Assembly (NCBI GenBank): GCA_963718585.1
Contig: OY970357.1
Location: 450,001 to 482,000, forward strand
Direction of reading: 5' to 3'
Length of the DNA: 32,000 nt
Source of the DNA: Candidatus Saccharimonadota bacterium
Lineage (GTDB): Bacteria > Patescibacteriota > Patescibacteriia > 2-12-FULL-60-25
The notes under the pieces are model-generated. The model was not told the DNA's origin, did no database searches, and was given only the letters and a program-made list of their open reading frames with translations. The position numbers were made by a program, and so were the translations under genes. Of this stretch, positions 1 through 32,000 are shown one piece after another (position 1 is the first letter of the stretch; each line of letters starts with the position of its first letter).

Positions 1-23
1 TATTCTTCGCACAAATAAGCCGT

Positions 24-97
24 TCGGGGATCGTCTAATGGTAGGACAGCTGACTCTGAATCAGCCAATCTAGGTTCGAGCCCTAGTCCCCGAGCCA
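24..97 (+). tRNA. tRNA-Gln (anticodon CTG), CCA encoded
   Basis: Hand-folded cloverleaf: acceptor tcgggga 24-30 / tccccga 87-93; D arm 33-47; anticodon stem 49-53/61-65 with 7-nt loop ctCTGaa (anticodon 56-58). 4-nt variable loop; T arm ctagg-ttcgagc-cctag 70-86; discriminator g94; cca 95-97. Confidence 0.9.
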
Positions 98-100
98 AGG

Positions 101-133
101 AAAACACACCGTCGCAAAATGGTGTGTTTTTTT
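101..133 (+). terminator. Rho-independent terminator after tRNA-Gln
   Basis: 10-bp stem aaaacacacc (101-110) / ggtgtgtttt (121-130) followed by ttt. The A-run/T-run flanks make it potentially bidirectional. Confidence 0.6.
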
Positions 134-239
134 ACGGGACGGGGGCTCGAACAGGGAAAGGGTGAAAACGGAAGTGTTCACATGGTGAGGAGGGTCTGCG
201 GGAACCCGAAGGTTCCCGCAAACGCGAAGCGTGAGAGAT
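134..239. other. tRNA-linked conserved two-hairpin module, copy 1 (function and strand unknown)
   Basis: Aligns with 28893-29003. Shared blocks: gg[c/a]tcgaac, gggaa(a)gggtgaaa, ttcac, tgaggagggtct, cgggaacccgaaggttcccg. Hairpin H1 162-181 (gtgaaaac-ggaa-gtgttcac) and hairpin H2 198-219 (gcgggaacc-cgaa-ggttcccgc). No ORF is conserved between the copies. Confidence 0.6.
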
Positions 240-293
240 GCCCTAGTCCCCGAGCCAAGGAAAACACACCGTCGCAAAATGGTGTGTTTTTTA
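240..293 (+). repeat. Direct repeat of tRNA-Gln tail (T-loop end to CCA) plus its terminator; non-functional tRNA fragment
   Basis: 240-292 is identical by eye to 80-132 (53/53). It lacks the 5' two-thirds of the tRNA. Confidence 0.9.
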
Positions 294-294
294 T

Positions 295-323
295 AAAAAA
301 AGACCGCGGTCGGAGCCGCGGTC
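295..323 (-). terminator. Rho-independent terminator of the small lipoprotein gene
   Basis: 8-bp stem gaccgcgg 302-309 / ccgcggtc 316-323, overlapping the TGA stop (322-324). On the minus strand it is followed by a run of 7 T (295-301). Confidence 0.7.
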
Positions 324-648
324 ATGGAGACATTGTATGGACGGGTGCTGACTCTGTCCCTCCGTCGCTGACCTGGTCCGCGCCTCCATCGGATGCGGAT
401 CGGACGTTGATGTTCGTCGCACCGATCGCGTCGAGGACCTTCTGCGCTGAATCATTGGATCGATCGATCTGATCGACCGAATCGTGAACAGAGCGTTGTG
501 CATACCCCATCCGTGGATCGTCTTGAAGGTACAGGGTCAACGGTGGCGGGATGTTCCGATAGATCATCCGCCGTTGGACGGGTCGCGCCGGCCGTTCGTG
601 CGTGCACGAAAGGGCGATGAACGCCGAAATGAACAAACAAAAACGCAT
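322..648 (-). CDS. Small putative lipoprotein (108 aa)
   Basis: Internal ATG at 648 of the 322..696 ORF is preceded by a near-perfect SD (minus strand aaggaggtgag-ATG). N-terminus MRFCLFISAFIALSC looks like a signal peptide plus lipobox-like ALSC. Confidence 0.6.
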   Translation of the reverse strand: MRFCLFISAFIALSCTHERPARPVQRRMIYRNIPPPLTLYLQDDPRMGYAQRSVHDSVDQIDRSNDSAQKVLDAIGATNINVRSASDGGADQVSDGGTESAPVHTMSP

Positions 649-692
649 CTCACCTCCTTCGAAGTCCACATTAGGAAACGGCCGGGAGCCTG

Positions 693-2270
693 TCAAACCG
701 CTGCCGCACCCCCCTCTTCAACGACCTGACCACCGAACGTATCGATGATGGAAGAGAGGTTGGTCTTCGCGACCTTCGTCTCTTCCGTGGTGATCACTCC
801 TTCAAGATGCACATCCTGAACACCCATCGCTTCATTGAACGCCGCTTCGACCGTACGTCTGGTCTTCGCGTCGTTAAGGGTCTTTTCTCGATGGAATGGA
901 TATTGGAAAGCGATCTTCACCAGATCCCCATCGATCTCAAGCGGACGACAGATCTTAAGGACAAAGGTCAGGCTCGGACTACGTTGTTCGATCAGCTTCA
1001 AAAAAGATGGCCACTTCGCACGAACCATATCCAACGTCAACGCGCTTTTTGAAGTGGAATGTGTCGTTGGTTTAGATGATCCTGTTGGTTTGGATGGAGT
1101 GACTTCAGATGGTTTTGACTCGATCGTAGGCGCGCTATTCCTTGGCATCGTCGGCTGTTGTGAGGTGTTCTGCGACGTTGCGTGTGGAAGAATACCCAAA
1201 CTGACAGAGGCGGTCGCCAGCTCAAGACAGAAACGAGGGTCAGCACCCTGTTTGGCGTCGCGACGACGCTCCATGAGCATCAAGGCCATATCTGAAAGCT
1301 CTGCGGCATCAAACGCCCCGACGAGTCCCGCAAGCGCCTGCGCGCCTTCGTCTCCGTTTTTCAAACGACCCACGGAACCAGCGTCATCAGCGGCAAGGAG
1401 TAGCGTTCTGACTGCTTCGAGAAGATCATCAAAAAGCGGAACGATCGGGATCCCTTGGGATTCGAGCGTTTCGATCTGTTCAAGTGACGTTCCGAGTTTT
1501 CTGGTGGACCAATGTCTTAGGAGGTCCGCCGCGAGGGGAAGTCGGGAGACGGGCAAGACCAAGCTCGCAACATCCGGAGTGATCTTCTTTTCCCCGAGAG
1601 AGATCAGTTGATCGAGAAAAGATTCCGCGTCACGGACGCATCCGTCTGATTTCGCCGCGATCGTATGGATGACCGCATCGTCGATCTTCACCTTTTCTGC
1701 GTCCGCGATCTTCCGGATCCGCGTTTCAAGGTCTTTGACCTCGATCCGTTTGAAATCGAATCGTTGACATCGGCTCTGGATCGTCGCCGGTACCTTGTGG
1801 AGTTCCGTGGTGATAAAAATGAACTTGGCGTACGGCGGGGGTTCTTCGATCGTCTTCAGGAGGGCATTCCACGCCGCGATGGAGAGCATATGTGCCTCGT
1901 CCAGGGCGTAGACCTTGTATGTGCGGTGCGACGGGGCGAATCGGACGTGTTCGATGATCGCTTCACGGATGTTATCGACACCCGTATTCGACGCAGCATC
2001 CATCTCAATGAAATCGATCGCGCGATTTGCGTTGAATTCTGTACATGAGGCGCATGCATTGCACGGTTCGCCATCTTTCAGATCAAGACAATTCAGGGCT
2101 TTTGCGAAGATCCGCGCTGCGGTCGTCTTTCCGACGCCACGCGGTCCGGCAAAGAGGTAGGCGTTCCCGAGTTTCCCCGTACTGACCTCTGCCCGAAGGG
2201 TCTCGGTGATCGGTGTCTGATCCGTGATCTCGGAGAAGGTTTGGGGACGATATGTGCGGCTGAGAGACAT
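693..2270 (-). CDS. dnaX: DNA polymerase III subunit gamma/tau
   Basis: AAA+ clamp-loader signatures: Walker A GPRGVGKTT; Zn module C-x-C...CNACASC; Walker B LDEAHML; SRC motif QSRCQRF. S/T/P-rich linker and a C-terminal domain. Confidence 0.92.
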   Translation of the reverse strand: MSLSRTYRPQTFSEITDQTPITETLRAEVSTGKLGNAYLFAGPRGVGKTTAARIFAKALNCLDLKDGEPCNACASCTEFNANRAIDFIEMDAASNTGVDNIREAIIEHVRFAPSHRTYKVYALDEAHMLSIAAWNALLKTIEEPPPYAKFIFITTELHKVPATIQSRCQRFDFKRIEVKDLETRIRKIADAEKVKIDDAVIHTIAAKSDGCVRDAESFLDQLISLGEKKITPDVASLVLPVSRLPLAADLLRHWSTRKLGTSLEQIETLESQGIPIVPLFDDLLEAVRTLLLAADDAGSVGRLKNGDEGAQALAGLVGAFDAAELSDMALMLMERRRDAKQGADPRFCLELATASVSLGILPHATSQNTSQQPTMPRNSAPTIESKPSEVTPSKPTGSSKPTTHSTSKSALTLDMVRAKWPSFLKLIEQRSPSLTFVLKICRPLEIDGDLVKIAFQYPFHREKTLNDAKTRRTVEAAFNEAMGVQDVHLEGVITTEETKVAKTNLSSIIDTFGGQVVEEGGAAAV

Positions 2271-2293
2271 AAAAAAATACGCTGGTGAGCGTA
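2271..2293 (-). terminator. Hairpin plus T-run between the 214-aa gene and dnaX
   Basis: Minus strand tacgct-cacc-agcgta followed by ttttttt, which abuts the dnaX ATG (2270). The short 6-bp stem may act as an attenuator rather than a full stop. Confidence 0.4.
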
Positions 2294-2332
2294 GCTTAGA
2301 CCATCAGACCCTTAGCGTCTATCACGCATTGG

Positions 2333-2977
2333 TCAGCCTTCGTTTTTGATGATATTTTCGACCGCAGCCCACTTGGAAGGGGCTGCTTTTGGGATCAATA
2401 AGACCGCTTCGTCTGCGACGTTTCCACGATGAAAGGTCACGGCCGCGGTCAGGACACAGTATTTCTTTCCGCCGGCGATGACACGCCATTCGTTGGTCAT
2501 CTCATCCCGCGTGAGCGTTCCCACGACACGCTGTCGCTCGATCGGTCCGATCTGTTTGTAGAGGAATGTTCCATTCGGCTGGATCGTCAACTTCAAGATA
2601 TCTCCTTCGACCAGCTTCGATTTAGACGCATAATTCGGCGGAACGACATACTGTCTCCCATCTGAACCGATCATGTTCTGTCCATCGAAGACCCCTTCGA
2701 GGATCTTTCCTTCTCCGGCCGGGCCGAGCATCTGTCCCTCATCTGTCTGATGGCGCTTCATCAACGCTTCCAGATCTGCGGGCTCTGCCTCACTCGTCAA
2801 AAGTCGTTCAAGATTTGCGATCTCCTCTTTCAATCGATCCAAGATCTTTTTTGCCAAAATGAATTTCGTTTCGGTGGCGGTCACCGAAGCGGTCAATTCA
2901 CTGGCGTTGGTTCCCTCGCTTGGCTCCAACGCATCCTTTTCTTCCTTCTGTTTTGGCATTGGTTTGGTTTTATCCAC
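2333..2977 (-). CDS. Hypothetical protein: N-terminal coiled-coil, C-terminal beta-rich domain
   Basis: 214-aa ORF with GTG start at 2977; alternative ATG at 2959 (MPKQKEEKD). No family recognised from the sequence. Confidence 0.6.
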   Translation of the reverse strand: MDKTKPMPKQKEEKDALEPSEGTNASELTASVTATETKFILAKKILDRLKEEIANLERLLTSEAEPADLEALMKRHQTDEGQMLGPAGEGKILEGVFDGQNMIGSDGRQYVVPPNYASKSKLVEGDILKLTIQPNGTFLYKQIGPIERQRVVGTLTRDEMTNEWRVIAGGKKYCVLTAAVTFHRGNVADEAVLLIPKAAPSKWAAVENIIKNEG

Positions 2978-2982
2978 AATGG

Positions 2983-2991
2983 ACTATACCA
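2983..2991 (-). promoter_or_regulatory. Extended -10 element TGGTATAGT
   Basis: Minus strand tggtatagt lies 5 nt upstream of GTG 2977 and 23 nt upstream of ATG 2959, in the 32-nt gap after the upstream stop codon. Confidence 0.4.
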
Positions 2992-3009
2992 CACCCATCA
3001 AAAAACCAC

Positions 3010-5586
3010 CTAGAGGTCAAATCCCCCTGCTTCATCCCCGGCCTCGATCGCCGTGCGTTTTTCCGCAAGTTCTGCCTCGATCAATTGCCTCTTCCGACCG
3101 TATTTATAGCGTGAAAGTTCATGGATCATCTGAGCCAATTCCTTGTTTTCAGGTCTCTGAGGCATGATCGGTTTGAAATTGAACGGACGGGAGCCGGTAT
3201 TCTCTATGAGCAGTTTGATGTTCGCTGTATACGCCTCGACGTTCACCAGATCGTTGACATTGAAGACAGGGGCGAATTCTTTTTCAAGGAATTCCGCGTC
3301 TTCGACGCCTATCCGGAATGAGACCATGGTCCCGACATTACCGAAGATCGAATCCCGGATCTTCGTGTCCCCGCCCGGTCCGGTCAGCTGACCGATGAAC
3401 TGATGCGCGATGATCAAGTTCAATCCATATTTTCGCGCCTCAGAAAGGATCGCGTTGATCGAATCGGTCAAAAAGTTTTGGAACTCATCAACGTACAGGT
3501 AGAAGTCCTTTCGTTCTTCCGGTGGAAGCTCCGCGCGTCGCAATGCGCCATCCAGAAGCTTTCCGATGATGATCATGCCGAGAAGGTACGCATTCATGTC
3601 CCCGACCTTCCCCTTGGACAACTTCACCAAAACGATCTTTTGTTCGTTCATGGCCGTATACAGATCGAATGCGCTCTTTTGCTGACCGATGATCGGCCGC
3701 ATGTAGTCATTGTAGATGAATGATGCGAGCTTGGACGTGATATACGGCACCATGTTGGCCAACGACGACTCCCCTCCTGCCTTGAGCGCCTCCTTGGTCC
3801 AGAAGTCGCGGACTTCCTGTGACTTGCATTTGGACAGCTTATAGTTGCGGTAATCGTCATCGGCGAGCACGCGCGGGATGTCCATGAGCGTATTCCCGGA
3901 TTCCGTATCATCCATGTTCAACAAGATCGCATTCCGCATGTACGTCTCGAACATCGGACCGCCGGTGGATTTCAGGTCATACAATTTATCGAAGATCTTC
4001 AACATCTCATTGATGACGAAGGTGCGCGTTTGCGGACGCTCCTCATCGTATTCAAGCATGTTCAATCCAAGGGGACGTTCCGTGTCCGCCGGATCGAAAT
4101 AGATCACATCATCCGCTCGTTCCTTCGGTACATATTCCAGGCATTCGTCCACAAGATCTCCGTGCGGATCGATCACGCACACCCCGCGCCCGGCTTCGAT
4201 GTCCTGTTTGATCATGGACGCTTGAAAGACGGATTTTCCAGAACCGGACTTTCCGATCACGTACATGTGCCTTCGGCGATCCTGCGCTTTGATACGGACC
4301 TCGTATTTGTGACCTCGGTATTCGGAAAGTCCCAGAAGCAACCCCTCTGTCGGCAGATTGGAAGGAGGAAGTGCCTTGCGTGAAAGAAGCCAGTTGATCT
4401 TCGGCGTCTCGGTCGTGGGCAGTGGAAAATGATACAACGACGCAAGCTCTTCACTGTTCAATGTCAGTTTTTCCCGTTCATCAAAGTGGCGGTAAATAAA
4501 ATGCCGGATCATCTGCGTCTGGAACGACGGCGTATGCTTGATGAACGAGTTCCCGTATTCGTAGATATTGTATTGGCCGTATGCGCTCAAAATATCGTTC
4601 AGATATCGTTTAGCTTTTTCCGGATTGTTCGATGACGCGATGATGCGGATGTTCACATCTAACCCTGCTTTAGACGCCTTCTCTTCCAGTCCTTTGATCA
4701 TCTCCTCTTCAAGTGGCGATAGGCGATAGGCTTCACTCTCTTTCTTTGTCCCCGGTTTTGCTGCCGATGCCATGCTCGAAAGTTCTTTTCCAACAGATTT
4801 CAGAAGCTTTCCCCCACCCTGCACCTGTGAAAGTTTCTTTCCCTGCTGCATTTCCCGTGCGATCCGCGTGCCTTCGCTTCGCCAGCCTGAACGGGCGCTC
4901 CGTACGACGTATTGCACTGCGACTCCATCCAGATCATCGACTTTTGAAAGGGCATTCGTGATCGAATTCAACGGATCTGATTCCAATTTCTCGTATGTCT
5001 TGATCGGGAAGGCACTTGAACGACGCAGTTTGAGATAACTGCCCATGACCACGCCGGTCGCGGCGAACATGTTGTAATCCGCGATCTCCTCAACATCCGC
5101 ATGAGGGAATTGTGCATGGATCTGCTCTTCTACGAATTGCCGGTATCGATCCGGAATGACGACATAGAAAGATATCTTCGCGTGATGTGAAACGATCTCG
5201 AATGAGAAGTTGTCTTCGCGGCCTTTCAGCCACGTCATAAAGCCTTTTTGTGCCTTCAATGATCCAAGCGTCGAGAAGATCGTTTCCATCACGGAAATGA
5301 GTTCCTGTATCTGTTGTGTGGATTTTGAGCCTTCGGAATCTTCTTTTCGGACCTCTTTCGGCACGCGAACGGACAAAACCTTCATGCCAAAGGCGAGCGA
5401 GGCGCGTCCCCGTCTGATGTACAATCCTCGGATCAGATACAGGATCACGGTCACGCCGATCCCGATCCCGATAAGTGTCAAAACGAGCAGGACGATGGGG
5501 TCGGAAATGAACGCACCGAAATCAAAGATCTGTCCCGCGGAGCCACCGGAGGTCAGATCGAGTTGAAAGACGAAAAACGGCATCAT
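3010..5586 (-). CDS. Membrane-anchored VirD4/TraD/TraG-like (type IV coupling protein-like) P-loop ATPase
   Basis: N-terminal TM helix (PIVLLVLTLIGIGIGVTVILYLI). Walker A GKSGSGKS, Walker B LYVDEFQNF, downstream IIAHQFIGQL. Overall architecture typical of TraD/TrwB-type coupling ATPases. ATGA overlap with the upstream gene. Confidence 0.75.
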   Translation of the reverse strand: MMPFFVFQLDLTSGGSAGQIFDFGAFISDPIVLLVLTLIGIGIGVTVILYLIRGLYIRRGRASLAFGMKVLSVRVPKEVRKEDSEGSKSTQQIQELISVMETIFSTLGSLKAQKGFMTWLKGREDNFSFEIVSHHAKISFYVVIPDRYRQFVEEQIHAQFPHADVEEIADYNMFAATGVVMGSYLKLRRSSAFPIKTYEKLESDPLNSITNALSKVDDLDGVAVQYVVRSARSGWRSEGTRIAREMQQGKKLSQVQGGGKLLKSVGKELSSMASAAKPGTKKESEAYRLSPLEEEMIKGLEEKASKAGLDVNIRIIASSNNPEKAKRYLNDILSAYGQYNIYEYGNSFIKHTPSFQTQMIRHFIYRHFDEREKLTLNSEELASLYHFPLPTTETPKINWLLSRKALPPSNLPTEGLLLGLSEYRGHKYEVRIKAQDRRRHMYVIGKSGSGKSVFQASMIKQDIEAGRGVCVIDPHGDLVDECLEYVPKERADDVIYFDPADTERPLGLNMLEYDEERPQTRTFVINEMLKIFDKLYDLKSTGGPMFETYMRNAILLNMDDTESGNTLMDIPRVLADDDYRNYKLSKCKSQEVRDFWTKEALKAGGESSLANMVPYITSKLASFIYNDYMRPIIGQQKSAFDLYTAMNEQKIVLVKLSKGKVGDMNAYLLGMIIIGKLLDGALRRAELPPEERKDFYLYVDEFQNFLTDSINAILSEARKYGLNLIIAHQFIGQLTGPGGDTKIRDSIFGNVGTMVSFRIGVEDAEFLEKEFAPVFNVNDLVNVEAYTANIKLLIENTGSRPFNFKPIMPQRPENKELAQMIHELSRYKYGRKRQLIEAELAEKRTAIEAGDEAGGFDL

Positions 5587-6104
5587 GGTTGGTTCATTGC
5601 TTGTTCTTTGCGTTCATCGACCAGCGCTTCAAGGAGATCGATCTTCAACTTAGCCTGCTGTTCCAAAAAGAATCGATTGACGCCAGGGATCGTCAAAAGC
5701 CAGTCACGAACGAGGCGGAGTGCGCGGCTGAATTTCAACTTGAACGAACGGACCATTCCAGAGATCTCGGTCGCTGCTTCTTCTCCCTTTTTTCTGAATT
5801 TCTCCTTTGCTTCCGGTGGAAGTTGCGCATAGAACTCACCAAGGTCCTTTTCGAGGATCTTTTCGACCTCGAGCGTCACTTCATCCTTTTGGACGATCGG
5901 CGTCGCCGGTGCGGATGTCGGAACCCCTTCGATCTCTTTGGTCAATTCAACCTCGGTCGTCTTCCCCTCCTCTTCTAAGAACGTATCTTTCCGTTCCGGA
6001 AGGTTCTCGTAGGTCTTTTCATCTGCCTCAACGCTGGACACTTCCTGTGTTGGAAGTGCCTCAAGATTCGGGTTCTCCAGACCCCCTGGTTTGATGCCGG
6101 GCAT
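5583..6104 (-). CDS. Hypothetical acidic protein, translationally coupled to the T4CP-like ATPase
   Basis: 173-aa ORF with E/K-rich N-terminal half. Its stop overlaps the downstream ATG (ATGA). Confidence 0.6.
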   Translation of the reverse strand: MPGIKPGGLENPNLEALPTQEVSSVEADEKTYENLPERKDTFLEEEGKTTEVELTKEIEGVPTSAPATPIVQKDEVTLEVEKILEKDLGEFYAQLPPEAKEKFRKKGEEAATEISGMVRSFKLKFSRALRLVRDWLLTIPGVNRFFLEQQAKLKIDLLEALVDERKEQAMNQP

Positions 6105-6113
6105 GCTGTGACC

Positions 6114-6122
6114 ATTGTATCA
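6114..6122 (-). promoter_or_regulatory. Extended -10 element TGATACAAT
   Basis: Minus strand tgatacaat lies 9 nt upstream of ATG 6104. No SD in between, which suggests a leaderless or near-leaderless mRNA. Confidence 0.45.
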
Positions 6123-6145
6123 CACGCGTCCGGCTGAAGGCTTTC

Positions 6146-7528
6146 TTACCCGCGAGGAACAAGCTTGGATCCGTTCGATGTGTCTTCGACCAACCACCCA
6201 TGCTTCGCGATCTCGTCTCTTAATCGGTCTGATTCCGCCCAATTCTTTTCTGTTCGAGCTTGCTCACGCGCGTGAGCCAGCGAAGTGACCTCTGCAGGAA
6301 CAGGGATCGGTCGGGCGACGACGTCCGCGAGGGAAAAGCCGAGTATCTGATCCATCCAAAGCAAGGTAGCCGCCTTTGCTGAGGACGGAAGGTCCGCATC
6401 GACCATCTTCCATAGCACTGCCAACGCTTTTGGCGTGTTCAGATCGTCTTCAATTGCTACTTTAAAGGCAGATTCAAACTCGACATCGCCTTCAGATGGC
6501 TTTTCGCAGGTTCGCGCAAACGCCCACAGCTTCCGTAATGCATTCTGCGCGGCCTGGAGTCCCTCCCATGTGAAATTCTCCTTTTGCCGATAATGCGCTC
6601 CGAGGTAGAAGTAGCGAAGCGCTAAAGGATGGAATCCCTTCTCTTCAAGTTCTGTGACGGTATAAGCGTTTCCCAACGATTTCGACATCTTCTGTCCGTC
6701 TGCAAGAAGAAATTCGTTATGAAGCCAATAATTCGCGAGCTTCACGCCATAGGCAGCCTCGCTCTGGGCGATCTCATTCTCATGATGGACGGGAATGTGA
6801 TCTACGCCACCCGTATGGATATCGAATGGCTGGCCGAGATACTTTCGCGACATGGCAGAACATTCCACGTGCCACCCCGGGAATCCGACGCCCCAGGGAC
6901 TCTCCCACTCCATCATCCGTTTTTGGTCTTTTGGTGAGAATTTCCAAAGCGCAAAGTCAGAAGGATTTCGTTTTTCCGTATTGATCTCAACGCGCGCCCC
7001 CTCTTCCTTGTCTTCCAGCTTTTGTCCGCTCAAGGAGCCGTATGAAGGGAATTTGGAGGTATCAAAGTAGATCCCGTCACTGGTTTTATATGTGAAGCCC
7101 TTCTCTTCAAGCGTTTTCACCAGATCGATCTGCTCCTGAATATGGTCCGTGGCTTTGCAAAGATATGGCGCAGGCGGAAGTTCGATATTCAGCTTGTCCG
7201 AATCCGCGATGAATTGATCCGTGTAGATCTTGGCGATATCCCACACGGTCTTCCCCTCTTTTCGCGCAGCGGCGATCATCTTGTCTTCACCCGCATCCGC
7301 ATCGTCCGTGAGATGGCCCACGTCCGTGATATTCATGACCCGCGTGACATTGTAGTTTTCCAACTTCAAGGTTCGGAGGAGGATGTCGTCGAAGACGAAC
7401 GAGCGGAAGTTCCCGATCGTCGCGGTCCAATAGACCGTGGGTCCGCACGTGTACAACCCGACCTTCCCCGGGAGGATGGGTTTGAACTCCGCGAGCGAAC
7501 GGGAGGCGGTATTCCAAAGCTTGAGCAT
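6146..7528 (-). CDS. cysS: Cysteine--tRNA ligase
   Basis: Class I aaRS: CGPTVY...IGN (HIGH-region equivalent), KMSKSLGN. Length 460 aa and overall CysRS-like sequence. Confidence 0.92.
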   Translation of the reverse strand: MLKLWNTASRSLAEFKPILPGKVGLYTCGPTVYWTATIGNFRSFVFDDILLRTLKLENYNVTRVMNITDVGHLTDDADAGEDKMIAAARKEGKTVWDIAKIYTDQFIADSDKLNIELPPAPYLCKATDHIQEQIDLVKTLEEKGFTYKTSDGIYFDTSKFPSYGSLSGQKLEDKEEGARVEINTEKRNPSDFALWKFSPKDQKRMMEWESPWGVGFPGWHVECSAMSRKYLGQPFDIHTGGVDHIPVHHENEIAQSEAAYGVKLANYWLHNEFLLADGQKMSKSLGNAYTVTELEEKGFHPLALRYFYLGAHYRQKENFTWEGLQAAQNALRKLWAFARTCEKPSEGDVEFESAFKVAIEDDLNTPKALAVLWKMVDADLPSSAKAATLLWMDQILGFSLADVVARPIPVPAEVTSLAHAREQARTEKNWAESDRLRDEIAKHGWLVEDTSNGSKLVPRG

Positions 7529-7561
7529 GACGGAAGCTTACAGAAGCCGCGAGGACAAATC

Positions 7562-7587
7562 AAAACCCCGCCACTCGGCGGGGTTTT
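7562..7587. terminator. Bidirectional-type hairpin terminator after the tail-fibre-like gene
   Basis: aaaaccccgcc (7562-7572) - actc - ggcggggtttt (7577-7587): 11-bp stem with A-run/T-run arms, 3 nt from the stop at 7591. Confidence 0.7.
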
Positions 7588-7590
7588 GGA

Positions 7591-9687
7591 TCATTTGACC
7601 TTCGCTTCCAACGCACTCACTCTGGCGTTTAGATCATCAAGCTGTGACTTCAGTGAATCGTTCTGTGCTTTGAGTTCTTTGATCGAATTCAACATGGTCC
7701 AGATGATCGGATCATTGTTCACTGATAGATACCCATTGCTTTCCATGGTCACGGCTTCCGGGATCGCCTGCTGAACGTTTTGGGCAATGACCCCGACATG
7801 ATTTTCTGTCGAGAATCCGATCGGGTTGTCCTTTTTATAACTGAAATTGACCGTATTGATTTTCATCAAGTCCGATAATCCGCGGTCGAACGTACCGTGG
7901 ATATCCTTCAAACGCGCATCGGAATACACGCCCCAAGACCCTCCACTCGGTTTATATGCGTTCCCACCAACGAGGTTGAGGTCACCCGTCGATCCTTTTA
8001 TCCAGATCCGATTACCTGATCCGCTCGGCGGGAAGATCTCCATGTCGCCGCTATTATTCGTGTCTAGTTGGAAATTGTATGCGCCATTTGGAGACACGAG
8101 TTTCGTGTAATTCGGGATCAGTACTCCACCGCCATAATTCACCGTCAAAGCAGGGTTTTTCCCTGGATTTCCGACGTTCAGGTCCCCCGTCGATCCATTC
8201 GTCCAGATGTACGCTTTTGTGGCCCCATCCTGACGAAAATGGATCGCTGGGTTTCCGCTTCCGGTGTGATTCAGGATCATCACTGGATCAGTGCTAGCCT
8301 CCAAATACGTCTGACCGCTTCCGTAGACTCCGTACCCGCTATATCCAAGGTATCCGTACGAGCCGGTATTGACGTTATAGCCATAAACTCCGGCGGTCAG
8401 CCCTGACCCATAAATTCCCATTGAATTCCCGTTTCCTACAACGCCATATGTATAACCGGTAAACGAACCCCCAAACGGTCCTCCGTTTCCTTGGACGCCG
8501 TAATAACCCGACGCAACCACTCCAGCATCGCCTGGGTTCGCGCCACCATAAAGTTCGGCGCCATTATATTTTCCTTGGCTCCGAATTCCGTTCCAATTCG
8601 TTGAGCTAAAGAATCCACCATAGCCATTTGTCGATTGACCGTTGATCGCATACGTTCCGCTTCCGATGATCGCGCTGGTTCCTGAGGTATGATAGACCTT
8701 GATCCCAGTACTTTCGCCATATGATCCATTTGCAGTGAGATCAAGGGCGTAACAATTGCCGCCTGCGTTAAGAGAATCACACTCGCCCATGGCACCCGAG
8801 CCGCGTTGGTTCGTTGTGCCTGGCGTGTTTTGGGCAAACCCGATGACCGTCTCCGAGTTGTTCAATCCTGTATTCGGATTGATGACCAGGGATCTATCCA
8901 CGTTTCCATTGTACTGGGAGTCGACATAGATCGCATTTGCCTGCGGGTTCACCGTATTGTTCATCCTGATCTGCAGTGCATTGGTTCCAACGTTCCCGCT
9001 GACGGCCGCTGTCAGGAGCTTGATGTTCCTGCCATTAGTCTGATCTTTCGTCTCAAGGAACGAGTTATTCAACGGAGACATGAACGCACCTGATTGAAAG
9101 ACAGAACCTGCTTGGCTATATCTGAAGTTGGTTGAGACATCCACCCCTTTTTGCGCGATCAACTGACCGGTCATCGTGTCACCTGCCTTGAGGACGTAGG
9201 TTCCCGCACCACCCCCACCCGCCTGCGTCCAGTCTGTGATGCAATCGTTGCTGATCCCGTTCACTGCAGGATCAAAACAGAACTTATACGCTTGCACGCG
9301 GCCATCTTCACCGAGGATAGCGTTCGGAGATGCGATTTGTGTCGTTTTAACGCCACCGGTCACGGCGAACGTTAACGGTTTCGCCGTGCCCCCATACCAG
9401 TTACCCATGTTTAGAGAAGCGGAGCCACTATAATCAACCCTAATAGCTTTACCGTTCGTTAAGCCTATGTCACTCAAATAATTAGGGCCACCTGAATAAG
9501 GAATTCCGAAATTGATTTTTGCATCCACTTGTTGAGCCGAAGTGCCTTTTACGTTCCATATTACTCCTGGAACATTCCCACTAGGCGGTTGATTCGTTGG
9601 ACCAGCGAATTGCGCATATGCGAGCGCTGGGATGGCAAGTACTCCAATTACTCCAAATACTGCTGTTCGAAGATGAACGCGTTTCAT
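7591..9687 (-). CDS. Secreted phage-tail-fibre-like protein with C-terminal Peptidase_S74 / intramolecular chaperone domain
   Basis: C-terminus YSDARLKDI...HVGVIAQNVQQAIPEAV...SVNNDPIIWTMLNSIKELKAQN plus a coiled coil matches the endosialidase/tail-fibre chaperone domain. Tail-fibre motif GDTMTGQL and long G/Y/N-rich repeats. Start chosen at ATG 9687 (MKRVHLRTAVFGVIGVLAIPALAYA, a Sec-type signal peptide) rather than the 801-aa ORF start. Confidence 0.75.
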   Translation of the reverse strand: MKRVHLRTAVFGVIGVLAIPALAYAQFAGPTNQPPSGNVPGVIWNVKGTSAQQVDAKINFGIPYSGGPNYLSDIGLTNGKAIRVDYSGSASLNMGNWYGGTAKPLTFAVTGGVKTTQIASPNAILGEDGRVQAYKFCFDPAVNGISNDCITDWTQAGGGGAGTYVLKAGDTMTGQLIAQKGVDVSTNFRYSQAGSVFQSGAFMSPLNNSFLETKDQTNGRNIKLLTAAVSGNVGTNALQIRMNNTVNPQANAIYVDSQYNGNVDRSLVINPNTGLNNSETVIGFAQNTPGTTNQRGSGAMGECDSLNAGGNCYALDLTANGSYGESTGIKVYHTSGTSAIIGSGTYAINGQSTNGYGGFFSSTNWNGIRSQGKYNGAELYGGANPGDAGVVASGYYGVQGNGGPFGGSFTGYTYGVVGNGNSMGIYGSGLTAGVYGYNVNTGSYGYLGYSGYGVYGSGQTYLEASTDPVMILNHTGSGNPAIHFRQDGATKAYIWTNGSTGDLNVGNPGKNPALTVNYGGGVLIPNYTKLVSPNGAYNFQLDTNNSGDMEIFPPSGSGNRIWIKGSTGDLNLVGGNAYKPSGGSWGVYSDARLKDIHGTFDRGLSDLMKINTVNFSYKKDNPIGFSTENHVGVIAQNVQQAIPEAVTMESNGYLSVNNDPIIWTMLNSIKELKAQNDSLKSQLDDLNARVSALEAKVK

Positions 9688-9695
9688 ACTTATAA

Positions 9696-9704
9696 AGTAT
9701 ACCA
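9696..9704 (-). promoter_or_regulatory. Extended -10 element TGGTATACT
   Basis: Minus strand tggtatact lies 8 nt upstream of ATG 9687 with no SD, consistent with a leaderless transcript. Confidence 0.45.
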
Positions 9705-9710
9705 TAGTGT

Positions 9711-9759
9711 TAAAAGAAAAAGCCCCACACCTCTTCGCTTGCGCGTAAGATGTGGGGCT
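9711..9759 (-). terminator. Rho-independent terminator after the frameshifted lipoprotein gene
   Basis: 9-bp stem agccccaca 9721-9729 / tgtggggct 9751-9759, followed on the minus strand by ttttctttta. Confidence 0.6.
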
Positions 9760-9775
9760 AGGAGACGCAATTGCG

Positions 9776-11645
9776 TCAGTTGCAGTTCGCTGTATAGAAG
9801 CCTGCCAATGGCGGGGCGATATGAACGAAGTGAACGGTCTGACCATCCGGCTCCGTCCAAAACTGCACCGCACTATAGGCCTTTGAATCGACCTGTGCAG
9901 TGACTGTCTGATTGACCTGATCCATGGTCGTGAGGCGCAGGATCCCGGGAGCACCATTGTTCCCTTCGTTCCCCGCGGCCAACGCCACGCCGGCACGCGG
10001 CGACCAAACGGGGTAGTACCCCCCGATCTGAGTGGCCGCGAACTCTGTCCACGTCGCCATGTTATTGGTTACGTGGTAGATGACACCTGCTCCGTCGTTC
10101 CGGCTTCCCGTCACGAACAGATCGTTGATCGACGTCCCAGAGATCGACTGGAATGACACCGCATCAGCAGGGGCATTCGCAGCTAGACCAGCTCGAACCA
10201 TTCCAGATCCGCAGAAGCGCCTTGTTGGGGTCCGACCTCGATCCCGCATCCGTAGTGACGAGAATGTCCTCCTCACCTGTCACGAAGACATGTGAGGCAT
10301 CCAAGCCCCAAACGTGGAAGTAGTGTCCGTACCCTGTCGAATAACCCTGGTAAGCCGGTGTTCGACCAGCTAGATCCTGATTTCCTCCAAAGGTAGTTGA
10401 CGGAGCTCTTATCGCCAAGGAGGTAGACGTTCCCGTTCACTCCCCAGACGTCGTGTACTCCCAGGCGTATGGCCTTGGTGAGTCCGCGACCCAAGACCCA
10501 CCGGTGTTGTGGAACACCTGCGCACCGATGTAACCGAGGTTACCGTCGCCCGTGGCGGCTACCCAGATGTCATTGGGGCCGGAGCCCCAGATGCCCGCTA
10601 CCTTGGCGGCGCCGGGAAGGTCTTCCTGGCTCCAGGACGATCCGTTCCAGTGCGCGATCTGACCGAAGTCGTACGTCGCCGTCGTCACGTAGATGTTCGA
10701 GGAACTCGTTCCCCAGACACCACCGACGAGCGAAACGTCGTAACTTCCTTGCGCCAGGTCGGTCTTCCACGAAGGCGTGGACAGCTTGAGCGCGTCGAAC
10801 GATGCTCGATCGGGTCCAGGTTCCGCAGGAGAATGGCTGAGGGGTCGAACCCCCCGAACCACCTGCGCCGGCGCTTCCGCCCGTTCCAGCCGTACCACCG
10901 GTACCAGCACCACCATCGGACCCGGCGCTTCCGCCAGTCCCTCCGGTGCTACCCGCACCAGCCATACCGCCCGTACCGGACGTTCCAGCTGTACCGGCTG
11001 AACCAGCACCGCCGTCGGTTCCTGCGGTTCCTCCGGTCCCGGAGGTTCCTGCAGTGCCCGATGCACCCGCTGTTCCGCGAGCGTGAGCCACCAGTCGGAG
11101 TGCCCCAGACCGGACACGCCGCCCGAACCAGACGTTCCTCCGGTCCCGGAGTTGCCTCCGGTGCCAGACGTTCCCGCTGTTCCACCGACACCAGATGTGC
11201 CGCCTGAACCGGAGACGCCGCTTGATCCGCCCTGACCCGAGCTTCCGCTCGCGCCTGATGAACCTGCGAAGCCGCCCTGTCCGGCCGTGCCTGCACCACC
11301 ATCGGCGCCAGCTTGGCCTGCAGCACCTGAGGTGCCGCCGGTCCCAGCGTCGGTTCCAGCTGTTCCGCTCGTGCCGCCCGTTCCCGAGCCGCTTGCGAAA
11401 CCGCCTGTTCCTGAAACGCCGCCGGTACCACTGGTACCTGCCGCGCCCGATGTGCCGCCCACGCCGCCTCCATCAGGAAGCTGACAGCTGGGATCTGACT
11501 GACACGTCGCACTGCCGTAACCACCGGATCCCGACACTCCATTCGGAGCCGGATCGTTACCACCGCAAGCGATGGCAAAGAGAGCCGACAGCAAGGTCAC
11601 CACGACCCGGCTGTCGAGCCAGTGGGTGTTCTTCCTGCTGTTCAT
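9776..11645 (-). pseudogene. Frameshifted Gly-rich lipoprotein with repeated beta-propeller-like blades
   Basis: N-terminus MNSRKNTHWLDSRVVVTLLSALFAIAC (signal plus lipobox-like). The repeated blade pattern (h-WG-x5-hyV-G ... WNGSSWS) continues across four ORFs in three frames: 10437..11645, 10273..10494, 10164..10418, 9776..10276. Frame changes near 10485, 10348 and 10183. Confidence 0.65.
10842..11468 (-). repeat. Low-complexity GC-rich coding repeat (GTSGTGG-type Gly/Ser/Thr/Ala linker)
   Basis: Translation is runs of G-[TSA]-[SAG]-G-[TSA]-G-G. It is open in nearly all six frames. The same peptide pattern continues in a second frame between about 11095 and 10850. Confidence 0.6.
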
Positions 11646-11898
11646 GGCTCTATCCTTTCTGCAACTTTTGAAGGTGCGACAGGGGCGAATTCCCCTGAGC
11701 GATCGCGTTCAAGTTATATAAAACTCGCGATAGCGATAGTAGAACACAAAATCACGATTTTGTCAACTTATCCACATAACAAAAAACATGACAATAGAGC
11801 CATTATTTCGCTAAATTAAAGCAAGAAATTGACAAATATTCAAAAACTTAGATTTTGTTTATCATCCGTATTAGCAATGCATCAGCAATATTATTGAT

Positions 11899-11939
11899 AA
11901 AAAATACGCGTAGCAACCACATTTGGTGATCGCTACGCG
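11899..11939 (-). terminator. Rho-independent terminator after the Cys-rich lipoprotein gene
   Basis: 8-bp stem cgcgtagc 11907-11914 / gctacgcg 11932-11939, followed on the minus strand by tatttttta. Confidence 0.6.
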
Positions 11940-11987
11940 AAAGATACATCTCATGCTCATCGGTCCCGCTTCTTACGAACGAGTGGC

Positions 11988-12791
11988 TTACGTACAGACC
12001 CCATTTTGGCACGTCTGCTGGCTTGAGCAATCGTGACTGCACCCGCCGCAGTGGCGGGGATCAGACTTCACGTCCGAGCACACAGGGTAGACGGGGTCCC
12101 TGTTATCGCACTGTGTCTGTCCCTGTGGGCATACGCACGATCCATTGACGCAGACCGAACCCTTCATCACCGAGCAAAGGGCATTCTGTCCGTCGACGAT
12201 GCCGTCGCAGTCGTTGTCTATGCCGTCGCAGACCTCGCTCGCACCTGGGTGGATATCCGGATCGCTATCGTCGCAGTCTGCGCCGCCGCAGGCCTGCGGT
12301 GGGTAGCCATCACCGTCCTTGTCGAGGACGTCGAAGGTACACACTGAGCTCGCGGCGTCGCACCGAGGGTTCGCCTTGCACGGATCCCCTTTCCACGCGT
12401 CGATACAGTCCTGATCTGTCGCACAGACGGGGCTCGCGACACACCCTTTGTCGAGGGTGCAGTATTTTCCGACGGCGCACGCCGTTGCACCCGAGTCGGG
12501 ACCGATCGTATGCGTGCAACCGTCCGGGCCGCACGAATCGAGCGTACACGGTAGCCCGTCGTCGCACCCGTTCGGACAAGCGCTTGATCCGCCCGTACCG
12601 CCAGCGCTTGCAGAACCGCTTCCTCCCGCAGAACCCCCTGTACCACTTACGCCACCCGTTCCCGGGCCGGCGTCACCAGCGGTGCCTGAGGTAGGACCGC
12701 CTCCGCTACAGGCGACGATGAGGACGCTGATGAACGGAAGTGCGATCGTGAAGCTGAGCTTCTCGAACGTTCTGAACCATCGATCTTCCAT
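11988..12791 (-). CDS. Cys-rich lipoprotein with MopE-like putative metal-binding repeat
   Basis: Signal plus lipobox (FISVLIVAC), G/S/T linker, then many Cys. Contains DKDGDGYPPQACGGADCDDSDPDIHPGASEVCDGIDNDCDG, the D-x-D-G-D-G ... C-x-D-C-D-D ... E-x-C-D-G-x-D-N-D-C-D motif family common in Myxococcota-type lipoproteins. Confidence 0.7.
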   Translation of the reverse strand: MEDRWFRTFEKLSFTIALPFISVLIVACSGGGPTSGTAGDAGPGTGGVSGTGGSAGGSGSASAGGTGGSSACPNGCDDGLPCTLDSCGPDGCTHTIGPDSGATACAVGKYCTLDKGCVASPVCATDQDCIDAWKGDPCKANPRCDAASSVCTFDVLDKDGDGYPPQACGGADCDDSDPDIHPGASEVCDGIDNDCDGIVDGQNALCSVMKGSVCVNGSCVCPQGQTQCDNRDPVYPVCSDVKSDPRHCGGCSHDCSSQQTCQNGVCT

Positions 12792-12962
12792 TGAAACCTA
12801 CTTTCCCCTGAACGTGAGATGTGAAGGAACCAGCCGAGGTAACCCCGACCCATCGGGGCCTATAAGAGACCCCCAATGCTTCCAATTAATCCGAGAACCA
12901 GCCGACTGTCAATGGACAGCCCAAGCCCCTCGGAAGTGCTTCGTCCCCTATCCATGGGGATG

Positions 12963-12971
12963 TGATATACT
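12963..12971 (+). promoter_or_regulatory. Extended -10 element TGATATACT
   Basis: tgatatact lies 8 nt upstream of ATG 12980 with no SD, consistent with a leaderless transcript. Confidence 0.45.
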
Positions 12972-12979
12972 TTTTTCAT

Positions 12980-13525
12980 ATGGAACAACCCCGTTCGACA
13001 AGTAGATACGTGATGCTGATCCTTGTCGTGATCATCGTTGTCACCTCGATCGTCATGATAGGTTTGAATGCGTTCTACCTTCGCACACAGGATCAGATCA
13101 AGATCGACGCATACCGGCAAGGGTTCCTTACCGCACGCAAACAGTACGAAGCGCTCTACCCTCAATCAACAGCACCGGTCACATTCTTCACGGGAACGGT
13201 CAAGGGCGTGAACGCACAGACGATCGTCGTCACGCAAGATTCTCTTGCTGTCGACCCGACCGTTGACGGAGTCTCGAACGATCGGAATGTCACGCTTGCT
13301 CAGGATGGAAAAGTCTCCTTGTCACAAAATAAAGACCCCAAAGCCTATCAGGCGGAGCTTTCTACGTTCGTCCCCAGCTCGACATCAACCCCACCTTTAC
13401 CAACGACCAATACGGCAATGGCATTCTCCGACATCAAGCCTGGTGATCGTGTCATCGTGAACGCCACTTCCAATGTTCGGATGGAGCAAGACATCCAAGC
13501 GGAATCGATACAGGTCCTCAAATGA
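12980..13525 (+). CDS. Single-pass membrane protein, paralog 1
   Basis: ATG 12980 (MEQPRS...) is preferred over GTG 12962. One TM helix (YVMLILVVIIVVTSIVMIGL). Clearly homologous to the next gene: AYRQGF..ARK..E.LYP, F.GTV......IVV.Q..L.VD..VD..SNDR..TL, DIK.GD.V.V. Confidence 0.7.
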   Translation: MEQPRSTSRYVMLILVVIIVVTSIVMIGLNAFYLRTQDQIKIDAYRQGFLTARKQYEALYPQSTAPVTFFTGTVKGVNAQTIVVTQDSLAVDPTVDGVSNDRNVTLAQDGKVSLSQNKDPKAYQAELSTFVPSSTSTPPLPTTNTAMAFSDIKPGDRVIVNATSNVRMEQDIQAESIQVLK

Positions 13526-13526
13526 T

Positions 13527-14009
13527 ATGCCTGTGATGAAACATTCGACGACCAGCCAAAAGATCCTCGTGATCCTTGCGGTCATCATCGTATTCACGAC
13601 CCTGGTCATCGTTGCGCTCAAGCAGCTCATGCCGCAAGAACAGATGGCGTGCACATCAGACAACGTTGCCTATCAACAGGGCTATCGCGCGGCTCGCGCA
13701 AGGCTTGAACAGATCTACCCGGAACTCAAAGATCCGATCTACTCCTTTTCAGGAACGGTGGTGAATTATTATCAAAATAGCATCGTCGTCTCACAGGAGA
13801 CGCTTCCGGTCGATGATGTTGTCGACAATATCTCGAATGACCGTCTTATCACCCTGACGGGTGACGGCGTCGCCATGGAAAATGGCAGCAAGGTCAATAT
13901 CGCAGATATCAAAAAAGGCGATCATGTGACCGTCAAAAGTCCGGATGACGTACGGACGTCTTTGAAGATCCAGGCGTCAGAGATCGACGTGACGCCGGTA
14001 GCAAATTGA
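13527..14009 (+). CDS. Single-pass membrane protein, paralog 2
   Basis: ATG 13527 (MPVMKHS...) lies 1 nt after the upstream stop. TM helix ILVILAVIIVFTTLVIVAL. Same conserved blocks as paralog 1. Confidence 0.7.
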   Translation: MPVMKHSTTSQKILVILAVIIVFTTLVIVALKQLMPQEQMACTSDNVAYQQGYRAARARLEQIYPELKDPIYSFSGTVVNYYQNSIVVSQETLPVDDVVDNISNDRLITLTGDGVAMENGSKVNIADIKKGDHVTVKSPDDVRTSLKIQASEIDVTPVAN

Positions 14010-14014
14010 AGATC

Positions 14015-14704
14015 TTAGCGATCCCGCGACGCATCCAACGAATGCATCGTAGTCGTATCGGATAATGACGGGTCTTGGAAAGCGTTCTGATCCTGTATCT
14101 TGCGGTCTTTGATACCATCCGTCTGCTCTCGCTTTTGTGTTTCGTCATGCGCATCGAGCATAGCGGGTACGCCATTCCTCTCCTGATCGAGTCCTGGAGG
14201 GAGGCCCTGATCACGGAGACTGGTCGAGCTTGAACTCCGTGCGTTCAGCCGCATCTCTTGGAGCTTCTGACGAGCCTCCTCATTCTTGACCTGCTGCTCT
14301 TGGATCTGACCCAGTCGCTTTTTCAGGACCTCTTCCCGATCTTGCAGCTTCTGTGAAAGGATCTCCCGCTCCCGTTCGCGACGTTGCTGGATCATTGTCT
14401 TGATCTTTGCTTGATGCGCGGGGATCACATCCACGGTCTGTATCGCCTGCTCGATCCCAGTCCGGATCGGATAGAGGGTCGTCCCAGGCAAAACATTGTC
14501 TGATGTGAAGGCATAGACCCCTGTAGAGCCTCCGGCCAATACCAACGCCGTTGTGGCACCGGCCGCGACCTTACTCCATTGGACCCACCAGACGGGGTGG
14601 CCCATCCGAGTCTTTAGATCCTTTTCCAGAGCACGAACAAACGCACGACTCGGATCCGCCGTTTTTCCGATCTTCTTCAGCTTTTGTGAGATAAACCAGT
14701 CCAT
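14015..14704 (-). CDS. Putative membrane anti-sigma factor (DUF5667-like)
   Basis: Immediately downstream of the ECF sigma gene. One TM helix (VAAGATTALVLAGGSTGVYAF), then PGTTLYPIRTGIEQA (the P-G-x-x-L-Y-x-x-K/R motif I associate with DUF5667), followed by a charged coiled region. Confidence 0.5.
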   Translation of the reverse strand: MDWFISQKLKKIGKTADPSRAFVRALEKDLKTRMGHPVWWVQWSKVAAGATTALVLAGGSTGVYAFTSDNVLPGTTLYPIRTGIEQAIQTVDVIPAHQAKIKTMIQQRREREREILSQKLQDREEVLKKRLGQIQEQQVKNEEARQKLQEMRLNARSSSSTSLRDQGLPPGLDQERNGVPAMLDAHDETQKREQTDGIKDRKIQDQNAFQDPSLSDTTTMHSLDASRDR

Positions 14705-14714
14705 GATCGCTATG

Positions 14715-15224
14715 TTATACCGAAGGGGTATCGTTTCGTTTCAGGATCTTTTTGAGGTTTTTGATCGTTCGATGGGATTGGACGCGGAGTGAACCTACGG
14801 TTTTCCCGGTCATTTGAGCTATTTCATCATAGGAATAGCCATCCAAGTACTTATAACGGACCAACTCCGCCTCCGCCTTTGGAAGGCGCTCTATGGCCTT
14901 CATCATCTCTTTTACGTCATAGGAGCGCTCGGCTTTTTGATCCCAATTCATCCGATCCCACCAGGTCTGCTCGATATCCTCCAGTGCCACACCTGGACGC
15001 TGTTTTTCCATATAGTTGATCAAATGATTCCGAGCGATGGTGAAGATCCAGGAGGAGGCGCTGATCTTCGGATCGTATGATCCAAAAGCATTCAACGCTT
15101 TGACGAAGACATCCTGTGTCAGATCTTCCGATACCTCTTTGTTCCCTCCGCAACGAAAATAGATGAAGCGGTAGATCCGCTTCACATTCTCATGATAGAA
15201 CTTCGGGAAATGCTTTTGGTCCAT
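14715..15224 (-). CDS. RNA polymerase sigma-70 family, ECF-type sigma factor
   Basis: 169 aa. Region 2 (DLTQDVFVKAL...SWIFTIARNHLINY) and region 4 HTH (LDGYSYDEIAQMTGKTVGSLRVQSHRTIKNLKK). Confidence 0.85.
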   Translation of the reverse strand: MDQKHFPKFYHENVKRIYRFIYFRCGGNKEVSEDLTQDVFVKALNAFGSYDPKISASSWIFTIARNHLINYMEKQRPGVALEDIEQTWWDRMNWDQKAERSYDVKEMMKAIERLPKAEAELVRYKYLDGYSYDEIAQMTGKTVGSLRVQSHRTIKNLKKILKRNDTPSV

Positions 15225-15285
15225 CTTTTGGAGAGCCTGTCCCGTTAAAGCGGGTACGTCAAATCATCAAAAAGATGACAAAAGA

Positions 15286-15828
15286 TCAATCTTCGTATGA
15301 CGAGCGCCTCTTCGGTTTCGGTGCGACGATCATGAAGAGGATCGGCAACACCATCCAAGCACTGCGTCCGTAGTCGCTCATGAAGATCTGTTTCGTGATC
15401 TCCGTCAATCCCGCGGTCATGTTCAGGGGTAAGAAATTCAACGTGATGCTGATGAGGAGTCCGACCTGCAAAATGCTGAAAACGATGGTCTGCCACCAGG
15501 ATCCGGGTGCATTGGATCCACCGATCGTCTTCAATAAGGCACTGCGTGAAAGCATGAAGAAGAGGACGACGAAGATCCCGAGGAAGAACGTCAGTTTGAG
15601 CACGTAATTATCATTCACGTGCAATGACAGGTTGATGCTTGTCAGCACGGGCGTATTCGACACGACGGCCAACGCCATATACATCCCCACGAGGATGATG
15701 ATGACCCGATCCCGTCCAAGTGACAGTCCATACAACAAAGCGCCCACGACGAAGAACAGGAGAATGAATAGATCCCATGTCGGCGCAGACCAATTCAGCG
15801 TCATGAAGTAGTTCAAGATAGCGCTCAT
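15286..15828 (-). CDS. Polytopic membrane protein, unknown function
   Basis: 180-aa ORF with about 5 hydrophobic helices and a basic C-terminal tail. Confidence 0.6.
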   Translation of the reverse strand: MSAILNYFMTLNWSAPTWDLFILLFFVVGALLYGLSLGRDRVIIILVGMYMALAVVSNTPVLTSINLSLHVNDNYVLKLTFFLGIFVVLFFMLSRSALLKTIGGSNAPGSWWQTIVFSILQVGLLISITLNFLPLNMTAGLTEITKQIFMSDYGRSAWMVLPILFMIVAPKPKRRSSYED

Positions 15829-15834
15829 GGCATG

Positions 15835-15843
15835 AGTATATCA
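15835..15843 (-). promoter_or_regulatory. Extended -10 element TGATATACT
   Basis: Minus strand tgatatact lies 6 nt upstream of ATG 15828. The 9-mer is identical to the one at 12963-12971. Confidence 0.45.
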
Positions 15844-15857
15844 CGCCTGTTCGAGGT

Positions 15858-16946
15858 TCACAGTCCCGCTTCCTTGAGTCCTTCCAGGGCTTTGCGCTGT
15901 TCTTTATTCGGTTTTTTTACGACGTCGGGCTGGACCGTGATCAATTGATCCCCACGGGTCTTTCCATGGATCGATGGCATCCCTTTTCCACGGATCTTGA
16001 AGACCGTCCCCGGTTCCGTCCCTTCCGTGATCTTGAGTGACCCTTTCCCGTCAACGGTTTCCACATCGACCTCGCCACCCAACACAAGCGTTGAGTACGG
16101 GATCCGGATCGTGCTCACAACGTCATTCCCTTCCCGTGCAAACAGCGAATGATGCTTTACATGCACGCGGATAAAGAGGTCGCCGGCTTTGCCTCCTCCG
16201 CCGGGGTATTCTCCCATGCCGGAGATCCGGATCGCTTCGCCATCCGAGATCCCCGCGGGGATCTCAACCTCAAATGACACGGTCTTCCGTTCGACACCGG
16301 TCCCCTGGCACTGTTTGCAGGTGACCTTCGGCTTTTCGCCTTTTCCCTGACATTCCGGACACGTGGTCGCAGATCGGATCGCGCCGAACATGGTCCTCGT
16401 CACGCGATCGACCTGCCCTTTCCCATTACATGTCTTACATGTCTCCATCTCTGAACCCGGTTCCGCTCCGGTGCCTTTGCAGACGTCGCACGCCGTATGT
16501 TTATAGAGTTGGATCGTCTTTTTCGTACCGGTTACACTCTCCAGGAAGTCGAGCGCGACTTCCGTCTGGATATCAGCACCCCGCCTTGTCTTGGTTCGAC
16601 GCCCATTCTGGAAGCCGAACATCTCACCAAAAATGTCTCCCAGATCGCCAAGGTCTTCGAAATTGATGTTTCCGCCTTGGAACCCGCCGAATCCCTGTCC
16701 GAAGCCTCCGCCTCCTGCTCCCGGACCGCCCTGTTCGAATGCCGCGGAACCGAATTGATCGTATGTCTGGCGTTTCTGCTTATCGCCTAAGATTTGAAAC
16801 GCCTCGTTGATGTCTTTGAACTTCTGCTGATCACCGCCTTTGTCCGGATGATGCTGATGCGCCAAACGACGGAACGCCTTTTTGACGTCCTCGTCGCTCG
16901 CCGTCTTCTGCACGCCAAGTATGGCGTAGTAATCCTTCCCGGGCAT
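15858..16946 (-). CDS. dnaJ: Molecular chaperone DnaJ
   Basis: J domain with HPD (HHPDKGG), G/F-rich region, and four CxxCxGxG repeats (CDVCKGTG, CKTCNGKG, CPECQGKG, CKQCQGTG). Confidence 0.93.
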   Translation of the reverse strand: MPGKDYYAILGVQKTASDEDVKKAFRRLAHQHHPDKGGDQQKFKDINEAFQILGDKQKRQTYDQFGSAAFEQGGPGAGGGGFGQGFGGFQGGNINFEDLGDLGDIFGEMFGFQNGRRTKTRRGADIQTEVALDFLESVTGTKKTIQLYKHTACDVCKGTGAEPGSEMETCKTCNGKGQVDRVTRTMFGAIRSATTCPECQGKGEKPKVTCKQCQGTGVERKTVSFEVEIPAGISDGEAIRISGMGEYPGGGGKAGDLFIRVHVKHHSLFAREGNDVVSTIRIPYSTLVLGGEVDVETVDGKGSLKITEGTEPGTVFKIRGKGMPSIHGKTRGDQLITVQPDVVKKPNKEQRKALEGLKEAGL

Positions 16947-17227
16947 TATTCAGGCTTCTGGTTTTCGTACCGCATCTTTTCCCATTGCTCGAGCGTCTTT
17001 TTCAGCGTGGAGATCAGATCCCGTGCCGTAAAGTGGTTGAGGAACACGCGTGACACAAGCTGGGCCGGCTGACCGTTGTTGTTCACGTGACTGAAGAAGT
17101 CGACCGCCACGTCACGTTCCTGCGACGTCACGCTGAACGCGTTGGCATACCGTCCTTTCATCTCTTTCTGGTCTGCCTGGACTTGGAATCCTTGCTGCTG
17201 TTGTGGCTGTTGATTTTGATCGGACAT
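16946..17227 (-). CDS. DUF3467-like small protein
   Basis: 93 aa. Q-rich N-terminus, then GRYANAFSVTSQERDVAVDFF...SRVFLNHFTARDLISTLKKTLEQWE, which resembles the DUF3467 pattern. TAATG overlap with dnaJ. Confidence 0.6.
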   Translation of the reverse strand: MSDQNQQPQQQQGFQVQADQKEMKGRYANAFSVTSQERDVAVDFFSHVNNNGQPAQLVSRVFLNHFTARDLISTLKKTLEQWEKMRYENQKPE

Positions 17228-17244
17228 ATTCTTTCCTTTATGTC

Positions 17245-17298
17245 ATTCCCGCAAATGCGGGAATCTGGGTCGGACCAGGTCCCCGCCTTCGCGGGGAC
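17245..17298 (-). promoter_or_regulatory. Pair of GC-rich tetraloop hairpins in the dnaK-DUF3467 spacer
   Basis: attcccgc-aaat-gcgggaat (17245-17264) and gtccccgc-cttc-gcggggac (17279-17298). Neither is followed by a T-run on the coding (minus) strand. Confidence 0.5.
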
Positions 17299-17307
17299 GA
17301 CGATTCA

Positions 17308-19233
17308 TTATTCTTGCTTGAAGTCACCTTCCTTCGGCTCTTCTTTGGGCTCATCCTTCTTTTCCTCGCCGGCATTCCCCTGTTCCTGATTTTCGACCGT
17401 GGATGTGTCTGCCTGCTGCTTCTTATACATCGCCTCACCGACCTTCTGTGCCGCCTGCGCAAGCTCGTCGCCCGCCTTCTTGATCGCTTCGGTATCGTCC
17501 GTGTCTTTGACCTTTTTCAAGGATTCAATTTTTTCCTCGACCGCCTTTTTATCTTCATCGGAAACATCCTTTGCTTCCTTCATCATCTTTTCGGTCGTGT
17601 AGATCATGGTCTCTGCCATGTTCTTCGCCTCGATCAACTCGCGGCGCTTTTTGTCTTCTTCTGCATGTGCTTCGGCGTCTTTCTTCATCTTCTCGACATC
17701 ATCATTCGAAAGATTCGTGGACGCAGTGATCGTGATCTTCTGTTCCTTGTTCGTCGCCTTGTCCACGGCCTTCGCGGACAGGATCCCGTTCGCGTCGATA
17801 TCGAAGGTGACCTCGATCTGCGGGACGCCGCGCGGCGCAGGCGGGATGCCAGAGAGCGTGAATCGGCCGAGCGTCCGGTTGTCCGCCGCCATGTCCCGCT
17901 CGCCCTGAAGCACGTGGACCTCGACAGACGGCTGGCTGTCCGCCGCGGTCGAAAAGATCTGCGACTTGGCGGTCGGGATGGTCGTGTTCCGCTCGATGAC
18001 CTTGGTCATGACACCGCCGAGCGTCTCGATCCCGAGCGACAACGGAGTCACGTCGAGGAGGAGAAGTTCGCCCTTGAGATCTCCCTGCAAGTTTCCGGCT
18101 TGGACCGCGGCGCCGATCGCCACGACCTCATCCGGATTCACGGAGATGTTCGGTTTCTTGCCGAAAAACTTCTCGACCATCTGTTGAACAAGCGGCATGC
18201 GCGTCATGCCACCGACGAGGATCACCTCATTGATGTCTGACGCGGAGAGTTTTGCATCGGCAAGCGCCTTTTTGCACGGTTCAAGTGTCTTCTCGACGAG
18301 CGGTCCGACGAGCTCTTCGAACTTGGCGCGCGTCAGCTTGAGTTGAAGATGCTTCGGCCCGTTCGCATCGCTCGTGATGAACGGCTGATTGACCTCCGTC
18401 TCCATGGCGCTTGAGAGCTCGATCTTCGCCTTTTCCGCAGCTTCTTTGATGCGCTGGAGGGCGAGTGGGTCCTTTTCCAGGTCGATGCCTTCGGCTTTTT
18501 TGAATTCATCGACGATCCACTGGATGATCGTGTGATCGAAGTCGTCACCACCGAGGTGCGTATCTCCATTCGTCGCTTTTACCTCGACCGTGTTCTGGTT
18601 CGCTTCCGCGTCGAACGCGATCTCCAGGACGGAGACATCGAACGTCCCACCACCGAGATCATACACGACGATCTTCTCATCCTTCTTTCGGTCAAAACCG
18701 TATGCGAGTGCAGCGGCTGTCGGCTCATTGATGATGCGCTGGACCTTGAGTCCCGCGATCTCTCCCGCGACTTTTGTCGCTTGGCGCTGAGAGTCATCAA
18801 AATACGCAGGCACAGTGATCACGGCATCCGTGATCTTCTCACCGAGACGCGCTTCCGCATCTGCCTTGAGCTTTTGCAGGACCATGGCGGAGATCTCTTC
18901 CGGCGCATAGTCTTTGCCGCCCATCTCGATGCGCACACCATCGCCTTTTTGTGAGACTTTGAACGGGAACCATTTCACGTCCCGTTGGACTTCCGGATCA
19001 TCCCAGCGGCGTCCGATGAGGCGCTTGATGCTGAACAAGGTATTGGCAGGATTCACGACGGACTGTCGCTTAGCGACCTGACCGACAAGACGTTCGCCGG
19101 TCTTGGACATCGCAACGACGGACGGCGTTGTCTTTGCGCCTTCCGCGTTCTCAATGACTTTTGGCTGGCCGCCTTCGATGACAGCCATGCACGAATTGGT
19201 GGTTCCGAGGTCGATTCCGAGGATCTTAGGCAT
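17308..19233 (-). CDS. dnaK: Molecular chaperone DnaK (Hsp70)
   Basis: [19 protein letters not shown] and [11 protein letters not shown] signatures. ATG 19233 (MPKILGID) is preferred over the TTG at 19242. Confidence 0.95.
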
Positions 19234-19238
19234 AGGGT

Positions 19239-19667
19239 TCAATCATTCTGAACGTCGATCTTGACGCTCTGAGTCTTAGATTCTGTGAGTTTAGGGATCT
19301 CGATGGTGAGAAGACCGTTCTTGAACACGGCGTTCGCCTTGCTCTCGTTCACACCTTGCGGCAAGCCGACCTGTCGTTTGAACGTTCCGGAACGGATCTC
19401 TTTGCGGTAATAATCTTTTTCATCCACTTCGGTCTTGCGCTGGGAGGTTCCGCTGATCGTCAGCATGCCGTTTTCAACCGATACGTCGACGTTCTTGGGA
19501 TCAACGCCCGGAAGTGCGGTCTCGATCACGACCGCGTCTTTTTTGTCGTAGACGTCGATAGCGGGAACGAGTCCGTCACCGCGGCCATGCACGGAAGGGA
19601 GGCCGTCGAAGAACTTGTCCATGTTCTCGAAGGGATCGTAGAAGGGAGACCATTTGATAAGTGACAT
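19239..19667 (-). CDS. Hsp20/alpha-crystallin family small heat-shock protein
   Basis: Internal ATG 19667 ([13 protein letters not shown]...) gives 142 aa with an alpha-crystallin domain ([39 protein letters not shown]...[14 protein letters not shown]). The longer upstream extension overlaps grpE. Confidence 0.85.
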
Positions 19668-19701
19668 ATGCGTTTTGCTTAAAGGAGATTCATGATTCAG
19701 G

Positions 19702-20175
19702 TCATTTCGCGACAACGACCTTTGCAGGGCGAATGAGTTTTCCATGCAGTTTCCATCCAGTCTGATGCGTCGTGAGGATCTTCCCGGCTTCGACACCATC
19801 TTCATCGCTGGTATCGACCGCATCATGCTCCGTCGGGTCGAACGACCCGTTGGTATCTACCTTTTCAAGGCCGATGCTCTTGAGGGAAGATTCGAGGGCC
19901 ATCAACGTCGCTTTGAGTCCCTTCAACCAGTTTGTATGCTCCGGCAGATCCGGCGCGGACGCGATCGCGGCATAGAGATGATCAAAGGCGGGTAAAAGTT
20001 CTGATAACAGCTGTTCGTTCGCATACTTCGCGAATTCGCTTTTTTCCGACTCAGTTTCCTTTTTGAGGTTCGCGTAGTCGGCTTGGGCCCGCTTCCATCC
20101 GTTCAGGTACTCGTCGCACTTTGCTTGGAGTTCCTCGATATCAGGCACATTGGTTTCTTCAATGGGTTCAGACAT
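19702..20175 (-). CDS. grpE: Nucleotide exchange factor GrpE
   Basis: 157 aa. Coiled N-terminus (YLNGWKRAQADYANLKKE) and a C-terminal beta domain ending GWKLHGKLIRPAKVVV. Confidence 0.85.
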   Translation of the reverse strand: MSEPIEETNVPDIEELQAKCDEYLNGWKRAQADYANLKKETESEKSEFAKYANEQLLSELLPAFDHLYAAIASAPDLPEHTNWLKGLKATLMALESSLKSIGLEKVDTNGSFDPTEHDAVDTSDEDGVEAGKILTTHQTGWKLHGKLIRPAKVVVAK

Positions 20176-20839
20176 ATTGATGTTTAAAAGCGTCGAGAAG
20201 GGCGATCCCGAGTTTATAATTCATACGCATCGGTCCGAGCAGACTCGCGATCGACGTGTCCGGCAGGGTGACGATCACACAACCCGTCGCCGAGCCGAAC
20301 GGACACGATGATCCGATGTATGGCGTCGGTTCATGGAAGACCTTGCGACGGATCGTCCCGAGCACGTCATCCAATTGGTCGAGTACCTCACCAAGATCGA
20401 CGACACGTCCCCAGTCTTTGAATTCCGGTTGCGCGAACAGTTGCGACAAGCCCGTGTAGTATGTGTCCGACGCATTCAACCCAAGGAGGCATGCGCCATT
20501 GAATAGACCGGCCATCAGTTTCGCCGTCGTCTTTACGCCGTTCTCGCTCTTCTTCGCCGACTGTTCGATCTGTTGGAGTTCCCGCTTCCCGAGCGGCTTC
20601 CGCTCCATCAACTCGTCGACATACAGTTTATATCCCTTCTCCGTCGGCAATCGGCCGGCGCTCGTGTGCGGCTGGATGAGGTACCCTTGGGACTCAAGCT
20701 CCGCAAACCAGTTGCGGACCGTTGCCGAACTCACACCAAGCTTATACGTATCAACGATACGCTGTGAGGACACCGGGTCGCCGGTGTCGATGACATCCTC
20801 GATGACGAGTCGGAGGAGCTGTGTGAGACGTTCGTCCAT
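20168..20839 (-). CDS. hrcA: Heat-inducible transcription repressor HrcA (short form, 223 aa)
   Basis: N-terminal winged HTH with the HrcA signature SSATVRNWFAELESQGYLIQPHTSAGRLPTEKGYKLYVDEL. 8-nt overlap with grpE. Confidence 0.8.
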   Translation of the reverse strand: MDERLTQLLRLVIEDVIDTGDPVSSQRIVDTYKLGVSSATVRNWFAELESQGYLIQPHTSAGRLPTEKGYKLYVDELMERKPLGKRELQQIEQSAKKSENGVKTTAKLMAGLFNGACLLGLNASDTYYTGLSQLFAQPEFKDWGRVVDLGEVLDQLDDVLGTIRRKVFHEPTPYIGSSCPFGSATGCVIVTLPDTSIASLLGPMRMNYKLGIALLDAFKHQYV

Positions 20840-20841
20840 TG

Positions 20842-20868
20842 GTTAGCAGTCTACATAAGAGACTGCTA
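20842..20868. promoter_or_regulatory. CIRCE-like operator (TTAGCAGTC-N9-GACTGCTAA)
   Basis: Perfect 9-bp inverted repeat with a 9-nt spacer, 2 nt upstream of the hrcA ATG. Differs from canonical CIRCE (TTAGCACTC-N9-GAGTGCTAA) at one symmetric position. Minus-strand ttgacg just upstream could be the -35. Confidence 0.8.
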
Positions 20869-20893
20869 AGTCGTCAAGCTTTTGGATTTTCGG

Positions 20894-22129
20894 CTACTCG
20901 TAACGCAAGGCCTCGATCGGATTGAGCCGAGCGGCGCGTCGTGCCGGGAAATACCCAAAGAAGATCCCGATGGTCGCAGAGACCCCAAAACCGATCCCTG
21001 CCCCTTCCCAGGGGATCAGAAACGTCCATCCTGCCTGATAATACGAAATAGCCTGGATCGCGAGCCAGCTTACCGAGATGCCGAGGAGGATCCCAAGGAT
21101 CCCCGCTCCAACGGTCAAGAGGATCGACTCTGTCAGGAATTGCCCGAGAATGTCTCCACGATGTGCGCCGATCGCCTTTCGGAGTCCGATCTCGCGCGTT
21201 CTCTCGGTGACCGTGACGTACATGATGTTCATGATCCCGATCCCGGCGACCAGGAGCGAGATCCCGGCGATCGATCCAAGCAGGATCTGCAGGACAAGCC
21301 CGATCACGGCGATCGTTTTGATGGAATCCTCTTGTGTCGTCACCTGGAAATCATCTTTTGAAAGATCGCCATTCGGGTTACTGATGTTATGCGTCGCGCG
21401 TAACTCGATCCGCACAAGTTCTTTCGCTTGATTGATGGAGATTCTGTCCCCTGCCTTGATCCCGATATAGTCAACGTGCGTTTTGTTATAGAGATCCAGA
21501 GCCGCCGTGACCGGAATATATACCTGATCATCCGCATCACTGAAAAAGCGCGTACCTGCCGGGTCCAGAACGCCCATGACTCGAAACGGTTGTCGGGTGA
21601 TCTTGATCGTCTTCCCGATCGGATCTTCCTGCCCAAACAACTTGTCCGCGACCTTCGACCCAAGGACCACGACACGAGTATGGGAATTGATGTCTTCATC
21701 ACTGAAGTAGTTCCCCTTTTTCAATGTCTCATTGAAGACCTGCATATCTTCGGAACCTGCACCCGTGACCTGCGTCAGGGTATCCACGCCACCGAATGAA
21801 ACGAGATCGCGCGAGATCGCCTGTGCGGTCACGGCGACGGGCCACGAAAGGTCCTTCAGCTTGGTATAGTCTTTCAGCGTCAACGTCTGTCTGGTCGTCG
21901 GCGGAGGTCCGCCCCGCGTCTGGTCCCCTTGTCCACTTTCGACGGCGATGAAATCGCTTCCGAAATTCGCAACCTGGTTGAGAAGGTATCCCTGTGCCGC
22001 CTGACCGACCGTCACCATGAGGATGACCGAAGCGATCCCGATGATGATCCCAAGCATCGTCAAGATCGTCCGCGCCTTATTGACGAGGAGCGCTTTGTAC
22101 GACAGCGGGATCAGGTCTCGGATCTTCAT
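20894..22129 (-). CDS. ABC transporter permease, MacB/FtsX family (paralog A)
   Basis: 411 aa: N-terminal TM, large extracytoplasmic domain, C-terminal FtsX-type 3-TM bundle (RTREIGLRKAIGAHRGDILGQFLTESILL). Confidence 0.85.
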   Translation of the reverse strand: MKIRDLIPLSYKALLVNKARTILTMLGIIIGIASVILMVTVGQAAQGYLLNQVANFGSDFIAVESGQGDQTRGGPPPTTRQTLTLKDYTKLKDLSWPVAVTAQAISRDLVSFGGVDTLTQVTGAGSEDMQVFNETLKKGNYFSDEDINSHTRVVVLGSKVADKLFGQEDPIGKTIKITRQPFRVMGVLDPAGTRFFSDADDQVYIPVTAALDLYNKTHVDYIGIKAGDRISINQAKELVRIELRATHNISNPNGDLSKDDFQVTTQEDSIKTIAVIGLVLQILLGSIAGISLLVAGIGIMNIMYVTVTERTREIGLRKAIGAHRGDILGQFLTESILLTVGAGILGILLGISVSWLAIQAISYYQAGWTFLIPWEGAGIGFGVSATIGIFFGYFPARRAARLNPIEALRYE

Positions 22130-22140
22130 GGATTCAAGGA

Positions 22141-23370
22141 TTATTCATGCCGCATCGCTTCGATCGGCGTCAGCATGGCGGCCGCTCGTGCGGGAAAATA
22201 TCCAAAGATGACACCGATCGCGACTGAAACGCCGAGCCCGAGCAAAACACCGCTCATGGATATACCGAACTCCCACCCTTCCTGGAACTGACTGATGATA
22301 CGGATGCCCACCCACGAAAAACCGATGCCCAACAAGATCCCGATCACGCCGCCGATGACCGTCTGTACGATCGACTCGATCAAAAATTGGCTCAAGATGT
22401 CGTGGCGGTGTGCACCAAGCGATTTACGCAGACCGATCTCATGTATGCGTTCCGTCACGGAAACGTACATGATGTTCATGATCCCGATCCCACCGACCAA
22501 TAATGAGATCGCCGCGATCGACGATAGGAGGATCTGAAGAATATTCGTGACCGTGGATGCGGTCTTGATCGCATCCTCTTGCGTGACGAGGTTGAAATCA
22601 TCCCTTGTCGGATCGCCGCTCGGGTTATCGATATTATGACGTGACCGGAGTGCGATCGCGATCCGATCTTTTCCTTGATTCAGATCCGTGAATGTCGTCT
22701 TCGCTTGGATGTACGTAAGATACTGCTTATTGAACGTATCGAGTGCTGCAGTCACCGGAACGTAGACGGCGCGATCCGGATTAAAGAATCCGCTGGATCC
22801 TGCACGTGCCATCACGCCGATCACGCGGTATTGGACGCTGTTGACCTTGATCGATTTCCCGATGGGGTCTTCCGCGCCGAACGCGGCTTTGACGATATCT
22901 GCACCGATCACCGCAACGCGAGCGTGTCCGTCTACATCCGATTGGGTGATGAACGACCCGATCTGCAAGGGCGTCGTGGTCAATTTGAGTTCATCCGGCA
23001 TCGTTCCGGTGATCTGCGCATTCGTCGTGATCCCTAAGGCGGTGATCGTATCATCCTGGATGACCTTACCGGCGATCACGGACATCCACGGATATGACGC
23101 GAGTTTCTTCACGTCAGCATACGTCAGACTTTCTTTGAAGAATGGGGTGGGTTGACCCGTGGATTGAGCTGGACCATTCCGAATGAAGACCACGTTCGAT
23201 CCGAACGCATTGATCTGCCCGAGGATCTGGCGTTGTGCTGATTCGCCGATGGATAAGACCAGGATCACGGACATGACGCCGATGACGATCCCGAGCATCG
23301 TCAAAACCGACCGGCCCTTCGTCCGTCCGAGGCTCTGGATCGAACTGTTGAGCAAGTCTTGGATGCGCAT
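22141..23370 (-). CDS. ABC transporter permease, MacB/FtsX family (paralog B)
   Basis: 409 aa, same architecture (RIHEIGLRKSLGAHRHDILSQFLIESIVQ). Clearly paralogous to the downstream gene. Confidence 0.85.
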   Translation of the reverse strand: MRIQDLLNSSIQSLGRTKGRSVLTMLGIVIGVMSVILVLSIGESAQRQILGQINAFGSNVVFIRNGPAQSTGQPTPFFKESLTYADVKKLASYPWMSVIAGKVIQDDTITALGITTNAQITGTMPDELKLTTTPLQIGSFITQSDVDGHARVAVIGADIVKAAFGAEDPIGKSIKVNSVQYRVIGVMARAGSSGFFNPDRAVYVPVTAALDTFNKQYLTYIQAKTTFTDLNQGKDRIAIALRSRHNIDNPSGDPTRDDFNLVTQEDAIKTASTVTNILQILLSSIAAISLLVGGIGIMNIMYVSVTERIHEIGLRKSLGAHRHDILSQFLIESIVQTVIGGVIGILLGIGFSWVGIRIISQFQEGWEFGISMSGVLLGLGVSVAIGVIFGYFPARAAAMLTPIEAMRHE

Positions 23371-23372
23371 GG

Positions 23373-24107
23373 TTATTTCAGGAATTCAACTTCTCCATCC
23401 TTCGCGAATCGGCGGTTCTTCACCTGATCATCGGACTGGATCGACCCATCCCTGATCCGCAAAATACGTTGGGCATGCTCCGACGTATACGTTTCGTGCG
23501 TCACGAGGATGATCGTACGTCCTTCGTGCAGATTCAGATCCTGCAAGATCTTCATCACCTGTGTTCCGCTTTTAGAATCAAGATTGCCTGTCGGTTCATC
23601 GGCAAAGATCACGGCAGGGTCACGGATCAGCGCCCGTGCGATGGCGACCCGCTGGCGTTCTCCTCCGGAGAGTTGGTTCGATAGGTTATGCATTCGGTGC
23701 TCAAGCCCGACGGATGCGATCGCCTTCGTCGCCATCTCTTTACGTTTTGATACGGGGATCTTCGAATAGATCAATGGCAACATGACGTTCTCGAGCACGC
23801 TCGTTCGCGGAAGCAGGTTGAAGGCCTGAAAGATGAACCCGACCTCGCTCCCACGCATATCCGCAAGCTGATCTTCATCCAGTTTTGAGACATCCTTCCC
23901 ATTGAATTCGTACGTTCCACTTGTCAGGGCATCCAAAAAACCCAAGATGTGCATCAACGTCGACTTTCCGGAACCAGATGGTCCCATGATCGCGACGAAT
24001 TCTCCCTTGGTGATATCGAACGTGAGGCCGTGCAGCACGCGGGTGACGACCTCGTCATTCTCGTATTGTTTCTTCAGGTCAACGACCCGGATCACCGGAG
24101 GTTCCAT
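23373..24107 (-). CDS. ABC transporter ATP-binding protein (MacB/LolD-type, stand-alone)
   Basis: Walker [10 protein letters not shown], signature [15 protein letters not shown], Walker [13 protein letters not shown]. Start taken at ATG 24107 (MEPPVIRVV), 1 nt after the adaptor stop. Confidence 0.9.
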
Positions 24108-24108
24108 G

Positions 24109-25962
24109 TCATCCCTGCGGTGTCGTCGCCCCGGTCTGTCCGACGATGACATCTTCCCCCTCTTTCACGCCGGAAAGGACCTGTACCTCTCCTTCATCCC
24201 CGCGCAGGCCCAAAGTCACATCACGCGTCTCCGGCGTTCCGTTCACGAGGACACGAACGGTCTTCTGTCCGGTCGTTGAATCCGTTCGAATGGCGCGCAA
24301 CGGGATCACGATGGCATTCGACGCAAATCCAGTGTTCACGGTCACATTCGCTGTCATGCCCGGTTTCACCTCATGTCCGGCCGGATCGATCTGGACACGG
24401 ATCTTGTAGTAGATCGCGTCTTGGATGCGGGTTTCCGCCGGGTCCTTGGCCGTGACCTTCCCATTGAACTTCACTTCATCTCCATAGGCATCAAGCGTCG
24501 TTGTCGCGGTCTGATCGACCAGGATCTTGGTGATATCTGCTTCCGGGACCTCTGCTTCGATGTCATAGGATTGCGTTCCGATCATGTTGATCGCCGTCAC
24601 ATTCGGTGCGACCTGCTCTCCGACATCGGGGATGACATCCGAGATGATGCCGTCGACGGGCGCCGTGATCTCGACGTTCTGCAGGTCATTCACCGCCTTA
24701 TCGTACGCAACCTTCGCCTGTTCCACCGATGCGCGAAGCGGCGCAACGTCCACCGCCCGAGGACCTGACTTCTTCAGATCGAGCGTTGCCTTCGCCTGGT
24801 CGAGCGCGGCCTTTTGGATCGCGACATTCGTCTCCGCTGTGCGGACATTCACATCCGCGTTGGTCTTTGCGGTCTCATACGCTGTTTCTGCCGTCTTATA
24901 GGCATCTTGCAATGACTGGATGCTCTGCGTCTTTGTCAGTTGGGTGTTCTTGATGCTCTGGAGCGCATTCAAGACAGAAGAATTCTGCGCAGATACGCTT
25001 GTCCGATCCGCATCGATGGTCGCTTTTTTGGCTGAAAGGGTCGCTTCCGTGAAATAAGAGTTGGTCAAGCTGGCAGAGAGGACTTCCTGCACATCCGTCA
25101 GATAGGTCTGCACAAGCGTGATCGCTGTTTGCAGTTTCACGGTCGCATTTTGGATATCATCCTGTGTCGAATTGGCGGTCAGGGCGTTCACCGCCTGGTC
25201 TGCGATCGCGCGGGAGTCTTTCGCGGTCTTATATGCCCCCTTCGCCCGATCCATCGATCCGGCGTCAAGGAATCCTAAGACATTCACGAATTGCGCATTC
25301 GCGGCAGAGTTATCGACGCCTGTGATCGTATCGCCATCCGTCAAACCGGTCTGGAGCGGTCCCAGCGCGGTCCGTAACGTCGCGACCGCCGCGTCATAGG
25401 CGTTCTGCACATTCTGACTCACGATCGCGTCTTGATTGTTCAGGTTATTCTGTGCGGTCTGTAGATTGATCGCCGCAGTCTTCAATGCGTCTTGCGTCGT
25501 CTTCTTCGTCGAATCAAGGTCAGCGGCCGCTTTGTCGTATGAGGCCTGCGCCTGTTCAACAGCTGCCGCGGAAACTTGAATATCCTGTGACGTGTTCCCC
25601 GCGAGTTTCGCGTTGAGATTCGCTTGCGCGACCGCTAATGCGGCTTTGGCGTTATTTGCCGTGTATGTGACATCTTCTGCCTTCAGCGTGGCCAAGACAT
25701 CCCCGGCTTTCACGGTATCACCGACCTTCACATTGATCTTATCGATCGTTCCGGACCCTTTGAATGCGAGATCGATCCGTGCTGCGGGCTTGAGCTCTCC
25801 CGTCACCTCGACCGTCTGTGCCAGATCTCGTTGTTCGACCTTGGAGGTCTCATATTGTGGACCGGAATTGCTGTTGCGCCCAAAGAACCACCATCCTCCC
25901 GCAAGCAGGATGACAAGGATGATGTAGGTTGATTTTCGTTTGAGGAATTTTGGAAATGCCAT
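24109..25962 (-). CDS. HlyD/MacA-family periplasmic adaptor with an unusually long coiled-coil insert
   Basis: N-terminal TM anchor (YIILVILLAGGWWFF), lipoyl-like KINVKVGDTVKAGDVLATL, about 300 aa of A/T/Q/N-rich helical sequence, and a C-terminal beta-barrel region (GMTANVTV...VIPLRAI). Confidence 0.8.
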   Translation of the reverse strand: MAFPKFLKRKSTYIILVILLAGGWWFFGRNSNSGPQYETSKVEQRDLAQTVEVTGELKPAARIDLAFKGSGTIDKINVKVGDTVKAGDVLATLKAEDVTYTANNAKAALAVAQANLNAKLAGNTSQDIQVSAAAVEQAQASYDKAAADLDSTKKTTQDALKTAAINLQTAQNNLNNQDAIVSQNVQNAYDAAVATLRTALGPLQTGLTDGDTITGVDNSAANAQFVNVLGFLDAGSMDRAKGAYKTAKDSRAIADQAVNALTANSTQDDIQNATVKLQTAITLVQTYLTDVQEVLSASLTNSYFTEATLSAKKATIDADRTSVSAQNSSVLNALQSIKNTQLTKTQSIQSLQDAYKTAETAYETAKTNADVNVRTAETNVAIQKAALDQAKATLDLKKSGPRAVDVAPLRASVEQAKVAYDKAVNDLQNVEITAPVDGIISDVIPDVGEQVAPNVTAINMIGTQSYDIEAEVPEADITKILVDQTATTTLDAYGDEVKFNGKVTAKDPAETRIQDAIYYKIRVQIDPAGHEVKPGMTANVTVNTGFASNAIVIPLRAIRTDSTTGQKTVRVLVNGTPETRDVTLGLRGDEGEVQVLSGVKEGEDVIVGQTGATTPQG

Positions 25963-25966
25963 ATGG

Positions 25967-26224
25967 TCAATCTTTATGATCCAAAAGATCTGAAACCTTC
26001 TTGAAGTCGCTGGTGACCTGTTTCATGAGTCCTTGGATCCGTTTGGCCGGAACCAACATGAGTCCGCTCCCATGACCTGCCATGACCACGAAACGTTCTC
26101 CGGGTTTGAGGCCGAGATGCGTTCGGACGTCTTTGGGAATGACGAGCTGTCCCCGTTCTCCAAGGACGGTCACGCCCATGACATTCGGGATCCCGTTGTT
26201 CGCCTCATCCGTTGTGATGGTCAT
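25967..26224 (-). CDS. AbrB/MazE/SpoVT-family DNA-binding protein
   Basis: 85 aa with the SpoVT-AbrB swapped-hairpin motif RGQLVIPKDVRTHLGLKPGERFVV. First gene of the exporter operon. Confidence 0.75.
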   Translation of the reverse strand: MTITTDEANNGIPNVMGVTVLGERGQLVIPKDVRTHLGLKPGERFVVMAGHGSGLMLVPAKRIQGLMKQVTSDFKKVSDLLDHKD

Positions 26225-26242
26225 AAGGTATGAATTTACTGA

Positions 26243-26271
26243 AAAGTACTACTTACTGATAAACCTGTCAA
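26243..26271 (-). promoter_or_regulatory. Candidate sigma-70 promoter of the AbrB-exporter operon
   Basis: Minus strand TTGACA (26271-26266) - 17 nt - TACTTT (26248-26243). A direct repeat tcagtaa x2 flanks the -10. Confidence 0.35.
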
Positions 26272-26273
26272 TA

Positions 26274-26945
26274 TTAGAGAAAATGACCGGTCCAGTGTGC
26301 GATCCGGACCGTCAACATCGCCTCCGAGACCTGCTTCCACATATGGATATACTCCCCTAACCCCCTCCAAAAACCGACCTTTTGCATCTTATGACGGATC
26401 TTGAGACCGGGGAGTTCCACGGTCCCATATTTCAAATGATGCGAACGACAGTAGTAATTCAGGGCAGACTCGACCATGAATCCTCTCATATACGCATCGG
26501 GGATATCCTCGAACACGTGGCGATCCATGGCCCGTTCACCGCCGATCAACGGGAGATGCGCGGATACCTTCATAAGGAAACGACCGCGATCCCTGATGCC
26601 GACACACATGGAGAGTTCGCCATCCAGAATGGGTTTGAGGATCCGGACGAGGTGATCCTTGGTCAATCCTTTGAGATCCGCATCCAAAAAGAACAAGATC
26701 GGTGCATCCGTATGTGCGACTCCGTGCATCATCGCCTCGCCCTTCCCGTGTTTCCATGGAAATTGGTGGACCAGTGATGCACCCGCCGCCCGCGCGCGTT
26801 CAGCCGTCCGATCCGTGGACCCATCGCTGATCACGATGACATCCCGGAACAATCCGCTTTTGACGAGTGTTTCGACGATGGGTCCGATCGTTGACTCTTC
26901 ATTGAACGCTGGGACGATCGCCGCGATCGGAGAATCCTTTTTCAT
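26274..26945 (-). CDS. Glycosyltransferase family 2
   Basis: IAAIVPAFNEE, ISDGSTDRT, FLDADL (DxD). ATG 26945 (MKKDSP...) is preferred; the alternative ATG 26972 would overlap the upstream gene by 23 nt. Confidence 0.85.
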   Translation of the reverse strand: MKKDSPIAAIVPAFNEESTIGPIVETLVKSGLFRDVIVISDGSTDRTAERARAAGASLVHQFPWKHGKGEAMMHGVAHTDAPILFFLDADLKGLTKDHLVRILKPILDGELSMCVGIRDRGRFLMKVSAHLPLIGGERAMDRHVFEDIPDAYMRGFMVESALNYYCRSHHLKYGTVELPGLKIRHKMQKVGFWRGLGEYIHMWKQVSEAMLTVRIAHWTGHFL

Positions 26946-26949
26946 TGCG

Positions 26950-27519
26950 TTACGACCGTCTTGAGAGTTCATATCGAATGTCTTCGATCTTCCGAAGATG
27001 CTGGCGCGCCTGATCGCCCTTCGCCCGTAGCGGACCCGTCAGATCAAGCGAGGTGAGGAACGAGACGATCTCATCTGCTTTTTTCACGATCCCATTCACC
27101 GCATCGACCCGACCATCCGTCGCCTCCCGGACCGATCGACGGACCAGTTCTCCGACAAAATCAGATAATGCGCCGATCGCCGTGTCCGGCGCCATCTTCA
27201 TCACGCGTCGGAATGCCTTTTGGTCCTTCGTGACGAACGCATGGACCAAAAGAGCTTCTGCAAACTCCTCGCATCCCGCGTGCCACGCGCCGACTTCCTG
27301 AAGATCCGCGTTGCGTTCGATCAGTCTCCATCCCTTGGCATAGATCGTTTCCGCGCTCCGGAGCTCTGTGACGGCAGAAGCACCCCGCTGCATGGCGAAG
27401 ATCGATATCTTCGAAAGTCGTGTCAGTTCACCACCCAACGCCTGCAGTTCCCTCCGCGCGCCTTTCATCGTGTTGTATCTGCGTGATAGTGCCGTGAAGA
27501 TCGGTGATGATCGTTTCAT
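26950..27519 (-). CDS. Translin-family-like protein
   Basis: 189 aa, all-helical. The C-terminal part SDFVGELVRRSV...LDLTGPLRAKGDQARQHLRKIEDIRYEL parallels the translin blocks DYLxGxxxLxxELxR ... LNLKNDxLRKRYDxLKYDxKKxEEVVYDL. ATGA overlap with the upstream GT gene. Confidence 0.5.
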   Translation of the reverse strand: MKRSSPIFTALSRRYNTMKGARRELQALGGELTRLSKISIFAMQRGASAVTELRSAETIYAKGWRLIERNADLQEVGAWHAGCEEFAEALLVHAFVTKDQKAFRRVMKMAPDTAIGALSDFVGELVRRSVREATDGRVDAVNGIVKKADEIVSFLTSLDLTGPLRAKGDQARQHLRKIEDIRYELSRRS

Positions 27520-28634
27520 ACGAGTGATGTGTATACAGCTTCGACCCGCTCAAGGACCGAGTCCCATGAATAGAGGCGGGCGACGACGCCTCGTGCGCGC
27601 GTCCCGCGATCTTTGACCATCTCCGGGTCCGCAAGCGCCCAACGGATGGCATCCGCCAATGCGCGTACGTTCCCGACCGGATATGAGACGCCCGAATGGT
27701 CGACGAGTTGCAGATTTTCCGGAATATCGCTCATGATCACCAACTTCGCATGCGACATGGCTTCCAACACTGCGACGGACAGTCCTTCGCTCCGGGAGGG
27801 ATGTAACATTGCATAGGCGTTCGCGACCAATTGCTCGAGTTCTTTTCCCGTTCGACGGCCGGCCATGACCACGCGTGGATCCTTTGCGGCGAGCTTCTTC
27901 AGCTTATTCTCGTATGCGATGTCGTCATACGTCGCCGTCCCGATGATCACGAGCTTTTTATCCGTCTCGACCATGCCGAACGCCTGGATCCCATCCTCGA
28001 TCGCCTTATGCGGCACCAAACGACTAAGCGTGAAGAAATAGGAATCCGGCTTGAGACCAAGATGATGGAGTTCGCTTGTCCCTGGATGCAAGAGCGGTAT
28101 CTCGACCCCGTTGGGGATGTACCAAACATCTCGATGAAACTTCTTCTTACACAACGTCTTGATGACGTGTGAGGTCGCAATGGTCGCGTGCGGAAAATGG
28201 ACAGCCGTCCACTCGCCATAGGCGAGATAGGTGCGCGCAAACCATCGCCACTTCTCATGGAAGCGATCCCGGCTATGAAATGTCACGACGACCTTGGCAC
28301 GCCATTTGAAGACCCGCGGGATCCACGCCAATGTCGAGGGACCGACACCGTGATAATGGATGATATCGACCGGTTGGAACAGGACATGAAGGGATGAGAG
28401 AAAGGTATGGATCCATGCATCCAAATGTTTCCGACGGATCGTTGGAAGGGTGATCAGACGGATCCCATTCCACTGTTTCGCACCCTGCGGATTCGCATAC
28501 GGCCGGACATAGACCGTCACATCGTGACCTCGTGCGACAAGGCGTTTGGAGAGCTCTTCGACATGCGCCTCAATCCCGCCCCCCTGAGCCAGGGTGGCTG
28601 GAATCCCCTTTGCGCCGATCATGGCAATACGCAT
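27516..28634 (-). CDS. Glycosyltransferase, GT4 / group 1 family
   Basis: N-terminus MRIAMIGAKGIP...GGIEAHVEELSKRLVARGHDV. C-terminal PSRSEGLSVAVLEAMSHAKLVIMSD (E-x7-E-type motif). Confidence 0.85.
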   Translation of the reverse strand: MRIAMIGAKGIPATLAQGGGIEAHVEELSKRLVARGHDVTVYVRPYANPQGAKQWNGIRLITLPTIRRKHLDAWIHTFLSSLHVLFQPVDIIHYHGVGPSTLAWIPRVFKWRAKVVVTFHSRDRFHEKWRWFARTYLAYGEWTAVHFPHATIATSHVIKTLCKKKFHRDVWYIPNGVEIPLLHPGTSELHHLGLKPDSYFFTLSRLVPHKAIEDGIQAFGMVETDKKLVIIGTATYDDIAYENKLKKLAAKDPRVVMAGRRTGKELEQLVANAYAMLHPSRSEGLSVAVLEAMSHAKLVIMSDIPENLQLVDHSGVSYPVGNVRALADAIRWALADPEMVKDRGTRARGVVARLYSWDSVLERVEAVYTSLV

Positions 28635-28781
28635 CTTGATTCCTTTGACGAATTCAGCTACTATCTTAGCGCATTTTTCGTGTTTTCGACAGCGAAGAAA
28701 CTGCCTATAACTTCACCTCCGGGTCGATACAGTCACGTCATCATTCGGAGATGGAGCTAGGCCCTCGTTTCTCTCACTCTT

Positions 28782-28857
28782 CGCGCCTGTAGCTCAGTGG
28801 TAGAGCAGTGGCCTTTTAAGCCAATGGTCGTGGGTTCGATCCCCACCGGGCGCACCA
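28782..28857 (+). tRNA. tRNA-Lys (anticodon TTT), CCA encoded
   Basis: Acceptor gcgcctg 28782-88 / cgggcgc 28847-53; D arm gctc-agtggtta-gagc; anticodon loop ctTTTaa (anticodon 28815-17). Variable loop tggtc; T arm gtggg-ttcgatc-cccac 28830-46; a28854; cca 28855-57. Confidence 0.9.
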
Positions 28858-28860
28858 AAT

Positions 28861-28890
28861 AAAGATCCCTGCCAAAATGCAGGGATCTTT
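28861..28890. terminator. Hairpin terminator after tRNA-Lys
   Basis: aaagatccctg - ccaaaatg - cagggatcttt: 11-bp stem with A/T arms. Confidence 0.55.
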
Positions 28891-28892
28891 AT

Positions 28893-29003
28893 GTAGAGGC
28901 TATGGGATCGAACCAAGGGAAGGGTGAAACCGTCAGGTTTCACTGTTTGAGGAGGGTCTACGGGAACCCGAAGGTTCCCGTAAGAGGCCGAAGGTCGAGC
29001 GAA
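28893..29003. other. tRNA-linked conserved two-hairpin module, copy 2 (function and strand unknown)
   Basis: Aligns with 134-239. H1 28924-28943 (gtgaaacc-gtca-ggtttcac); H2 28960-28981 (acgggaacc-cgaa-ggttcccgt). The 36-nt block tgaggagggtct-N-cgggaacccgaaggttcccg-N-aa differs from copy 1 only at the two N positions, which pair with each other. Confidence 0.6.
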
Positions 29004-29094
29004 ATCCCCACCGGGCGCACCAAATAAAGTCCCTGCCAAAATGCAGGGATCTTTATGTAGAGGCTATGGGATCGAACCAAGGGAAGGGTGAAAC
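29004..29094 (+). repeat. Direct repeat of tRNA-Lys tail (T-loop to CCA), terminator and first ~38 nt of the module
   Basis: 29004-29094 equals 28839-28930 except for loss of one a (28865). Weaker similarity to module hairpin H1 continues to about 29103, into the murG stop codon. Confidence 0.9.
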
Positions 29095-29103
29095 GGTAGG
29101 ACT

Positions 29104-30165
29104 TCATTCGATGATACCCATCCATCGTTCTGCGAGCGCTGAGCCGTTGTCCGTTGGAAAAAGATCGTGCAGGCTCTGGCCAAGTTTCTCCTGTCGCTCA
29201 CGATCATCCAAAAGTCCAATGACCTGATCGCGAAGGTTCGCTTCAAACGACGAAGACGTTTGATCCAACATCACGACCCCCTCTTTCACGCGTTCCGCAT
29301 TCGCTTCCTGATGTGATCCCGGGATCGGAATGACGACAGCCGCCTTTGAGAGGGCTGCGAGTTCTGACACCGTGCCGATCCCCGCACGGGAGATGACGAC
29401 CTCGGCCACCGCATAGGCATCACGCATCTGCCGTTCATCAAAGTCCTCATGCGTCATATATCCTGATGCCGGCTCATTCACGGCCTTTCCTTTTCCGGTC
29501 AGATGGATGATCTGAGCATACTGCAAGAGATCCCCCTTGATCCGCTCCAATGCGTGGTTCAACGCGAGGGCACCGGTCCCGCCACCGAACACAAAGACCG
29601 TTTTCCGCTCCGGATCTAGATCCAACCGTTTTGCCGCATCGCGTCGATCCGTCACGTGATCATCATTGAAACGGCACGGTGTCGCGATCCGCGACGCGGA
29701 AACGCCTTCAAACGGGGAACGATCGTACGCGAATGAGGACGTGACACACGCGCAGCCTCGGGCGACGCGACGGTTGGAAAGACCCGGTTCCGCATCTAAC
29801 TGATGGATCGCGGTCTTGATCCCGTGGCGCTGAGCCTCTTTCATGACCGGAACCTCGGTGAATCCGCCGGCTCCCACGACCAGATCAGGTCGTTCGTGCG
29901 AAAGGATCTCTCCTGCCATGCGACGCGCATGCTTGTAATCACGCAGGAGTGTCAACCATTTCAACGTCGGATATCTCGGAAATTTCACGACCGGGATCGA
30001 GTGATACGGAATATGTTCTGACTCGATCACCGGGGCCTCGGGGCCGGAGGGCGTCCCGACCCAAGAGATGGCGACATCCGATCTTTGTCCGCGCATCCGG
30101 CGTACGACCGCCAACAACGGTGTCACCGGTCCGAGCGTTCCTCCTCCGCAAAACAAGATCCGCAT
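29104..30165 (-). CDS. murG: Undecaprenyldiphospho-muramoylpentapeptide beta-N-acetylglucosaminyltransferase
   Basis: MRILFCGGGTLGPVTPLLAV N-terminal G-loop; C-terminal VISRAGIGTVSELAALSKAAVVIP. Position after ftsW. Start at ATG 30165. Confidence 0.88.
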   Translation of the reverse strand: MRILFCGGGTLGPVTPLLAVVRRMRGQRSDVAISWVGTPSGPEAPVIESEHIPYHSIPVVKFPRYPTLKWLTLLRDYKHARRMAGEILSHERPDLVVGAGGFTEVPVMKEAQRHGIKTAIHQLDAEPGLSNRRVARGCACVTSSFAYDRSPFEGVSASRIATPCRFNDDHVTDRRDAAKRLDLDPERKTVFVFGGGTGALALNHALERIKGDLLQYAQIIHLTGKGKAVNEPASGYMTHEDFDERQMRDAYAVAEVVISRAGIGTVSELAALSKAAVVIPIPGSHQEANAERVKEGVVMLDQTSSSFEANLRDQVIGLLDDRERQEKLGQSLHDLFPTDNGSALAERWMGIIE

Positions 30166-30166
30166 A

Positions 30167-31267
30167 TCAGCGAGATTGTCGTGAGATCGATGCAACGATC
30201 CCCATACCGATCGCCAAGGCGATCAATGCCGAGCTCCCATAGCTGACGAATGGCAAGGTCACTCCCGTGATCGGGAGCAGGCCGATCATGGATCCAACAT
30301 TGAACACCGTCTGAATGGCGACCCACGCCCCGATCCCGACGCCGAGGAAGCGCCCGAACGGATCCGGCGCCTCTCGCGCGATCCGAAGGATCCGAAGGGT
30401 GAGATATGCCATGGCCACAAGGAACACGACCGTGATGAAGAACCCCATCTCTTCTGCGATCACCGCAAAGATCGAGTCACCGGCCACTTCAGGCAAATAC
30501 AGATACTTTTGTCGGGATTGTCCGTATCCGACACCGAAAAGACCACCGGATCCCACGGCAAGGAATGCCTGATTGATATGGTAGCCCACGCCCTGCGGGT
30601 CCAATTCCGGATGGAGAAAGGTCATGAAACGCTGAGCGCGGTAGGGCGTGATCTTGACGAGCAGCGCGAGCATGGCGACGCCGGCCGCGGCGAGTCCACC
30701 GAACCAGATCAGCGGTGCGCCGGCGATGAAGTAGGCCAAGAGGGCGGATCCGGCGATGACGGACATGGAACCCGTGTTCGGCTGCATGATGAGGAGGACC
30801 ATGACGATCCCAAGCGCTCCCAGGAATGGGATCAACCCCTCTTCAAGGGTGTGCGCATTCTTCCCATGCCGATTCGCCAACCATGCCGAGGCGTAGACGA
30901 GAAACGTGATCTTCACGAACTCGGATGGTTGAAATGCGATCGGACCAAAATGCACCCAACGTCCCGCGCCACCGAAGTGAAGACCGATCCCCGGGATATA
31001 CACCAGGATCAAAAGAACGATGCTCGCGATGAGCGCGGCGAATGCGAACGGCCGAAGGATCTTGTAATCGATGTATGAAAATGCGAAGAACAACGCGACG
31101 CCGGGAATGATCCCGTACAGCATCTGATGTCGGAAGAAGTACCAACTGTCACCGAATTGCTGAAGGCCGAGCGGACCACTCGCGGACAACAGCATGATCA
31201 GCCCGAAGACCGTGATCCCGGTCAGGGTCCACAGAAATGCACGATCGATAGGCTTGCGATGTCGCAT
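30167..31267 (-). CDS. ftsW: SEDS-family peptidoglycan polymerase FtsW/RodA
   Basis: About 10 TM helices; QPSEFVKI; GVGYGQSRQKYLYLPEVAGDSIFAVIAEEMG. Start at ATG 31267 (MRHRKPIDRAF), 2 nt after the mraY stop. The 488-aa ORF start lies inside mraY. Confidence 0.85.
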   Translation of the reverse strand: MRHRKPIDRAFLWTLTGITVFGLIMLLSASGPLGLQQFGDSWYFFRHQMLYGIIPGVALFFAFSYIDYKILRPFAFAALIASIVLLILVYIPGIGLHFGGAGRWVHFGPIAFQPSEFVKITFLVYASAWLANRHGKNAHTLEEGLIPFLGALGIVMVLLIMQPNTGSMSVIAGSALLAYFIAGAPLIWFGGLAAAGVAMLALLVKITPYRAQRFMTFLHPELDPQGVGYHINQAFLAVGSGGLFGVGYGQSRQKYLYLPEVAGDSIFAVIAEEMGFFITVVFLVAMAYLTLRILRIAREAPDPFGRFLGVGIGAWVAIQTVFNVGSMIGLLPITGVTLPFVSYGSSALIALAIGMGIVASISRQSR

Positions 31268-31269
31268 GG

Positions 31270-32000
31270 TCAAAAACGATCTTTCAGGGCAAGGACGACG
31301 CCAACGCCGGCGGACAGAAGAGAGATCAACCAAACACGGAACACGATCTGCGACTCGGTCCACCCGCTGGCTTCCAAATGATGATGGATCGGTGCGCTCT
31401 TGAACACCTTCCGTTTGAAGAGTTTTTTCGACGTGATCTGGATGAGGACCGACACGGATTCGATCACGAACGGCAAACCGATGATAGGTAGCAATAAGGG
31501 CTGGTTCGTGACCATGGCAACGACCCCAAGCGCCGTTCCGAGCGACATCGCTCCCGTATCTCCCATGAAAAAGCTCGCAGGTGTCACGTTGTACCACAAG
31601 AAGCCGAACAAGGCTCCGACGATCGCCGCACAAAAGACCGCGAGATCCGCCTTCCCCTGGGTAAATGCGATGACAGCGTATGCGGCGAATGATGCGACGA
31701 GTGGACCGCCGGCAAGACCATCAAGTCCATCCGTCTCGTTCACGGAAAACGATGTCGCAATGATGACAAAGACGAAAAAGAGGACGTACCACCCGTTGAT
31801 ATCAAAATTCCCGACAAAAGGGACGTGCAGGACATCCCATTGCAATTTCGAATAGAACCACCACGCACCACCGACGGCGATCAAGCAATAACCGATCAAC
31901 CGATGGCGCATCCGCAATCCGCCTCCAGCCGGACCGATCTTGCGCATGTTGAGATAGTCATCGACCAAACCGACCAATGCCGCCGCAACGAGTGCGCCAA
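31270..32000 (-). CDS. mraY: Phospho-N-acetylmuramoyl-pentapeptide-transferase (5' end outside window)
   Basis: GLVDDYLNMRK, DGLDGLAGG, FMGDTGAMSLG and PIHHHLE motifs. The reading frame stays open to the window edge. Confidence 0.88.
   Translation of the reverse strand, partial: GALVAAALVGLVDDYLNMRKIGPAGGGLRMRHRLIGYCLIAVGGAWWFYSKLQWDVLHVPFVGNFDINGWYVLFFVFVIIATSFSVNETDGLDGLAGGPLVASFAAYAVIAFTQGKADLAVFCAAIVGALFGFLWYNVTPASFFMGDTGAMSLGTALGVVAMVTNQPLLLPIIGLPFVIESVSVLIQITSKKLFKRKVFKSAPIHHHLEASGWTESQIVFRVWLISLLSAGVGVVLALKDRF

Follow-up and report, generated by a model that had tools for sequence, protein, structure and literature searches.

The 53-nt direct repeat at the tRNA-Gln gene near the start of the window (the whole 32,000-nt stretch of DNA analysed here) is real, and is part of a new family of structured modules located behind tRNA and tmRNA genes. 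Segment 80-132 is identical to 240-292 at all 53 positions, with a spacing of 160 in our repeat search of the window, bearing out an initial claim, made from the letters alone, that the two agree without a mismatch. ARAGORN and Rfam place two tRNA genes in the window, tRNA-Gln(CTG) and tRNA-Lys(TTT) (Table 1), and with tRNA-Gln placed at 24-97 the repeat begins at T-loop position 59 and continues through the 3' strands of the T-stem and acceptor stem, CCA and the terminator, as this sequence-only reading had described it. The repeat therefore reflects the presence of the tRNA tail, here together with the terminator, once in the gene and once as the 3' arm of the module. The 107 nt between the repeat copies (133-239) align with 28893-29003 behind tRNA-Lys, as had been stated for some 106 nt of them, and the two modules share a common 32-nt block with 31 identical bases, which is absent elsewhere in the window and of which no occurrence is expected by chance. 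Three features had been listed as not fitting a classical attL/attR footprint, namely an insert of only about 0.1 kb, no ORF conserved between the copies and the inclusion of locus-specific terminator sequence in the repeat, and we judge all of them correct. Literature searches turned up no description of modules appended to tRNA genes that combine an antisense arm to the cognate T-loop with a copy of the tail, and the family is apparently undescribed.

Table 1. Positions of the tRNA genes, terminators and module parts in the window
Feature	Position	Strand	Evidence or remark
tRNA-Gln(CTG), intact, CCA encoded	24-97	+	ARAGORN; Rfam tRNA 61.4 bits
Repeat copy 1, tRNA-Gln positions 59-76 (80-97) and terminator 1 (98-132)	80-132	+	
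Terminator 1 of tRNA-Gln	stem 101-110/121-130, T-run to 133	+	
Antisense arm	135-152	+	Exact complement of tRNA-Gln T-loop/T-stem (GTTCGAGCCC) at 143-152
G-rich strand, AGGGAAAGG	153-161	+	RNAfold; RNAalifold helix 1
Hairpin 1, GTGAAAAC-GGAA-GTGTTCAC, GNRA-type loop	162-181	+	8/9 pairs covary in family
Near-invariant single-stranded GAGGAGGG, Shine-Dalgarno-like	187-194	+	Family alignment
Hairpin 2, core CGGGAACC-CGAA-GGTTCCCG at 199-218 and two covarying closing pairs	197-220	+	
Small hairpin 3, ACGC-GAA-GCGT	222-232	+	Other members have a longer, variable hairpin
Conserved junction GAGAGAT (family consensus GTGAGA), directly 5' of tail copy	233-239	+	Family alignment
Tail copy, sense copy of tRNA-Gln positions 59-76 including CCA	240-257	+	
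Terminator 2 of tRNA-Gln	258-292	+	Identical here to terminator 1
tRNA-Lys(TTT), intact	28783-28857	+	ARAGORN; Rfam
Terminator 1 of tRNA-Lys	28858-28892	+	Stem 28859-28872/28879-28892
Second full module	28893-29003	+	Covariance model 93.5 bits
Antisense arm of tRNA-Lys module, GGGATCGAACC	28904-28914	+	
Hairpin 1 of tRNA-Lys module	28924-28943	+	
GAGGAGGG of tRNA-Lys module	28949-28956	+	
Hairpin 2 of tRNA-Lys module	28961-28980	+	
tRNA-Lys tail copy (29004-29022) and terminator 2	29004-29057	+	
Truncated third unit, antisense arm and degenerate first hairpin only	29058-29106	+	Direct repeat, 94% over 77 nt

A scan of metagenomes keyed on the 20-mer of hairpin 2 returned at least 120 loci, and the whole module architecture is present in 22 independent metagenome contigs among the matches listed, most of the listed 20-mer matches being unrelated terminators. 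With a covariance model derived from 17 copies, true members score 46-118 bits (complete ones 55 bits or more) and unrelated hairpin-only matches no more than 33 bits; the model finds exactly two copies in the window. The sequence-only reading had proposed using such a model to see whether hits always follow tRNA genes; every copy with upstream sequence does follow a tRNA or tmRNA gene, 38-63 nt past its 3' end and on the same strand. It had also proposed a comparison with Rfam, in which the module matches no family at the gathering threshold: when Rfam 15 was run only the tRNAs reached that threshold, with no ribozyme, intron, T-box or tRNA-like match to the module. Perfect identity over 53 nt could stem from collapsed or expanded repeats, yet misassembly, or local tandem duplication by chance, is very unlikely, to the point of being negligible, because the same architecture recurs in the 22 independent contigs, from many samples, as well as at both window loci. 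Scanning genome contigs with the left half of the conserved block, GAGGAGGGTCTNCGGGAACC, gave just four chance matches, and the metagenome pattern combining hairpin 1 with GAGGAGGGTCT gave none.

Modules are 110-190 nt in size with a core of about 75-100 nt. From 5' to 3', family members comprise the tRNA or tmRNA gene, terminator 1, a spacer of 5-25 nt, the antisense arm, the G-rich strand (consensus GGGGGAT), a core of hairpin 1, unpaired GAGGAGGG and hairpin 2, then either AACGTGTGAGA or GCGCAG-hairpin 3-GAGCAGTGAGA, and finally the tail copy (T-stem 3' strand, acceptor 3' strand, discriminator and CCA) and terminator 2. In the roughly 15 complete loci only the module lies between the tRNA and the tail copy. 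Terminator 2 is often unrelated to terminator 1 (L025, L027, L061 and L123), and the terminator within the window repeat is therefore a local, probably recent feature. Indeed, most family members repeat the tRNA tail alone, a point missed by the sequence-only reading, whose suggestion of a structured RNA gene duplicated with the tRNA tail nonetheless comes nearest to the evidence. The hosts placed in the Patescibacteria are those of the window and of one other locus, the GC-rich L110, assigned by EF-G; the best matches to the DnaX of the window are from Patescibacteria/Uhrbacteria at no more than 64% identity, and an exact look-up of its DnaX and CysS gave no record.

Several of the matched loci merit separate description. 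In L024 (oriented, 445-1040) a tmRNA gene is followed by a complete module whose tail copy is that of the tmRNA 3' end, and then by a second, diverged and partial unit with a different hairpin where hairpin 2 would be, so the family is broader than the exact search 20-mer. The repeated unit in L075 (oriented, 1-480) is about 330 nt long, an extra segment of about 130 nt (containing ggactagattctaggtactagactctagattctagg) separating the tail copy from the antisense arm that follows. In the tRNA-Ser module of L038 (oriented, 3030-3310), inserted hairpins totalling about 100 nt separate the antisense arm from hairpin 1, and the tail copy matches the T-stem of the adjacent tRNA-Ser, not the acceptor strand; this module may be a decaying copy, or may derive from another tRNA-Ser. 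In L010 (376-460) and L013 (2030-2110) the hairpin-2 20-mer is followed by tandem units of about 20 nt (ATGAAACCCGAAGGTTCCCG and variants) that have no relation to the tRNA module. This 20-mer, CGGGAACCCGAAGGTTCCCG, also occurs between A- and T-runs in L012, L018, L021-L023, L028, L033 and about 40 further listed loci, where it appears to be a bidirectional terminator beside a conserved gene end (containing CATTGCCTTACAAGCGAATCAGCGTGGAAACGCTGG); these contigs are unrelated to the module family, with an identical hairpin in a different context.

The core is a conserved fold. In the family alignment the share of paired cells is 96.6%, compared to 85.2% in shuffles, and the pairing score collapses in a control in which partners are slid by one to three columns. 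Both-sided changes occur in eight of the nine pairs of hairpin 1, the loops of which are often of the GNRA type, while hairpin 2 is invariant only because it was the search key, its two closing pairs covarying. The G-rich strand covaries with unusual T-stems in the tail copy (L098 and L027), which speaks for a tail copy built into the fold and against a free guide; in the tRNA-Gln copy, RNAfold and RNAalifold pair the first four nucleotides of this strand, AGGG (153-156), with CCCT at the start of the tail copy (241-244), forming a predicted T-stem mimic, P1. Coding potential was considered and rejected: both strands are open in both window copies, but stem substitutions are compensatory and the length of hairpin 3 varies. 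A degenerate tRNA was found on neither strand by ARAGORN or Rfam, and a hammerhead-like CUGANGA motif is unconserved across the members of the family alignment.

Both ends of the module are fitted to the adjacent tRNA. The antisense arm, a match absent from the sequence-only reading, is an exact Watson-Crick complement, over 9-14 nt, of the T-loop of its own tRNA and the stem bases next to it. Averaged over 16 loci, its longest exact match measures 9.6 nt against the cognate T-arm and 6.4 nt against the T-arms of other tRNAs (permutation P<5e-5). It also tracks unusual T-loops, with ATTTGCA opposite TGCAAAT in tRNA-Cys and ATTCGGA opposite TCCGAAT in tRNA-Lys, and at tRNA-Gln residues 135-142 extend it as an inverted repeat of imperfect complementarity reaching back to about tRNA position 71. 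Among the 19 loci with upstream sequence, the tail copy is identical to the tail of its gene in 17, the exceptions being L038 (diverged) and L121 (truncated), and it has no CCA where the gene has none (L092 and L106). In the retrieved DNA a second tail copy accompanies all ten module-bearing tRNAs and none of 18 others, and other tRNAs on the same contigs are without a module. The antisense arm covers tRNA positions ~51-63, including the start of the tail copy, and the sense tail covers 59-76, so that the arm is complementary to both sides of the 58/59 junction, as a group I guide would have to be. An origin by reverse transcription of a mature tRNA was rejected, given the tail copies without CCA at L092 and L106 and the inclusion of the terminator in the window copy.

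The best explanation, which we put forward tentatively, is a family of tRNA-fitted modules expressed by read-through as a tail-swapped RNA. While the architecture is observed directly, we infer the tail-swap mechanism from predicted folds. No promoter-like site was found upstream of the module and read-through of terminator 1 is therefore assumed: the module would be made, on the plus strand, by transcription continuing through the tRNA terminator, the strand being likewise an assumption. In such a transcript the antisense arm would capture the T-loop of the tRNA, and the tail copy would pair with the G-rich strand as a T-stem mimic and take over the 5' acceptor strand, giving a tail-swapped cloverleaf in which the module core replaces the T-loop and whose tRNA-like 5' and 3' ends would confer tRNA processing and stability on the module. 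We folded the sequence from tRNA +1 to the tail-copy CCA for eight loci, and in all eight predicted minimum free energy (MFE) folds the tail copy is the partner of the 5' acceptor strand, the antisense arm is that of the T-loop region, leaving the original tail and terminator 1 looped out, and the G-rich strand and tail copy form the T-stem mimic that closes the core; all three tRNA-matched segments would thereby gain a role. The refolded state is predicted to be 3-14 kcal/mol more stable than the best fold with a normal acceptor stem, in an energy model without tertiary structure, modification or co-transcriptional folding, and this gain would follow partly from the complementarity itself.

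The predicted chimeric RNA of ~235 nt would resemble tmRNA and tRNA-like structures in joining an acceptor stem and CCA end to a large structured insertion, and would differ from tmRNA in that the insertion takes the place of the T-loop and is attached to ordinary tRNAs with a range of specificities as well as to tmRNA. The RNAs derived from tRNA 3' external transcribed spacers, such as 3'ETS-leuZ of E. coli, are similarly produced from a tRNA trailer and depend on the tRNA promoter, but they precede the terminator and have neither tRNA-matched arms nor a conserved multi-hairpin core. As modelled, tail-swapping would leave the purpose of the chimera and the role of GAGGAGGG unexplained, and it gives no route by which the arm and tail of a new tRNA are acquired. 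Terminator 1 of tRNA-Gln looks strong (10-bp stem, T7), which counts against read-through. The module could be either useful to the cell or a selfish hitch-hiker, and we keep both readings.

The distribution of the modules also weighs against tail-swapping, since core subfamilies that follow lineage, copy-number differences between strains, contig breaks and common truncated copies are typical of mobile repeats. An empty site, which the sequence-only reading had suggested seeking, exists at an orthologous tRNA-Pro: L128 (empty) and L110 (filled) are identical through the tRNA and its terminator, after which L110 continues with an antisense arm, core, tail copy and second terminator, so that the filled site equals the empty one plus module, tail and terminator. 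As tail and terminator are duplicated, this comparison fits new DNA entering on either side, and it is equally silent on the side of entry when an intron at tRNA position 58/59 is considered. In a distant relative sharing the cysS-dnaX synteny, tRNA-Gln is followed by a terminator and by no module. Additional truncated or degenerate units lie 3' of terminator 2 in the window (tRNA-Lys), L080, L075, L121, L112 and L024; at tRNA-Lys the repeat is accordingly longer than at tRNA-Gln, 28839-28942 matching 29004-29106 and comprising the tail, the terminator and ~50 nt from the start of another, truncated module. L092 and L037, from related strains, differ in copy number, a shift which under the tail-swap model would occur via recombination between tail repeats. 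Contigs end inside the module at L026, L037, L087 and L092. Core subfamilies track genome lineage and not tRNA identity, the tRNA-Gln and tRNA-Lys cores of the window being closer to each other and to L106 than to that of L123, which is also at tRNA-Lys.

These observations favour a strong rival, close to the non-autonomous, target-duplicating element listed in the sequence-only reading: a non-autonomous site-specific mobile element whose folded core serves as scaffold for an enzyme encoded elsewhere, which we regard as possible, if on the doubtful side. Candidate enzymes would be an IS110-type recombinase with a bridge-like RNA, an IS200/IS605-type single-strand transposase, a Cas1-like integrase or a reverse transcriptase. 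The arms would then read the tRNA gene, the antisense arm on the top strand at 51-63 and the tail copy on the bottom strand at 59-76, and the repeat of tail plus terminator would be a long target duplication made on insertion. Consistent with this, modules are present or absent at orthologous tRNAs, occur in arrays with decayed distal copies, vary in number between related strains and break contigs; cores are near-identical across tRNAs within one lineage but differ between lineages by numerous compensatory changes; in the window, L032 and L112 the repeat extends from position 59 to where the terminator T-run ends; and tmRNA is targeted too. The two arms also jointly span the T-loop-to-3'-end segment of tRNA genes, which integrases are reported to favour.

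Several results argue against mobility of this kind. Pfam identified no integrase, transposase or reverse transcriptase among the window ORFs, no TnpA or TnpB ORF in the window and, in the window ORFs and L121, no DEDD/RuvC-like recombinase gene near the module, leaving no candidate enzyme in the window or adjoining any copy. Copies are without cargo, terminal inverted repeats or short constant target duplications, and neither scans of viral contigs nor BLAST of the module against phages, or of a Clostridiales-2-like consensus against phages and plasmids, gave a real match. As noted above, the G-rich strand covaries with the tail copy, which gives the latter a structural role rather than that of a free guide, and the tail copy still equals the tRNA tail despite ~20% divergence of the cores, which points to selection and not to passive duplication.

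Among known RNA-guided systems, the bridge (seek) RNA of IS110/IS1111 elements is similar in being one folded RNA with two segments potentially pairing with opposite DNA strands, overlapping by a few bases, and in having no promoter in the integrated state. On paper, the arm (51-63) and tail (59-76) have this opposite-strand guide geometry, although the tail copy also pairs inside the fold. The modules differ from bridge RNAs in that no DEDD recombinase is nearby and no second (donor) loop was identified, and in their much longer arms (about 12 nt and 16-18 nt) and a long tail duplication in place of a 2-nt core. Miniature IS200/IS605 elements and TnpB omega-RNAs differ from the module in that the latter shows a duplication and has no TnpA/TnpB ORF. 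A guide equal to the tail would, we infer, also match the adjacent intact tRNA gene and thus be self-targeting, and a TnpB/Cas12-type guide with the T-loop as adjacent motif was rejected for targeting that neighbouring gene and for the absence of such genes.

The sequence-only reading had put forward a decayed, CIME-like remnant of a tyrosine-integrase element directed at T-loops, with the tails as attL and attR; this is largely refuted and we give it very little credence. The likeness lies in a direct repeat running from the T-loop through the tRNA 3' end, the classical footprint, in the range of typical targets (many tRNAs and tmRNA) and in a presence that varies among relatives. Against it, an integrase, cargo or larger version occurs at none of ~20 loci (Pfam on the window ORFs and L121, and the layout of complete loci), the integrase-bearing full-length copy it had envisaged being among the forms sought at these loci, and the insert is a covarying single-strand fold of ~110-190 nt. 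Each insert carries a tRNA-specific antisense T-loop arm, which attP arms leave unexplained; usually the tail alone is repeated, and at the junction of module and tail, GTGAGA(NN), there is no T-stem-5'-like core site and hence no pair of inverted core sites.

A trans-acting small RNA made from the tRNA trailer and acting on the cognate tRNA or pre-tRNA is, in our view, unlikely. Such an RNA could be a sponge or regulator, a guide for a T-loop-directed enzyme or the supplier of a replacement 3' end, its antisense arm opening the T-arm while the tail copy competes for the 5' acceptor strand. The exact cognate antisense and sense segments, kept despite core divergence, would suit this role, as would the module's own terminator, GNRA-type loops and conserved fold. 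Engineered trans-splicing group I ribozymes consist of an antisense guide, then a core, then a replacement sequence, and the module shares this layout. However, modules follow only some tRNAs, are absent in close relatives and follow tmRNA too, decayed copies are frequent, the module matches no ribozyme family in Rfam, and we know of no bacterial machinery for RNA-guided tRNA modification or tail exchange.

We consider a more specific proposal quite improbable, namely that the module is a small RNA which replaces or provides the 3' tail of the cognate tRNA, possibly as a catalyst itself or with help from a ligase or nuclease of the host. The arm would be an internal guide across T-loop positions 58/59, the purine-rich core an active scaffold and the tail copy a replacement 3' exon. 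This would follow the logic of group I introns, since the tRNA around 58/59 and the first bases of the tail copy are both possible pairing partners of the arm, and trans-splicing group I ribozymes likewise combine an antisense guide over the junction, a structured core and a replacement 3' sequence. The module differs in its core of only about 75-100 nt and the absence of a conserved terminal G, and catalysis would be purely hypothetical; Rfam Intron_gpI, used to look for the conserved P3-P9 catalytic core, gave no match to the module at E up to 10.

The only likeness to a catalogued RNA that we noted in the core is to RF02937 (Clostridiales-2, a candidate sRNA), in which a G-run, a hairpin, an unpaired AGGAGGG and a hairpin occur in the same order. 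The diverged members L092 and L025 score 24.7 and 21.4 bits, respectively, in the same register, compared to a gathering score of 58.6, and the window copies gave no match at E up to 10; the resemblance is thus weak and sub-threshold.

If confirmed, the modules would represent a widespread class of structured elements in a major and poorly understood bacterial lineage, with each copy individually matched to its tRNA by two segments, one antisense and one sense. As an RNA device they would offer a new route to remodelling tRNA transcripts; were the tail-exchange reading true, the acceptor ends of tRNAs in Patescibacteria would be repaired or taken over at the level of RNA. As a mobile element they would reveal a new base-pair-guided targeting of tRNA genes, relevant to the old question of why mobile DNA is drawn to the 3' ends of tRNAs, and possibly to tools for programmable insertion. 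Since modules mimic att sites and tRNA fragments, they can mislead the annotation of genomic islands and tRNAs, and they can break assemblies.

Some features of the surrounding DNA are recorded here in their own right. At 302-323 on the minus strand a terminator-like hairpin, GACCGCGG-CTCCGA-CCGCGGTC with a T-run, serves the convergent ORF 322-696; it directly abuts terminator 2, and the module therefore occupies the entire gap between two convergent transcription units. The housekeeping genes of the window include dnaX, cysS, dnaK/dnaJ/hrcA, an ABC exporter and glycosyltransferases. A block at 2333-6104 and 7591-9996, syntenic with cysS and dnaX in relatives (L005-L007), encodes a DUF87/TraG-like ATPase (858 aa), two small uncharacterised proteins and a Peptidase_S74-domain protein, and resembles a conserved secretion- or conjugation-like module amid housekeeping genes. 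Finally, a Translin-family ORF (Pfam PF01997) lies at 26950-27519 on the minus strand, 1.2 kb from tRNA-Lys and its module, and a homologue of 36% identity is found at 8653-9225 in L123, 7.6 kb from the tRNA-Lys module of that locus; in eukaryotes, translin-TRAX is a tRNA-processing nuclease.

Follow-up and report, generated by a model that had tools for sequence, protein, structure and literature searches.

Integration sites in tRNA genes fall into sublocation classes, a scheme used in published work, and a direct repeat that starts in the T-loop marks integrase-mediated insertion. Small RNAs are also linked to tRNA genes; 3'ETS-leuZ, for instance, is the 3' external transcribed spacer of a pre-tRNA. 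Among short palindromic repeats, the PATEs are palindrome-associated elements derived from IS200/IS605. The LTR-PBS-PPT layout and hybrid tRNA-plasmid cDNAs are features of retroelements and of Neurospora retroplasmids, and the 3'-terminal 18 nt of a tRNA are the segment that a reverse transcriptase copies before it stops at m1A58. To our knowledge, no retroelement of the LTR-PBS-PPT or retroplasmid-like kind exists in bacteria. Patescibacteria have minimal genomes with little non-coding DNA.

The window that we analyzed is a 32,000-nt stretch of a 1.08-Mb contig from a Candidatus Saccharimonadota bacterium, a member of the Patescibacteria (CPR) with a very small genome. Two of its tRNA genes are followed by the parts listed here, in which H1, H2, and H3 are hairpins.

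24 to 97, plus strand: tRNA-Gln (CTG), CCA encoded (ARAGORN; Rfam tRNA model, 61.4 bits).
80 to 132, plus strand: Gln left repeat, consisting of the final 18 nt of tRNA-Gln (T-loop position 59 through CCA), the trailer, and an A/T-flanked hairpin at 101 to 130; 100% identical to 240 to 292.
133 to 239, strand not assigned: Gln module (covariance model, 104 bits; helices; inverted tRNA match), with a left end (135 to 152) corresponding to the T-arm and acceptor 3' strand of tRNA-Gln in reverse complement, a purine-rich stretch (153 to 161), H1 (162 to 181), a linker with GGAGG (182 to 196), H2 (197 to 220), H3 (222 to 232), and a right end (233 to 239).
240 to 292, plus strand: Gln right repeat (tRNA tail, trailer, and hairpin), whose first bases, GCCCT, can pair with 142 to 146 as a closing helix.
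28783 to 28857, plus strand: tRNA-Lys (TTT), CCA encoded (ARAGORN; Rfam tRNA model, 73.5 bits).
28839 to 28930, plus strand: Lys left repeat, consisting of the final 19 nt of tRNA-Lys, the trailer, a hairpin at 28861 to 28890, and the first 38 nt of the module.
28893 to 29003, strand not assigned: Lys module (covariance model, 100.8 bits; helices), with an inverted T-loop, GGGATCGAACC (28904 to 28914), H1 (28924 to 28943), linker (28944 to 28958), H2 (28959 to 28982), H3 (28986 to 28996), and right end (28997 to 29003).
29004 to 29094, plus strand: Lys right repeat (tRNA tail, trailer, hairpin at 29029 to 29050, and left part of the module); ATCCC at 29004 to 29008 can pair with GGGAT at 28904 to 28908.
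29057 to 29106, strand not assigned: partial second module (left end and degenerate H1), cut short at the murG stop codon (covariance model, 22.8 bits, E value 1.8e-4).
29104 to 30195, minus strand: murG, convergent with tRNA-Lys (MurG homologs with Pfam PF03033/PF04101).

The order at the Lys locus is tRNA-Lys, terminator, module, a near-exact second copy of the tRNA tail, and a partial second module, and the Gln locus has the same layout. As an earlier note on this DNA had described, 28839 to 28930 recurs at 29004 to 29094 with one 1-nt deletion. The exact segments are 28839 to 28864 (equal to 29004 to 29029) and 28866 to 28930 (equal to 29030 to 29094); A28865 is absent in the second copy, so that the period is 165 nt and then 164 nt. 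The 160-nt period given for the Gln locus also held, and the repeat there is identical at 53 of 53 positions. Sequence comparison bore out the stated reach of the Lys repeat, from the T-loop through CCA and the terminator to about 38 nt of the module. Both repeats start inside the T-loop, 18 nt (Gln) or 19 nt (Lys) before the tRNA 3' end, and the spacing between the two copies is 107 nt in Gln and 74 nt in Lys. The decaying module that had been seen to run into the murG stop codon is the partial copy listed above: the stop codon (29104 to 29106) lies inside the 3' arm of its degenerate H1, and the bases past 29106 code for the conserved MurG C terminus. A Logan assembly made independently, perhaps from the same sample, is interrupted 39 nt beyond the murG stop codon, as would be expected of a k=31 graph on entering a true repeat. 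Tail repeats of this kind break short-read assemblies and can pass for the att sites of genomic islands.

The Gln and Lys modules are 81% identical over 105 ungapped positions. With HMMER, we searched 1.84 billion protein representatives with the tRNA-sense translation of the module and found two more copies, P0241 and P0242. P0241 is a spurious ORF that marks a fourth module copy, elsewhere on the same 1.08-Mb contig, its contig agreeing with that of the window's MurG in length (1,084,458 nt) and sources; it is absent from the encoded sequence of the window and is known as a translation only. The possibility, raised earlier, that other tRNA genes of this genome carry the module is borne out by this copy: modules lie behind at least three tRNA genes of the host, each followed by a second copy of the tRNA tail (the last 18 to 19 bases) and a terminator. 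The other copy found by this search, on an AT-rich metagenome contig from a different genome (L022), has no tRNA; the family is also found away from any tRNA gene. The repeats in L022 are 14 nt long, versus 53 nt in Gln and 91 nt in Lys, and its downstream tail and hairpin resemble the Gln ones. Covariance-model scores of the three copies available as DNA are 104, 100.8, and 97.1 bits.

The unit of the family is about 160 to 165 nt long. It opens with the 3' tail of a tRNA, which reaches from T-loop position 58/59 to the discriminator or CCA; a short trailer and a hairpin flanked by A/T come next, and the module follows. Its period is 160 nt in Gln, 164/165 nt in Lys, and 164 nt in L022, and its copy number is about 1.3 to 1.6, so that each module is bracketed by two copies of tail and hairpin. 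In the window genome, a tRNA gene provides the first tail as its genuine 3' end. Judging by the sequences, the ∼164-nt period of tail, hairpin, and module belongs to the family and is no accident of the Gln and Lys loci.

A protein-level search with the murG-sense frame of the module yielded no candidate, and DNA pattern scans of viral contigs, metagenome contigs, and GTDB genome representatives gave only chance matches in coding regions. The initial patterns required a perfect match to the linker GAGGAGGGTCT, which proved variable in L022, so that these scans indicate that near-identical copies are absent and nothing more. Phage and plasmid collections gave nothing meaningful in BLAST searches with the module. 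Extending the genome by an 11-kb Logan contig brought in no tRNA, and the next extension step led into a different AT-rich relative with no tRNA-Lys at that site.

In two distant relatives (L018 and L019), a comparison that the earlier note had proposed, murG, the terminator, and tRNA-Lys occupy the corresponding position, and neither module nor duplication is present; the tRNA-Lys of L018 is 100% identical to that of the window. Because both syntenic sites lack the module and the duplication, the module is an insertion. The insertions could be scars of larger integrative elements, prophages or islands, that attached at tRNA T-loops and were later almost wholly deleted. A direct repeat of the tRNA 3' end from the T-loop is indeed the classic signature of integrase insertion, but the intervening sequences of two loci and of another genome are homologous and collinear over their whole length, which independent deletions cannot explain. 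Furthermore, the repeats run through the locus-specific trailer and terminator, no integrase remnant was found in the window, and the covariation described below shows selection on the module. We consider the scar reading close to refuted.

The module might instead be a non-autonomous mobile or recombination unit that acts as DNA, its hairpins, single or double stranded, being recognized by a recombinase whose gene lies elsewhere. Entry would be at the tRNA T-loop (58/59), and the repeat of tail and hairpin would be a long target duplication or a recombination product. Several observations fit: the module lies behind three different tRNAs in a 1.08-Mb genome, the syntenic site of the relatives is empty, the junction is at the same T-loop position each time, the left end is an inverted T-arm copy that gives the Gln copy imperfect inverted termini, and no promoter was seen (see below). 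Divergence is also similar within the genome (81% identity) and between genomes (77 to 78%). However, no integrase, transposase, or reverse transcriptase was found in the 32 kb, repeats of 53, 91, and 14 nt mean that there is no fixed target duplication, the Lys copy appears to be without proper terminal inverted repeats, and searches of phage, plasmid, and viral collections found no similar sequence. On balance, a purely DNA-level module seems unlikely to us, and the pattern of base changes in the helices bears on it further.

Covariation and folds were compared among the three DNA copies (n = 3). Over 18 stem pairs, 98% of positions were paired; in five pairs both partners had changed, and in no pair had just one partner changed. 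This covariation was reached in 1 of 500 shuffles, and controls in which the partners were slid were 20 to 48% paired. Compensatory substitutions are thus above the controls, and, together with the long exact repeats (53 and 91 nt), the shuffle result excludes a chance origin. The basal pair of H2 changes from G-C (Gln) to A-T (Lys), as the earlier note had it, with an extra outer T-A pair in both; adding L022 brings compensatory change to 4 of the 10 pairs. The changes reported for H1 were also found: between Gln and Lys, one A-T pair becomes C-G, and an A.G mismatch in Gln is A-T in Lys. L022 repairs the mismatch. The H1 loops are GGAA (Gln) and GTCA (Lys); C(GGAA)G occurs in the DNA of both Gln and L022, and P0241, when back-translated, is compatible with it.

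The third hairpin, a closing helix, and the origin of the left end are additions to the earlier picture. Three of the four pairs of H3 are doubly changed between Gln and Lys. A closing helix is possible in each copy (GGGGC/GCCCT, GGGAT/ATCCC, and GGTTTGG/CCAGACC); it uses the start of the duplicated tRNA tail, and it appears to covary. Because its register shifts between copies and it has only 5 bp in Lys, it cannot be scored on a single alignment. The left end matches the reverse complement of the tRNA at 15 of 17 positions in Gln (P = 0.0005), and the inverted T-loop of the Lys module matches the reverse complement of the tRNA-Lys T-loop at 11 of 11.

The linker TGAGGAGGGTCT is identical in both window copies, in agreement with the earlier note, and L022 retains only its GGAGG. 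The sequence GGGAAAGGGTGAAAACGGAAGT.TTCACATG shows almost no variation between a genome of 54% GC and one of 40% GC, while the H2 stem covaries. An H1 region that does not vary, next to a covarying H2, is more in keeping with a folded functional molecule than with a decaying transposon. The compensatory changes in the scored stems, all from one Watson-Crick pair to another, are also expected of DNA hairpins. The same data bear on neutral tandem duplication by slippage at hairpins, with no function of its own. Slippage does produce closely spaced direct repeats (here at most 107 nt apart) and a partial third copy such as this one, and no expression signals were found, but the module is 77 to 78% conserved between genomes of 54% and 40% GC, its stem changes are solely compensatory, and the same period recurs at an unrelated locus (L022). 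We therefore disfavor a slippage by-product as very improbable. Overall, the homologs and their compensated stem changes strengthen the earlier suggestion of a structured RNA or protein-recognized hairpin module; the module looks like a conserved structured element, and a new non-coding one.

Three other identities were rejected. The module is not a tRNA-like gene: neither ARAGORN nor the Rfam tRNA model detects any tRNA besides the two real ones, and its T-loop-like motif has no T-stem. A small protein is contradicted by non-conservative residue changes at the compensatory sites in both open frames. There was no Rfam signal and there were no associated genes for a group II intron, a riboswitch, or a CRISPR/tracr-type RNA.

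The clues to the strand conflict, which upholds the earlier judgment that sequence does not decide it; RNA on the tRNA strand is the reading that we favor. In all three copies, the minimum free energy is lower on the tRNA strand (−51.3, −49.8, and −43.9 versus −47.3, −45.0, and −35.8 kcal/mol). G.U pairs that exist only on that strand occur in H3 (Lys), in the closing helices (Gln and L022), and just outside H2 (L022), the H1 loop reads C(GGAA)G there in the Gln and L022 DNA, and the tail and hairpin are 3' of the module on the tRNA strand in every copy, those of L022 being like those of Gln. In contrast, the invariant H2 loop reads C(UUCG)G, an extra-stable loop, only on the opposite strand, where the T-loop consensus GGUUCGAnYCC and C-rich, anti-Shine-Dalgarno (anti-SD)-like stretches are also read. 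A scan for sigma-70-like promoters on both strands of all copies found none.

It is possible, though doubtful, that the module instead encodes a small RNA (sRNA) in the murG sense, with anti-SD-like stretches CCCUCCUCA and CACCCUUUCCC and an H2 capped by C(UUCG)G. Such an sRNA would end at a bidirectional terminator shared with the convergent tRNA, pair with ribosome-binding sites, and repress translation in the manner of RsaE/RoxS, and the partial copy would be part of the murG 3' untranslated region. CACCCUUUCCC resembles the 3' tail of 16S rRNA. Two of the three copies give full-length RsaE alignments, of 28.3 bits (28859 to 28943) and 21.8 bits (L022, 278 to 355), that fall far short of the 79-bit gathering score, and no match was obtained for the Gln copy. 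All DNA copies share the same UUCG loop on a covarying stem, an extra U.G pair lengthens H2 in Gln and Lys on this strand, the C-rich stretches fall in predicted unpaired linkers on either side of H1, and the partial copy keeps exactly H1, a C-rich stretch, and the terminator, right after the murG stop codon. Nevertheless, no promoter was seen, the full module is preceded on this strand by terminator hairpins (one in Lys, two in Gln), four G.U pairs turn into C.A mismatches, folding is weaker, and the duplicated tRNA tail is left without a reason.

Our best, if still tentative, explanation is a small undescribed family of ∼110-nt structured non-coding modules of Patescibacteria in which module, tRNA-like tail, and terminator make up an RNA unit on the tRNA strand, kept by recombination with the adjacent tRNA 3' end. 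The RNA would arise by read-through from the tRNA gene, which is an assumption because a stable hairpin stands between the tRNA and the module, and would end at the second hairpin. It would fold as the closing helix plus three hairpins, exposing the purine-rich, SD-like GGGAAAGGG and GGAGG; in the closing helix, the bases just 5' of UCGAAC would pair with the first bases of the second tail. The second tail and hairpin may persist because the closing helix needs them for its 3' strand and the RNA for its terminator. Gene conversion, suggested by the sequence identity of the repeats, or slippage between them could hold the second tail identical to the tRNA end, and the same exchange could yield the partial extra module beside murG. 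The sequences establish the family, its layout, the covarying helices, and the empty syntenic sites of the relatives; transcription, its strand, the part played by the tail, and gene conversion are inferred. Given minimal genomes with so little non-coding DNA, a 110-nt fold that occurs several times per megabase is likely to have some role. If it is an RNA, it would be among the few lineage-specific structured RNAs known in the phylum, and its exposed SD-like or anti-SD-like stretches would point to the ribosome or to translation initiation.

A further idea, which we find improbable, is an RNA-borne element that takes up the 3' end of its tRNA and spreads by tRNA-primed or template-switching reverse transcription, followed by homologous recombination at the tRNA gene. 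It is prompted by the constant 58/59 junction, the tRNA-complementary segment after the left repeat, and the order of repeat, complement, core, purine-rich end, and repeat. If true, a CPR bacterium would harbor, in this module, a miniature entity resembling a retroelement or a tmRNA.

The earlier note could assign the module to no described element class, and our comparisons agree: in Rfam 15, only the two tRNAs of the window reach the gathering score, permissive scans of the three loci on both strands gave sub-threshold matches only, and we found no description of such an element in the literature. The murG-sense strand resembles RsaE/RoxS (RF01820) in its 5' hairpin (GUGAA...UUCAC), unpaired C-rich stretches, and intrinsic terminator, and the alignments span the whole model. 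CACCCUU(U)CCC after H1 and CCCUCCUCA before H1 are unpaired in the predicted folds. The module differs from RsaE/RoxS in host phylum, in its extra H2 and H3, in its flanking tRNA tails, and in a strand that can be proposed from sequence only.

With attL/attR of elements that integrate into tRNA genes by tyrosine integrases, the module shares the tRNA 3' repeat starting in the T-loop, the intact tRNA, and the displaced 3' fragment downstream. However, the cargo between the repeats is 107 to 111 nt rather than kilobases, none of the 30 ORFs of the window has an integrase domain, the cargo is homologous (77 to 81%) at tRNAs of different identity, one member has no tRNA gene, and the repeat extends through the locus-specific trailer and terminator. 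The right junctions (marked by slashes), GAGAGAT/GCCC and GAGCGAA/ATCCCC, versus CTAGGTTCGA/ and GTGGGTTCG/ in the tRNAs, do not have the T-stem 5' half-site. Like REP/BIME, BOX, ERIC, and PATEs, the module is short, non-coding, and multicopy, has stable hairpins, lies between convergent genes by terminators, and contains no enzyme, but it has only a handful of known copies with 77 to 81% rather than near-complete identity, long and variable direct repeats, a specific association with tRNA 3' ends, and no RAYT/TnpA that we could see. With regard to MITEs, about 13 nt in the left part of the Gln module are complementary, apart from 2 mismatches, to the first bases of the right repeat, versus 5 bp in Lys; direct repeats of 53, 91, and 14 nt replace a fixed short target-site duplication, and no transposase was found in the window.

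The likeness to tmRNA (RF00023; permuted two-piece form, RF04321) is the order of T-arm, acceptor 3' strand, CCA, spacer, and a motif like the 5' element: GGAUUCGAC in tmRNA, UAUGGGAUCGA in the module, and UGGAUUCGAACGGGA in L022; the Gln bases before the motif can pair with the acceptor 3' strand. Yet the tmRNA_permuted model gives 15 bits versus a gathering score of 47, the acceptor pairs are non-standard, the 5' strand of the acceptor is left unpaired in the Lys copy, a tag reading frame is lacking, the upstream T-arm is part of a complete ordinary tRNA, and ARAGORN found no tmRNA. The module shares with LTR-PBS-PPT retroelements and the hybrid cDNAs of Neurospora retroplasmids the order of repeat, tRNA-complementary segment, core, purine-rich end, and repeat, and the tRNA part of its repeat is the 3'-terminal 18 to 19 nt, with its boundary at 58/59, where reverse transcriptases stop on m1A58. 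It differs in that its repeat combines genomic trailer with the sense strand of the tRNA, the tRNA-complementary stretch stops short of CCA in Gln and Lys, and no reverse transcriptase is known for it. As with 3'ETS-leuZ-type RNAs, the non-coding DNA lies right 3' of a tRNA and could be released from a precursor or read-through transcript, but here a hairpin and a T-run follow the tRNA, and a multihairpin fold with a second tRNA tail stands behind unrelated tRNAs. Fixed coupling to the last 18 to 19 bases of a tRNA is in no described class of sRNA, repeat, or mobile element, and it provides a handle for finding further members and for testing integrase-free duplication of tRNA 3' ends.

The sequence statements of the earlier note (repeats, coordinates, and comparison of the modules) were re-derived, and all were borne out. 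The two loci are laid out as follows.

24-97, plus strand: tRNA-Gln (ARAGORN, Rfam)
80-132 and 240-292: left and right repeats of the Gln locus, an exact recurrence
133-239: Gln copy of the module, 107 nt, between the Gln repeats
28783-28857, plus strand: tRNA-Lys (ARAGORN, Rfam)
28861-28890: A/T-flanked hairpin that, with the trailer, lies behind tRNA-Lys
28893-29003: Lys copy of the module, 111 nt
29004-29094: right repeat of the Lys locus, a second copy of 28839-28930 with 1 base missing but otherwise exact
Next ∼12 bases after the Lys right repeat: weakly similar stretch, ending at the murG stop codon (29104-29106)

The Gln and Lys modules are 81% identical. The tRNA-derived portion of the right repeat corresponds to the final 18 nt of tRNA-Gln (80-97) and the final 19 nt of tRNA-Lys (28839-28857), i.e., from position 58/59 to CCA. 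The murG contig of an independent assembly (Logan; the sample is possibly the same) breaks 39 nt past the stop codon, within the right repeat (window ∼29065), which we attribute to a k=31 assembly graph entering a genuine repeat. Such tail repeats fragment short-read assemblies at tRNA loci. A second, strong terminator (302-323, minus strand; GACCGCGG...CCGCGGTC plus T7) ends the 124-aa open reading frame (ORF) at 322-696 and abuts the Gln right repeat; thus, on the minus strand the Gln module sits behind two terminators.

On the tRNA strand (the plus strand of the window), the parts of the module are, in order:

(a) left end, the reverse complement of a tRNA T-arm
(b) purine-rich stretch, GGGAAAGGG
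(c) hairpin H1, 8 bp
(d) linker, containing GGAGG
(e) hairpin H2, 10 bp, with an invariant CGAA loop
(f) hairpin H3, 4 bp, with a GAA loop
(g) short right end, GAG(A/C)GA(T/A), directly abutting the tRNA tail at T-loop position 58/59

H3 is an addition to the earlier description. In the Gln module, 15 of 17 left-end positions match the module's own tRNA (T-loop, 3' strand of the T-stem, and first part of the acceptor strand; P = 0.0005); for Lys, the T-loop is matched at 11 of 11 positions, but the stem portion is nearer to the Gln T-arm. The bases immediately 5' of UCGAAC are predicted to pair with the first bases of the tail in a potential closing helix that would enclose the entire module. 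The hairpins flanking the modules (window 101-130 and 28861-28890; 274-311 and 439-470 of L022, an AT-rich metagenome contig) have loop or arm motifs in common across loci (GTCGCAAAAT, GCCAAAATGC, and CCGTCAAAATTGAC), and so they may be part of the family unit and not ordinary local terminators. The second hairpin of L022 resembles the Gln hairpin, and the first resembles the Lys hairpin.

Pattern scans at the DNA level, run on viral, metagenome, and GTDB collections, yielded nothing beyond chance matches (the patterns were, in hindsight, too strict), and BLAST of phage and plasmid collections gave no meaningful match. What succeeded was a protein-level search: the module was translated in the tRNA-sense frame, and 1.84 billion protein representatives were screened for spurious ORFs. 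One such match, P0241 (E = 3.9e-11), is on a contig that agrees with the genome of the window in length and sources but is not encoded in the window and hence marks a third locus. Its back-translated peptide appears to run from a module through ...TCGGAACA to tRNA positions 58 to 76 ending in GCCA, then to a hairpin and the start of another module. The other match, P0242 (E = 1.7e-4), maps to L022, which is 1,050 nt long and has no tRNA gene. The L022 module scored 97 bits with a covariance model built on three DNA copies, L022 among them. It is bracketed by two differing A/T-flanked hairpins, each preceded by CTCGGAACAAA, and the start-to-start distance of 164 nt is the period seen in the window. 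In a multiple alignment, the L022 tail matches the window tRNA tails position for position (3' strands of the T-stem and acceptor, and discriminator), and it has no CCA.

The earlier note had proposed a structured RNA or a protein-recognized hairpin module, and both these further homologs and covariation in all three hairpins favor that proposal. Across the three DNA copies, 98% of the cells in the 18 pairs of H1 and H2 were paired; five pairs had both partners changed, and in no pair had just one partner changed. Only 1 of 500 shuffles reached these values, and sliding the partner strand reduced pairing to 20 to 48%. Three of the four H3 pairs are doubly changed between Gln and Lys, and the loop is kept. 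The segment GGGAAAGGGTGAAAACGGAAGT.TTCACATG is nearly invariant between a genome of 54% GC and one of 40% GC, and in the AT-rich host two G-C pairs of H2 have become A-T. Conservation of this kind points to a folded, functional molecule or a protein-recognized hairpin array. Neutral repeat decay is disfavored by the compensatory stem changes and the near-invariance across GC backgrounds. A coding sequence was also rejected; in each of the two open frames, the compensatory sites bring non-conservative changes.

Clues to the strand are split between both, in agreement with the previous view that sequence cannot decide it. For the tRNA strand, there are strand-specific G·U pairs in H3 of Lys, in the closing helix of both Gln and L022, and, in L022, in the pair that flanks H2 on its outer side; a lower folding energy in all three copies; a GNRA-type H1 loop, C(GGAA)G, in Gln and L022, with which back-translated P0241 is compatible; and the order module, tail, hairpin in every copy. 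For the opposite (murG-sense) strand, the invariant H2 loop reads C(UUCG)G, an additional U·G pair lengthens H2 in Gln and Lys, both unpaired stretches read as C-rich mimics of the anti-Shine-Dalgarno sequence, and two copies align over the full length of RsaE/RoxS (28 and 22 bits versus a threshold of 79). There was no sigma-70-like promoter on either strand.

The window MurG is identical to a protein on a 1,084,458-nt contig, and the next relatives are only 55% identical; those that carry names are annotated as Patescibacteria. Two distant relatives keep the murG/tRNA-Lys gene order. In one (L019), the murG stop is followed by a single bidirectional terminator and the convergent tRNA-Lys; in the other (L018), tRNA-Lys is 100% identical to that of the window. 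Neither locus has the module or the tail duplication, and in a third relative the tRNA is not present at the murG site. This comparison, which the earlier note had suggested, indicates that the module and duplication were added in the lineage of the window and are not conserved tRNA-flanking sequence. Of the relatives, L018 is the closest at this locus; there, a Peptidase_C25 gene and a 490-nt noncoding gap (7580-8071) separate murG from tRNA-Lys, and the gap shows no resemblance to the module.

The gene content of the window is ordinary housekeeping, with no integrase, transposase, or reverse transcriptase among its genes. Amid these surroundings is an 858-aa VirD4/TraG-type coupling ATPase (TrwB_AAD_bind, T4SS-DNA_transf; 3010-5586, minus strand). 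A 402-aa ORF rich in Gly, Ala, Ser, and Thr (10437-11645, minus strand; degenerate 9/18-nt periodic repeats at 10858-11465) has no Pfam match; it adjoins an 801-aa protein (7591-9996) with a C-terminal Peptidase_S74 domain, an intramolecular chaperone of the phage tail-fiber type. A 189-aa protein (26950-27519, minus strand) matches the Translin family (E = 1.3e-9), which is known mainly from eukaryotes and archaea. The FtsW ORF (30167-31633, minus strand) is 488 aa from the first start codon; because its Pfam domain does not start until residue 134 and the relatives measure 366 to 368 aa, the true start is probably internal.

The repeat always starts at T-loop position 58/59. Because it runs on through the locus-specific trailer and hairpin, it was apparently copied from the local gene or primary transcript and not imported by an element. 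Its extent can include part of the module, which is the case at the Lys locus and probably at the P0241 locus, and the ∼164-nt period is also found in L022, which has no tRNA. We read the family unit as [tRNA-like tail + hairpin + module]. The family would have its own tRNA-like 3' tail, as in L022 and the first tail of P0241; beside a real tRNA gene, tail and hairpin would be homogenized with the 3' end of the gene by gene conversion or unequal recombination, with the left limit at the start of homology in the T-loop. Slippage across this repeat pair could have produced the partial extra module at murG. Retention of the tail may be owed to two roles: its first bases would supply one side of the closing helix, and its hairpin would terminate the unit. 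Each step is an inference drawn from geometry and sequence identity. A mobile element acting at the DNA level is plausible, given three tRNAs within one small genome, the constant T-loop junction, the imperfect inverted ends of the Gln copy, and divergence within the genome equal to that between genomes, but no enzyme was found in the window, repeat length varies, and conservation is uneven. That the modules are scars of deleted integrative elements is nearly excluded, since they are collinear end to end at independent loci. An RNA-mediated route is speculative: the 18-nt boundary coincides with the m1A58 reverse transcription stop, and the tRNA-complementary segment adjoins the left repeat, but there was no positive sign of a reverse transcriptase. 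Retroviral reverse transcriptases copy the same 18 to 19 nt of the tRNA 3' segment before stopping at m1A58.

The finding is real, and none of the families tested explains the module, as the earlier note had anticipated in assigning it to no described element class. It is best filed as a putative new structured noncoding module of Patescibacteria that is, unusually, always coupled to a duplicated tRNA 3' tail. The left-end motifs UAUGGGAUCGA (window 28902-28914) and UGGAUUCGAACGGGA (L022 317-331) resemble the conserved tmRNA 5' motif GGAUUCGACGGGA. The alignment to Rfam tmRNA_permuted spans the T-arm, ACCA, spacer, and left-end motif, but it reached only 15 bits versus a threshold of 47 and left the acceptor strand unpaired.
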